The notes below the pieces were generated by a model. It was not told where the DNA came from and did not search any database. It was given only the letters and a program-made list of their open reading frames with translations. This document shows positions 1-64,000 of a DNA stretch of 64,000 nucleotides, in pieces. The stretch lies in contig OX337242.1 of the NCBI GenBank assembly GCA_946965045.2, forward strand, positions 1,488,001 through 1,552,000. The letters are read 5' to 3'. How positions within the stretch are numbered: position 1 is the first letter of the stretch; every line of letters begins with the position of its first letter. Source of the stretch: Epithemia pelagica. Its lineage: Eukaryota > Protista > Bacillariophyta. Position numbers and translations under genes: made by a program.

Positions 1-99
1 TAGGTAAATTGAGTCTCAGGAAACTTTGTGAAATAGCCTTTCTTGGCCGTCTGCTTTGTTTCTTCCGACAACTAACAGCGGAGTAACTAGGATGCACGA

Positions 100-1705
100 T
101 CACTTAATCTCATCTGCAAGATCGGATTCGTCCACCACAATGGTTGATTCGTTGTCCACAATGGGTGATTCCATCGGTTCAAACAAAATTGTGTGATATT
201 CGTCATCGGTACTTGCGTTACCACCACTCCCATCTTGAACGGTACTTGGAGTAGTATCATTACCACCCGGTATTACAAGCCTTCGCCCAGATGGCAAAAA
301 TGGCAGGGAGTTTTGCCTTCTTGTTGCCAAGGCTTTGTTTACTTCCTCAACAATCAATTCTTTTGGATCTTCGGAACACCCGTGTATGTGTGGATCCATT
401 TGTAGGTACTCGTAACGAAGTCCTTTTCTTGGAGTCCGCCAATTGCGACTCACCAACGCCCCCACCAGGTAGAAAAAGGGCGGCATAGTCACAAACGACC
501 ACATCGATACGGCAGCGGCGCCAATCACTTGATACCCCAGCAAGCGAAACCCACCCCCTCGAAATAAGCCATTTTCAACCAAGTCCACTCCCGGCAAATC
601 TTTATCACCAAACAGTCCAACACATAATACTCCAAAGAGTCCCCCCATCCCATGGACTCCCAAGGCACCGACGGGGTCGTCTAAGCGGAAATATCTCTTG
701 ACCACAAAGTCGTTGGTAAGATTCCCCAACACCGCGGATACGGCACCAATCACTAGAGAGTCATACGTGTGTACAACTGCACATGTGGGAGAGCTGGCCA
801 CCAAGGCAGCCAAAATTCCATTTACCACGTCTCCCGGACGATAATATTTGCCACCGGTAATCCACTTGCTGTAAAACATGGCGATGATTCCCCCGCCGGA
901 CGACGCATTGATGGTGTTGACTCCAGCTCGTGCTGCAACAAGCCACTTATCATCTGTAATCCCAAAGGTGGAGCCACAGTTGAAACCAATCCATCCCCAC
1001 CAAAGCATAAACAACCCAAACAGCATACTGGTAGGAGATGATTCTTCAAAGTCCGACTCTGGTCGGGTGCCATCAAACCGTCCAACTCGGGGTCCCACAA
1101 ACAATATGGCCACCAAACCATTCATTGCACCGTGTAAATGGACTGCCGATTCACCGGCAAAATCATGAAATCCCAGCTCGGCCAACCACCCGTCGTCGGA
1201 CCATATCCAGTGCGCGCAAAAGGCGTAAATAACAACCGCATAAAAGGCAAAGGCTGAATAGACTTCGAATTTCATCCGCATGGCAATGCATCCACTCACG
1301 ATTGTCGCGGAAGTCGCTGCAAAACTTAGTTGAAACAAGTACCTCGAATACAAAACTCCAGAATCAATGGCCGAATTTGTTTGGTCCACCTCACCATCAG
1401 GGAAAAAGTCGCCCAAACCCATGAATGGATTGGATGGTGTTCCGTAGGCTATACCGTAACCCAACATATAAAACGCCAAAGCTCCGTATATAATGTCGGT
1501 CACATTTTTTAGCATGGACCGTACTGCATCCAATCTCGAGCAACCCGAACCCCGATTGCATGGTGAAAATCACAAAACTAGAAGTCAAAATCCATATTGC
1601 GTCGTCCTTCCATTGCTCATTTTCTTGGTCCGTCTTTAATAGGTCATCCAATACGGGACAGCTTTCACCCAATGCAACGCAACCATCCGTGAATTCGGCG
1701 CTCAT
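100..1705 (-). pseudogene. AMT: Ammonium transporter (Amt family) with a frameshifting deletion near 1516
   Basis: ORF 1397..1705 gives the N-terminus (WILTSSFVIFTMQSGFGLLEIGCST). ORF 100..1533 gives the rest (MLKNVTD..., HWIW, DFAG..VH, WWGWIGFNCGS, DDPVGALGVHG). The two frames meet at GTC C ATG with about 6 residues (NEVNI-like) missing, so this is a deletion rather than an intron. Confidence 0.88.
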
Positions 1706-2296
1706 ATCCGACTGTGTAGTCCGAGAAATGTGCAGAGAAACTAGAGACCCGAAACAAGGCTACGAAAAATTCAGCAAAAAGTATTGCCGCGGAGACGCGG
1801 CCAGTGCAACAGGCGGCAAATGATGAAGACTCTTTTTTCGTTCTCCACCAAAGCTTTGTCGATTGACTGGATTCTGAGAAGAGATGGAAAGCCCAAATGT
1901 TTTTGTTTTGTTTTTTGTTTTGTTCTTCTATTTTTCTTTGATTTTGGATGACAATAATCAAGTAGAGGAAAGAAGTGCGCGATGAGCGCGCTGCCCATTG
2001 CCCTTGCCCTCGTCACTCGTCACACGTTAAATTTCCCTATACAGATTAGAGCTATACTGATTATCATTTCTGGACATCGGAATGTCCCAGAACGATTTTG
2101 GTCATAGCATTAAATGCGTGGTATTCGAATTCGAAATTCACTCTCCGTCATTTCGGCACGACATACGAACCATCAAAGTGTCGCTTTTGCGTCGCTTTTA
2201 CAATATAGCATTTTAATAGCCGTTGTGTGACTGCCATCATGATCGTGAATGGGTGCCACATTTTTTTTCCATACATCATTGTTGAATGGCGAAGTA

Positions 2297-4083
2297 ATGG
2301 AATCGTCCACTTTGGTTGAGAACACCGTGGCCATGTCATCCACTGCTGCTGCTGACCCTTCCTCACTTTCTTCTACCTCCAGTGAATCCCTTAAGGGATT
2401 TCAAGATACATCCACGGATTGTGCCATTTGTTTATGTCCGTTGGTAGATGACGGCAACAATGATGAGGCAGAAGAACTCATTACCTTATCGTGCGGACAC
2501 CGATGGCATTTGAGATGCGTCAAGGAACAGCTTGAACATGCCCAGCCATCTCCATCCAAACGATTACTTTTCACAGGATGTCAGTGCGCCAAATGTGGAT
2601 TATTTTGTGACCATCCCAAGTTGCAGCACTTGACACGAAAAACGGACTCTCTTCGAAACATGTCGATAAGTTGGTCATGGAGCAACTTCAAATTGATGCA
2701 CCAGATGTGTGGAAAAAGCATCAACAGGTTCTGGGGAGAGCAGATGAGAAGAAGGTCAAGAAAAGCTTGGAAGCCTTGATGGACGAAGGAAGGCGAACCT
2801 ATGCCTTCTTTCTCTGTTCTGCCTGTAGGCAACCATACTTTGGAGGCACGGTAGAGTGTGCTGAGTAAGAGCTTGTACTACCTGATGGTAGTAGCGAAGA
2901 TGCAGAATCTTCAAAATCTCGCTTGTGCGTGGCATGCGCCGCTCCTCATCAACCAGTTTGTCGACAACCGCTCCTTCATCGGGGACAGTTAATTTGGAAG
3001 TGTCGCTACTGTTGCCAACCCAGCCAGTTTGTATGCCTGGGTAATGTTCATTTCTGCACCAGCTGTCACGATCGATACACGGAAAAAGTACGACAAGCGC
3101 AAGAACATAACCGAGCCAACGGCAGACGACAACGAGTCACAGTTTCACTGGAACCAATCCCATGTCCTGGGGGAGATGCTTGTCCGTTTCCCAAGCCTTC
3201 CTCGTCCAATCGCCATAAAAATGGACCAACATTGGACTGCGAGCAAGTGTACGAATGCGCATGCTGTTCTACTGCAGACGAAGCTTTGTTATTGGAACAA
3301 GCAAAAGCGAAAAGTCACAATTTACTGGTCAATCCCCATGGCACCATGGGGGCACGTGGATGGACCCAACACAACCGACTCGTTTCGTGGCAAGTGGAAA
3401 GGTGCGAAATGCCACTTGTGCTCCAGGATGCTGCTGATAATGACAACTCTGAGACGGTCACTACCAACTTTGTCAGAAGTTTTCATTGGTGTGTCATGAG
3501 TCAGCGAGTCATGTTACATGAGGTGGTGCGAGATCCTTCGGTAGTGTGTTTTGAAGTTGCCGCCTACTTTATGGCGCGAACCGATTGTCCGTCGTTGTTC
3601 AAGATGGAAGTGGTAATTCTTGGCCCTCGCCGTGACCAAGACCGTCGTGGTAGAGGAACTGCGACGGGACAGCAGCAAGCTGTATTACATCGCCAATCTA
3701 CATCTCTTTTGAATGCCCCTGTCGATTCATGGGAACGTGTCTCTCTCATGATCAAGCCTCCCGTTCTCGAAGGGGCATACGAGTTGGTCATGATCCTTCA
3801 AGGCAAGGACACGCGGTTTTGGCAAGGCCAGTACGGGTCCAAAGTGACGGGTTGTTCTGTGAGAATCGTGGCCGATACAAAAGCAGAATTGAATGACCTT
3901 CTTCTTCCACCCTCCGAGAATGGCGGGAATCCTGTCAATTCCCAGATGCAAGGACGGGCGCTATGGGAACGAGATCTATTGCATGAGAGAGAACGGCAGA
4001 TCTATTCGACGTTCAGTATCTCGTGGGCAGGGGTGATGGTTGGCATCTGTGCATTATTCCTGGTATGGGCACTCATCTTCTAG
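2297..4083 (+). pseudogene. RING-H2 + MYCBP2/PHR-type tandem-cysteine (RCR) E3 module + F-box-associated (FBA) lectin-like domain + C-terminal TM anchor; 1-nt frameshift near 2658 and in-frame TAA at 2866-2868
   Basis: Joining ORFs 2249..2779, 2671..2868 and 2923..4083 gives CAIC..LSCGHRWHLRC..CAKC, YAFFLCSACRQPYFGGTVEC, LCVAC, WKCRYCC..FVCLGNVHFCTSCHD, HNLLVNPHG..W...FVRSFHWCVMSQ...GKDTRFWQGQYGSKVTGCSV and a hydrophobic tail (ISWAGVMVGICALFLVWALIF). Confidence 0.85.
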
Positions 4084-4803
4084 CCCCTTTCCACATTCGA
4101 ACTTCCCTGCCCATTGAACTCGCTAGCTATAAGTCTGAATCGCTTGGTTTCCATGCCTATGAATTACGAATAGAGTTAGCGGGGTATAAGGCATAACTCC
4201 CCCCGACTTTGGGGGGGGCCCAGGCAGGCGAAGGGGGAAAGGGAAGGGGAAAGGAAGGACTTGCCATAGGATGAGGGATTCCACTTCCTAACGGGAAACC
4301 GATATAACCGTCGCCACTTTTTAGTCTTGGTATATCTTGAGTACACTAATTTCTATAGTGATCATTTTTCGTGGAGGGAGTTAAATGAGGAATGACAAAC
4401 CCCCCGCGGCTGGGGTACTGGGCATAATTCGAACTTTCTAACTACCCAATCAAATCTTGCCATAAAAAAATGAGCGACAGAAACAGACAGATCCTCAGTA
4501 CCAAGCTTTCTACACAGGAATCACGTATGTATCTGGCTACGTGAAATTTGTACCGGAAAATCGCTTGATTCTCAGTATAACACAAACAGTAGTACCAAAG
4601 ACCGTGGACATCTCACCATCCACATTTCATTTCTCATAATTTGGTAACCAAAACCAGTGATTACACCGAAGACACAACACCATCATCACTCCATCCGTTC
4701 CCACCACCATAGCGTTCCCACCACCATAGCATTGCCATTGCGTTGTCATACCGTTGTCATCACCAACAACAACAACAAGCCGAAAGCCACAGCGGCACAG
4801 AAA

Positions 4804-4873
4804 GTAAGTGTTTCCCTCGCCGATGGATGTGATGACAACAGTAACTAACCTTTGCTTTCTTCCATGTTTACAG
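4804..4873 (+). other. Probable spliceosomal intron in the leader upstream of ORF 5098
   Basis: GTAAGT donor at 4804, CTAAC branch at 4845-4849, pyrimidine tract, TTTACAG acceptor ending at 4873 (70 bp). Confidence 0.65.
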
Positions 4874-4887
4874 GAAAAGTGGAGTGC

Positions 4888-5080
4888 AGTAAGGCCGTTC
4901 CCAAAACGGACCCGAAACCAAATCGAAAAGTAAGGCCGTTCCCAAAACGGACCCGAAACCAAATCGAAAAGTAAGGCCGTTCCCAAAACGGACCCGAAAC
5001 CAAATCGAACAGTAAGGCCGTTCCCAAAACGGACCCGAATTCATTTTTTCAGTAAGGCCGTTTTAACGGACCCGAAACCA
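4888..5080 (+). repeat. 41-bp tandem repeat, 3 near-perfect + 2 degenerate units
   Basis: AGTAAGGCCGTTCCCAAAACGGACCCGAAACCAAATCGAAA at 4888, 4929 and 4970, with variants at 5011 and 5051. No spacers. Confidence 0.95.
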
Positions 5081-5097
5081 AAGTCCGGCCATTAACC

Positions 5098-6525
5098 ATG
5101 GCCCGGGACCGTCGACCCAAGGCGCCTCCAAAGGCGGCCTCAACAACATCCACGGCAGCAACCGCTGCTGTGAAATCTGAATCTCGTCCCAAAAAACGGG
5201 AACAAGAGGACGATGACAACTTTTCGATCTCGACTCCTATCCCAAAAAAGAAATCCAGGACAAAAGCGCCTGTGGATTCGGAGGAGGAAGAGGAGATCGA
5301 ATTCGATGATGAAAACTCAGTCGTACCAATCGACAAACCTCCCAAAAAGAAGGGGGACTCCTCAAAAACGGCCGCCTTGAAAAAGGATGAGTCGGATGAA
5401 GAGGAAGACGACGACGAAGTCGAAGATGACTGTCCTATATTCGAGGACAAGACTCTCGCTTTGTCCAACTACCTCCCCCGCCATCGGACCAAAGTCAATA
5501 ATTTTATGAACGAAAACGTTACGGCTTCCGCGGCGATCGCATTGGCAAATGCCATTGACGAGAATGTATGGTTCCCGCTGGGTCAAACGACTCCTGGCGC
5601 GGATCTATACGGGTTCAGCCTGATTGCTCAGGCCAACAAGGTGCCGTTGAAAGAAGACGAGACGCTAGCAATGGCTATGAACAACCGCATTACGTCGTTG
5701 ATCAAGCCTTTGTACAATTTTCAGAAAATCGAAGAAGCCAAGTTTAACTTGAGCGATTACAGCATCCCCACTCCAGTGGTGGTTGTCTTCCCGAGCAAAG
5801 GCGATGCCAAATACAAAGGCTTTGCTGTTTGTGGATCATGGATCTACGTTGCCAAAGAGAAGTACACGATGGAAGCAACTCAGCAGAACTTTTTGAATCT
5901 GGGTTACATGGAAATCGTGAACGAGAAAGGCGATCGTGTTCGTCACAAACACAGCCGATCCAAATTGGAAGAGACGACAAGGCGCCTCGAACAGGCTGTC
6001 ACGAGTCTAGAGAACAGTGTCTTGGACATCAACACTGCCCATTTGGAATCGAGCATCAAAACGGAAGACACCACTCGGCGCCTCGAAGAGGCTGTCGCTG
6101 GATTGGTGTCGAGTACGAGCTCGATCTTAGAGAAGCTTGAACAAGGGACAAACAAGCCCTCCGGTTCATCTGAAGCTACTCTTGCCGAGTCTCCCGACTC
6201 TAAGGGAAAGGTTGGACCTCCTCCGGAAGCAGAAGGACCGGAACAGACCGACGAGGATATGATTCCTACCATTCCTTCTCCAGCACCGGAAGCGGAAGCG
6301 AAACCGACCCCTCCCAAACCCACGGTTATCAACATCAGCCGAGGTGAAGTTGTTCTACAGAAGGGACAAATGCTCCGTGTCCGAAAGGGCATCAGGCATT
6401 TTGCCATTGTCCCCAACAAGGACTATGTCACAAAACTCCTACAAAAAGAAGAACAACGACGCAGGGAAATGGCAAACGCCGCCCTCAACCCGAATTCACA
6501 CCATGTCCATGCGTCTCGCCGTTGA
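5098..6525 (+). CDS. Unknown 475-aa protein (Lys/acidic N-terminus, two TTRRLE.AV coiled-coil repeats); probable transposon accessory gene
   Basis: Long ATG-initiated ORF convergent with the transposase-like ORF; no recognisable domain. Confidence 0.65.
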   Translation: MARDRRPKAPPKAASTTSTAATAAVKSESRPKKREQEDDDNFSISTPIPKKKSRTKAPVDSEEEEEIEFDDENSVVPIDKPPKKKGDSSKTAALKKDESDEEEDDDEVEDDCPIFEDKTLALSNYLPRHRTKVNNFMNENVTASAAIALANAIDENVWFPLGQTTPGADLYGFSLIAQANKVPLKEDETLAMAMNNRITSLIKPLYNFQKIEEAKFNLSDYSIPTPVVVVFPSKGDAKYKGFAVCGSWIYVAKEKYTMEATQQNFLNLGYMEIVNEKGDRVRHKHSRSKLEETTRRLEQAVTSLENSVLDINTAHLESSIKTEDTTRRLEEAVAGLVSSTSSILEKLEQGTNKPSGSSEATLAESPDSKGKVGPPPEAEGPEQTDEDMIPTIPSPAPEAEAKPTPPKPTVINISRGEVVLQKGQMLRVRKGIRHFAIVPNKDYVTKLLQKEEQRRREMANAALNPNSHHVHASRR

Positions 6526-6726
6526 AGAACGACGAAAAACCCTATCCTACTCCAATTTGTTATTGGAGTGGTATTTGTCATGCCACTCTACAAATGGGGA
6601 AGAAGATACGAGCACCATGTCCATGCGTCTCGCCGTTGAAGAACGACGAAAAACCCTATCCTACTCCAATTTGTTATTGGAGTGGTATTTGTCATGCCAC
6701 TCTACAAATGGGGAAGAAGATACGAG
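6499..6726 (+). repeat. Perfect 114-bp tandem duplication spanning the stop of ORF 5098
   Basis: CACCATGTCC...GAAGATACGAG at 6499-6612 and 6613-6726. Confidence 0.95.
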
Positions 6727-6888
6727 TGGGGTAAACCTACTACTTGGAATTACTCTGTAAATCCTCAATACTAATATTGCTGTTTCAACACAGTCGATAT
6801 CTCTGATAGGACTTGAAATTTTTCATGTGCTTATTATATTACTGACGATGGAAACTAAAGAAGACTCTGACGAAGTGTTGATTTAGAG

Positions 6889-6982
6889 GGGCCATGTAAT
6901 CACATGGACTCCGATGAAGAAGGCAGGGCCACGTTCTCTCGTGGACTCTGAACGAAGAAGGGCCATGTACTTACATGGACTC
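6889..6982. repeat. Three 23-bp units GGG-CCAYG-N6-CRTGG-ACTC (interrupted palindromes)
   Basis: Units at 6889, 6926 and 6960. Unit 2 changes both arms together (CCACG/CGTGG versus CCATG/CATGG). Confidence 0.85.
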
Positions 6983-9900
6983 TTCCGAACTTTGGGTCCC
7001 ATTGTTAATTCTGCGATTGGGACAACCAAGAAGATGAGGTGGGCGTCCGTTCCGATTAGGGCGTCTCACCCATTCTAAAAAAGCTTGACAGCAAATCTGT
7101 TGTTGTGCCTTGGGGCGTTTGGTACGAGCGATGTCTCTCCACGACCACGACGACGCAGATGCCTGTGAGCAAATCTCAATGGGACTCTCCCGAGTGCCCG
7201 ACATTTCAATTGCTTTCCTGACACCCTCAGGAGGAGTATATTTTACCTTATAAGGATTGGTGATCTTGACCGATGAGGGAATACCCGAAGCATCGGAGAC
7301 ACGATGCTTGGAGGCCACAGACTTTTTCGCAGGCGTCTGTTTGAATGCTTGAGAAAAAATCGACGGTGCACTCAGGACATCGATACAAACGGGCTCTTCG
7401 AAAGGATTGCCAATAGTATCCTGTGTTTTGGGTTCTTGTTGGGTTGGCACGATGGTTGCAATCTCTGCCGAAGTGTCCAATTCAATGCGATTGGTGCTGA
7501 TCGTGTCCACCTCGACACCATCACATTCCATAGAAGGTGGAAGCGAGCACGATAGCTGCGAAGGCGAGGCCGTTGGAGGAACGGACGCCCTACCCGATCG
7601 TAACTCGTGTGGCAACGGCGTTGGATTATGCCCACACGCCCGACAATAACAACGATCAGACAAAGGACTTGTCTCCACTTCGGCTTCTCTCTGGAGTTGC
7701 TCCGACAAGTACTGGGCGAAGAAACGCTCACCGTTGTCTTCGGGGAGAGGACGAGCATAGTCGAAGGGTGACACCGGATAACCAATGGATTCAGCCAATC
7801 CATTGGCGAAAGTCAAGTCACTATGATTGAAAAACTCGGGATGGTTCTTCCATCCTGAAGGAACATTGGGGCGAGAAACACTCGACTCCTCCGCCATACG
7901 GATCTTGTGACGAATCTTGGTGTTGTAACGGGCAGTGCCCACCAGATTCAATGTATCACACAGATCCGCCCTCATTCCGCAATTAGCGAAGTGGGCCAAC
8001 TGGTCGTGGTACTGCTCGACCTTGGACTCACATCGTAGCGAGATATATTCGTTGCACTCGTGTTTTGTGGAAGGTGTTGGTTTGATTACACGATAAGTTT
8101 CGTGTAAAGGCATGGCATCCTGGATGTGGACTGCGTTCTTCATCTGTTCGGTCACGGTGGTCTTCGTGTCGACAGTGAACAGCTTCTTACCAGTACTTGG
8201 ATCAGTATCGCCCTTATACTGGTCCATCCACCTCTGCAAGTTATGAGCGATCACATCCGGAGGATGTATCTGCTTCATAAGGAACTTGGAGTACTTGCGG
8301 CGGAACTCCGGTCCCGACTGCATCTCCAATATTTCAGCAGGGGAAAGAGGACCAGACCGTCCAATTTGACCCGCCTTCAATGCCTTGAGCAAGGCATTGT
8401 ATGAGTCCGGCTCGAAACCATACACGCATTCCAAGAGCTCATTAAGAGCCTTGTGGTAATGGCGATGTCCCTGGCGCATTGTTTTGATGATGCGCTGTTG
8501 GAAATGGTAGAGTCCAAGACGACCCTCCAAGGTATCTCCAAAGAGGAGTTTCCAGAACTCACACTTCTTTGGCCATGTATCGCTATACATGGAAACGGGG
8601 TTGAAACCCTTTCGACGGGCTAAACATTCAGCGGCATGAGCAAAAGACTTTGTCTTTGTGTCCTCGACACAAACGGCTGAGGCAATCTCTCCAGTCTCTG
8701 TCGCCGAATCCCAAACGGCCTTGATTCCAAGGGATTTTTTATAATTCTTGGCGACCTCCATAGTATGATCCTGGGCGAACATACTGGAGGTCGTGACGGA
8801 TTGTATCTCCCTGATACAACGATCTTTGTCCGAAACGCCATAGTTGTTGGCCGTGGAAGTCGAAGCACGGTCAAATAAATCACGGAGCGAATCTCCTGAT
8901 GGTGGGAAGGTGGGGAGATATTCGCCCGCTAACTCCGGATACAAAGGGACGCCCAAAGGGGCGTCACTTACACCAATGAGACTCTTCCATTCCGACAGAT
9001 ATTCTGTGAATCGCCGGAGATGAGTGTTGGTGATGCCAGCATAAATGGAGCGCGACAATTTGTCGGCGTTACCATATGTCAGCATGTTCTCTTCGAGTAC
9101 ATGACTGCATGCCCGGTCAAGATGGAACATCATGCCATTGTCGGCGAACTTCGGTTCGACCGGATAAGCCGACCGAACATGAATCGGAAGGGTCATGAGA
9201 ACTTTGGCAGAGTTCCCATCATATCGCATTGGGCATTTTGAACATTTGTACGACATAACAATGGCCCAGTCGGGGGGACCATTGACGTTAAAAATGGGAA
9301 ACAACTTCTTATTCTTTGAGAAGTTGCTGCGGTCTCGGCGCAATGTCCCATTATCGCAATCTGGACAGGGGATGACAATGCCAGGGAATTGGTCTTCCCA
9401 GCAAACATTGTAAATCCTCTGACCCTCAATCGAATGATAATGAGGGTCAATTGGCTGTCCATAACGGACGACCGGAATCTGGAATTCCAGTGTCTGTGGT
9501 GTGAACCAATTCTGTTCCTTGTGGTTCAATAAATGGCGGGTAACTGCCATTATTGGTAGGGGAACCCCATTCTTCTTCTCGGTTGAGGAAGAGACAAAGT
9601 CCGGGTCGGCCATTGCATCTCGCACTGCGTCGTGAAGATTTGTATGGTTGGTTCTCTGAGGAGCCACCATTTGCTGGGCGTACTCACGTACGCTCGGTTC
9701 TGCGGTCGATATGTTAAAAAAAGTCCCCGTGAAGGGCTTTTCGTTCGTAGCGGCAAGTTTCTTGTCGTTCTCTTCGGATTTCACGGTGGTTTTGTTCTTA
9801 TGCCCCTTCGTCTTTCGATTGTGGGGGCAAAGAACATGGTGTCCTCGATGCGGCTGTTTTAGCCCATTGAGTTTGGTGTAGCACATGATGCAGTCCCTCG

Positions 9901-10399
9901 AAGGGTCGAAGGCCTTTGCATCACAGTCGAGCGCATTGTCAGAGACTTTGCCAGTCATCTTCTTCTGCCCCTTATTCTGGTAGCACCGGTATTGGTACTC
10001 TTGCTTTCGTTTGATAGCAGTGGTGGCTTTTTGGCGCATCTGGCTTTGGATGCCCATTTCACCGTCTTCTGCTTCGTCCGTTGGGTTCATTCGGTCCTGT
10101 GCTCTCGCTGCTGCGTTAGCGTCAACGTAGCAGCGGAAGAAGAAAGGATCCAGAGTCGACTTGATGCCGCCCTTCGTCCGTTGGGTCGTCTCCGGAGAGA
10201 CGCCCTTTTGGCCAGTAAAGCCCATATTAGAATCCTCTTTGTCCATCCCTCTTGGTTTTGTTTTTGTTTTTAGAATTATGAGAGTAGTCGTGCGTTGTGC
10301 GTTTTTTAGAGAGCTGAGGAGGGAATTTTTCGTGTTGGCATTTTCTGGTGAACTCGGTGGGGAATCGGCATGTTCCGAATTCCTTCCGACCGGGACCAC
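6971..10399 (-). CDS. Putative DDE transposase (MULE-like/DxxH-group), 1142 aa, with Cys/His zinc-binding motifs
   Basis: Candidate catalytic D (FAQDHT), D (MYSDTWP), RLGLYHF (DxxH-equivalent position) and E (RCESKVE). Upstream CPDC...YKCSKC region resembles, from memory, DUF6729-type transposon proteins. N-terminal CxxC..HxxHxxxC and C-terminal CC..GRPPH..C motifs. Confidence 0.6.
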   Translation of the reverse strand: MVPVGRNSEHADSPPSSPENANTKNSLLSSLKNAQRTTTLIILKTKTKPRGMDKEDSNMGFTGQKGVSPETTQRTKGGIKSTLDPFFFRCYVDANAAARAQDRMNPTDEAEDGEMGIQSQMRQKATTAIKRKQEYQYRCYQNKGQKKMTGKVSDNALDCDAKAFDPSRDCIMCYTKLNGLKQPHRGHHVLCPHNRKTKGHKNKTTVKSEENDKKLAATNEKPFTGTFFNISTAEPSVREYAQQMVAPQRTNHTNLHDAVRDAMADPDFVSSSTEKKNGVPLPIMAVTRHLLNHKEQNWFTPQTLEFQIPVVRYGQPIDPHYHSIEGQRIYNVCWEDQFPGIVIPCPDCDNGTLRRDRSNFSKNKKLFPIFNVNGPPDWAIVMSYKCSKCPMRYDGNSAKVLMTLPIHVRSAYPVEPKFADNGMMFHLDRACSHVLEENMLTYGNADKLSRSIYAGITNTHLRRFTEYLSEWKSLIGVSDAPLGVPLYPELAGEYLPTFPPSGDSLRDLFDRASTSTANNYGVSDKDRCIREIQSVTTSSMFAQDHTMEVAKNYKKSLGIKAVWDSATETGEIASAVCVEDTKTKSFAHAAECLARRKGFNPVSMYSDTWPKKCEFWKLLFGDTLEGRLGLYHFQQRIIKTMRQGHRHYHKALNELLECVYGFEPDSYNALLKALKAGQIGRSGPLSPAEILEMQSGPEFRRKYSKFLMKQIHPPDVIAHNLQRWMDQYKGDTDPSTGKKLFTVDTKTTVTEQMKNAVHIQDAMPLHETYRVIKPTPSTKHECNEYISLRCESKVEQYHDQLAHFANCGMRADLCDTLNLVGTARYNTKIRHKIRMAEESSVSRPNVPSGWKNHPEFFNHSDLTFANGLAESIGYPVSPFDYARPLPEDNGERFFAQYLSEQLQREAEVETSPLSDRCYCRACGHNPTPLPHELRSGRASVPPTASPSQLSCSLPPSMECDGVEVDTISTNRIELDTSAEIATIVPTQQEPKTQDTIGNPFEEPVCIDVLSAPSIFSQAFKQTPAKKSVASKHRVSDASGIPSSVKITNPYKVKYTPPEGVRKAIEMSGTRESPIEICSQASASSWSWRDIARTKRPKAQQQICCQAFLEWVRRPNRNGRPPHLLGCPNRRINNGTQSSEESM

Positions 10400-10912
10400 C
10401 GACTTTGAAATATTGAATAGTGTTACTTAGATGTTTTTTATAGCTAATTGGATCGCAATTGGATTTTTTTAGACTAATTATTAGTGTTGATCCGACAGTT
10501 GGTTGACAGTTGGAGGATAGTGATAGGGGGGAAAAGGCACCAATCAGATCGCTGCCTGAGGAAACTGCACCCCTCCCCCCCCTACCTACCAGTCCAAGGA
10601 ATCCTACGGAACCTCCGCGTCGGCCTCCCCTCTCACCGGCGACAGTAACACGTCATCGTCAACTCGAAACACGCACCATGTCGCAAAAATGGCCTCATCT
10701 TTTCTGCAGCTTCGCTTCTTGACTCTCTTTAGGAGTACACCGTTTGTGATCACAGACTTCCACCTGTCAACAAAGAACCTACTTCGCTTCGCTTTTGTTC
10801 TTGCTGATCTTCATTCTTCTTGGTTATCATTGAATGAAGTGCAACCACAAAAAACGAAAAGACAATATTGAAAGTGAAGAATCATTTGTTAACTGAAAGC
10901 GACGAAACGACA

Positions 10913-11839
10913 ATGTCAACATCTGCGGCGTCTAAATCGGAGGATCCTCTTTTGAATAGCAAGTCCCCTGAACTTCCCGTTGGAGAGGATCGCGTGAATA
11001 ATCAATTGCCAGAATCTAGGCCTCCCATTCCAACCCACTTGATTGTATCCAATGTCCTGGCCTATGTCTTGAACGCTTTGATCACCTATGGTGTCGGCGT
11101 GTTTGGTGGCAAGACGAATGGGGAACTCTCCCGCAAGTACCAAACATTGGTAACACCTATTGGATGGGCATTTGCTATTTGGGGTATCATCTTTTTGGCT
11201 CAATTGGTATGGGTTCTGTATCCAGTTTTCATGGCGTTGAACCGCCGCCGCACGACTACACCCGAACATTGGGTGTGGGTCCAATCCGTGGGATTCTTGT
11301 ATGTCTGGGTGGTGGTACTGCAAGCTACGTGGACGCTCGTCTTCTCGTATGAAGTGATTTGGTGTTCGGCCTGTGCCATGGTGTCCTTGTGTGGATTGTT
11401 GTGGTGCACGGTATGGTCGTTGCGACAGACTTTGGGAGAGCAACCACAAGCCTTGTCGACGCCGTCCTATCTCTTGTGGATCTTTCCCTTTGTGATACAT
11501 GCGGGCTGGGTGACTGCCGCCACTGCCGTAAATCTCAATCTCAACTTGGTGGCCGATGACGCCACGGCATCGGTCCAATTTGGAGCGGCCCTTGCGAGTT
11601 TGGTTTTACTGCTATTTGTGGCCTTGTGGACTACCACACGACAGAGTGGCTTGGATGGAGCCATGGCATTTCCCATTGCGTGGGCATTGTTGGGCGTCTA
11701 TTGCGAGTTGAACACATCGACGGATGAGAATATTTTGGAACGCTTTGACTCGACGCAACTGGATGTGGCCAAATACGGAGCCCTCACATTCGCGGCCCTC
11801 ATTTTTGTCGTGGCCTTGTGGAAGCAATGCTCTCGCTAA
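10913..11839 (+). CDS. TspO/MBR-like tryptophan-rich multi-pass membrane protein
   Basis: ORF 10868..11839 (first ATG 10913). LSRKYQTLVTPIGWAFAIWGIIF motif and about 7-8 hydrophobic helices. Confidence 0.65.
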   Translation: MSTSAASKSEDPLLNSKSPELPVGEDRVNNQLPESRPPIPTHLIVSNVLAYVLNALITYGVGVFGGKTNGELSRKYQTLVTPIGWAFAIWGIIFLAQLVWVLYPVFMALNRRRTTTPEHWVWVQSVGFLYVWVVVLQATWTLVFSYEVIWCSACAMVSLCGLLWCTVWSLRQTLGEQPQALSTPSYLLWIFPFVIHAGWVTAATAVNLNLNLVADDATASVQFGAALASLVLLLFVALWTTTRQSGLDGAMAFPIAWALLGVYCELNTSTDENILERFDSTQLDVAKYGALTFAALIFVVALWKQCSR

Positions 11840-12333
11840 ATCGCTGTCCCATGAAACTTGGTAGAATCTAAATCACTCGTTGTGATAGTGCAACGTGAAT
11901 AGAAGAGATTGCGAGTCCTTGAGCATGTTGGCACGTAGACAAACGACTCCTACTGCTAGGAGTAGCTAGAGGAATATTTTTCCGAAGTTGACACCACATA
12001 GTTTTTCAGTCACGAAGTTGGTCCCGATCGCGCCAGGCGACACCTGCATTGAAATTTAACGGGAACACATTTTTCCTAACGGACGAAAAGCATCCAACCA
12101 CCATCCAACACCCGCCATGTTCCACAAGAATCACCAACCCAAGTCGTACATTCTTCTCTCAAGCGCACCTCAGGGTCTTTCTCGTCGCTGTTCTCAGTAT
12201 ATATCTCGTTTGACCAGAGCAGAGAAAAGCATCCAAGAAGCAACGTGGTGTAAATCGTTGTGGATACGGATATTTGTCAAAGGGGAAAGGTTTCAGATTG
12301 TGTTCGACTTTGCGCTTGTTGGGACAAGACACG

Positions 12334-15300
12334 ATGGGTTTCTTTTTTCACAATAGTGAGGGAGGGGACGAACAACCCCCAAAGCCGCATTCTCAAGCAT
12401 CGTCGGCGATTCTTGCGGCATCTTCAAGCCAAGCGGTTGAGGAAGTCATGAACTCTCTGTATTCCGACGAAGAAAAAAAGACGGATACGGGTGATGTGGG
12501 CCATACGCCTAGTCGACCCGCCAAGGACGATGACACGGAAGAGGAGGAACCTCCTGCAGTAACAACACCAACGACGACGAGCTCGGAAGATCAAGATGAA
12601 GAACCAGTCGCCAAGAAAGGAAAGCGTGATACTCATTACAGTCGCACCCATCATCACAGTATCACCAATAATAATACCAAGTCTGGATCAACGGCAGCGT
12701 CCATGTATCTTCGCTCTCCGCCTCGTTCCTATACAATCCCTCAAAGTGCTCTGACCAGTCATGTCACTGCTCCACAAGCATCCTCGGCCTCGTCGTCTCG
12801 TGGCAGTCACCATCATCACCTTCTCGGAGGAGGAGGAGGTGCAACTGTGGCCACTGCAACAACAGCGGTTGCTTCTGCTGGTTCGTCGAGTTCCACTGGT
12901 TCGGCAAGTGCCTCCACAACTTCTGCCCTTCCAAGATTTTCACCATCGCCGCCACCACCACCACTCGAGTCGTCCTTTTCGGGATGGGAAACAATTTGGG
13001 AGCGATTCACATCGACCAACGATCAATCACGTCACTTGCTTCGGCAATGGGTCTCGCTCCCTACCATTGCAGTCTTGGGGGATACCAGCAGTGGCAAGTC
13101 GTCCTTGCTCAGTCAATTGTCGGGCTTGGTCGAGTTGCCCAGCAGTCATGAGCTTACAACAAAATGCCCCACCGAACTGCAAATGCGCTATTCCAACAAC
13201 CGCCAAGCGACGATTGACATTCATTGGAATAAGCAACCGCAGTCGTCGAATTCGGCATCCTCGTCGTCGTCGTCTCAAAATGGCCTTGCTGGAAGCAGTG
13301 CCTCTGCGACCATGCCCAAAACAAGCACATCCCATCATCGTCATCGGGGACGGAAACTCTTGTGGGATCAACGCGTCCTTCGGACACCAGAAGAATGGAA
13401 GGAAATACCCAACATTTTGTTGGAAGCTCAACAAGTGATTCTCAAGCACCAATCCGGTACGGACTCGGAGACACACCACCACCACCATCCCAATGACGGT
13501 GCATCATCACAAAAGTCCACCGTGGCCTCGGATGTCATTTCCATTGTCTTGACGGGTCCCATGTATCCCAAACAACAAACATTGACCTTGGTGGATATGC
13601 CGGGATTGGTACAGGGTCGTCACAATGCCATGACAGAATCCTCCACTGTCTCGCAAGAAATTTTGAATTTGTTGCAACCCTACCTGACCAATCCACATTG
13701 CTTGCTCTTGGCTGTCTTGCCAGCCAATGTCGATTATCACAATGCCCATGCCTTGCAATTGGCCGCACAACACGATCCCGAATGTCGACGTACATGTATC
13801 GTCTGGACCAAGCCCGATCTAATTGATCCGGGAGCCGAATCCGCCGTGGCAGAGTGGCTGCAGGAAGCGCCTTCCATGTTGAACTGCCGTCATGTACACA
13901 TGGTCAAATGCCGTGGTCAAAAGGCAGTGACCATGAACGAATCGTTACAAGCAACCCTCGAAGATGAAAGCCACTACTTTTCCACCACTGCTCCTTGGAA
14001 AGATATGGATGCAAGCTTGTTTGGTACCCTGCCCCTTCGACAAAAGTTGTGTCGATTGCAGGCGCAATTGGTGCAGCATTCCTTGCCGCAATTGCTGCAG
14101 GACCTTCAAACACAACACGCGCAAACCATGGCACAATTGCAAGCCTTGGGGGGACACAAACCACTCGAAAACGCCGCCGAACGGAGACAATATTATCAAA
14201 CCACTTGTCAAAGACTGGTGCAAGAACTCCAAACATCGCTTTCCGGAAAAAAGGGAACCAACAACAGTGATTCGAAATCGGCGTTATCCGCTCGGTTTTC
14301 CTTCCATCAACAACATTATTATAATAAGAACAACACAACCATTCTTCCCCCACCTCTCTCCATGGGCAAGCGCGTTCCACCACCCCCACCGCCTCCTCCA
14401 CAGAATCACCATGGAAACAGCAAGCAGACTGTCTCATCGGGGGATGAAACGACCTATACGACTAAACCCGACAATGCCACTTCGACAACAAAGATTCCTG
14501 TTGATACCACCACCATTGCCGCCAATCGACTCCATCAGGCATGTGCCGTCTTTACAAGTCAGATCAACCATGGAAGCTTGGCAACTGTCCGCAACATTGC
14601 CGAAGGAGCTCAAGTCTTGGTGACATCTGCACAGGGTACTGTGCGTGGAGAAGTTGTTCATTTGGACGAAGAGGAGGGGTATTGCTGCGTCGATTCCAAC
14701 TCTAATGAAGTTGACGCCGATGGTGCAGCCCAAAGGATATTGTTTGAATTCACGGGTCAATCGCTCCATCCTAGGAGCACTACGAGTTCCAAATCGACCG
14801 AGGAAGCCCACAATATTCATTCAATGGTCAACGATCACGACGATCAGGATGAGGAAGATGACATTATTCCTCGCATGGAAGAAAACGATGTTTGGTCCGA
14901 TGGAAGTCGCGTTTTGATTGCACGCGCTGGTGGGCGTACCTACGATGCCTTGCGCAAGATTCCCTTGGATTGTGTTTGGACCGATCCCACTTCATGGTTG
15001 CAATCGCACATGGCACAGTTCCAAACAGATGATCTCCCGTGTTTCTTGAACGTGGAATCCTTTGCCCATATCGTACAGCAATTCATGCACCAGGATTGGA
15101 CGCCGGCTTGTCATTCCCTCTTAGAGCAATGCACCACCATATTGCACCAAGCAATGACTCATGCACTTGAACACGCATTACAGGTTCCTCCAGCTCCTTC
15201 CGCCCCATCCTTAAAGAATGGCAGCACAATATCTTGGAACAGTGCCGATGCTCCTCCTCCTCGCTATCCAGGTTTGCGACAATTGCTACAAAAACAGATG

Positions 15301-15876
15301 CGTAGCGTGGCCGATTCACTGTTAACCGAAGCCAGTCAACAGGTTGAATCACATTTGGCCATGGAAGCACATCCCTTTACTCAAGACGAAGCCCTGTTTG
15401 CAAAAATGAATCAAGCCCGTTACAGCCGGTTAAAGCGAGAACTTGAAGTAGCCTTGTTGGCGGAATTAGAACATCCCGGGGCATCCAATGCATCGTCAAG
15501 AGTCTCTCAACGCGCGTCAGCCCACAATGCAGACGTCGCTTCGAGTAATGCCGATGCGGTACCAGGAATTTTGGATTCAGTCTTTGCAAGACATGAACAA
15601 ATGTCGGTCCAGGAACATTTGGCGTTCGAAATGGAACTTGTTCTCGAATCGTACGGTACCATTGCCACCCGTCGTGTTCTGGATCGTACACCCATGATTT
15701 GCTGGAATGTTTTCCGCACCTTTGCCTCCCTGCTTTCCAATCGACTCGCTGCAGTGACGGACGTGGATCTCACAACGGCTCTTGTCGAGCGTCCTGACTT
15801 GGCTGAACAATACCAAACCCTGCAGGAGAAATGTGACAAACTGTACGAAAGTATGCAAGTGTTGGAAAATTTCTGA
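12334..15876 (+). CDS. Mx-like dynamin-family GTPase with large insertions
   Basis: LPTIAVLGDTSSGKSS (G1), TTKCP (G2), LVDMPG (G3), WTKPD (G4), middle-domain LPCF motif and GED-like C-terminus. ORF track start 12274; first in-frame ATG used. Confidence 0.88.
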   Translation: MGFFFHNSEGGDEQPPKPHSQASSAILAASSSQAVEEVMNSLYSDEEKKTDTGDVGHTPSRPAKDDDTEEEEPPAVTTPTTTSSEDQDEEPVAKKGKRDTHYSRTHHHSITNNNTKSGSTAASMYLRSPPRSYTIPQSALTSHVTAPQASSASSSRGSHHHHLLGGGGGATVATATTAVASAGSSSSTGSASASTTSALPRFSPSPPPPPLESSFSGWETIWERFTSTNDQSRHLLRQWVSLPTIAVLGDTSSGKSSLLSQLSGLVELPSSHELTTKCPTELQMRYSNNRQATIDIHWNKQPQSSNSASSSSSSQNGLAGSSASATMPKTSTSHHRHRGRKLLWDQRVLRTPEEWKEIPNILLEAQQVILKHQSGTDSETHHHHHPNDGASSQKSTVASDVISIVLTGPMYPKQQTLTLVDMPGLVQGRHNAMTESSTVSQEILNLLQPYLTNPHCLLLAVLPANVDYHNAHALQLAAQHDPECRRTCIVWTKPDLIDPGAESAVAEWLQEAPSMLNCRHVHMVKCRGQKAVTMNESLQATLEDESHYFSTTAPWKDMDASLFGTLPLRQKLCRLQAQLVQHSLPQLLQDLQTQHAQTMAQLQALGGHKPLENAAERRQYYQTTCQRLVQELQTSLSGKKGTNNSDSKSALSARFSFHQQHYYNKNNTTILPPPLSMGKRVPPPPPPPPQNHHGNSKQTVSSGDETTYTTKPDNATSTTKIPVDTTTIAANRLHQACAVFTSQINHGSLATVRNIAEGAQVLVTSAQGTVRGEVVHLDEEEGYCCVDSNSNEVDADGAAQRILFEFTGQSLHPRSTTSSKSTEEAHNIHSMVNDHDDQDEEDDIIPRMEENDVWSDGSRVLIARAGGRTYDALRKIPLDCVWTDPTSWLQSHMAQFQTDDLPCFLNVESFAHIVQQFMHQDWTPACHSLLEQCTTILHQAMTHALEHALQVPPAPSAPSLKNGSTISWNSADAPPPRYPGLRQLLQKQMRSVADSLLTEASQQVESHLAMEAHPFTQDEALFAKMNQARYSRLKRELEVALLAELEHPGASNASSRVSQRASAHNADVASSNADAVPGILDSVFARHEQMSVQEHLAFEMELVLESYGTIATRRVLDRTPMICWNVFRTFASLLSNRLAAVTDVDLTTALVERPDLAEQYQTLQEKCDKLYESMQVLENF

Positions 15877-16240
15877 GAGCCATGGAGATGGAGGGAAAGG
15901 ACAGGGGCAAAAGGGCAAAGCGACTTGATCCTTTATCAGAAACATATCACATAATGTATTTCAAATAGCGGTAGCATAGGGGATATCAACATGGGAGATG
16001 AACTATGAGGTTAATTCTGGTTTTCGTTGTCAGCAGCAATAATCGATGATAAACTCAGCGTCTAACACAAAAGCTAGAACACATATCTTCTTCTCATGGT
16101 TCCAGTGGAGCCCGCACCGTCTGACTAATAGTATCATCTTTAATTCCCTGGATGGTACGCTAATCAGAGGAGCATTCTAACCTCTTGTAACCGTGCAACA
16201 GGCTACTTTCTGTGCTCAAAGGTGATGGGCGAGCGAGCCA

Positions 16241-18757
16241 TTACTCTCTGTCCGGCATAGCCTCTTGTCTCCTCCACAAGTCCGCGTATCGCCCGTTCAA
16301 CTCCAACAACTCTGCATGCTTTCCTTGCTCCACAACACGCCCCTGGTCCATGACAATGATCAGATCACTATCGCGAACGGTGGACAGTCTGTGTGCTATG
16401 ATAACGATGGTGCGTTTCTTTTCCCCGTTGCCTTCGTTTCCACGATGCATATGCTTGAGACTGTGCATGATCTTGGATTCTGTTTCACTGTCCAAGGCAC
16501 TGGTCGGTTCGTCACACAACAAAATGGGCGCTTTCTCCAGTTTCAGCATGGCCCGTGCAATGGCCAGTCGCTGCTTCTCACCTCCAGACAACTTCAACCC
16601 TCTTTCACCCACAACGGTATCATATCCTTTCGGAAAGTTGTTCACAATCGCATCATGTAATTGAGCCTGCTTGGAAGCTTCAATGATTTGTTCACGAGTA
16701 GCGGAAAAATTTCCATATTGGAGGTTATACATGACACTTTCATGGAATAACACGACATCTTGAGGAATGACAACCATTTGACGGCGAAGTGATTCCAGAT
16801 CATAGGCTTTTACGTTTTGACCTCCAATCTTGACAGTTCCTCCATTTACATCGTAGAAGCGGTAGAATAGTCGCAGGAGTGTAGATTTCCCACAGCCTGA
16901 TGATCCCACAACCGCCACGGTAGATCCCTGGGGCACGGTCAGCGAAGTTCCTTGTAGTATGGCCCGCGCGTCAGTGGATAGCATCGAGTTTTCAAGTTCG
17001 ACATCGTTTTCCTGTTGATCATTGGTGCTGTTGCCATCGCTTTCACCTGCTACAGCCTTGGTCGCAAATCGGGCGGGATATGAAAAGTAGGCATTCTCTA
17101 ATACAAGGTCGGTGCCCATCGATTGTGGATCATAAACAATGGGATTCGATGCTGTCGGAAGACTGGATGGCGTGTCAATCAATTCGTACATTTGTTCCAT
17201 ATCAATCAAAGATTGTCGAACTTCTCGATAGACAGATCCAATAAAGAAAAGGGGGACTGACAGCTGAAACAGTAAACCATTCACCAATACCAAATCCCCG
17301 ACCGTCGCTGTGCCTTGAAGAATCTGCTGGCTAGTCAGATACATAAGAACCGTCAAACCAGTAGAAAAGATGGCTGCTTGTCCAACGTTTAACAAGCTCA
17401 AAGACTGCTGTGCCTGCAAGGCAGCTTTTTGATAACCAGCCAATGACTCTTCATATCGATCGCCTTCATGCGGACCGTTGTTAAAATACTGTACGGTTTC
17501 GTAGTTCAACAAGGAATCCACGACACGGCTATTGGCTTGGTTTTCCAACCGATTCATATCTCGTCTAAACTGTGTTCGCCATTGGGTTATTCCGATTGTA
17601 AAGGCACTGTACGTAGCCACAGTGAGCAATGTGACATTGGCGTACGGCCACCCAAACTGCCAAGCCAACAACCCTGTGACCAATGACACTTCCAGTATTG
17701 TGGGGAAAATATGAAACACCATGGAACTCAACACAAATTGAATACTCCGTTGTCCACGATCCATAATTCGGGCAACCTTGCCAGTATTCTTGCTCAGATG
17801 AAATTGTAAATCCAAGTTGTTCAACACGTGATCAAAGGTAGTGCGGCCTGTGAGCCTGATTGCATCTTGAGCGACATGCATAAAGACAGCATTTCGCCAT
17901 TCTTGAAAACCTGACGAGGCCGCCCGACTTACGCCATACCCTAAGAGTAAAGCAAGCGGCCATATGCCCATGTGCGAGACTGTGGCGTCGGTCAAAAGAC
18001 TGGGATCTGGTAGGTTTGCCACAGCCTCTGTGGCCGCACCAACAACTGTACTCGGCTCAAGGGAACCACCAGCGGTCGTGGCAGCTGACGCGGGTAAGGA
18101 ATCCACCAAGTGTTTGAACAAAAAAGGCACTTGAATGGTTACGGCTTTTCCTGCAAGAAGTAAACCCAAGGAGAAGACTACCCGCTGCTTTCGGAGCTTC
18201 ATTTGATCGATTTTGTCTTGGTCCTCGACATCTGTGCTGGTTGTTGCAGGCCAAAGATGTTGGCTTAGTGTTTGGAATATACGCCATTGAAAGTCTCGTT
18301 GCTTTTTGGTTTCAGCCGATGGCACAAATATGTCCTTGGTCGTCTCTGCAGTCCAAACCAGCGTGTCTCGAACAGAAGTGAAGACGTTCGTCACTGACGC
18401 ATCACTTTTTTGGGTATCAGTGGCAACGGATTTCGACTGAAGCCGTTGGGAAGACCGAGTTGGATTTACTCTCAAAATTATTCGCGGAAAGCGTTCTTGG
18501 TTTCTTGAGGCAACAGCTGCGAACGAATAGAGCCTTCGTCGTTGCTCGGGTCGTCGGACGAGATTGAGAGCACCGTCACGGTTGTGTGGGAAGGACAAGG
18601 ATCTGCCACACACTACATGCTTCAAGCACGTCGAACAGGGTCTTCTCGATCGAGACATCCGATTCCAAATGGTTGTTGATGGGATCATGGAGACGGCGAA
18701 GGACATGTTCCCCGTTTTGGGTATCGGCATCTCCGAAAGATCTCTGCTGACCGCCAT
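16241..18757 (-). CDS. ATM1: Mitochondrial ABC half-transporter ABCB7/ATM1
   Basis: [32 protein letters not shown] (Walker A), [26 protein letters not shown]; basic N-terminal presequence. Confidence 0.95.
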
Positions 18758-18966
18758 GGGCTTTGGATCTCATTCTCAGCGGTCGAACCATGTAGACTAG
18801 TATAGAACATTTTCAATATGAATGACTCTTCTTCTGGGGTGTGTTGAATGCTGACGTTCTTGGAGCTTCTATTCCCCAGCGGGAGTGGAAATTTCATATT
18901 CTCTTTAGGAATTCACCGTGGAATACTCTCCACCGTTGAGGAGTATTAAAGCTTCTCTAGCCATCA

Positions 18967-19500
18967 GGCCGTTCCTATAGCATCGACAAAACCAAACCTG
19001 AAGCGTGACACGTCACTAAAAACCCGGAAATATGACGGCAAATCCGGGTTTTCTGTCATTTCAGGTTTTGCAACGACAAAAGCTGAGCGCAGGTTTTGCA
19101 ATTTTTTTAACCCTCCAAACCAATTTTTACCATTAGGGATAATCCGAAATGACATTAGGGATAGTGTTTTATCTATGCTAGTGTATGTTTTTCCTACAGA
19201 AATGACAAATTACGGTTACTATATGCGCGGCGCGCGTTCGACTTCAACGGTCACCCTAACCCCAATGAGGCTACATGAAACATGCGGGCTTGATGTCCTA
19301 CTTTCAAAACTTTTAGTATTTAACTACTAAAAGTGAATTTGGGGACTGTTGGGGGTTGGGGGCCTTGGGGGAATGCAGCGCGGAATCGGGTTTTGGTTTT
19401 GCCGGTGCTATGTGCTATAGGACGGCGAAACGCGCCAAAACTGAATTTAGTGATGACGTCACGCTTCAGGTTTGATTTTGTCGATGCTATAGGAACGGCC
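18967..19500. mobile_element. PIF/Harbinger-type (Tourist-like) MITE, 534 bp
   Basis: About 54-bp TIRs starting GGCCGTTCCTATAGCATCGACAAAA at both ends; 3-bp TSD TCA (18964-18966 and 19501-19503); no transposase. Confidence 0.9.
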
Positions 19501-19619
19501 TCAACAAAAGCAACCCATTCGATCATAGCGAGCGACAGCAATAGGAGTAGTCCTCTTAGCTATGTACAGTCAACAATAATTTTTATCAACAGTTTCGAGG
19601 TTGCCCCTGTAAAAAAATA

Positions 19620-22265
19620 TTATGATGAAGGACTACTCTCTAAACCGACCTTCTTGCTGTTAACGTCGTCTTCATCAAAATCCACATCGGCCTTGTTAAG
19701 AGAACTTCTAGGTGAAGGCAACAAGTCTTCTTGCAACAGACTGGACACGGCGGCAACATCTGATTTTTCCTCCTTGGCCGGTGGTGCCATTGTTGTGAAG
19801 TTGGGCCTTTCTAAAGCAGAAGCGCCCAGCGATTTCGTGTCCAGGAGACTTCCACTGGTGGGGTAGCTGTTTGGGTTCGTTTCGGGTCCATTCATGTTGC
19901 TTGTCGCCAATGGCTGATCCTTACGCTCTGGAACACTGCTCTTGTTCTGATGCTGTTGCTGTAGCGAGGACGGTTCCTCTGGTATCCACTGGGTGAAAAC
20001 CGCCGGAGGAGGCTTGCTGTCAAACACTATTTCCTCACTGTACGGTTGCATATCCATTCGACTACTTCCGGCTGTGCTAACCGAAGAGGCGGATGTCCTT
20101 CGCATCACACCAGACGATGGTGGTGGTGACAAGGACGCGGGGACATTGTGTCTTCCTCCTCTTGTATGACTGCTTGAACTGGCCGAGGACACGGTGGACA
20201 TGACCGAAGTTCGACGAAAAGAGGAACTCAAAATGTTGCGGGGCGGTGGAGGGAAATCACTAAAGCCACTGCTGTTATTGCTGTTTTCGTTCCAAGCACT
20301 TCCACTGGCTGCGGTAGATGAAGATGAGGAGGCTGCTGCCTGGGCCGCAGCAGTAGAAATGGCCCCCGACGCACGTCGAAGTGAATTTTGTGCCAATCTT
20401 TGGATGCGAGATGCCAAACCTTGCCGTTTCTTACGTCGCTGTAAGGATTCGACCGCCGCACTTCGCATACCACGCATATCTGATTGACTCTCACTGCTAC
20501 TCGTTGGTAGAATCAGGGGGTCTGGCAATTTACTATCGACGGACATGCGGCTGCTCACTGACCCCCTGTGCTGCTGCCGTGATTGTGGACGACCCATGGA
20601 ACCACTTGCAGTGCTCGTACTGCCTCGATTGACCACACTATCACTTACTCCTCGTGCAAGTTCTGAAAAATGCGGAAGTTGTGGCAAGAAATTCTTCATG
20701 CTTCTTCTCTTTTGTTGAGTGGGCGGAGCAGACGCCACACTGTTGGCGCTGCTTACTTGCCGTTGTCGGCGGTTCACTGGTTGAAGTTTAGAAAGATGAA
20801 CCGGAGCCGAACTTACACTAAGCTGGCTGTTGTGACTCGCACCAAGGAGATCGCTGGAACTATCCGCACGGAAGGAATCATTGCTCTCACCTCCTTCACT
20901 TATTTCCCAAAGTTGGTTCAAGTCACCTTCTCTACGGTGAAGGGCACCACTCATATTTTTACCATCAAAGTCATTACCGTCCAACATCTTTGACATTATT
21001 ATCGCCAATCCTGTTTCAACTTGTCCGGCATCCAACACCTCGTAGGATTCCAATATCGTGTCGAACTTAAGAAATCGACCCTTCCAATATTTCGTCACTG
21101 TGTGTATCCAATCTTGGATCATTTTTGCCTGCTTATCCGTCGATACTTGACTGTATCTTTCCTTATGCATCTGCATCAAAACGCGCAAGCGATTATTGCC
21201 CGTGGTGTCATTCGGCATCAAGTCTGCCGTTTCCATCGATAGAGCTTCATTCCCTTCACCGACACTGTCACTGTTCGAGTTGTCATTTTCGTCTTTATCT
21301 GACGTAAACGTTATAACAATATCAAGCGTCTCAGGGTGCTTCACAAGCTTATGTTTACCAAATGCTCGCCAGAGTGACGGTCTTCGTTCTTCTGTCGTCC
21401 GGTTCATTTTCTTTTTGTTGAAAAGGTCCAAAGCCGCCGGAGGTAACAACTGGTCTGACAAGGACCTACGCAACAAAGAAGATCGCCGTCTTCGTTTCTT
21501 CTCGTCTTCCGCCACATCTTTCCCCGTTGGAAGTGGCGGTGGAGCGAGTGCCCCTGCTGCAGATTGTGAAGCAGGCGTGCTATTGTCCTCGTCAGGGTCG
21601 AGAAGAGCTGGAGAAGAATCCATATCGACAAAACTGATCCGACGAGACCGTCCACTTTTGGGGGATACATGCCCCCCGTTGTGAAGAAGAATAGATTTGG
21701 TCGCTTTCTTGCTTTCGTTGGGAGAGGGCATTAGAGACCGCTCGATAAACTCTTCCACTAAGGCCCGAGGAACTTCGATCCACCCGTCATCGGAAGACGA
21801 AGAATTCTCCCTCGACGGAGCGCAGTTGCCATCATCCTCGCTTTTGGTTTCGACGTCAGCTGATTTCGGAGGAGGCATTATTGTTTCATTCGATCTTTGC
21901 AAAAAGCGTCCAGGTGGCACACACTGTTCAGTCACAATGGATATTAATTTGTTGACAATCGGGGAAGTATCTTGACCTCTGGTGTGCCGAGTCTCAAAAT
22001 CATGTCGATGCATGTTGAGCGTAACTTGAAACCTCTGATTACCGACATGATGTTTTGCCGGCCCGCTACTCACATCCGGATGATAGTAATTCAGAATCCC
22101 CGTCTCTTGATCAGCAACTAGCAATACATCAAAATTACTGCGACATCGGGCGGATTCCTTGATTTCTGCAGAAGCTACAACTGCCGCTGCCGCTGCAACG
22201 GCGGGGCCTCCAGAGGAGCCTGCGCTTGAATCAGAAACTGTGATCGACATCCTGGTAGTCGCCAT
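19620..22265 (-). CDS. Diatom-type protein with two DUF6824-like domains and a long Ser-rich tail
   Basis: HHVGNQRFQVTL...GRFL and TTGNNRLRVLMQMHKERY...GRFL motifs in an 881-aa ORF. Confidence 0.75.
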   Translation of the reverse strand: MATTRMSITVSDSSAGSSGGPAVAAAAAVVASAEIKESARCRSNFDVLLVADQETGILNYYHPDVSSGPAKHHVGNQRFQVTLNMHRHDFETRHTRGQDTSPIVNKLISIVTEQCVPPGRFLQRSNETIMPPPKSADVETKSEDDGNCAPSRENSSSSDDGWIEVPRALVEEFIERSLMPSPNESKKATKSILLHNGGHVSPKSGRSRRISFVDMDSSPALLDPDEDNSTPASQSAAGALAPPPLPTGKDVAEDEKKRRRRSSLLRRSLSDQLLPPAALDLFNKKKMNRTTEERRPSLWRAFGKHKLVKHPETLDIVITFTSDKDENDNSNSDSVGEGNEALSMETADLMPNDTTGNNRLRVLMQMHKERYSQVSTDKQAKMIQDWIHTVTKYWKGRFLKFDTILESYEVLDAGQVETGLAIIMSKMLDGNDFDGKNMSGALHRREGDLNQLWEISEGGESNDSFRADSSSDLLGASHNSQLSVSSAPVHLSKLQPVNRRQRQVSSANSVASAPPTQQKRRSMKNFLPQLPHFSELARGVSDSVVNRGSTSTASGSMGRPQSRQQHRGSVSSRMSVDSKLPDPLILPTSSSESQSDMRGMRSAAVESLQRRKKRQGLASRIQRLAQNSLRRASGAISTAAAQAAASSSSSTAASGSAWNENSNNSSGFSDFPPPPRNILSSSFRRTSVMSTVSSASSSSHTRGGRHNVPASLSPPPSSGVMRRTSASSVSTAGSSRMDMQPYSEEIVFDSKPPPAVFTQWIPEEPSSLQQQHQNKSSVPERKDQPLATSNMNGPETNPNSYPTSGSLLDTKSLGASALERPNFTTMAPPAKEEKSDVAAVSSLLQEDLLPSPRSSLNKADVDFDEDDVNSKKVGLESSPSS

Positions 22266-22616
22266 TGTGAACGGATCTCCACTTTTAATTTAAACCAGCG
22301 AGGTTTCTTTCTTCCCTCTATCGTAGTCTGGACGATTTTTCGCGACACAAGCTGAGCACACTTTCTTGGTCACACTTCGTAATTCGCTGAAAAGCCACCG
22401 ACGAACGAAAAAGTCTCTCAACACCCTGAACCTTTGTTGACAGATCCTCCCAGTATCTTTCCTCCTATATATCAAAAGAGTCTTGAGAATGGAGCAAGGT
22501 GGACGGCACTTGAATGAACCCTTCGACGGTGATCTCGAACTACTACGAGAGGAGAGGCATTGTGCCTGGAACTGCGCCGTTGTTATTTTACAATCTATGG
22601 CCGATATGGAGGACTC

Positions 22617-23924
22617 CTAAGCGGGCAGGTCGCGAAGGAGTGGGGCGTTATCTGTAAGTTCAACATATTCCTCCATGGGGATGGGGGAATAAATTGGTGT
22701 CACTGGAGCGAATCCAAGTCGGGCCAAGTTTTGGATCTGTGATGTTCTTGTGGTGGTTTTTGCTTTGTGGTTGCGAATGGTGGCCATGTGGGTATTGGCA
22801 TGGGTGGCTAAACTGGAGACGATAGCGTGGCTGAGGGAGAGTTTGGCGAAGTGGCCAAGGGAGTAGACGTTGGCGGCCGGGTAGCAGAATTTGGTGATTT
22901 CTTTGTTGGCGGTGGATATGATGTTGGATGGTGCATGTTGAAGGTGTTGGTACAGTGCGAAAGCTGCTGGGTGGGACAAACTGCGGGAGGCGTTTTTGCC
23001 AAAGTGTGGGTCTTGCCAATCTGGAGGGTGGGCAGTGGAAAAAGGGTGTGGGTTGTTGTCGCTTGAGAACAGCAGTGTTTCTGAGAAAGAGCCCAAGGAT
23101 CCGAGGTGGTCGACGGTAAAAGGTAGAAGATACACGCCGTTGTGGAGGAGGTGTTTGGCTGTCTCTGGGTCCCTGCAGTATTTTGCTCGCGCTGATTCTT
23201 GATGCGTCCTGGATGCATGTGCTGTTAGTTTTTGATGGTCGGACGGGTCAAGGGTGGGCGTTGGCTGTTGCGGTGGGGGGACAGTGACGTCAATTGCGAG
23301 GTATTTAAAATCGTCGTTGTTGTGTGGCTGACTCAGCAATAAACCGACATCGGCTGGTCGGATGTTACAGTTGTGCATCGGTGCAAGGCCTGGTGGTTCA
23401 ACATGAACATCGTGTGGGGTGTCTACGACCTTGGCAGCGGGGGCCAGATGGCGTAGGACGTCATACAGAGTGTCTCTGATGGCGTTTGACAAATCAGTTT
23501 TGGATGCCTGACTGCAGCCGAAGAGGTGGTTGCCGTGTGGATCGAGTGGCTTGGAGCATTTGCACAATTGGAGGTCGTTGCAAGGGTGGTCGAAGTGGAG
23601 TGGCAAGCGTAGTTTCCTTTTTAGGGCGGTATTGAAGACTTTGTTGTCGAGGCGGAAATCGGAGGCTGGTAGGGGTACGGAGAAGGGCATACTTGTAAGG
23701 GGGGACAGGACGGACGGAAGGAAGATCCGTTGGTCTGGTTTGGTTGCTCGGAAGATCTTCCGGATCACATGCTCTTTGAGGATATGGTTCATTTGGCGGT
23801 TTTGAGTGGTGCGATCGAAACGGTCGATTGTGTACAATGCCTCGTCGGCATATTCATTGGCGAAGAGTGAGAGTGCTTTTCGGAATTTTGTCATTTCTGG
23901 GCTGGTGCTTTCCTGCCAGTTTCT
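22617..23924 (-). pseudogene. CRE ORF2 C-terminal segment: CCHC zinc knuckle + restriction-like endonuclease
   Basis: CKCSKPLDPHGNHLFGC, IRPADV, AIDVTV, RAKY, LLPFTVDHLGSLG. In frame with the RT segment once the Copia and one GTATG copy are removed (..QQTY|RNWQESTSPE-MTKF..). Confidence 0.9.
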
Positions 23925-23929
23925 GTATG

Positions 23930-24712
23930 TGTTAGAATTCTCACCGTCTATGGTGGTTAGATTCTACATCTCATCGATTCCTCATGTCACATAGCCTCGT
24001 GCTATCGCATCATGCCATCTAGCTTCGAGCTATGTTCCCTAGCTTCGCGCTATATCGACCTATATTTCTTCGCAAATCATGAAAAGTGAGAATAGATTGA
24101 CGAACTCACTCTCAAGACTAAACTGGGTCGTGCGGTATTACAACGGACGTAAATTTGGTCGTTGCTCGGACATTATACTAACGCCCTAAGCGTACGCGCC
24201 CGAAATCATCGAGCGCGCCCAAGCGACATCCGAGCGCTGTCGGCATCTATCCGACCCAACGGTCTAAGTATCCCAAGCACGACACACGATCACGCGAGAC
24301 CATATTTCCATTCCCACAATCTCCAAATTGTCAACAAGCTGCGCGCCATGAAAACAACTATGCCAACCCAAAGCAAGAGCTGTTGACCCTGTATATGTTA
24401 TCCACCCACATATACATGTCATATACATCACATGAATCGACTCCAACTATTCCAAACCTGTTGCCGCCAAGAACCTATGACACATGACCCTTGGCAGGAC
24501 CGAACATTTCACGTAGACCTATCGTAGTAATCAACACACAATCTAACAATATCACCATTTATCACATCCTCTTTTGTGTCCCGACTATCCTTCTGATAGA
24601 CTTCGACTTGCTTGCTTCTCTGACCCTGAGAAGCTTGTATCGGTTGGTGACCTACCTGATTGTCTGCTCTACCGAGCATCAATGTCCCTACGATTCAGAA
24701 AGAATTGTAACA
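23930..24712 (+). repeat. 5' LTR (783 bp)
   Basis: TGTTAGAATTC...GAATTGTAACA; matches 31531..32313 at offset 7601. Confidence 0.97.
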
Positions 24713-24730
24713 GATTAACAGTCTCAGAGC
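24713..24730 (+). promoter_or_regulatory. Primer-binding site, non-canonical (no TGG); complementary to a tRNA-Asn(GUU) anticodon arm
   Basis: GATTAACAGTCTCAGAGC directly after the LTR; its reverse complement contains GA-CTGTTAA-TC. Confidence 0.6.
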
Positions 24731-24748
24731 TTATTTCCTTGTGGTTTC

Positions 24749-25528
24749 ATGGATACTAACGAGCTTATCACTCCTGTACGACAGATCTATCGAGCCAAAC
24801 TGCATCCCGGGCAGCCCAATACCCTGGTGCAGCAGGAACTGGTGCCGACGCCGAAGGCAGCCAACACATCGGTCAACATCTCCGTCAACAGTTCCAACAG
24901 CAACCCATTCGAGACTCCAACCCAGCCTCACGCTCCGATCCCTGCGCCGTTGCTTCGGCCCCCGAGTCCGCCTCGTCGGCTCGTCCCTTCTCGATCCCGT
25001 CGTACCACCCGGTTGATTGCTGATCATATCAAGTACTTCCGTCAACCAACTTGTTCGACCTTCGATCCCGAGATCATCCGTGGGGAGACCCAGATCGAAC
25101 GCCAGTTCCAATCGGTGACCCACATCGTCGACCAAGAAGACATTGACCGTCTGAACGACCAACTTCACCGTTCTCCGAGGCGTCGCCTCATCCTGGCCGC
25201 CCTCTCGGGCAACCCCATCCGTACTGTCCACCTCCGCTTCCTAACCTTCGAGCGCCCAACTGGATACTACAATACCATCCACGTCGTGAACGCGACGACT
25301 TGCCCTCTGCCTCCTAACGTTGTACGCCTAGATAACTACGTTGCCTACATCCACGAGGTCCATACCATCGAGGACCATCGTGCAACTATCTACCCTTTGC
25401 GTACCGAGGTCGAGAACCACCTGGCTGAAGGTGATACCCCTTCTTCTGTTGCTTGTGCTGCCCCATCTGAGCCTGGAAACGACTCTGATCATTCGGAAGA
25501 GAGTGAGGATTCGGAGACCGAAGCTTAA
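24749..25528 (+). CDS. Extra 259-aa ORF inside the Copia, upstream of gag
   Basis: ATG-initiated open ORF between PBS and gag-pol; Pro-rich N-terminus, acidic C-terminus; no known domain recognised. Confidence 0.65.
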   Translation: MDTNELITPVRQIYRAKLHPGQPNTLVQQELVPTPKAANTSVNISVNSSNSNPFETPTQPHAPIPAPLLRPPSPPRRLVPSRSRRTTRLIADHIKYFRQPTCSTFDPEIIRGETQIERQFQSVTHIVDQEDIDRLNDQLHRSPRRRLILAALSGNPIRTVHLRFLTFERPTGYYNTIHVVNATTCPLPPNVVRLDNYVAYIHEVHTIEDHRATIYPLRTEVENHLAEGDTPSSVACAAPSEPGNDSDHSEESEDSETEA

Positions 25529-25848
25529 TTACTCATAGTTAACTCCCGTCCTCTCAAAACCTTTCCAAGACTTAAACTCAACGCACATCCGGGTACCCTT
25601 GGTCGCACAACACGCCACACATTCCCGTCAAATCGCGAAAATTCGGCGAAAATTTGTTGAAACTCGGCGAAAATTTGTCGGAATCAACGGAAATTTCCAG
25701 GAGTCGCACATCACAACACACATCCGGGTATTACATACGTGGTACATACGTGGCACACGTGGTACATCCGGGTTCACATCACATCACACATTAAATAAAC
25801 CACATCACACCGCACATTAAATAAACATCGAACCAACCAAATAACACC

Positions 25849-28800
25849 ATGGATCCTCAATCACCCAAGACACCTACGACTCCTAAGGGAGAAGATAACC
25901 AAGACAATGTCTCGGACACAGACCTATTCGACCACATCATATTTACTGTCTGCCAATTCTTTACCAAAGAAAGGGCTGACTACTTAATGAAGTGGATGAA
26001 ATACCATGGTTTTGAGAACATTACCCATGTTATCTCGTATATGCAAACTAATACCGAGGAATCCATGAAGGAACTGACACAGTACAAGGTCAACAAACAG
26101 ACACATGATCTACAAGGCCCCACAAGACAGCAGATCAAGCTCTTGGCTTATTGGGCCATATACAAGACCAATGAAATTCAAGACGAGCTATCCAATAGCG
26201 ACTGGATGAACCTAACGAGGAAAGAGTTCAACACTTGGAGGATCAACACAGATTTCTCTAAGGGACCACCTAGTCAAGTCCCAGTCTCGCCAATGAAGTC
26301 ACCGTCATCTGTGAAATCTGTCAGCACAGTTACTGCCGCATCCCAATCTCAACAAGACCTTACAGCATTCAGAAAGGGAACTAAGCGCGACGCAACTGCA
26401 TATGAGGTATTCAAGGATGAACGATACTACGATTCATTCTGGCGTGTATTCAAGACTACAGCTAAGGCTCAAGGCCTATCCAACGTTCTGAATTTCAAAT
26501 ACACACCACCCCATGATGATGAGTATGCCAAAGAACTTTTTCAAGAGCAACAAGTATTTCTTGACTCTGTTCTTGTCCGTATCATTCAGACTGACCAAGG
26601 TCGAGCCTATGTACGTGAACATGAACATGATGAAGATGCGCGTGCCGTATTGCAGAAGTTACATTCTTTGCATACCGAATCCGACCTAGCAAAGCGAGAG
26701 GTCCTCCGTTTAACCAACTACATTTCCAATCTACGTCTTGACGACACATGGCGCGGAACAACACGTCACTTTCTTCTACACTTTCAAGAACAGCTACGTT
26801 TGCTAGACAATCTAGTGACATTGTCTGATCGCATCCCTGATCATACCAGGATGACCTTCCTCATGCAAGCTGTAGAAAAGGTACCTGATCTCCGCCGAGT
26901 CAAGATCTTGGATAATGTGGTGAACACCAAATCCGGTGCAAAATCCCTTTGCTATCAATCATACTTCCGTCTCCTTCTAGACGCAGCTTATGACCATGAT
27001 CAAGCAACCCAGTCATCTGTTCATAGTCGCCGTCGACATGTCAAACAACATGAATCACTATATGGCCAAGATACAGATGCTGACATAACCTCACAAGATG
27101 ATATGGAGTATCATGTCCACAACACCACAGCGACATCTGAATCTCCATCCTCTTTGTCCAAGGTTAGTCTACCGCGTGACCTATGGTTCAAACTTTCTGA
27201 AGAAGATCGCAAGTTGATCATTGAGTATAACAAGATGATTCAAGCACCTTCATCAACAACACCGAGGAAAGTGCAAACACATGCCCTCGACATTGATCCG
27301 GAACCTGATCCTGACCCCAACCAAGTTGCATCTGATGACGACTCACCTGGCGTAGTCCCTGAGCATCCAGATGACTCAGATCCGGTTACACAATTTATCA
27401 ACCAAGCCATGACGACTGATATCAATCACCCGGCAACTGACCTGACTAGTGTTCTTTCTAACGCCAAGTCCAAGACGAGCAAGAAGGTTACTTTCAAAAC
27501 CAACATGCATAAACAAGCAGGACATGTTCCACGCTATCTGTTTTCCAGGAAATCTACTTTACCAGGAAATCAATTGATTGACCGTGGTGCTAATGGAGGA
27601 CTTGCGGGTTCTGACATGCGCATCCTTTCTAAGACTGGCCGCCATATCACTATTGTGGGTATTGATAACCATGAACTCACTGGACTTCCTGTCGTCACAT
27701 GTGCCGCAAAGTTTGAGACCAATGACGGACCTATTGTCGGCATCTTCAATGAATATGCTTATTATGGAAAGGGCTTATCTATCCATGCTCCTGGTCAATT
27801 CGAGCATTTCGGACTTGCTGTTGATGAACGATCTGTTAAAGTTGATGGTAAACAACGCATCACTACACTTGATGGTCGTGCCATACCCCTTCACATCAAG
27901 GATGGGTTAGCCTACATCCACTCCTTGGGTATCCCCAGCGACGATGACATGGATACCTTACCTCAGATCATCTTCACGTCACCCGACACATGGGATCCTG
28001 GTGTTCTGGACCATTCGTATTCTCCCACACCCTCTGACAATGATCCTGATTGGAAACACGTCAAGACTGATGGTAGTATGTCGAACCATCCATATGACAA
28101 CTATGGGGAGTACACTGATCGTGTTGTTTGTAACCTCAATCTCCTTTTGGATCTCCCATATGATCATGGACCTGACGACGCACCCTTCTTTTCTATCTAT
28201 GCTGACGCAGAAGGTAATGATCCTACACTTCATGCCTCTGTCCACCGTCGTTACCAGGAAGCGTATGACTGGAAGAAGTTCCGTCCATTCTTTGGTTGGC
28301 AATCTGAAGATGTTATTGCCGATACGTTCAAGCACACTACACGTAATGGTAGCATTACTTTTGACCACGACACCCTCAAGAAACATTTCAAGGCTCGCAA
28401 TCCGGTCCTTAATATACCTCGACGTCATGAACCCGTTGCTACTGACTCGGTTTTCTCCGACACCCCTGCTGTTGACCATGGCGGTAAAGTCGCACAAATC
28501 TTTGTTGGTCGAGATACTCTGGTTACTGATATCTATGGGATCAAGTCAACCAAACAGTTTGTCAATACTCTCCAGGATAACATCCGGTTTCGTGGTGCCA
28601 TGGAGACCCTTATCAGTGATGGTGGTTCATCTCTCATCTCTCAAAAGGTCAAAGACATTCTTCGCACTTTGCTTATTGGGGAGTATCGATCTGAACCTTA
28701 TCATCAACACCAGAATAAGGCTGAAAACCGTTATCAGACCGTTAAACGTATGACCAACGCTCTCATGAATGCCACTGGTTGCCCTGCCAACACCTGGCTT

Positions 28801-31536
28801 CTTTGCCTTGAGTATGTCTGTGACTTATTGAACCATACGTCATCACCCACCCATTCCGGTCGCACTCCTCTTGAGGCTCTCTCCGGACGCCCACCCGACA
28901 TTACTCATCTCTTGTTCTTTCCTTTCTGGGATGAAGTTTACTACCGTGTCGACCCCGCTGAACCCAATTCTGGTTCATATCCATCTTCTTCTGATGAGAA
29001 ACTTGGCCCCTGGGTTGGTTTTGCTCACAACGTTGGTGATTCTTTTACTTGGAAGATTCTCACCCAGGATAACCAGATCATCTACCGTTCTGCCGTTCGC
29101 CGTGTTGCATCCACTACACCTAACCTACGTGTGGATCGACCTTCAGGGGAGGATTCGTCTGAGAAGGATGACAATGATAAGCAAGCTGATACTGTCTTCA
29201 TTCGCAGTGATAGTGAAGATCCATCCAAACCAATGCCCACGATCGATTTTGACGACATGATAGGACGCACATTCCTATGCGACACAGAAGAAAATGGGGA
29301 GCGACACCGTGCACGTGTCATCAAACGAGTCATTGATCTTAATGAAGAAGCAACGAAACAGGAAGAACGTGTCAAGTACATCTACCGAAAGACAAATTCT
29401 GATGTTGATGAGATGATATCCTATAATCAACTCATGGAGTATATCGAACGAGATAACCAAGCTCAAACCTCTGGAGATTATCTTTTCAGGTTCAGGGATG
29501 TCATTGCCCATCAAGGCCCACTGAACACAACTGATCCAGATTACAAGGGGAGCAAATATAATTTGCTTGTTGATTGGGAAACTGGGGAGACTACCTATGA
29601 ACCTTTATCACTCATCGCCAATGATGATCCGATCACTGTAGCAATTTATGGAAAGAAACATGGTTTACTCAACGAACCTGGATGGAAGCATTTGAAACGT
29701 TATGTCAAAACAAGCAAACGTCTCATTCGAGCAGCCAAACAGTCAAGGATTAAACAAGTTCACCATTCCGTCAAGTATAAGTTTGGATTTCAAGTACCAC
29801 GCAATTATGAGGAAGCTGTCGCTCTTGATAAACAACATGGCAACACAAAGTGGCAGGATGCAACAGAATTAGAATTGTCACAGATCCAGTCCTACAAGAC
29901 ATTCAAGGATTTTGGGAAAGCCATCTTCATTAAAGGGAAAGTATCCAATGCACCTGAAGGATATCATAAGATACGTGTACATCTTGTCTTTGACGTAAAA
30001 CATGATGGACGACATAAAGCAAGACTTGTCGCAGATGGACATCTCACAAAAGAACCTGTTGAGACAATCTATTCAGGTGTTGTTTCCATTCGCAACCTCC
30101 GCATTGCCTTATTCCTGGGTACTTTGAATGACTTGGAAATATGGGGAGCAGATATTGGAAATGCATATCTGGAAGCCTTGACAGGGGAGAAAATTTTCAT
30201 TGTCGCAGGACCTGAATTCAAGGAATTAGAAGGTCACATCCTGATTATATACAAGGCACTTTATGGATTGAAGTCATCAGGCGCACGCTGGCATGATGTC
30301 TTATTCGATGTTTTGACAGACATGGGATTTTCACCAAGCAAAGCAGATCCGGATATCTGGATGAGGAAAGCACCTGGAGAAGACTGTTACGAATACATTG
30401 CCGTATACGTTGATGACTTAGCCATTATTTCTACTGATCCTGGGAATATCTGCAAGATCCTGAAGGAGAAATACAACTTCAAACTCAAAGGAGATGGACC
30501 TATTGATTTCCACTTGGGATGTTGTTACACCAAGGATTCTGATGGAACATTAGTAGCAGATCCAAGACGCTACATTGGTAAGATGATGGACACTTTCGAA
30601 CGAATCTTCAAGGAGAAACCCAAGAAAACCAAAACACCTCTTATTGGTGGAGACCATCCTGAATTGGATGATTCTGAACTCCTTGATGAAGAAGGTACTA
30701 GCCATTTCCAAACTCTGATTGGACAACTCCAATGGGTGATCACTATTGGTCGTTTCGACGTCTTCACCGCTACAATGACGCTATCACGCTTTCGTGCTGC
30801 TCCGAGGAAAGGACATCTTGATAGAGCCAAGCGTATCTATGGATACCTTGCACATCTTCCAGAAGGCGCAATCAGATTTAGGATTGGAGAGCCCGATTAT
30901 TCAAGTCTTCCTACCCAAGAATTTGATTGGACTCGCACTGTCTATCCGAATGCAAGTGAACGTATTCCTGAAGACTGCCCAACACCTCTTGGCCGCTATG
31001 TTACCACAACTCATTATGTTGATGCCAATCTCATGCATGACATAGTCACTGGTAAATCCGTCACTGCTGTTCTACATTTGTTGAACGGAACACCTATTGA
31101 CTGGTACAGCAAGAGACAGAGCACGGTGGAAACTGCTACCTATGGATCCGAGTTTGTGGCTGCAAGGACAGCAATAGATCAGATTACAGAATTACGACAT
31201 TCTCTCCGCTACCTTGGAGTACCTATCCGAGAGCGAAGTTACATGTACGGAGATAACAGATCTGTTGTGCTCAATGCAACCGTCCCTCATTCCATACTAT
31301 CCAAGAGACACCATCTTCTGTCATACCACCGAGTTCGTGAAGCCATCGCAGCAAAGTATGTTGCATTCTACTGGAAAGATGGAAAGACCAACCCTGCCGA
31401 TATCCTTAGCAAACATTGGGATTTCGTATCTATTTGGCCCATGCTCAAGCCATTGTTGTTTTGGAAAGGAGAAGTTCAAGACCTCAACAAATCCAATGAT
31501 GACAAGGCTGAAACGACGAGTTGTGGGGAGTGTTAG
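25849..31536 (+). CDS. Copia gag-pol polyprotein (gag, protease, integrase, RT, RNase H), 1895 aa
   Basis: Protease LIDRGANGG; integrase VATDSVF..LISDGG..NKAENRY; RT KARLVADGH..YVDD; RNase H YVDAN..GSEF..GDN..NPADILSK. The stop TAG falls at nt 4-6 of the 3' LTR. Confidence 0.97.
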   Translation: MDPQSPKTPTTPKGEDNQDNVSDTDLFDHIIFTVCQFFTKERADYLMKWMKYHGFENITHVISYMQTNTEESMKELTQYKVNKQTHDLQGPTRQQIKLLAYWAIYKTNEIQDELSNSDWMNLTRKEFNTWRINTDFSKGPPSQVPVSPMKSPSSVKSVSTVTAASQSQQDLTAFRKGTKRDATAYEVFKDERYYDSFWRVFKTTAKAQGLSNVLNFKYTPPHDDEYAKELFQEQQVFLDSVLVRIIQTDQGRAYVREHEHDEDARAVLQKLHSLHTESDLAKREVLRLTNYISNLRLDDTWRGTTRHFLLHFQEQLRLLDNLVTLSDRIPDHTRMTFLMQAVEKVPDLRRVKILDNVVNTKSGAKSLCYQSYFRLLLDAAYDHDQATQSSVHSRRRHVKQHESLYGQDTDADITSQDDMEYHVHNTTATSESPSSLSKVSLPRDLWFKLSEEDRKLIIEYNKMIQAPSSTTPRKVQTHALDIDPEPDPDPNQVASDDDSPGVVPEHPDDSDPVTQFINQAMTTDINHPATDLTSVLSNAKSKTSKKVTFKTNMHKQAGHVPRYLFSRKSTLPGNQLIDRGANGGLAGSDMRILSKTGRHITIVGIDNHELTGLPVVTCAAKFETNDGPIVGIFNEYAYYGKGLSIHAPGQFEHFGLAVDERSVKVDGKQRITTLDGRAIPLHIKDGLAYIHSLGIPSDDDMDTLPQIIFTSPDTWDPGVLDHSYSPTPSDNDPDWKHVKTDGSMSNHPYDNYGEYTDRVVCNLNLLLDLPYDHGPDDAPFFSIYADAEGNDPTLHASVHRRYQEAYDWKKFRPFFGWQSEDVIADTFKHTTRNGSITFDHDTLKKHFKARNPVLNIPRRHEPVATDSVFSDTPAVDHGGKVAQIFVGRDTLVTDIYGIKSTKQFVNTLQDNIRFRGAMETLISDGGSSLISQKVKDILRTLLIGEYRSEPYHQHQNKAENRYQTVKRMTNALMNATGCPANTWLLCLEYVCDLLNHTSSPTHSGRTPLEALSGRPPDITHLLFFPFWDEVYYRVDPAEPNSGSYPSSSDEKLGPWVGFAHNVGDSFTWKILTQDNQIIYRSAVRRVASTTPNLRVDRPSGEDSSEKDDNDKQADTVFIRSDSEDPSKPMPTIDFDDMIGRTFLCDTEENGERHRARVIKRVIDLNEEATKQEERVKYIYRKTNSDVDEMISYNQLMEYIERDNQAQTSGDYLFRFRDVIAHQGPLNTTDPDYKGSKYNLLVDWETGETTYEPLSLIANDDPITVAIYGKKHGLLNEPGWKHLKRYVKTSKRLIRAAKQSRIKQVHHSVKYKFGFQVPRNYEEAVALDKQHGNTKWQDATELELSQIQSYKTFKDFGKAIFIKGKVSNAPEGYHKIRVHLVFDVKHDGRHKARLVADGHLTKEPVETIYSGVVSIRNLRIALFLGTLNDLEIWGADIGNAYLEALTGEKIFIVAGPEFKELEGHILIIYKALYGLKSSGARWHDVLFDVLTDMGFSPSKADPDIWMRKAPGEDCYEYIAVYVDDLAIISTDPGNICKILKEKYNFKLKGDGPIDFHLGCCYTKDSDGTLVADPRRYIGKMMDTFERIFKEKPKKTKTPLIGGDHPELDDSELLDEEGTSHFQTLIGQLQWVITIGRFDVFTATMTLSRFRAAPRKGHLDRAKRIYGYLAHLPEGAIRFRIGEPDYSSLPTQEFDWTRTVYPNASERIPEDCPTPLGRYVTTTHYVDANLMHDIVTGKSVTAVLHLLNGTPIDWYSKRQSTVETATYGSEFVAARTAIDQITELRHSLRYLGVPIRERSYMYGDNRSVVLNATVPHSILSKRHHLLSYHRVREAIAAKYVAFYWKDGKTNPADILSKHWDFVSIWPMLKPLLFWKGEVQDLNKSNDDKAETTSCGEC
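31518..31530 (+). promoter_or_regulatory. Polypurine tract
   Basis: GAGTTGTGGGGAG immediately before the 3' LTR. Confidence 0.8.
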
Positions 31537-32313
31537 AATTCTCACCGTCTATGGTGGTTAGATTCTACATCTCATCGATTCCTCATGTCACATAGCCTCG
31601 TGCTATCGCATCATGCCATCTAGCTTCGAGCTATGTTCCCTAGCTTCGCGCTATATCGACCTATATTTCTTCGCAAATCATGAAAAGTGAGAATAGATTG
31701 ACGAACTCACTCTCAAGACTAAACTGGGTCGTGCGGTATTACAACGGACGTAAATTTGGTCGTTGCTCGGACATTATACTAACGCCCTAAGCGTACGCGC
31801 CCGAAATCATCGAGCGCGCCCAAGCGACATCCGAGCGCTGTCGGCATCTATCCGACCCAACGGTCTAAGTATCCCAAGCACGACACACGATCACGCGAGA
31901 CCATATTTCCATTCCCACAATCTCCAAATTGTCAACAAGCTGCGCGCCATGAAAACAACTATGCCAACCCAAAGCAAGAGCTGTTGACCCTGTATATGTT
32001 ATCCACCCACATATACATGTCATATACATCACATGAATCGACTCCAACTATTCCAAACCTGTTGCCGCCAAGAACCTATGACACATGACCCTTGGCAGGA
32101 CCGAACATTTCACGTAGACCTATCGTAGTAATCAACACACAATCTAACAATATCACCATTTATCACATCCTCTTTTGTGTCCCGACTATCCTTCTGATAG
32201 ACTTCGACTTGCTTGCTTCTCTGACCCTGAGAAGCTTGTATCGGTTGGTGACCTCCTTGATTGTCTGCTCTACCGAGCATCAATGTCCCTACGATTCAGA
32301 AAGAATTGTAACA
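31531..32313 (+). repeat. 3' LTR (783 bp)
   Basis: Copy of 23930..24712; I see only two nearby substitutions (CCTACCTG versus CCTCCTTG). Confidence 0.97.
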
Positions 32314-34816
32314 GTATGTTTGTTGATGGACAGTCGGGATGGGGCTGTCGTTGGAATGTGCCATGGCTATGGCCCGTGCTGTTTGGGTCAAAAATCTTGG
32401 ATATGCCGCGGCCGCGGCATTCTGGTAGCCGGTGCCGCCCAGGCGTTGGGGCAGGGAAGCAATCAGGGTCGACGGGACAGTTACCATGTCGATTGGGGTG
32501 GATGTTAGTCTTGCAAGGAATGTAGCAATCAGCCGTTCCATTTTTATTGTCGTTGGGCTGGTCCAGAGTGTGGACGTTGGGCGCCCGGCCGGGTTGGCCA
32601 AGGTGATGTCTGCTGGCAGCAAATGCAGAATGGAGGATACCAGCGAGAAACGGAAGAGAGTGTGTTTTGTTTGGAGGTTGTGCAACTGGTGAAGCTTGTC
32701 CAATTTGTTTTCCAATTTTGCAATTTTTGAGTCGATGTATTGTCTGGCGAAGTCGGAGGATCCAATTGGTTGGCCAAGAAATCGGACTCCGGTTGTGATT
32801 TCGGCCTTTTTTGGGGATGTCGGTGAGAGGAACGTCAGGGCTTCTTGTAGTCCTTGTCTTTGGCTGGGTGAGAGCCTTTCGATGGGAGATTCACCAGTTG
32901 TGGAGGTGAGTATGTTTGTCTTGTTGTGGTTGAGGATGATGCCAAGTGGTGTCCCTAACTCTTGGAATCTCTGCAGAAACCAGGGGAGGTTGGCCTGGGG
33001 GAGACACACGGAGGTGTCGTCCATGATTGACGCCGTGTGTGCCAATCCGCCCATTCCGTCGTCGTATGGAATGTCTTGTTGTTTGCGTGTTGCCGCTCGT
33101 TGTGCCTGTTCTTTGTTTATTTTGTTTGTTAGGGCCAGTAGGACCAGACAAGAGAAAAGCGGGCTGAGTGGGCAGCCCTGTGGGAACCCTTCCTCTTGCC
33201 ACAGGTGTTGTGGCTTTTTGTTTTCATCGAAGTACCATGATTTGCATGGTTTCGAGGTGAGGAGGTCGAAGATTGGGACCAGTGGTTTCGTGGCGTTGTC
33301 GGACAGCAATATACGTCTCGCTTCTGTCCGGGAGACATTGTTAAACATGTTGGTAAGGTCCAACAACAATAAACTTCTTGTTGGTGGTTGGTTGTTGGTG
33401 GCGTCCTTGGTGTCTTTTTGGCGGTTGATGAATTTGCGCACCGCGGCGGCTGTGGTCTGGGCAACGACATCGACGCCGCCGGGGATTTGTATTCCAAACT
33501 GTCCCCCTTTGAGGAGGATGGGGGATATGTCTTCTGTGACGTGGACTAGTGCCGTTTTTGCGGCGACTCTGCGGATTGCTGTCCCGATCCCGATGGGACG
33601 GAGCTTCTCCAGGTTGGACAGGTCCTTGTGAAGGGCCAGGAAGTAGTTGCTTGCCAGCAGGGTTTGTATCGATGGCGGGACTTGAGCCGTTGCCACGAGT
33701 TGGAGGAGCGTTTTGATCTTGCCAAAGTATGGTCTGGTGGAATTGGCTGCTTTGGTTGTGCGGTGTAGAGCCATGGAGACGATTGCGTCTATGCAGTTGG
33801 CAAATGGGCCGGAGGCCGTGCCCGCTTTCATTTGGCGGAGGGCTAGCTCGAAGTTGCTGTCTTCCAGTCTGAGGTATTGGTTGGCCGGTGGAGGCTCTCC
33901 TGTTTGTCCTTGTGCTCGTGTGCTTGGTGGTGGTTGTCGACGGGGGGGGAAACAGTTCGTTTTTGCATCGTTGAATTCTGGGTGGTGTGAGGGTCGCCGT
34001 GGGCGTATTTGTGGTCAGCCTTTGGAAGGCTGCTCTGTAATTTCCAAGGTCTGCCGCTTGTTGTGCTGACCGGAGCCTCCACGTTGGCAGTTTGTTGTCT
34101 GTTTGGTGTTGCTGTTGTCGGCGTTGTTGTTGTTGTTTGGATTTGGTGCTTCGGTGGCGGTGGTGCGTCGGTGGGAGGGGGGTTGGGTTCCATGTTGTTT
34201 GGTGTAGTTCTTCGATCCTTCCTTGTTTGAACATGGACAGCCTTGCCTTGAAGGCGTTGGAGTAAGTAAGGTGGACTGTCCCCTTGATGGGGGCCAGGAG
34301 CATGGGCTCCAGCATCAGGAGGAGTTTCCAGAAAGGACCGGAATCACACTCGTGTTGTGGTGGTCTGTTGTCCCGTATGATGGCGGGCGACATGATGGGT
34401 GACGCGTCGATGATCCAAGAGACGACGTTGTTGTAGACGTTGTAGAATTTGGCTCTTATTGGTTGCTTGAGTTTGTGCCAAGTTGTCCTTCGGAACGGTG
34501 GTGGTGTCAATTCGAGGTTGAACAGGTACGAGAGGCTGGCTTTCCAGTTTGCTTCGTTTTCTGGGGTTGTGTGTCTGTAGATGTTTGCTACTAGTTTGCT
34601 GTTTGTTTCGACTCTATTATGTTTTTTTGTTATGTGCTGTTTCAGGTGGCTTTGGCAGGTGAAGATCGCCGTTGGTGTGTCGCATGTTTGGCAGAGGTGG
34701 AAACCGTGTCGCTGGCAATAGTTGGGTGTCATGTAGGTTGTTGGCGTTGTTTTGCCATGTTCAGTGATGAGATGCTCCTTGATGGATGCATGTGGTCGTT
34801 GGCAGTCGGTTGGCAC
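32314..34816 (-). pseudogene. CRE ORF2 central segment: zinc fingers + reverse transcriptase; 1-nt frameshift at a C8 run near 33942-33949
   Basis: KLRPIGIG, LDLTNMFNNVSR, GFPQGCPLSP, IMDD, LNHNKT, FLGQPIGS in ORF 32296..33831. CQTC..H..KH finger in ORF 33341..34828. One fewer C joins the two frames. Confidence 0.9.
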
Positions 34817-35456
34817 TAGTGCGTTCAAGTTTCATTTCCTAAACTTCATCCCCTAAATTTAGGCACCTAAGTTTTGCCTATCTTTCACGACGCCGAAAGT
34901 GCCCACCAAAGTTTAGGTAGGTCCTCTACAAGAAACTATGGATGCTACCATACTATGTGACGCCGGGTTGAACAGTGAACGCAGCTTGATTGTTGCAATG
35001 GTGAGTCAGTACAGGTGGACACACAGGGCGGATGATCTTCCTCAGCATTGAGCCACTATCGCAACTGTACAACCTTGTGATTGAACCTCTACTGTCGATC
35101 AGTCAACTGGTGGGATCTCAGTTGAGCGTATTGCAAACCCATGAAAAATAATGTGTGGAGTTACCTCCGTAACACATGCATGGGCAAGACAAGGCTGATG
35201 TTTGCTTGAGGCTTGAGAGTTGGCCTTAATCTCAGATACTTGATGAAGGTAAGATATACTTACCACAAACAAACAAATGAACAGGCCCGGAGGAAGATGA
35301 CAAGGATTTGTACGGTGTCATTACGATGTGAACTAAGTCACCATAGATGGCGGAACTGGTAGCCACCTAAACTACCTAAATTTCATTACCTAAGTTTACC
35401 TAAACTTAGGGAAGAAACTACACTCCAATTTCTGTTACCTAAGTTTGAACGCACTA
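34817..35456. mobile_element. Non-autonomous hAT element (MITE), 640 bp
   Basis: 12-bp TIR TAGTGCGTTCAA, 8-bp TSD GTTGGCAC (34809-34816 and 35457-35464), clusters of CCTAA(A/G) subterminal repeats at both ends. Confidence 0.93.
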
Positions 35457-35524
35457 GTTGGCACCTTCCACGGACAGTCGGGGACCGGGCAGTGCCTTGG
35501 TGGTCGTTTTGTTGGATTACTCAT
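35457..35524 (-). pseudogene. CRE ORF2 N-terminus (first half of a C2H2 finger)
   Basis: MSNPTKRPPRHCPVPDCPWKVPT joins in frame to DCQRPHASIKEHLITEH after hAT removal. The ATG is inferred. Confidence 0.75.
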
Positions 35525-38500
35525 GTGGCCCTTTGGCCCATTGTTCATGCGGGTCCACATGGCCGGTGCGCGAGTCGGCGACGCTTGGGCTGCTAGTCTG
35601 AACCAAAGACTGAGCGTAGCGCCAAGCGTCTTGCGCGTCGGTGTCGTTCGCAAACGACTTCGTTTGTTGCAGATATTGACGCATTTCTGCCATGCGTGTC
35701 GGTTTGTTGTGTTGGACGTATTTAAGGATCAGTGCGATCTCGTGTCCTGTTGGTGCGGAATATTGGTGGTCCATTGTTTGTTCCTCCTCCAGTTCTTCTG
35801 GGGGGATGAGGGAGTGCGACTGTTCGTCCAGTTCGTCTGTGTCCATCATGTTGTTGTCGTCTTCCTCGTGTTGTCGTTTGTTGTTGTTGTTGTGGTCGTC
35901 GTCGGCGAGAGGGGCGTACGTGTTGTGTCTGGCCGGTGGTTTCGAATCCAGTTTGCCATCGTGTGGCGGGCTTGAACGGTGGAAGGTGGATGCCACCTTA
36001 GTCCAGTCGGTCCCGTCGTCATAAGGGTCAATGTCGTCGTCGCTGTTCGCGGTGGTTGGTTGATTGGCTTGTCGCTTGGGTGGCGGGGGGGATCCTGGTG
36101 GGCTGTTTCTTGCTCGGGCCGTTGGGCCGGAGGGGTTGTTGTCGTTTGCCGTGTTGGGTTTCTGACGTAGGAGACGGTCGGTGAACGCCAGCAGGCGGTT
36201 GGTGTGGCTTGACGATGTTGGTGTTTCTTGGTTGTTGTTTGGCTGCCTGGGTGGGGTTGCAGCCACTGCCGCAAGAGTTGGGAGCAGGAGGTTCTCCGGG
36301 AATCCTGGGTATTGTCGTATGGAGTTGGTGTTTAAATGGTGAGTGTCCGGCGTTTTGCGGAGCACAAGGGTGAAACACTGTGGGTCCGGGTCGTAGTTGT
36401 TGTATTCGGGGAAAAGGGCGACAAATTCCTCCATTGTCGCAGGTTGGTCCAGTCGCCATCAGTCGCTTCTTGATTTATGGGGCAAAGTTTGATGCGCACA
36501 CTCGCTCCGAAGAATTGGTCAATGTCCTTGATTGCTTCGAGTGTTGTGGTGCGATTTGATTGTGTTGTTGGCATCGGGATGATCTGGACTTTGTTGTTGT
36601 GCCAGAGGATTTCCCCGTCTCGGTTGGCCGCTGCAAAAGCGTTGTAGCTTCGGAGGAGCGCTTCAAAGTTGGCCCTTGAAGAGGATGTGATGTAAATCAC
36701 AGGTACCTGTCCTCGTTGTTTGTTTTTCAGGTCGCCGCTAAAAGTACCGGAGCGACATCCGATGTGGTCGAAAAACTCGGTCCAGTTGAGTTTTTGAGGT
36801 AGGTGTGCCTTCAGCGAGTGCTGGATGGCTCCCGCAAGATTGATTGCGGCGCGACGATGTTTGACAGCTTGGGCTGGGATTCCGACCAGGAGCCCATACG
36901 TGTCACTTGCCCTGTTGTTGTTGGCTGGGGAATAAATATTTATTTGGTTCCAGCGCGGGTTGACGGTGGGATTCGATTGGGGCGTGCCGCTTCGAAGCAC
37001 GCTCTGCTGGCCATGTTCGTCGAAAACGAAGTCTTCGTTGTTGTGGCGGTGCCACATTTGGAGTACGAAACGGAGTCCCTGTTCGTGAAAGACTTCCGTA
37101 TCGAATGCATCGTTTGCTGGGGCAGGGGACAACGTGACGCGAAACGTGGATACGTGGCCGTTGTTGCGTGGACGTTGTTGGTCGCTTTGGTTGGGGCGGG
37201 TCAGGCCCGACTGCTTGGTCTCGATGAAATCGGCTTTGTGGACTTGCAGCCACATTGGTTCCTCTCGCTTGTTGTGATGAAAGAAGACCTGGTTTAGGTG
37301 GTCTTTCAACGATTGCTCCGTCAGACGCGGCAGGGATGATTCCACCTGGGAGTTCAAACTGTGATTCACCATCACATGCAGGTGGATGAGGGTTTTGGGT
37401 TCTTCTGAGAGGGCCCGAGGTTTGGTCGGCGGCGTCTTCTTGTACGGGTTGGAGGGAGGTTCTTCTTCCGTCGTGTTGTTTGTTTCTTCGTCGAGCGTTG
37501 TCGCTGCGGCGGTGGAGTTTTCCTGATGGATGTTGTGGTTGTTGGTGTCGTTTTTTTCTGTGGTTTTGTTGGTTGGTTCGATGTTTTTGTTGGTTTTAGT
37601 GTTGTTGTTGTTGTCGATGGGTTTGGAGTTCTGGGTGAGCTGTTTGGTTGCTGTGGAGTCGTCATGGGAGTGTCGCTCGGGCGTGATGGCCTGGGGGTGG
37701 TTGTCGTGGTTCTGGTAGTGGGCCAGAGGGCGTTCGTGGGCGTTTTGGCTGCTGGTTGCCTTGTTGATGGTGGATTTCGGGACTCCGAAGGTACTGGCGG
37801 TGGTGTGCGTTCCTCCGCGGGTGTTGTTGTTACGGCCTTGGGTCGGCTTGGAGTGGACGTGCATCTTGCTGGGAGGTTGGAGGCTTTGGGCGGAAGGCTT
37901 GGCGGCTGGAGGCTGCAAGGGAGACAGACGAAAACACTGGTTTTTCGATATTGTGAGTGGATGTTTGCCCACTGGTAGTTGGCTGGGGTCATACGGTTTT
38001 GGGGGATGGGGGTCATCTGTTTGGGTAGCGGTTGATCTCGTATTCAGTTTGGTGTTTTCCATTGATGGGCCAAATCGGTCTTTGGGAGGGATTGGCTTGT
38101 TTTCGGTGACGTGAGTGGTGTGTTGTCTCTTGTGGTAGACGGTGACGTGAGAGGTTCGTTGATGACTGTTGAGGTTGGATCTGGGGGATTGGTCATTTGG
38201 TGTTGTGCTTTGTTTGTTGCTATCGTTGTGGGCTGATTTTGGTTTGTCGTGGCGCCGTGTTGGGTGCACTTGGATGGTGTACGGGACTGGATGTCCGTTT
38301 GGGTCGTGGGTGGTGGTTGTGGTTGTGGTCGGTGGGAGTGTTGCACCTTGGCCGTGTGTTGGCCGTTGTTGCCTTGGAGTTTTGCTTTTTCGGAGTCCGG
38401 GGAGAGTTTCCATGGTGTTTTGAGGCGTCACCGTGCGCGCTGCGCTTCCGCCTCGGTGGGGTGGAGGTGCCCGGCCAGATGTCGGGCGTGTCGGTCGTGG

Positions 38501-38611
38501 CTGTACCATGGTGTCCGAGTGTACTGCCGAGGTGGACCATGGCGGGTCCGCGTTTCGTTGGTTCGGGCTTCCGGGCCGAAAAAACCTCAATGTAGGATTA
38601 TCAGTAGACAT
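35517..38611 (-). pseudogene. CRE ORF1, about 1030 aa, frameshifted near 36455; no known domain
   Basis: ORFs 36332..38611 and 35517..36434 overlap in different frames, share the CA-rich composition of ORF2, and end overlapping the ORF2 start. Confidence 0.65.
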
Positions 38612-39226
38612 ACAAGTCCGAAATCCCAGTCAGATCAACCCTCACTGTCTTTTAGAGTGTACAAAAAATACTGAATGGAAAAAGACTGTATGCTGTAAAC
38701 GTTCAAGCCAGTCTCACATTTTGGACTGTGACATCCACACTCGACTAAACAGCTGTGTCACTTTCTGAGAATTGTGGATCCAAAATACCCAAGACTAAGC
38801 TATGGACTCTATTTCTGTCAAAATAGTCTTGAGTAGGTAGATAGTTTTGTAGATGTAGAGTGAGGGGAGGAGTACAATATTAGAATCGTACGATTCACGC
38901 GAGCCCACCGGAATGATTTCGAGTAGAGCCTTCTGAGGCAATACTAAAATCGACACGCACAATACCCACGGCAATAAAAAAATCTTCGGAGGCAATACCA
39001 AATTGGATGCGTAGGATGTCTCAACCAAGACCAAAATCACAATTGCCTTTTTTCACTTCCAAATTTTTGAACACGACTCGGGTACATCTTTTTGAGACTG
39101 TGGAATTTTTGGAGGTAAACTACGGTGCTATATTTTTCCATCTCTCCTTGAGACATAAATCAACACCTCATTTTTTCCTTTTCTTGCTTTCACAAGATCA
39201 CAAGAAGCTAAAAGGGCCATGAAACA

Positions 39227-40411
39227 ATGAAACGCTCTTCCAAGATCAACAGAATTAAGTCACAGAGTCGATGTCAAAGGGTCAGCAATAAGTCGAAACA
39301 TCTTAGTCCTATTGCTGAAGATATGCCTTTGACAACGCCGCGGAACTCTGTCCGAGAAAACCCCTCATCTCCCGAACTCATGGACCAAGATTCCATCCGT
39401 GATCCTCATGACCCGAGGCTCAATGTGACTGGAGACTCTGAAACTTCCGGATGTGTTGTGGGGAATGGTTTCATGTGCGTTGCAACAGGACTCTCGGAAC
39501 TACACGATCCAAAGGAAAAGGAGAACAGAGGGTACGCGTCTCTGAATCCGTGGAACAGGACGTCCGTAGGAAAGCAAACCTATATCTTTTCATGCGACAA
39601 ACCGACGGATGTGAAAGCGAGTACACCAACAATATATGAGAATGAAGTGCTTCATGCCCACTCGAAACCATTCAACCCAGGTTCCTCAGATGACAGTCCC
39701 CCTTCGATTCTCCCAGCCGTATCATCCATCTCAACATCTTCAACCTCCACATCATCCAGTTCTGTTTCTTCGTCCTCATTATCGGAGGAATCATCTACTT
39801 TGTGTCGCCAGGCAAGTGTTTCATCACATTCCTCGACTCCTTCAACCGCTACATCGGATCTGTCTTCGTCGTCTTCTTTAAGTGAAGTCTCTCATAAGCA
39901 CAACGGACGTACAGTTTTAATAACTAAGAAGGATCAGCTTCTCCGGAGAAACAACAAATCGTCTAGAGCAAAGGACCGAATCAATATTTCGAATGAAGAG
40001 GACGACGACGAAGATTCTTTTTCTGCTGGATCAGTTCTTGAAATCACTGGCAAGTACTCATCTGCTGGTAGAGCCGGGTCAAATGGAGACCAAAGTTTGG
40101 CGAAGGAACCCATTCTTCGTCGGATACAGAACTCCACAGCTTATCGTAAAATGGTGGAGCCTGATGATAGTGACTGCTCGAGGAGCCTGAGCCTTTTCAC
40201 AAACAGCAGCGATGACGAGGATTCCGAAGAGGGAATTGAGGCATGTCAGTACATGGAAGAAACATCCGCAGCATTGCTGGCGAGAGGAGCGGCGTATTGG
40301 TCGGAGGCAGAAACAACGTCAAAAAAGGGCAAGAAGAACCAGCGCAGGATTTTAATGAAGCGCTTAACAAACATTCTTTCCAAGAAGAAGAGGAAGGAGA
40401 ACGTGAACTGA
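39227..40411 (+). CDS. Unknown Ser-rich low-complexity protein (394 aa)
   Basis: Long ATG ORF with basic C-terminus. Confidence 0.65.
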   Translation: MKRSSKINRIKSQSRCQRVSNKSKHLSPIAEDMPLTTPRNSVRENPSSPELMDQDSIRDPHDPRLNVTGDSETSGCVVGNGFMCVATGLSELHDPKEKENRGYASLNPWNRTSVGKQTYIFSCDKPTDVKASTPTIYENEVLHAHSKPFNPGSSDDSPPSILPAVSSISTSSTSTSSSSVSSSSLSEESSTLCRQASVSSHSSTPSTATSDLSSSSSLSEVSHKHNGRTVLITKKDQLLRRNNKSSRAKDRINISNEEDDDEDSFSAGSVLEITGKYSSAGRAGSNGDQSLAKEPILRRIQNSTAYRKMVEPDDSDCSRSLSLFTNSSDDEDSEEGIEACQYMEETSAALLARGAAYWSEAETTSKKGKKNQRRILMKRLTNILSKKKRKENVN

Positions 40412-40811
40412 ATCGCTTACCCTAAGACCCTAAGATTGGGAAAGGATGCTTCTATGGAATGGATAAATGTGTGTTCGAGACAAGAGTGTGAAACATCTAA
40501 TCAAGAGCGACACCGTTCTTTTTTAACGGCATTCAGAATGAATGAAAGTGAATAAAATTTCCCGATTAGCTTCATCGTTTCAATCACTGGACCAACTACA
40601 GACAGATACAAGCAAGAGTAATGCGTTTGCTAGAATTGCTTTGGTGGCTCTATCATCATTTCGTGGGCGGTGTGTCCAATATGAGTAGCACGGTCTGAAA
40701 GGCTTTGGGAAAAGATGGCCCTTTCGCAAGAGTGGAAGCCTTGCGACTTCGGACCGTCCATTTGCATGATAGAGAGAAACAAAAATATTGAAAAATCGGA
40801 TCCTGAAGCTT

Positions 40812-41489
40812 CTACATTGATTTTTCAATGCTGTCTTTCAAGGATGGACTAACACCACTCGGTCCAAGGTACACATCTAGTAGACCTTGATACAGATCCT
40901 TGTCCCGCACTTCACACAAAAAGCTTCCTCGACCCGTCACAAAAACTCGATCCGGCGCTTTCCATTCCAGCGTCATGCTTTCCCCCTTTCGAAACTTTTC
41001 TCCAGGACCGCCGAGGCCTGTTAATATCATGTTGGCAAAGTCGTCCTTGGTATCCTGTCCGACACCTTGCACATTGGAGAGCGCCTCGGCCATTTTCTCG
41101 GCACCTACACCCATGTTGAATCGCAGCAAAGCTGCCTTGGCACCTTTGGATCCCAAGAGTGTTGCACATTTCCCACTGCTCTGGTTGTTGACTTCTTTGA
41201 GAACCTTGTCATCGCCGTAAAAGCCCACGGAATAAACATTGAGAATTGCCTTTTTGCGGGTTCCCACTCCCAAGAGTTTGAGGTATTTCTTTCCAGCTAA
41301 CGCTGGCAAGAAGCGCTCTTGTCGAGCAAAGGCAAATCCAGTGGATGGATCCGTTTGGTACAAGGCCGCATCGTCAAGATTCTTGTCGGGGGACGGGGTT
41401 GGCACTGTAATCGAGGCGAGCAGAAAAACAAATACCGTCGTTATCAACAACGTTAGCGGAGAGGAATGAAACTCCTTCTTTTCCTCCAT
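40812..41489 (-). CDS. Chalcone-isomerase-like (CHI-fold/FAP) protein with N-terminal hydrophobic segment
   Basis: LKLLGVGTRKKAILNVYSVGFY, LLRFNMGVGAEKMAEAL, FRKGESMTLEW, LLDVYLGPSGVSPSLKDSI. Start placed at MEEKKEF; the ORF track begins at 41627. Confidence 0.85.
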   Translation of the reverse strand: MEEKKEFHSSPLTLLITTVFVFLLASITVPTPSPDKNLDDAALYQTDPSTGFAFARQERFLPALAGKKYLKLLGVGTRKKAILNVYSVGFYGDDKVLKEVNNQSSGKCATLLGSKGAKAALLRFNMGVGAEKMAEALSNVQGVGQDTKDDFANMILTGLGGPGEKFRKGESMTLEWKAPDRVFVTGRGSFLCEVRDKDLYQGLLDVYLGPSGVSPSLKDSIEKSM

Positions 41490-41807
41490 AATGAAGTAGA
41501 TATAGTTATTCAAGCTAGAATTGCAGGAATCGCCAGGAGCAGGGCGCTGCAAGAGTGGGACGGGATGCAATGACGAGAGACTGTTGTATGTTGTTGTTTG
41601 ATTCGTCGTCATTGAACTCCAAACCAAAGAGAACCGTCATCAGCAATCTCCCCCATTCAGAGGTGCGCTGGGGGACCATGGTGTGCACGCGTGGAAAGGT
41701 GCTCGCCATGCGCGTTCGGTTCGCGCCCTGCATCCATCATTTTCGTTCAAGTCATAGAACCATGGCGTTGAAGCTGTGTTCTAGCATCCTCATCCACGCA
41801 AGGAACT

Positions 41808-44594
41808 ATGGATGACATGGAAAATGTTCATGAATGGGAGGAACGAGTGAAAAAGATTGTTCAGGGCGATGTCAAGCTGATTTTGACGCGCAGTTTGGAC
41901 GAATTACCAGACCTCCACAAACACAAAAAGCCATTGAAAAAGGCAGCTCATCGACTGCTCGGACACACGGAGCATTGCATTCGCACTCATTTGCAGAAAA
42001 CTGCATCCTTACGAGTCGGATTGAACGTTCTGAAAGAAGTGACCTGGCCATCCATTTGGAAGGAGCTCCAGGATTCCCCGTCCAAGACGAATGGCTTGGA
42101 GGACCGTGCACCAGCATTGCTTCAGCATTTCTTTTTGAATTTGCTCCGGTTGCACGATGGGTTGATCTTGTTGGCATCTGGAGAATGCCGTCACGAAGGA
42201 GATATCAAGGAAGCACGGGGATCCAAGTTTCCGAGTCGGCTGGGACAAAATACAGCTGTGTACAATGCACACTTGACCTATAGTGGTGCTTCGTGGGACG
42301 AATGGAATGATCCTAGTGTTGGACTTAAATCACAATGGAAGAAATTGATTTCCAAGCTAATCACTCAAAGTAGTAATGCTCAAAAACGAAATCAAAGGAA
42401 GATCCTTCCACTACTGGTACCATTGTTAAACGCCATGGACACCGCCGCCGTCCAAGAAGACTTTTCCTCGCTTGTAAACAAACAAGTGGTACCAATGTTG
42501 AAGATGAGATTTTCTCAAGTCAGGGTATCAATGGTGGACAAAATGGAAGAATTACGACTTTTGCTCGGTGACTCAAGAACAATTCACTTGCAACGAAGGG
42601 GGAAACAGTTGCAGATCCGAGATCCCCAAGGTGTCCTGCCCGTTCCAACCGAAGGGAGCCAGTCGCTTCGCGACCAATGGCTGACTATCTTGAAGATTCC
42701 ATCTAGTGTTGATAGACCGAAGCATGCCACTGTGAACAGAAACGTTGCCCCTGTCCAGCGACAAAAGAGACGGCGTATCATTGAAGATGACGACGATGAT
42801 GAAAACGAGGATCCAGTCGCCAACTCGAAAGACTCCAAGAAGACGAATCCTCCACCGCACAAAGATGCTCAAAAGGCAACAGATGGAGAGGGTCTGGTTG
42901 TGACCATAAAAACTGCCGAAGCAACGCTCTCGACTCCAAACAAGGTAAGCACCTCGTTGGATTCCATCAAACAACGCATGGGAGTCAGCGCAGACGCTCT
43001 GGCCGAGTCGCATGAGACCTTCCAAGCAGAAGCAGTGGCTACAATGAACTCGTCTGAACATCACAACGAAAGCCAAGAGGATGTAGAGTCCGTTTCAAAA
43101 GATCAAGCCGAGAAACGTGTCCAGCATCTTCGTAAGAGTCTCAAACGAAAACGCCAGAATCAACCAAAGGGGTCGAACTTTGAGATGTCATCCACGGAAC
43201 GCTTATCCTCTAATGATTATCTATTGGAGCTTTGGGATACCCAGGAACTCTTGCGAGAAGCACTAATGACAGCTGGGAATGCTTTGTTGTGGTCCAAGAA
43301 TATTCGGGAGTTGAAGAGGGCCCAAAACTATTTTGAAGAAGCTACCAAACTTGTTCTTCAAGACCAAGCAAGCCTACTCACGTCCATGGCTACACGTGAG
43401 CCTACGCCACTTGTTCTAGAAGAAGAATCACGCTCCTACCAACGTGCTTTGATGCTCTTTGCGGGTCGAGCTGAGGTCAATAATGGTATCGTCCAGATCA
43501 ATCTGTGGCATCTCGACCGAAGGAGCGGAGCCGGTGGAAAAAATGCTTCTCATGTATTGACTCATGCAAATGGCGCCTTGAATTCGGGTAAGTTAAGAGC
43601 TCAGCAAATGAGGAAACAAGCTCATATTGATCTGCTTCAAGGGTCACAAGAAGATGCTTTGTTTGATGAAATCAGAGCGTTGGAATTGGAGTCACTTGCC
43701 ATCCGATGGCAAGCTACTTGCCTGTGGTACCAGGGTGTACACAAATCGAGCTGGGAAGCTTTCAAAACTGCTGCGTCACTTTTGGAAGAAATCGGGAAAG
43801 GCTCTGCCGGAAGCAGTGAGCAACGTGATCCAGATTCAATACGATCAGAACTCCAGCTGTGCACTGAGTGCTACTACAGTTGGATGACTGCCTTTGACCT
43901 GGGATCAACTGAACTTGTGGAACTCAGTGCGGCCAAACTCCAAGAGAATGAAGATGAGGCATCCTGGCTACTTGAAACATGTCAAAATGCACTGTTTCAG
44001 GCCTCTCAGGCAAGCCACGACTTGGACGAACGACTCAGGACAAAAGTACCTTTATCGATGAATCTTGAGGGCGCCAGTTTCATGACTAGTTATGATGTGC
44101 TTTCAAGTGAAGAAATTCTGTCAATCAAGAACGACTTCTCCCAGTGGTGGAAGGATAAGCAGACGTGTTTGCGCCAGTCACTGAGAAGAGCAACAGTCCG
44201 CGACAAAGATGTTTTGTTTTCTTCCACTACCGTTTCTTCGGGAAACCATCCCAAGACAACACAGAGATTTACCGTAGCTGCGGACCCGTCGACATGGCGC
44301 CGTCGCCGGAACAAGTCACGGCGAAATATCGATGCAGTTGGATCCAATTACAACAACGTCAGGGTATCGAGCAATGAGGAAAATAGTAGTTGCCCTGCGA
44401 CAGACTTTGTGCGAGCTCAACCGGTGGCGAAGTACCGCAAATGGGGTGATGAGCTACTGCCCCAAACTATTGACCCTCATACAGGAGCGACAGTACCGAT
44501 TCTGCAGTATCCTTCCATTCCTCCCGAAATGCCACCAGAAGTGGCCGCCATTGCCCGACGGATTGGACATCCATTGGCACCCAGACTCGTGTGA
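41808..44594 (+). CDS. Unknown 928-aa largely helical protein
   Basis: Long ORF; helical repeat-like middle; C-terminal KYRKWGDELLP...QYPSIPPEMP motif. Confidence 0.8.
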   Translation: MDDMENVHEWEERVKKIVQGDVKLILTRSLDELPDLHKHKKPLKKAAHRLLGHTEHCIRTHLQKTASLRVGLNVLKEVTWPSIWKELQDSPSKTNGLEDRAPALLQHFFLNLLRLHDGLILLASGECRHEGDIKEARGSKFPSRLGQNTAVYNAHLTYSGASWDEWNDPSVGLKSQWKKLISKLITQSSNAQKRNQRKILPLLVPLLNAMDTAAVQEDFSSLVNKQVVPMLKMRFSQVRVSMVDKMEELRLLLGDSRTIHLQRRGKQLQIRDPQGVLPVPTEGSQSLRDQWLTILKIPSSVDRPKHATVNRNVAPVQRQKRRRIIEDDDDDENEDPVANSKDSKKTNPPPHKDAQKATDGEGLVVTIKTAEATLSTPNKVSTSLDSIKQRMGVSADALAESHETFQAEAVATMNSSEHHNESQEDVESVSKDQAEKRVQHLRKSLKRKRQNQPKGSNFEMSSTERLSSNDYLLELWDTQELLREALMTAGNALLWSKNIRELKRAQNYFEEATKLVLQDQASLLTSMATREPTPLVLEEESRSYQRALMLFAGRAEVNNGIVQINLWHLDRRSGAGGKNASHVLTHANGALNSGKLRAQQMRKQAHIDLLQGSQEDALFDEIRALELESLAIRWQATCLWYQGVHKSSWEAFKTAASLLEEIGKGSAGSSEQRDPDSIRSELQLCTECYYSWMTAFDLGSTELVELSAAKLQENEDEASWLLETCQNALFQASQASHDLDERLRTKVPLSMNLEGASFMTSYDVLSSEEILSIKNDFSQWWKDKQTCLRQSLRRATVRDKDVLFSSTTVSSGNHPKTTQRFTVAADPSTWRRRRNKSRRNIDAVGSNYNNVRVSSNEENSSCPATDFVRAQPVAKYRKWGDELLPQTIDPHTGATVPILQYPSIPPEMPPEVAAIARRIGHPLAPRLV

Positions 44595-45139
44595 TACGGA
44601 GAAAGTCGTAGGATTTCGAGGACCACAGTTCTCGCGTCGTCAAACACATTGACCAGTTTGCGTTTTGTTCAAACCGAAAGAGAATCTTCAAGAGCTTTCG
44701 GCTGACCAGAAGATCTTTCATGTGCAACAATTTTGAAACTAGCCACAAAGAGTTGTTCGTTTTTTACGTATTGGGCATCATGTAGACGGAAATTAGAGTC
44801 ATTTTGTCTTTCTATTTACTCATAAAAGGAGCACCTTCTGTAAACATGACTCCAAATAGGCCGACGGAAAGGAGCGTCATTCCTAGGAGCCGAATGCAAC
44901 TCCAAATGACAAGAGGTTACATCCGGAATCCGGACGTAGCCTCCATAGCTATATCCAGCCAAACGCGCAACGTGTAAACATCTCACAATCACTAACACCA
45001 TACTGTCCCCAAACTGAAAACAACTGGCAACACATCCTTATACATTCATTTCCCTTGAATTGAAAACTTCACGGGATCATAGGGGCAGTCGAAAGGCAAG
45101 AAACGTATCTCGTTGTAAGGACGATCACATTCCTTCATC

Positions 45140-46228
45140 ATGCCGTCGAAAAAGGGTGGCGATCAGGCCTCCAAAAAAGCTGTTCAGAAGAAGAAGCAAC
45201 AAATTGTCGAAGACAAAACCTTTGGCTTGAAAAACAAGAACAAGTCGAAAAAAGTTCAACAACAAGTAGCATCTATCACGAAAAATGTCATGAACTCTGG
45301 TGATCCAAAGATGCGAAAATTGGAAGAAGAGCGGGCGAAGGCAAAGGCCGAACGAAAAGCACGCGCAAAAGCGGCAAAAGAGGAACAAGAGGCATTGTTT
45401 GGTGCTGCTCTTATGGCTGTCCAAAAGAAGTCTACTTTGAATAAGAAAGACGGGAAAATTGAAGCACAGGGACGTGATGCCAACGATGGGGCGGACAACA
45501 AGAAGAATACAAGTAGAGCCATGAAGATGATGTATCAAATGGACGCTCAGGAAATGAGTGACAAATTGAAAGAAGATGTACGTGAGGATTGCGATTGGGT
45601 TCAATGTGGTTCTTCTCTTGGGGTACCAGCTTACGAATTCTTCTTCTGTACTTGCTCTTTGATCAACGTTTGTATCGGTTTTTGCTTGGCTTTCACCAAA
45701 TATCGATTTCTGTCGCTACCCAATCCACCACTGGACAATATCCGATAGCCAAACTATGTGCCAACTTTAGAGGATGAGATTGAAGAACAACGACAAAAAA
45801 TGGTAGCACAACTGAAAGCTTCGGGTAAGCCGGGAACAAAAGTGACTCCAGAGTCCTTTGCGGTTTGGCAGGAAGCTAAACGAAAAAAGCGCCAGGAAGA
45901 AGCCAAAAAGAAGGTGGAAGCCGAAATGAAAAAGAAAAAGGGCGGCAAAGGACTTTCTGTTCTCTCAGGTCGGGATCTATTTGAATATAAGCGTGACTTG
46001 TTCAAAGATCGTGACGACGATGATGATGGTGGAATTTTAGATGTTAATCAACCAGGTGCGTCAACGGCACCAGCGGTTTCAGCAAAGGCTTCACCCCAAA
46101 ACGGGAAAGCAATCAATGATAGTCAACAGGAAAACGGAGGTGTTGAGAAGGTTGCGGCACAAGTTCAATCCGATTTATTCTTGGAAGGAGATGACGATGA
46201 TTTAGATGACATCGAAGACGACGAATAG
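45140..46228 (+). CDS. ZC3H15/Tma46 (DFRP1)-like protein, 2 exons (intron 45578-45748), about 305 aa
   Basis: IVEDKTFGLKNKNKSKKVQ N-terminus; TLEDEIEEQR..TKVTPESFAVW..LSGRDLF DFRP domain; GTACGT..GATAG intron restores frame (KED|PNYVPT). Confidence 0.9.
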
Positions 46229-46504
46229 ATTCAAAGAAATATTCGCGCTTTTGATCTTGTGTTGCATGAGACTGCGCAGCCAGATGGTGGCTGTTTTCGA
46301 CAAGACCTGGGTATATCACAGGAGAAAATTGCATCCACGAGATTCTCTCTCGAGCAACAAAAGAGCACCGTCAACGACCGGCGTGTTTCTGTTCTAAGAT
46401 TGGGACTACCACCTAGGATAATACAGTATCGTCTGTTCCTCGCCGCAAGCATCTAGCCAGTAAGATTATAAACGCAGTCTCAGGCGCTATTGCTACTGCT
46501 TCAT

Positions 46505-47215
46505 TCATTTTTCAATGTAGGTTTCGTCTTCTTCCAAACCTGGATGAATTTTATCCCAGCCCGCGCGACGTTTTGCTTCACTATCCTTTTTGCCATCTGG
46601 CTCGGCGGCATTCATATCCCCATCCGCAGCAGCAAGTCGACGTTCGAGAGCATCCAACTTCTCTGGCGCAAATTCACCTGCTGCAGCTCGTTCATGCAAT
46701 TCAGTCACAACTTCCTCAATCTGGAGCGTCAACTCAGCGCGAGTCCACGGATTTTCTGGCTTGCGAACAGTGAAATCATACCACGAGGGAATGTACTTGG
46801 CTCGGAATTCATCATCTCTCGCAATTTTACGTCCCAGCATGGGCATGTAGAGGAATGTGACAAAAAATACACTTGCCGCGGCCAAATAAAACTTGTTGAA
46901 ACCTTCTTCTCTTTTCTTCAATAACCCTTTCCGTAGTTTCTCCCGAGCATGATGATATTTCTCCATTTCGCTATTCGCTTTCATCAAGTACTCCATGCGT
47001 TCTTGATCACTTTTGAATTTCATTTTCGTAGCGGTGTTGCCAGACGATGAAGGCGAAGCGTTTTTGCTTGAGCTATGGCGCACTGACAACGTCGCGGGGA
47101 ATCTTGACCGCGGCGATGATTTCAGGTAGCATTCATATCGTTCGTTCCTAAACAAGGGACCCTTCATCAATGGCCTCCGGAGGAGGACGGAACGAAATCC
47201 ATGTAGTGACGACAT
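46505..47215 (-). CDS. Probable mitochondrial single-pass membrane protein, unknown function
   Basis: Arg/Ser-rich presequence-like N-terminus; one TM segment (FYLAAASVFFVTFLYMPMLG). Confidence 0.7.
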   Translation of the reverse strand: MSSLHGFRSVLLRRPLMKGPLFRNERYECYLKSSPRSRFPATLSVRHSSSKNASPSSSGNTATKMKFKSDQERMEYLMKANSEMEKYHHAREKLRKGLLKKREEGFNKFYLAAASVFFVTFLYMPMLGRKIARDDEFRAKYIPSWYDFTVRKPENPWTRAELTLQIEEVVTELHERAAAGEFAPEKLDALERRLAAADGDMNAAEPDGKKDSEAKRRAGWDKIHPGLEEDETYIEK

Positions 47216-47578
47216 TGTCCATTCAACTTAGGATTGTATAGGGTTCCACCAATTTTCTTTGTTGATGTGTGATCTGTTATGTTGTGCTGGTCGTTTCTGC
47301 AAAAATCTAACCTAAACAGGAAAGCAGGAGAGGTAATTCTCATCATAGCTTAGATCCAGACTTTATCACGACCTATGATTCTCGAATATCAGAGAACGAA
47401 AAGTTTCAAACTGGTCACACTATAGGCCGTTTCATCGTCTTGCTAGAGGGAATAGAGATTGACTTTACAAGAACTAAGAACTTGTTTGACAAAAGTTGAG
47501 CGGCGAGAGATGGGATGGGTTTTAGCAGGAGAGAACTTCGTCCAAAGAGTGAAGTCCCTGGTTTCGTGAGCTTCGTCA

Positions 47579-48433
47579 CTATGCGTCATGTGTTTTCTTT
47601 GGTGATAGTGTTACAAAAGGTGGAAGTGAGCTGATCACCGCTATATGAAGCCAAATGTCATACCAGAAATGGCCACCAATGGCTTGATAGAATGTCTGGC
47701 ACTGGGTCAACTCGGCAATTCCCGTGAGTGTGGCCAGTAGAAACAGCCAACCCAGGGTTTTAGCAAAGAGTGGCGATTTCGTGAACAGGCCAGTGAAGCA
47801 ACTCAGAGGATGCGTTATGGCAAACAAGCCAGGCAAAATCCATTCCGTTCCCATACCCAAAGTAAGAACGGTAAGGACAGCTGCAAACCCAGCACTCAAA
47901 CTGACAACAGTTTGTAAAATGAGTTGACCCGTTTGTACAAACCCAAGGAATAGAATGAGCAGACAAAGTGCAAAGGTAAAAGCAGCGTAGAACACATGAC
48001 CAATGACCTGACTCCACCCATTTATCTCATTCTCTGGCTTATAGCAATCCAGACCAAGGTACAAGAATAAGTGAAGGAGACCATGGGCCAGAATAATGAA
48101 GCCAATGCCAACATAGTTGAGAGCAGTGATACCAATAGATTTAGCCTTTTCTTTTAGCTCCGGATGTCCCATGACAAAGACATAGAGTCCAACGACAACG
48201 AGAGTCATAACACAGTCGATATAGAATGCATACATGTGTGAGTTGTTAGGTTGATGGTCACATCCATTTGTATTTGTTGGGTCGGGGTGGGGAAGATTGG
48301 GACTGCTCCAAACGCAAAATCCAAACAATAAGCCTTCGGCAGAATTAGTAGTGGCTTTGTATAGGAACAAGGCAAGATACAAGACCGCAAAAACCGAGCC
48401 AACCATCCAGGAAGTGGAAAACATGATTCCCAC
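47579..48433 (-). CDS. Multi-pass (about 7-8 TM) membrane protein with several His motifs
   Basis: 284-aa hydrophobic ORF; HMYAF, AHGLLH, GGHFWYD. Confidence 0.75.
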   Translation of the reverse strand: MGIMFSTSWMVGSVFAVLYLALFLYKATTNSAEGLLFGFCVWSSPNLPHPDPTNTNGCDHQPNNSHMYAFYIDCVMTLVVVGLYVFVMGHPELKEKAKSIGITALNYVGIGFIILAHGLLHLFLYLGLDCYKPENEINGWSQVIGHVFYAAFTFALCLLILFLGFVQTGQLILQTVVSLSAGFAAVLTVLTLGMGTEWILPGLFAITHPLSCFTGLFTKSPLFAKTLGWLFLLATLTGIAELTQCQTFYQAIGGHFWYDIWLHIAVISSLPPFVTLSPKKTHDA

Positions 48434-49607
48434 ACACCCAGAGGTTTCAATAGAAAGTCCAGCTTATCGAAGAATCGACGTGATCCTTGAATGATTGTTG
48501 AGTGTAATAGGAGTAAGAGTAAGATATAAGATGGATCTTCTCTAGGTAGTCATGTTTTCGGAGAGAGGTGAAAAAGGTGTGATTCGGGGTGTGGTTCGGG
48601 GTGTGGTTTCCGGGTTCCAAGGTGAGATTCAAGATAGCTATCTTAGAAAGTTAGCCTAGTTTTTACCATCTTAGCCGTCCATTCAATAAATAATTCACGA
48701 GAAATATTATTGCCTTTATTGCCCCATTTACTATAGAGACATTCAGTAGGTAAAAAGGTGTGATTCGGGATATCCTTATCCTTAATAATTTACTGAATCA
48801 CACCTTTTTCACCTCCAGCCCATCAAATGGTGAAAAAGGTGTGGTTCGGGGTGTGATTCGGGGTGTGATTCGGAGAAATAGTTCTCCTCTACAACAACTC
48901 ATTACACTAATATAGTAATCCCTAGCGATATTCTACAAGATAGCGATAGTACAATATTCGGCGATTAGCGAGGATCGTACAAGCTGAGTTCAGACAGAAT
49001 GTTCCTGACGTAGCGCTCCAGTAGGAAATCTACGTAATCCGCGCGAGCCATCCCCTTAATATAGCCCTTCTATTTATGCCTCTACCGTTCTACCAAAAAT
49101 TGACCATGGTGAACGGTCCTTTTGACCGATCTCTTGCCAAATAGGAGACGGCTCCATGATCCCATGCTCTGAACCTCTTCTCCATTCATGGGTTGAGCAT
49201 GGAGAACGATGTCGGCGCTGCATTCGTTTTGTAGGTGTCGTTTTATCTAGTTGAAGGTGGTCGCCGCGCGATTTACTACGGCGACTCACGGCAAAACTTG
49301 GTGCAACCAATGCACCTCTATTGTAGAATCGAATGATAGAAGATAGAACAAAGACTATGAACACTTGTAGCGTTGTTCACGTCAAAAATTGATATTCTTC
49401 TCGTTAGATATATGGAACTTAGACTAGAAGTTGCGTCGTTCACAACAAAGATTGATGTTCTTTTCTTTGTTGTGACTCACACAGCCGTACCTGAACGCAA
49501 TGTATTGTACGGTAAACGTAACACAACTATAGAATTAGATCGTATTCATAGAGAATGAAGATCCTACTCAAATGATAATCATAAAACGCTGCTACATTGT
49601 TCACTAT

Positions 49608-50180
49608 CTAGGCTTGTTGATGATTAAAGAAGAGATTTTGAAGCGGGTGCTTGAGCATCATCGCACCAAGCGAAATGTTGAAGCGATCCATATCCTTGCT
49701 GCCCATGTAGATTGTAACGACCTGGGGTTCCATGCAGGCTTTAGGGTTGATGGAGCAGCGTGTGTAGAGGCGGATGCGTCCCATGGGAGGTCCGTTCTTG
49801 CTCGTCTTTCCAGAGACCTGGTCCAGGTGCGACAGAGCAATGAACCCAACTGGAACAACCAACGCTGGTTCCTCATGCTCGCTTGTTGCATCCCGGTCAA
49901 AGACTGCAATCCGTAGGTAGTCGGTCGCAAGCTCCCGCTGCACAAGCAGATGGCCACGGTCGACGATGTTGTGGCCAGTGTCCTTGTTTCTCGACATGGG
50001 CCCGATGAGCGCGCAAACATCGCTGGCATAAAAGCACGACTTGAACGGGAGACCAGCACCACCCTCACGGCCATCCTCTTCGTTGAACTCGAACTTCGTC
50101 CTCATGTTGGTCATCTTGTTTCTTCTTCCTTGCCTCTTCCTGTCGTCTCTGTTTGATTGTTCCATTGCACGGCGGGTCAT
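49608..50180 (-). CDS. Unknown 190-aa protein inside the TIR element
   Basis: ATG ORF divergent from the protease gene; beta-rich globular-looking C-terminal part. Confidence 0.55.
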   Translation of the reverse strand: MTRRAMEQSNRDDRKRQGRRNKMTNMRTKFEFNEEDGREGGAGLPFKSCFYASDVCALIGPMSRNKDTGHNIVDRGHLLVQRELATDYLRIAVFDRDATSEHEEPALVVPVGFIALSHLDQVSGKTSKNGPPMGRIRLYTRCSINPKACMEPQVVTIYMGSKDMDRFNISLGAMMLKHPLQNLFFNHQQA

Positions 50181-50351
50181 TCGGAAGTTGCTTCATGCTG
50201 CAAGTTGATTTTGTGGCGCGCGCCGATATTGTTCACGAATGAGCGCGGGGGGATTCCCTAGATGACACAAGAACGGAGAGCGGGCAACAATCAAACAAAC
50301 AAACACAACAATCAAACGAACGAATCCCTATTGTGTTCTCACTTTCCAACG

Positions 50352-53300
50352 ATGCGCCAGACGCGTAGTGCTACCAAACGAGCTGAGTCTGCGAAGAAGG
50401 AGCAGGAGGACTCCGCCGCAGCTCCCTCCACAACCGCATTTCCCTCCGACAAGGGAAACAAGGGAAACAAGGCAAACAAGAAAATGAAGACAAAGACGGC
50501 CGTGGACAACAAAACGTCGAAGAAGAAGAAGACGACGACGACGAAGTCTCCCGCTTCGACAAAGAAGCATGTGACCTTCAACCTTTAGGGTCCTTCGTCG
50601 TGGCACGAGCGCGCAAAACAGTGGCAACTCACCATTGGGGATGAAGATGGTATCCCAGTGTTCTTCGTCAGCAACAAGGACGTCGAATGCGCTAACCTGT
50701 CGGATATCGCGGCAGAGCTCCTTGCGATCGAGGCTGTCGGCAAAGAAGGTAAGTTTGATTGTTCATTGTTGGTTTTGAGTCTCCCTTTCTCACGACGCGC
50801 CCTCTGCTGCCACAGACACCAAACCCAACAGCAAGCCCGACAACAAGCCCAACAGCAAGCCCGAGAAGGAGATCAAGAAGGAGGACGACGTCGAGAACAA
50901 GACTCCAGAGTCTTATGTGACCCCGAAGAAAGTAACTTCTTCCCCGAAGGTGGCGTCTCGAGCTTTCGCACTGACCCCCTCCCAGAAGCATGCTTTCCAG
51001 CGTCGGATTGCTGAGGAACAGGTGAAGGAAAGTGGAGCGACAGACCCTCGCCAGACTTTGAATGAGTCGCTGGCATTGGGAGAAAACATCCCGTCGTCTC
51101 CTCCTTTGTTCTTTAGCAATCCTTCCCGTGCATACCGGACATCCATTGATTCGTATGCCGATGATGGATTTCTTCGAAAAACTCAACTTTTCATGTCTTT
51201 TCCAATGCGTGTAAGGAACTGGTGTCTGAATTTCCAAAAATTGCACCTTGGTTGCGTTGGTATTTACATCCTAAACGGGCACCAAGTTTTTTCCCGGCAA
51301 CTCAAACATTCAATGAAACAGAAAGAGGAAGGTTTGAAAAGCTGTCGACGTCAACTAATGCTCAAGAAAATCTTGGGAAACAATACCAACATTTGTTCAT
51401 GGACAAAAAGAGAAAATTGGGATTAAACGAAGCCATCCTTGCCGCATTCAAGTTTGTAAACAGCCTGGAATTTGACCGCAGAGCAGTGCAGAGGGGATTA
51501 AGTACAGAATATGCTCAATACCCTCGTCCGGCAAGCCCAAGAAAGAAAAAATGGGCCAAAAATGATGGTAGAGCACCTGATACAACCAAACAGTTGTTTC
51601 GCATCAATCAGAATGAGGCACGTAAACAAGATAATGACAAGACAACAAAACAAAGTACTGAACAAGGAAACCAGAAAACCAAGGAAGGGAGTGCTGCTAC
51701 TGATAACAATTATGATCAGACCATTCTTCCAACACCACCTCGAGAAACACTACGTGTCAATGACATGATTTATCATAGTCGCGTTGGTATTGATGTCGTC
51801 AAGGATTTACGAGTTGAACATCACCACAGTCGAATTGTCGAGATAAAGCCAATTCCCGAAAATCCATCTGATGATGATTCTGATGTCATTATTCTGGATT
51901 CGGGCCTTGGTCTGGAAAGTGATGCAGTCGTTTCAAAGAAACCCAAGTCTCGAGGCAAGTCTATAAAATACTTTACATTGATACCTGGGGTGGATGAGGG
52001 ACCAATCAGTCAGTATCCTGTTTTCCAGGCTGCCTCGCAGGCAGTAGCAGAAATGGAAAAGGAAGCAACCATATTTCCTTCCAAGGATAAATCAAGACCA
52101 TCAATGTTTCACGGTCCTTCTTGGGGTACAACAAATAAAGCTGTGAATACCTGCTCATTGGACTGTTTACTTGTATTGCTATATGCACCATATCATGCGG
52201 GACTCCTGAAAACTCCATACCCGGAGTTGACAGAAGAGTCAAGCTTCTTGTCAAGGACATATTCAAATTTGAGTGAAAATAAATATGATGACGCACGGAT
52301 TCCCTGGATAAATTTGTGTTTGAAAGAAGAAATTGAAGCTGCAAAGGAAACAGGACAGTTGAATATTCACGGGACGATGTCAAGGTTTCTTCGAATCTAT
52401 CCTGATACTAAAGAACCTCTCCTTGAGGAAAACATCGGAGGGAAAAGAACAGTTCATCCACTTCAGTTGACATTTCACATGTATCTTGAACACAAGATCT
52501 ACTGTGTCCGTAAAGATAAGTGTCCTAGACGACGTCACAACATTACCGTTCGAAGGCACAAGATTTTTATTGAACGTAACGAAACTGACATGTACTTTTG
52601 GCAACCCCTTGAAGATTCAATTGAAGGACGTTCCTTTGGAGGAGAATATTGTCGCTGTGGAAGCAGAGGTTCTGTCGATAAAGCAAGTGTAATTCGCTGG
52701 CCTCATACATTGATCATGGATACAGATCTTGAGGGTGGGAGCAAATATACAGACCTGTCCATTTTGGACCCAGAAATGGATATCGAAGATAAAACATTGG
52801 TTCTTCGTGGATGCATCATTTATGATCAGCAACGAGATCACTTCATGACATTGATCAAGTGTGAAGATGGATGGATGTCGTATGATGGACTACGTCATGA
52901 CCACAAATTCAAATTATACGACTCCCATCAATCCCAATCAATCATGGAAGGTTCAAAAAGCATAACAATGGTTACGTACAAAGTTTTGGACAGCAGTGTC
53001 AACCCAAGAAATGATTTTGTTGTCGAATGGGAAGACCTCTTTGATGTTGGCATACAGAATAATCAACTGTCACCAAGCCTTTTACCATCTAAGAGAACAA
53101 GGGAGCAAATGTTGGAAATCCATGACACATTGAAGAAAAAAGAGAAGAACATGACTGATTCTTTGAAACAACTATCAAAAGAGATTGAATCCTCCAGAAA
53201 GAAACATGCAGACGCAAAGGAGACTAATGATGGTGAAAACACCATGACCAGTATCCAACAAGACCTATCATCAGCAAAACCTTTGAGAAAGAATGAGCCA

Positions 53301-53606
53301 AGAAGTGCATCAAAAGAACGAATCCCCAAAGGTTTTTCTCTGCGTCAAAAGGTTCCCTCATGTGGAAGACGTGCAAGATGCGCAGGTTGTTTGAAGTTCA
53401 TTGAATACAAAGACTCTTGCATCCGACACAGGTACAGGAAGACAGAAAAGTTTACGTTCGATGATATTGACAATTACCACTGCCGAGCAACGTGTTTGTC
53501 GAAATTGGCAAAAGATCACCTCGGATCATTTTTGGAAAAGAAATGGGTTGAACAAGATGTGGTGCGTGTGGTGAAGGAAATTCAGCATTTGCACAAAAAA
53601 GAATAA
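50352..53606 (+). pseudogene. Cargo gene: basic/disordered N-terminus + USP(C19)-like cysteine protease + PARP-type zinc finger; in-frame TAG at 50586, intron 50749-50815, second junction near 51150-51290 uncertain
   Basis: Cys box GPSW..NTCSLD (C 52152-54), WPHTLIMD, His box LRGCIIY..DHFMTLIK..GWMSYDG (H 52839-41, D 52884-86), RARCAGC..IRH..YHC..C finger. GTAAGT..CACAG intron joins the 50658 and 50917 frames. Confidence 0.75.
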
Positions 53607-53640
53607 ATGCAATAAGTGGCGATGTAGTGTGGGATAGCAA

Positions 53641-53771
53641 GAAAAGTGGGGACAAGTTGCATGTGAAAGAAAGAGCAGGAAAAGTGGGGACAAAACAACG
53701 TGTGAGTGTATGAAGCAGAGAGCGATGAGTGTATGGGGACGAACATCATGTGAAGGAAAAAGTGGGGACAA
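53641..53771 (+). repeat. Three copies of AAAAGTGGGGACAA downstream of the cargo gene
   Basis: Copies at about 53642, 53680 and 53758. Confidence 0.8.
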
Positions 53772-54252
53772 ATAATCGTGAAAAATAAAAATTATAGTCC
53801 GTTCTCGTACTCTCGTAATAGGGCTGTACTCGATAATCATAGTCTAGTTCCTGATAAAGTAGATTACGGATCCCTGATGACATCTGCCCATATACTATGA
53901 TTTAGATCCATATCATGTTTATTAGATGACTGAATGTCTAACAACTTATCTAATATAAATTTATCCGAATCACACCAGGAATCGCGAACCACACCCTGAA
54001 CCACACTCCGAACCACACCTTTTTAGATCTCCCCATGTTTTCGGTGGGGAAGCAATAAAAGCGATTCAAGGGTGAGATCGAATCGCTCGGTGGCTGACTC
54101 TGTTGGGTACGAGCACCTAATTATCACCCGCTTCTCTAGCTAGAGGTAGACGTAGAAGCAGATTTTGTGAGATGAAATGAGCAGCAAGCAAAAGATTGGA
54201 AGACGGTGGAAAAGACATGGACTTGGCTACTTCATTCAAGTATCAGACACAA

Positions 54253-55677
54253 CTAAACAATTCCTGGAATAAACCGGTACGGTACGAGTTGTTTGTAGGT
54301 TTGCCAATCGTCACCATACTTGGACTGGCACATTTGATCGTCTCTCATTGATCGATGCACCAGTAATATTGCAAAATAGATAGCATAAAAGTAAGGGACA
54401 ATAGATCCAAAGCCACATACCAAACACCAGGTTAGTCCCATGATCCAATCTCCGGTGTAGTTGATCTTTCGGGCCATACCCCACCAGCCAGATGTCAGCA
54501 GCTTGGTGCCCCGCTTTGTTTGTAGAAACTTCAAATGGGCAACTTTGGGATCATTGGGGTTGCACCGAAACATATTCTTTTCTCCATTAGCACCTCGGAA
54601 AATGGCATAACCCACAATGTGCAACAGTACAATACCAAAAAGAGCCATGTAGCTCAAATGGGGATCATGGTTGACCAAATACCGTGCTTGCAAGCTGTAC
54701 GTAAACGGTACCCATGCCAAATCGCCAAATAAAAGCATGAATCCAAATCCATCTGTGGTAATATCCATAGTGGTAAGAATGGCACGTTCTTGGTAGAGAG
54801 CGTCCCACACGTAAATGCCTTGAAACACATTGACCAGTAGCATGCTGCCCGTGACGTAACCCAGTTGTGCGTATTGTTGTCGAAGAGATGCCAAGTTAAG
54901 AAACATCCACCCGATGAGTCCAGGGCGCAACTCACAAAATTCCTTCCAATCAAAGGAAAAGATTCGTGGATTGAGTTCACGTCCCATGAAAAAGTCATAG
55001 GGTGGAATCCCTGAATTACCGCCATGGGCTAAAATCTTGTCTCCCACAAAGGAGTCCAAGTACAAGTAAACACTCAGCACCATGGTCAATCCAATGGTGA
55101 CCAATGCAATCTCCGAGAAATATTGATACAGCCAGTCCTCAATTGGGAAAGACGAAAATTGAATCGATTGGCTCCCTTCGTGCCAATACGGATAGGAAAA
55201 TTGTAACACAAATAGTGATACCCAGAACGCCAAATGGCCATTGATACGATAATCCAATCGATTATTGGGGTCTCCATGAACGGGAGCTCCTTCTACCAGC
55301 TCGCACGGCAGTAATCTTTCCAGAATAACTTGAAACAAGAACCAACCCACAACAATCATGGTGCATTGGCCCAACAAGCCCAGTGACATGTCATCGTCCT
55401 TGGAATCTGATGCACTATCACATGAGGGACACAGAACTGGACTTTTTACAATTCTATCCCAAAAGGAGCGACCGTCTGATGAAAAAACATCTTGTAGAGC
55501 ACTCAGATCAACGTACCCGACCCTCGACCAATGCGCCAAAAGCAACACTACAACTGGCAGCAATATCACATTCAAGCTTGTTCCGACTGGTCCGCCGAAC
55601 TCATACTCGAATTCCTTCTTATCAGACGATGGAGCCTTCGACCCTGTCTTGGCCAGTTTGCTATTGCTCTGCTCCAT
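54253..55677 (-). CDS. ERG24: Delta14-sterol reductase (ERG24/TM7SF2/FACKEL family)
   Basis: YEFGGPVG, DFFMGRELNPR, CELRPGLIGW, DITTDGFGFML, LLTSGWWGMARKINY, KYGDDW..Y...VPYRFIPG. Confidence 0.93.
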   Translation of the reverse strand: MEQSNSKLAKTGSKAPSSDKKEFEYEFGGPVGTSLNVILLPVVVLLLAHWSRVGYVDLSALQDVFSSDGRSFWDRIVKSPVLCPSCDSASDSKDDDMSLGLLGQCTMIVVGWFLFQVILERLLPCELVEGAPVHGDPNNRLDYRINGHLAFWVSLFVLQFSYPYWHEGSQSIQFSSFPIEDWLYQYFSEIALVTIGLTMVLSVYLYLDSFVGDKILAHGGNSGIPPYDFFMGRELNPRIFSFDWKEFCELRPGLIGWMFLNLASLRQQYAQLGYVTGSMLLVNVFQGIYVWDALYQERAILTTMDITTDGFGFMLLFGDLAWVPFTYSLQARYLVNHDPHLSYMALFGIVLLHIVGYAIFRGANGEKNMFRCNPNDPKVAHLKFLQTKRGTKLLTSGWWGMARKINYTGDWIMGLTWCLVCGFGSIVPYFYAIYFAILLVHRSMRDDQMCQSKYGDDWQTYKQLVPYRFIPGIV

Positions 55678-56124
55678 GGTGAAACCAATAATTGTTTAGA
55701 CATGGACTGGATAAGCAAGATCTGACCTGGATTTCAAAAGACGAAGGATGGCGTCATTAACGTGAACGACTGTTTCAAGTGCGGTAGCCGTGTCCCGTAA
55801 TGGCTGGCGGCACCGTAAACTACCTACTCCTAGGAGTAGTTGTAGAAATCAAGGCCAAGAACACGCCAAAAAAGTTGATCAACAGAGGCAAAAGAGGACC
55901 AAGCGTCCTGCCAATGCGCCATCGAAAAGTCTCATGATAATCAGATCGCGGAGTCCTGCCCGTATGGGAGGGGAGGGAAGAGAGGAGGGGAAGCAAAGGC
56001 GTTACTATGTGTTGATTGGCAGTTCTATACCTAGCACTTTCACAAGCTTGAAACAGTACTTCACACCGAGTCTCAAGCGATGAAATTCGTATATGTTGCA
56101 TTCTCTGCTATGTACAAGTCATTT

Positions 56125-56661
56125 TCAAAAAGATGATATGAAACAAGAAGCTCCAGCGCAGGAGTCCGCCATGAGAAACGTGACATCGGTGGCCGCGGTG
56201 GCAAGAAGGTGATCATTTTCATTGTCTAAAGATGGATCTTCAGCGGTTGCTTCTATCGCTGTTGTTCTAAGTGGTCTCGCTTCTTTTCTTTGACGCAGTT
56301 GATTTGCCCTCGCCACCAACTGGGATTGGATTTCATCGTCAGACAGTAGCAACGCCGAAGATCTCCGAGCATATCTTCGACCAGTCTTCATATGACCATC
56401 ATTTACATCAACAGCATCTCCTCTCTTCCACGTAGTTCGCCGGTTCCGTCTAGGTTGATACATGAACGACGCAGTCAGTGCATCGTGAGCGCATACTGGC
56501 CTTGACTGTGGTTGGGCTACACAAGGCAGGTCCTGGGCTACAAAGCCTTCCACTCTAAGTGCTGTTTCCACCGGATGCCCAAACACACCTTCGCAAGATG
56601 GAATCGAAAGAACCAACACGGTAAACGGTAACAGCCTTGATCTTTTCCTTTGGATTGCCAT
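56125..56661 (-). CDS. Possible secreted/plastid-targeted unknown protein (5' exon; may continue into 55820-56101)
   Basis: Signal-like LLPFTVLVLSIPSCEG; no recognised domain; splice junction not established. Confidence 0.4.
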   Translation of the reverse strand: MAIQRKRSRLLPFTVLVLSIPSCEGVFGHPVETALRVEGFVAQDLPCVAQPQSRPVCAHDALTASFMYQPRRNRRTTWKRGDAVDVNDGHMKTGRRYARRSSALLLSDDEIQSQLVARANQLRQRKEARPLRTTAIEATAEDPSLDNENDHLLATAATDVTFLMADSCAGASCFISSF

Positions 56662-57291
56662 GGTCGTCCCTGTCTTGAGTGGATTTGTTGTACGGTATTT
56701 TCTTGTTGTTGGTGTTGGTGGCACGCAGGTTGGGAACACGAGAACCGGGCCTGGTGCAAGTATTCTCATTTATCACTTCCCATCGTTGCGATAGTAATTG
56801 AGTACGGAGTCAACAGGGTTCGACATTCTTATCAGAACATACGAAAACAGTGAACCGCTGGGAATGTATTGAAATCGTCCGTCTGTCGTACGAAACTACA
56901 AAGATTACAGATCTGGTGTCGCATTCGGGATTCTGCATGCAATGATTGGCTTAGAGGCCCTTCCTCTCAGAAACTCACAACTGATGTCAGGGAAAAGTGA
57001 TGTCAGATGTATCATTATCTGTGATTGGTTGCTGTCAAAAAACCGTTTGCATTTTTTTAATTTTTTAAAAAATGTCGCACCCGCGTCCATGCAGACAGAC
57101 TACAAATGAAACGAGGGAAGGGAAACGGGGGCCCCCGCTTAGAGAAGAGTATCTTTGATCTTTGTTGGCGGTGTCAGTGAACCTGACTGGATCCATAGTC
57201 GTCAGTCGCATTCTCATCGTCAACTCATCTCGACCGGCACCTTCACTGCACAATGTTTTCCAAGGTTCATTGGAACTGCACGATGACAACT

Positions 57292-58575
57292 ATGCGCATT
57301 CTTGCCGTGCTTGTCCTATACATGGGCTTGGCGGAGGCCTTTACAGCTCCATCGCGATCGACGACATCGGCGCAAACTGGATCGACCAAGTTGTCAATGG
57401 CGGGGTTGGATCGTCGTGCCTTTGGCAACACAGCATGGGGAATTATTGCAGGAATCGTCGGAATGGAACAGATTCAACCGGCCCAGGCCCAAGTGTTCTT
57501 GGACCCAGCTATGTACGGAGATCAAGAGTTGCGAGTTAGTGCAGTCGACTCCATGAAGGAGCAGGTGCGCCGAGCAATTCTCCAAAACCCTGACCTAGCA
57601 CCGAGCTTTTATCAGCTGTCCCTTCTTGATTGCCTCTCCTTCGACGCGAAGACAAAAGAGTTTGGTCCAGATTCCAGTGTCATCAAGCTGGTTCTTTCAT
57701 CAAAGGTGGATGATGAGTACACAAAAAATCTCCAAAAGGCAGTGCTCACCTTGATTGACGCTTCCAAGGCTTTGAAAAAGTACACAGCAATCACGTTGGC
57801 TGATGCCATCGCAGTGGGGGGTTCAGAATCAATCGAGTCCATCGGTGGGCCTGTTTTGCCGGTGCAGCTTGGGCGTGGAGATGCACCTCTGGATGCTCCC
57901 GTCGCCAACATACCAATTGATTTGTTCAACGGGAAGTACTCCACGGAAGAAGTAACAGGTTACTTTCTCAAGGCAGGGCTCACAGAACGCGAAATGACAG
58001 CACTCATGTCTGGTTTATTCACAATCGAAGCTGTCAAAAAGACACGAACTTCGGAGGATTGGAGACAATCAGTGAAACCCAAGTTTCGTGAGGCTGGTAA
58101 AATGGGCCGCATGTCCGAATTCCGTCGGTTGACCGACGAAGACATTCAAGAAGCTGAAGCACAAGCGGAATTAGAGGCGGATCCGGATTACGAAGACCCA
58201 GATGATGGTTGGTACATTGCCGATAGTTTCGGCAGTCGAGAAGAGCGATTTGGAGATCGAATTGGAAAGGACCAGATCACTGAAAAGACGTTCAACAAAT
58301 TCATCAAAGAGATTTCCGAAAAATCGAAGAAGAAAGGAGCAGATTTGTCAGAATATGGGTGGATTGCCGAAATGTTAACTGATCCAAACGCACCTACATC
58401 CCAAACCTGGCTCTCAAAATACGCTGGGTCAAATCTCAATTACATCAAAGATTTGCTGGCCTCCTACAATTCTGTGACACAGCTCGGAGTCGTATACACC
58501 GGAGGCAAATATGAGAGCTTGCTGAAGAACAAATCCAGGAAGAGTCTGAATAATGATGAGTTGAATCTCTTTTGA
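57292..58575 (+). CDS. Thylakoid-lumen TL29/APX4-like ascorbate-peroxidase homologue, probably non-catalytic
   Basis: Signal peptide ending AEA-F, twin-Arg DRR..AQA lumen signal, ITLADAIAVGG..GGP..PVQLGRGDA; the usual R..WH motif reads QLSLLD. Confidence 0.82.
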   Translation: MRILAVLVLYMGLAEAFTAPSRSTTSAQTGSTKLSMAGLDRRAFGNTAWGIIAGIVGMEQIQPAQAQVFLDPAMYGDQELRVSAVDSMKEQVRRAILQNPDLAPSFYQLSLLDCLSFDAKTKEFGPDSSVIKLVLSSKVDDEYTKNLQKAVLTLIDASKALKKYTAITLADAIAVGGSESIESIGGPVLPVQLGRGDAPLDAPVANIPIDLFNGKYSTEEVTGYFLKAGLTEREMTALMSGLFTIEAVKKTRTSEDWRQSVKPKFREAGKMGRMSEFRRLTDEDIQEAEAQAELEADPDYEDPDDGWYIADSFGSREERFGDRIGKDQITEKTFNKFIKEISEKSKKKGADLSEYGWIAEMLTDPNAPTSQTWLSKYAGSNLNYIKDLLASYNSVTQLGVVYTGGKYESLLKNKSRKSLNNDELNLF

Positions 58576-58740
58576 TGAGTCAACTATTAGTTAATTTCTC
58601 GTAATACGAATTGCGATGTGTTATGGATTCATGGATTTTTATGCGTTGTCGGGAGTGATCTATTGTGTGTACAAAACAAGCTCATGGCTTGCTGAAGTGT
58701 TATGAATGACCCATGTCGCATATTGTACTCGAAAGGATAC

Positions 58741-60493
58741 TTAAAAGAATTGATGACCGTCCACAGGAAACAAATTCTTTGCAGAGGGCGAAAGCCCGAA
58801 AGCAAACGTAGAATCAGCGTTAAGTTTGGGACCAGCGTTGGGATCTTCTTCCGCTAAGTCGGGTTCAGTCCCGAAATGATCTTCAATTATCTTCATTGCT
58901 TTCTCGTATACTTGATCGTTCCGATGATTCAACAGTGCTTCGATAGTATCGAGTGCCCCTTCTTCCTCGATTACAGTCGGCATGTTGTTATTCGGTTGGT
59001 TAGCATCATAGACCAGCATCGTATAAAGGCTATCCAAGATCGATATCAACAGATCGGATTCTGATATTTGGAGACTCGCGCAAAACGGCAAAATCGCCCC
59101 CGCGCTTACAACAGCTCTCGTTTGTGTTGGAGAATTATTCGAAAGGAGATTACAAAGCGTCCACAAACCCTCTTTCCGTGTGGCCCAATTGTCGGAGTGG
59201 GAGGCCTTCACGACCTCCCTCAAAATGCGGCTCCGTTTCGCCAGAGCTTCCGCCTGGTCTTTCGTCCCTCCGGCAATGTTGGAGAGTAGCCACATTGTCT
59301 CCTTTAAAACTGCCTTGTTCTTCACGTGTATCAATGGAACGATGAAGTCAAGAATCCCCGTGGATAATAACAAGTCTGTTTGCATTGCGTTTCCGGAGGC
59401 AATCATTCCGAAGCATCGAGTAAGAGGTACAAGAAGCTTGGGGGTCGGGCATTTTGAAGTCACTTCTTCTTGGAGAACTTTCTTCAAGGCAGGGAGCACC
59501 TTAAAGTCAATCAGGACTTGTGGGCGACTTCCATCTTCTACATTGCCTTCCGCAAGATATTGAAGACAGTAGCAAACGTCCATTCTCAGCTGGACCTCGT
59601 CTCTTGAAGATTCTTCAAGGAGCCGCACCAGGGGGCGTACGAAGCACTTTGTTTCCATGATATCGCGGTGGGAGCTCTCTCGAAGAATGTTACTAAGAGC
59701 CCATACAAAGTGTCCAAGGAGCGTTTTCGTCTCCGGGCTGATAATGTTGTGAACAAATCCATTTCTTACGGAATCCATCTCGAGAAGCCCATCTCTGTAT
59801 TTGGAAGCTTCGGCCGCGATGTTGCCAATGCACCACGCCGACTGGAAGCGTAAATCGGCCGTTTTACCGAACACAACCAGTCGCCCTAGCTCATGTACCA
59901 TTCCAGGGAACTCTGCCACAAAGCAAACCACTGTGTTCGAGGTAGACGATGTCATATTTGTCAGGGCCCATGTTGACTCGAACTGCAGTTGTGGATAAAC
60001 ATCCAGTTGTAGGACACGATGCAAATACGGAACAACTCCCGAAGTACAGATCTTGTCCATAGGAGGCTTATTCGGGATACAAGTCAGGTTTCGTATGTCT
60101 CGGACAGTATTGAAGATCAAGTCACTGTTAAACAGATTGGGGGTCTGGTCCCAATTTCGGAAGACTTGCATTGACTGGGAAAGAACCGATTCAATTGAAC
60201 TTTGTGCATTCTCGTTGTCTAAGGTATGTGCTGACAAAAACGATGAATCTGCTTTCGTTAGAAGCCCTCGACGAGCTTGCAAGCGATTATCTTTTTTTGC
60301 CTTGCGGATTTGTAGCGAGGTTTCTTCACGCGTCCGCCTAGCGTCTTCCGTTTTGACATTCGTCTTGGTCGTCGATTGACGGTCTGTGCAAAGGCAAAAT
60401 ACATTGAGAAGGGAAAAGACGGGATGATCATTCTCCTAACGCGCACGTTTCGAGCACCTACTTACTTCGTTTTTCCATCATTTTTCTCTGCAT
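58741..60493 (-). CDS. Importin alpha, 2 exons (intron 60384-60465), 556 aa
   Basis: IBB (EDARRTREETSLQIRKAKKDNRLQARR), ARM repeats (LQFESTWALTN, QSAWCIGNIA, KETMWLLSNIAGG, KEGLWTLCN); GTAAGT..GCACAG intron in frame. Confidence 0.93.
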
Positions 60494-61669
60494 CTCTTCA
60501 AAAATGTGTTCTCCAAATTCAGTCAATGGGCACCTGCTAAAGACTCTGAGCCACGAACCAAGACTATCGCTAAACAAGAAATGTAATGCTCACTTCCTCG
60601 GGTTTTGATTGATCTCGCAGTCGAATGGTCTTCCCAACATCAGCTTGTTTTGATGGAATGAAGGAACAACACGGAGAGAGACCTGGCGTTTTGGGGACTC
60701 GCTGAAATGCAAGCACCACCGCGCAGGTCGACAGACATGCGACATATTTCATACTCAAACAGAGAGAGTCGAAAGATTCCCACATACAACATCGCCAAGT
60801 TTTTCCGTTGTACTACACACAGCATAGTCTATGTCTTGCTCGTATGATCACTTAGAGGTTGAGTTGGTCTTGGAAGTGGGGGATGATGGCAGGCCGGATG
60901 GAGGCATCTGTTGATCCACGAACGACTCTTTCACAAACTCCGCGTTCAGTGTAGACAACTTACTCCCGTGATCGCCAAGGTCGACCCATTGATTGCACAC
61001 ACTTCAAGCGATGTTCTACACGCCCCAGCAGTATCCAGCACTTCTCCCACCGCTCACGCTTAACGGGGCGTTCCGCATCATGCGATTCGCTCTCTCAAGA
61101 AAAAAAATCCAAATGGCAATGGAATGGGCTCATGGGTGGCATCTCTCTGTGAATTCGTTTTAGAATCCAATCTGCATGTCGTTGCATGCCAACCAGTCAC
61201 CAAGAACAACTAGAACTACACATGATAGGAGAGCTTGCTCCTGATGTAGACAACAAGAAAGAATTCCAACAGTCTCGAAGAAAAGGAGCACGCCGCTCGT
61301 TATGGGAGCCTGGGGAGATAGGTTCTCGACTTTCATCAAACCATGGAAAGGTGCAGCGTGAGAAATCGAGTCATCCTTTCCGCGTGGTGGGAGATCACGA
61401 TGGTCCACTTGGTTAGTTGAATTTGTGGGGTGTGTGCACCAACATTTTTATTTATTTCACTCATATTTTTTTTTATGTACAGCTGCTTCACTTGGATTGA
61501 AAAATACGGGATCGTTGCTGATACAAGAAAGACAGCCCTTTCACAGAAAGTCAACAAGAAGAAGAGATCATGTTACATGCCATGGTAAGTTCATATTTCA
61601 TGGCAGAGACTTCAAGATACCTAGGAGTTTTCGTTATTACTCTCTCTTTTTACGTCTATTTCTAACTTA

Positions 61670-63139
61670 GTGATGTGCCAACTAACACATGATTTGTCAA
61701 CGACGCCAGAGACAATGTCTGTATTTGATCGGTTGTATATGGATGCCAGGAAGCGAGTTGACCGAAGATCACATATTTTATCAATGGCCACAAGGTCAGA
61801 AGCGATTCGTGGAAAGACCTATGCATTGTCAGGGTCAATATCACTGAACTCTAGACCATTGTGTGCTGCTCCACCAGTTCATCGAACAAGAGCAGAAGAG
61901 TCGAACAAGAGCAGTAGAAAAGAAACAAACGAGAGAGTGACCCTGGAGGACATTCGTCCACAGCTGCACTCGTGTGAAAATTTGAACGTTGCCATTCACA
62001 ACAGTGACAGAGAGCAAAGCAGAGAAAGTTCGACTGATGGATCTCCAGGTGTCCTGTCAAGAACCGCTCTCGAAGGTGATTCATTTCGAGAACACGTCAA
62101 AATTTTGTCCACTGATGGTTCAATAAGCTCGTTAGGCAGGGAAAGTGGAACCCGTACCTTTCCTTTGCCTTTCGAGGACAGACACGATGATCCTAGCGAC
62201 ATGAGTCAATCAATTCCATTGAAAGGCCTTCTTGCAGCTGTTGAGCACGGAACTGTTGAACTGAGAAAAAAGTGCATTAAATGGCTCACTCAACCACATG
62301 ACTCACCATCAGAGGAAACAAGAAGTGGTGATGATTGCGCTTCAACTTTTCTCCAGACAGAACACAAATTTCAAAGGACAACCGCAGAATGCAGGCATTA
62401 CAGTGGGAAAGAATCTGAGTCCTCTCGTGCCCAGAATGTACTTGAGGTTATAGAGCCGCCCAGACCAATGCCCAGCTTTCAGAAAGCTGCAGATGATAGC
62501 CTTTGTGAAAGTTCTAATGCAAGCTTCAAATTGAAAGAAGAAACCACCTGTGAATCTGACCAAGAGAAGAATCCTTCTTGCTCAATTACAAGCGCCACAA
62601 GACGACGAAACGTGGAGAACAAAGTGAAACACGTAAAGATGAATGAGCTTTCTTCCAGTTCAGTGAGATATAAAATGACTGATGCCGAACCACACGATGT
62701 GGAGCAGAGAGATGAAATCTCCTCGAAGCTTTCGTCATTGGATTCGTTGCGGTCATCAGAATCGGCAATACGTGGTCCATTGCTCCTTTCCGACCAAAGC
62801 CTCCGTCGCTATAGGCGCAGCGGAAGAAAAAAGAGTTATACCGTTCTGTCCAAAACAACATCCGAAGAACGACGACGATTCCTTTCTTTGTCCAATCCTC
62901 CGGCAATGAATGGTGAGAATGGTGATTCGTCTGCACCAGCATTCGAAAGGTTGTACCGCAACGAATATGCATGCAGTGCCAGCCGACACCAACGCAATCC
63001 ACCGAAAATATTGTCCCCCAACGCTACACTATCTCGACGTCTGAACTATCGGCCTTCTGTGACCCAAATGAAACACGATGCGTTTCACCGCAAGCATGGA
63101 ACAACCGCCAAAGATGCAAATGAAGCTTCCTCATTATAG
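61670..63139 (+). CDS. Unknown Ser/Arg-rich disordered protein with VFDRLY / AFERLY motifs
   Basis: 489-aa ATG ORF. Confidence 0.65.
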   Translation: MMCQLTHDLSTTPETMSVFDRLYMDARKRVDRRSHILSMATRSEAIRGKTYALSGSISLNSRPLCAAPPVHRTRAEESNKSSRKETNERVTLEDIRPQLHSCENLNVAIHNSDREQSRESSTDGSPGVLSRTALEGDSFREHVKILSTDGSISSLGRESGTRTFPLPFEDRHDDPSDMSQSIPLKGLLAAVEHGTVELRKKCIKWLTQPHDSPSEETRSGDDCASTFLQTEHKFQRTTAECRHYSGKESESSRAQNVLEVIEPPRPMPSFQKAADDSLCESSNASFKLKEETTCESDQEKNPSCSITSATRRRNVENKVKHVKMNELSSSSVRYKMTDAEPHDVEQRDEISSKLSSLDSLRSSESAIRGPLLLSDQSLRRYRRSGRKKSYTVLSKTTSEERRRFLSLSNPPAMNGENGDSSAPAFERLYRNEYACSASRHQRNPPKILSPNATLSRRLNYRPSVTQMKHDAFHRKHGTTAKDANEASSL

Positions 63140-64000
63140 GCGAGAAGACATATCAAGGTCCGCGAACCACGATAGTCGAATGAGGCTGAGGCAAAGCCGA
63201 AATATATAGCAGTTTATGGATGATCGCTTATCTGAGGCGACGTTCTCTTTTGACAAACGATAGGAGCAAAAACACGGAATGTGGTACAAACTCGCCGAGG
63301 CAAGCAGAAAACATGAAACAATAGTCGCACGGTATTAACGAGTCGACTCCAAGTGATCTTTCGAACGATGAAGATAAATGCTTTCGATACGCGAGCGGCC
63401 GCCTTTTACCGGAACGATGTTTGTCCTCTGTTTCGTAACTTTTTCGCTCTCTTTTCGCGTCGAAAACCATGTAGACTTCTCGGCTTTGGCACGGTCGTCA
63501 CCATTTCAGTTCCTCGACGAATTAAGCAACTTGACCCGAGCTCGTCCGACAGCGAGTTGAACGTCGTTTCATCCACGACCGACCACAATGAAATTTAATT
63601 AAAAGCAATCATGGATCAAGGCACCACACGGTAGTCGTGCGCCGCGGTTTAGGATAACTGTGATGGACCGATTTGTACTATTGAAAGAATTCCGACTCAA
63701 TTGCTGGCCTCCCGGCTTTGGCCTTTGTGCGATGCTAGGACATATTTTTTCTCGATCGTTAGTGCTACAGACAATGTGAGCATTAGATTGCCTCCCCTCA
63801 CAGATGCTACCCAACGGAAAGTTTCGGAATCACGCTTGATGATGGCCTAAATCGAAACATTTTGTGGGTCCCGATCTTGAATAATTGTTCACATTGAGAT
63901 GGAGCACGCAGCACGCTCCATGCGAGGGCGTCTTCTATGTAGGCGCAGTCGCACTTCTAAATACTCCAAATCCATTCCGAAAGCAAGACCAAACAATCCG

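Follow-up and report, generated by a model that had tools for sequence, protein, structure and literature searches.

A predicted RING-Cys-relay ubiquitin ligase family with an FBA domain in diatoms and red algae, and its probable recent pseudogene in Epithemia pelagica

Background

The RING-Cys-relay (RCR) mechanism of ubiquitin transfer has been regarded in published work as peculiar to one giant protein of animals, MYCBP2. In this protein, a member of the PHR group together with Highwire and RPM-1 (structures 5O6C and 6T7F), the RCR module lies at the C-terminus of a scaffold of about 4600 residues. Its upstream and downstream relay cysteines are C4520 and C4572, its catalytic histidine is H4583, and the threonine-selective pocket consists of E4534, F4573 and F4586. 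Stand-alone RCR modules occur also outside Metazoa, in the RCR-only protist proteins gathered by the UniProt rule "RCR-type E3 ubiquitin transferase" (Naegleria, Dictyostelium, Acanthamoeba, ciliates, Palpitomonas). These keep both cysteines, carry the module C-terminally after other domains, mostly have phenylalanine or tryptophan behind the catalytic cysteine (50 of 66), and all lack the FBA domain and the tail anchor.

The FBA domain occurs in F-box proteins such as Fbs1 (FBXO2) and Fbs2 (FBXO6), whose presumed role is the recognition of cytosol-exposed glycans; as subunits of SCF glycoprotein ligases, the members of this group (FBXO2/6/17/27/44) carry an N-terminal F-box that binds SKP1. 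In Fbs1 the chitobiose-contact residues are F177, Y279, W280 and K281. Some animal FBA proteins have been reported not to bind glycans. The pair SCF(FBS2)-ARIH1 forms oxyester bonds on N-GlcNAc and on Ser/Thr of Nrf1 (reviewed in PMC12203941). Combining an FBA lectin with a cysteine-dependent, ester-capable E3, this pair is the closest functional analogy to the family described below.

The window analysed here, 64,000 nucleotides of the diatom Epithemia pelagica (assembly GCA_946965045.2, contig OX337242.1, positions 1,488,001 to 1,552,000), contains a single-exon gene whose family, conserved in diatoms and red algae, joins both domain types. The initial annotation, made from the sequence without database searches, had read this gene as a membrane-anchored RCR ligase recognising glycans. 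The architecture has been upheld; the working ligase gene in this genome has not, as a frameshift is found in every read set, together with a polymorphic nonsense codon. The reading preferred here, at a probability of roughly 0.7, is that the intact family members are RCR-FBA ligases, part of them with a tail anchor, and that the window copy is a recent pseudogene.

Gene structure and domain organization

The features identified in the window are collected in Table 1. For the database searches, the piece bearing the FBA domain and the hydrophobic tail (2869-4080) was used alone and the two upstream pieces entered only the Pfam scan; wherever the pieces were joined, each break was represented by X.

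Table 1. Features of the RING-TC-FBA-tail locus, in window coordinates (TC, tandem-cysteine domain)
Feature	Position	Strand	Basis or remark
RING-TC-FBA-tail gene	2333/2297-4083	+	window of Epithemia pelagica
Probable start codon	2333..2335	+	RNA-like contig start and orthologue N-termini
RING finger	2420..2614	+	residues C42-H106, frame-2 ORF numbered from 2297
Lesion 1, 1-nt deletion in the RING-TC linker helix	2654..2662 (~2656)	+	frame 2 to frame 1
TC domain	2800..3270	+	phmmer to MYCBP2; interrupted by lesion 2
Upstream relay Cys (MYCBP2 C4520 equivalent)	2857..2859, TGT	+	YFGGTVEC aligned to YFGGEARC of 5o6c
Lesion 2, in-frame TAA in the mediator loop	2866..2868	+	orthologues CADQQ (Gln)
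E4534-equivalent position	2917..2919	+	Ser in window; alignment to 5o6c
Downstream catalytic Cys (C4572 equivalent)	3034..3036	+	in FVCLG; alignment to MYCBP2
Catalytic His (H4583 equivalent)	3067..3069	+	alignment to MYCBP2
FBA (Fbs1-type sugar-binding) domain	3310..3867	+	Pfam PF04300
F177 equivalent (Phe)	3481-3483	+	alignment to Fbs1
Y279/W280/K281 equivalents (F-W-Q)	3817-3825	+	alignment to Fbs1
C-terminal hydrophobic tail anchor	4024..4080	+	19-mer WAGVMVGICALFLVWALIF, then stop 4081-4083

Concerning the gene span, initially given as 2297-4083, the end has been confirmed and the start shifted. In-frame ATG codons are present also at 2297 and 2249, but an RNA-like contig (run X3) begins at 2316 and the orthologue N-termini align from about 2399, so that the ATG at 2333 is the likely start codon. 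The N-terminus of the family member P0003, MSQSPSTAAHDASSFQDTSEDCAICL, matches MSSTAAADP...FQDTSTDCAICL of the window. The locus is the sole tblastn match within the window, without a second copy, and shares with the Epithemia locus nothing beyond the gene itself. A metagenome scan for close environmental relatives with an intact version gave only loci of 36-42% identity.

The FBA domain

The C-terminal half of the gene product, proposed initially as an Fbs1/FBXO2-like FBA domain, indeed reaches 48.9 bits with PF04300 (E 8.5e-13, cut-off 32.4) and matches FBXO2 chains at E 2e-6; a profile of the family detects the FBXO2 (Fbs1) sugar-binding domain at E 1.4e-23. The AlphaFold2 (AF2) model of the window C-terminal piece (pLDDT 80.9) has 1umh as its best fold match (Foldseek E 1.3e-12), and this half thus models as an Fbs1-type beta-sandwich. 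For the P0003 model Fbs1 is likewise the best match (1umh, Foldseek E 3e-15, TM 0.78, rmsd 2.1). The contact positions, with the Fbs1 numbering checked on chains 1umi and 2e31, are occupied in the 38 aligned orthologues by F or Y (37), F (37), W (37) and Q (31). No F-box family was detected when the window pieces were scanned with Pfam, nor does one appear among the precomputed Pfam annotations of over 150 homologues; the N-terminal position is occupied by the RING-TC region.

Glycan binding by the FBA domains of this family may be predicted from homology but is not assured. The domain may instead be a module for proteins or other ligands, in which case the family would consist of ordinary membrane-anchored quality-control E3s with targets not defined by glycans. 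Such a role is suggested by the replacement of Fbs1 Lys281 by Gln in the window and in most orthologues, by an identity to Fbs1 of only 23-26% in the structure matches, by the animal FBA proteins without glycan binding mentioned above, and by the likeness of the beta-sandwich to many carbohydrate-binding modules (CBMs) of other specificities (Foldseek). Against it stand the conservation of the F177, Y279 and W280 equivalents and the top rank of the sugar-bound Fbs1 and Fbs2 structures in the fold comparison, and it is considered unlikely, though it should be kept in mind.

The RING-Cys-relay module

The RCR module was taken as a RING finger with a linker helix and a tandem-cysteine zinc domain directly behind it, corresponding to residues 4378-4640 of MYCBP2. 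The RING of the window copy matches Pfam zf-RING_11 at E 6e-6, with 26.2 bits slightly below the cut-off of 27 bits, and the TC part of the window piece alone finds MYCBP2 (5o6c/6t7f) at E 9e-7 (phmmer). A comparison with the RING-TC region of MYCBP2 by profile and by structure, as proposed in the initial annotation, has been carried out. The profile built from the 38 orthologues and run against the PDB aligns with 5o6c over RING, linker and TC (chain residues 6-238) at E 2.3e-31, and the AF2 model of P0003 (pLDDT 84.3) matches the same structure at E 1e-12 (Foldseek). The residue numbering was checked on the PDB chains, the chain index plus 4377 giving MYCBP2 numbering (index 143 = C4520). 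All invariant zinc-ligand cysteines and histidines of the TC domain are retained, and the alignment places both relay cysteines and the histidine at exactly the coordinates first assigned to them. By homology, the intact members are thus predicted to carry a complete MYCBP2-type RCR E3 module.

A different explanation would be that the TC-like region is a structural zinc domain of a plain RING E3, which passes ubiquitin from E2 directly to lysine without a cysteine relay. The relay chemistry is a prediction here, and the MYCBP2 residues of threonine selectivity are not conserved, both of which leave room for this explanation. However, all 38 orthologues have the two non-zinc catalytic cysteines and the histidine, at a mean column identity of about 34%, and the same three residues recur in the RCR-only protist proteins. 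In addition, the loop of the upstream cysteine is variable in length among orthologues and of lower pLDDT in the AF2 model, which fits the mobility of a mediator loop. A plain RING E3 is therefore regarded as highly improbable.

The acceptor site of the predicted relay ligase differs from that of MYCBP2. As was remarked initially, E4534 is not conserved in the window copy, where it is replaced by Ser; 22 of the 38 orthologues have an acidic residue (D or E) there. The residue behind the downstream cysteine (Phe4573 in MYCBP2) is Tyr in the family and Leu in the window, and the third residue after the histidine (Phe4586) is Asn in the family and Tyr in the window. The threonine-selective pocket is accordingly matched neither by the window (S, L, Y) nor by the family (D/E, Y, N). 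The acceptor-site Tyr is found in 37 and the Asn in 35 of the 38 aligned orthologues, and a wider count of the fused proteins gave 150 and 143 of 159, respectively. The window and Epithemia copies depart from the family at this site (L or H, and Y). In alignment, then, the pocket of the fused family is remodelled relative to MYCBP2 by the Tyr and Asn in place of the two phenylalanines, and the preferred nucleophile may therefore differ, being Ser/Thr, Lys or a sugar hydroxyl.

Tail anchor, distribution and relation to known systems

The C-terminal transmembrane helix of the initial annotation corresponds to a hydrophobic 19-mer with a mean Kyte-Doolittle value of about 2.4, placed at the extreme C-terminus with no residue behind it; in the AF2 model of the C-terminal piece, a helix (357-403) is seen at the tail. 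No hydrophobic segment was found at the N-terminus, over the first 40 residues. With one C-terminal hydrophobic segment and no signal peptide, the window protein fits a predicted tail-anchored architecture. Among 141 family members, 71 possess a homologous tail (LPIVCFxLFAWL-like), and these are confined to one clade with 100% support, which includes all named diatoms.

Intact orthologues of 440-750 residues are distributed over diatoms and red algae. Both centric and pennate diatoms have the RING-TC-FBA order uninterrupted, as do red algae, and many diatom orthologues add the transmembrane tail. The three points on which the initial annotation had staked its reading, an FBA-like model, aromatic residues at the glycan-contact positions (F, F and W, with Lys281 changed to Gln) and an intact orthologue, have all been found. 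Its remark that no such architecture had been described also agrees with the present search: no publication on an RCR-FBA fusion or on non-metazoan RCR-FBA proteins was found, the RING-Cys-relay literature from 2022 onward included, and the databases carry automatic names only. The fusion family is apparently undescribed.

The family has in common with the PHR proteins the RING, linker helix and TC domain, with conserved relay cysteines, histidine and zinc ligands. The differences relate to (i) the position of the module, at the N-terminus of a protein of 450-750 residues instead of the end of a giant scaffold; (ii) the absence of the PHR, RCC1 and FBXO45-binding regions of MYCBP2; (iii) the acceptor-site residues described above; and (iv) the fusion of the module with a substrate-recognition domain of its own and with a membrane anchor. 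With the F-box FBA proteins the family has in common the FBA beta-sandwich, the aromatic contact positions and presumably the recognition of cytosol-exposed glycans. It lacks the F-box of the SCF sugar ligases, so that no SKP1/CUL1/RBX1 scaffold would be needed, and it differs from the Fbs proteins further in placing catalysis in the same chain, in the Gln at position 281 and, in diatoms, in the tail anchor. In mammals SCF(FBS2)-ARIH1 involves two E3s and a neddylated cullin, whereas the algal family has a single polypeptide, and the thioester module is an RBR in the former and an RCR, with activity predicted from homology, in the latter.

Proposed mode of action

In intact, tail-bearing members, the anchor would enter the ER or some other endomembrane after translation, so that the entire enzyme stays in the cytosol. 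The FBA domain would capture N-glycans that have become exposed to the cytosol, such as those of retrotranslocated glycoproteins or of ruptured compartments, while the RING binds E2~Ub. Ubiquitin would then pass by transthiolation to the upstream cysteine in the mobile loop, be relayed to the downstream cysteine and be discharged onto the bound substrate, with the conserved histidine as base.

A more specific version places the intact members on the ER or on the outer plastid-ER membrane, anchored at the cytosolic face, as self-contained "glyco-ubiquitin" ligases in which the FBA domain holds an exposed N-glycan and the Tyr/Asn pocket joins ubiquitin through an ester bond to a sugar hydroxyl or to an adjacent Ser/Thr, the gene coming perhaps from the red-algal endosymbiont. 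This version is a long shot, and if true it would describe a one-polypeptide equivalent of the mammalian SCF(FBS2)-ARIH1.

The RCR module appears to be portable, having been joined directly to a domain of the glycan-recognition type in two algal lineages, with a membrane anchor added in diatoms. With a soluble part of about 450 residues, the family offers a small, expressible natural system. It could be used to learn if Cys-relay ligases modify glycoproteins or glycans with ubiquitin, how the acceptor-site residues govern the choice of nucleophile, and how cytosol-exposed glycoproteins are disposed of in algae without F-box-FBA proteins.

Probable inactivation of the window copy

Both lesions suspected in the initial annotation are real, and the window copy has no uninterrupted reading frame. 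The first cuts the frame after the RING: with P0001 and P0003 as tblastn queries, the HSPs in frame 2 stop at 2656 and those in frame 1 start there, and since the orthologue residue count around it is unchanged (LRxxVDxL), the spacing indicates that exactly one base is missing. This deletion is carried by the contigs of all four public runs, which represent three samples and no fewer than two library types. None of them, including the Illumina-type X4 contig (2646-2862) and the RNA-like X3 contig, has an indel relative to the window at 2654-2662, and the same comparison did detect 1-nt indels elsewhere. An assembly error behind the frameshift was rejected on the basis of these four read sets. 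The second lesion, the TAA codon, was counted in three of the four runs. Position 2866 is polymorphic T/C, with T in X1 and X3 and C (CAA, Gln) in the X2 contig, one sample only.

Two ways of bypassing the lesions were considered and rejected. A GTAAG at 2865 could begin an intron removing the TAA, but splicing to the AG sites at 2891, 2894, 2899 and 2905 would remove 27-41 nt, and only the two shortest introns (27 and 30 nt) keep the frame; no in-frame acceptor lies at a plausible distance, and the stop aligns with the orthologue Gln. Moreover, the RNA-like contig covers 2316-4135 without joints, and hence there is no intron. As for programmed frameshifting, no slippery heptamer is present at 2651-2659, CTT CGA AAC not being one. 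That the window gene is nevertheless functional, its lesions being assembly errors, limited to one haplotype or bypassed by an intron, frameshifting or readthrough, is very doubtful in view of this evidence, even though the locus keeps 52 of the 53 family-invariant residues, appears transcribed and reads CAA in X2, and the four runs were read as Logan contigs, which show the presence and not the absence of alleles, so that intact alleles of low frequency or of other strains could escape.

The preferred reading, a pseudogene, includes its recent origin. The window copy is probably still transcribed, run X3 being taken as RNA by inference, as the run type is not on record. Transcription and the retained invariant residues together indicate that the inactivation is recent, and in the tree the branch of the window copy has an ordinary length. 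The locus is thus probably a very recent, still-transcribed pseudogene with a fixed 1-nt deletion and a still-polymorphic nonsense mutation. As such it provides a dated example of gene loss, with one lesion in all four read sets and one still segregating. In the Epithemia sister gene the first RING CxxC lies in another frame, and constraint on the window/Epithemia lineage may have been relaxed for a longer time.

Reading frames and domains of the window locus

In silico analysis of the ligase locus revealed three collinear reading-frame pieces carrying a RING, a tandem-cysteine (TC) domain, an Fbs1-type sugar-binding (FBA) domain and a hydrophobic C-terminal tail.

Features of the ligase locus and its surroundings, in window coordinates
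Feature	Position	Strand	Frame
Ammonium transporter ORF	100-1533	-	
Piece 1	ATG 2249/2297/2333 to about 2656	+	2
Piece 2	about 2656 to TAA 2866-2868	+	1
Piece 3	2869 to stop 4081-4083	+	1
Upstream relay Cys (C4520 equivalent)	2857-2859	+	
Ser at the E4534 position	2917-2919	+	
Downstream Cys (C4572 equivalent)	3034-3036	+	
His (H4583 equivalent)	3067-3069	+	
C-terminal hydrophobic segment	4024-4080	+	
High-copy repeat	4200-4500		
Transposon-rich stretch	5098-10399		

The first piece matches RING families in Pfam (zf-RING_11, E 6.4e-6, 26.2 bits, slightly under the 27-bit cut-off), and the third matches FBA PF04300 (E 8.5e-13; 48.9 bits, where the cut-off is 32.4). Searched with phmmer against PDB sequences, the third piece aligned with crystal chains 6t7f and 5o6c of the MYCBP2 RING-Cys-relay (RCR) module (E 9e-7, over KCRYCC...FVCLGNVHFCTSCHD) and with the sugar-binding domain of Fbs1/FBXO2 (E 2e-6). 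MYCBP2 numbering equals the chain index + 4377, a mapping confirmed by the expected identities of chain residues C143, E157, C195, F196, H206 and F209. It places both relay cysteines and the histidine at the codons assigned in the initial annotation, which was also correct that E4534 is not conserved and that the protein has a hydrophobic C-terminus; the last 19 residues are strongly hydrophobic and directly followed by the stop codon. Fbs1 1umh is the first Foldseek match (E 1.3e-12) of the AlphaFold2 model of the third piece (pLDDT 80.9).

Intact orthologues

The third piece as query retrieved 43 proteins, 270-666 aa in length, of which almost all have RING and FBA Pfam matches. The top match is the Epithemia clementina protein P0001 (60% identity); further matches belong to Seminavis, Thalassiosira, Cylindrotheca, Nitzschia and, among red algae, Gracilariopsis. 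A second search, with a red-algal protein, added the diatoms Cyclotella, Skeletonema, Stephanocyclus and Fragilaria and the red algae Purpureofilum, Rhodosorus and Porphyra, and cluster look-ups added Amphora and Pyropia. The source names of these proteins are only automatic ("protein ligase MYCBP2", "highwire", "FBA domain-containing protein", "hypothetical").

When 38 full-length members were aligned, 53 columns proved invariant, including all Zn ligands, both relay cysteines and the histidine. The profile of this alignment matches 5o6c over chain residues 6-238, which span the RING, linker helix and TC (E 2.3e-31), and FBXO2 (E 1.4e-23). The AlphaFold2 model of the intact orthologue P0003 (mean pLDDT 84.3, C-terminal helix at 501-526) matches Fbs1 1umh (E 3e-15, TM 0.78, rmsd 2.1) and 5o6c (E 1e-12) in Foldseek.

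Lesions in the window copy

In tblastn with P0001 and P0003 as queries, a frame-2 HSP ends and a frame-1 HSP begins at base 2656; the residue count between LR and EQL is equal in the orthologues, so exactly one base is missing from the window copy. The in-frame TAA is aligned to the first Gln of the orthologue motif CADQQ. Contigs of four public read runs of the same organism (X1-X4) were aligned to window 1-4500. X1 and X2 yield 8-9 kb contigs through genes and spacers, resembling whole-genome DNA, and X4 breaks at GANTC sites, as expected of a Hi-C library. X3 covers only 1-1895 and 2316-4135, with nothing on the flanking high-copy repeat, and appears to be RNA. All four runs are free of indels between 1742 and 4184, though 1-nt indels were reported at 1742, 4210 and 4211; the 1-nt deletion is therefore present in DNA and apparently in the transcript. 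Base 2866 is C in X2 (CAA, Gln) and T in X1 and X3. Both lesions noted initially are thus real. The contigs contain no joints on window 1-4500, hence the ligase locus has no introns.

The window copy keeps 52 of the 53 invariant residues, the sole change being S to R in NFVSS, and the length of its branch, 0.36, is unremarkable beside the 0.43 of Epithemia. The simplest reading is that both lesions are recent: a frameshift found in every sample examined, then a nonsense mutation that is still segregating. A rare intact allele may exist beside the broken form represented in the contigs; going by the contigs of the four runs, the ligase gene of the window is itself dead.

Active-site and lectin residues

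The equivalents of C4520, C4572 and H4583 are present in all 38 aligned members (38/38), and E4534 is D or E in 22/38. The F4573 equivalent is Tyr in 37/38 and that of F4586 Asn in 35/38. Among all retrieved fused proteins, Tyr follows the catalytic Cys in 150/159 and Asn stands at H+3 in 143/159, whereas RCR-only proteins have F or W after the Cys (50/66) and no fixed H+3 residue. The fused proteins thus share a remodelled acceptor pocket that is specific to their family. The window copy and its Epithemia sister depart from the family at this site, with L or H following the Cys and Y at H+3.

In the FBA domain, F or Y stands at the position of Fbs1 F177, Phe at that of Y279 and Trp at that of W280, each in 37/38, and K281 is replaced by Gln in 31/38. 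The window copy has F, F, W and Q. The FBA fold, the glycan-contact aromatics and intact orthologues, whose absence would have counted against the initial annotation, are all in place.

Tail anchor and phylogeny

A tail, taken as a 17-residue hydrophobic stretch with KD of 1.8 or more lying no further than 20 residues from the C-terminus, occurs in 71 of the 141 proteins having all three family motifs, usually with a conserved LP(I/V)xCFxxFAWL-like motif; a hydrophobic N-terminus occurs in none of the 141. An unrooted tree was built from 62 rows by maximum likelihood. Every tail-bearing sequence and every named diatom belong to a single clade, whose SH-aLRT support is 100%, and the named red-algal proteins, lacking the tail, fall outside it. 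The distribution of the tail inside the diatom clade is patchy, with a minimum of 6 forced changes; part of this patchiness may reflect truncated gene models, and the short forms of Thalassiosirales type, about 445 aa long, stop just past the FBA domain. As the tree is unrooted, a red-algal source for the diatom gene, by transfer, is no more than a possibility.

Extent of the family

The alignment profile was searched exhaustively against 1.84 billion representatives. It gave 1974 matches with E no higher than 1e-3, of which 139 had E no higher than 1e-30. End-to-end matches form about 30 clusters at 50% identity. Many others cover the RCR part only, at the C-terminus of 500-1800 aa proteins, as in Naegleria fowleri (UniProt name "RCR-type E3 ubiquitin transferase"), Palpitomonas and an IBR/C2 fusion; animal RPM-1 was also matched, and AlphaFold DB clusters added Dictyostelium, Acanthamoeba and ciliates. 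RCR modules are thus widespread in eukaryotes. The RCR-FBA fusion is one discrete family: a single AlphaFold DB cluster, represented by a Gracilariopsis protein, and a single 73-member ESM Atlas cluster (Bacillariophyta, "hypothetical protein").

Among the profile matches, five protist proteins of 600-1800 aa (P0136, P0135, P0150, P0164, P0167), one annotated with IBR and C2 domains, have a complete C-terminal RCR with both cysteines and unrelated N-terminal regions; they suggest that RCR ligases have undergone a broader radiation that is still unstudied. The profile matches also include P0076 (1555 aa), P0081 (879 aa) and P0072 (626 aa), in which 4-5 FBA-like stretches stand in tandem and the RCR module is absent.

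Proposed mechanism

All functional statements on RCR-FBA proteins are inferred. By homology to MYCBP2, the RING would bind E2~Ub, the upstream Cys would receive ubiquitin by transthiolation, the downstream Cys would take it over by relay, and the His would assist discharge. The FBA domain would set substrate choice through exposed N-glycans. The tail anchor and the lack of a signal peptide suggest a cytosolic enzyme on an endomembrane. The nearest functional counterpart is found in mammals, where SCF(FBS2) and the thioester-forming RBR ARIH1 jointly place ester-linked ubiquitin on N-GlcNAc and Ser/Thr of Nrf1 (PMC12203941). In contrast, the algal protein would unite the lectin and a predicted thioester-forming E3 in a single chain, without a cullin.

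Reviews and a 2026 human E3 compendium treat RCR via MYCBP2 only, and the literature search found no publication linking RCR to FBA, diatoms or algae. The architecture is already in public databases under automatic names only, and it is built from known modules rather than being a new kind of enzyme.

Flanking sequence and the sister locus

The high-copy repeat lies directly 3' of the ligase gene and borders the transposon-rich stretch; there, the contig depth of the DNA-like runs climbs to 900-5700, up from about 120-170, and the RNA-like run has a depth of zero. The intact ammonium transporter ORF (Amt/Rh-type, 477 aa) is divergent from the ligase gene and covered by a separate RNA-like contig (1-1895), deeper than at the ligase locus. 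Relative to the window, an extra C follows 1742 in X1, X2 and X3 contigs and an extra TACC follows 83 in X2 and X4; these lie in untranslated sequence and are either differences between haplotypes or minor assembly errors.

In Epithemia clementina (JBGMNV010000045.1, 9888-10060) the first RING CxxC (DCAICLGPL, codons from 9909) is out of frame with the remaining gene, whose annotated start is ATG 10001. The shift lies in or beside the (TCG)n run that occupies 9935-9968. An intron GT(9925)...AG(10007) would regain the frame but leave the RING loop too short. The cause is either damage to this copy as well or misassembly of the microsatellite.
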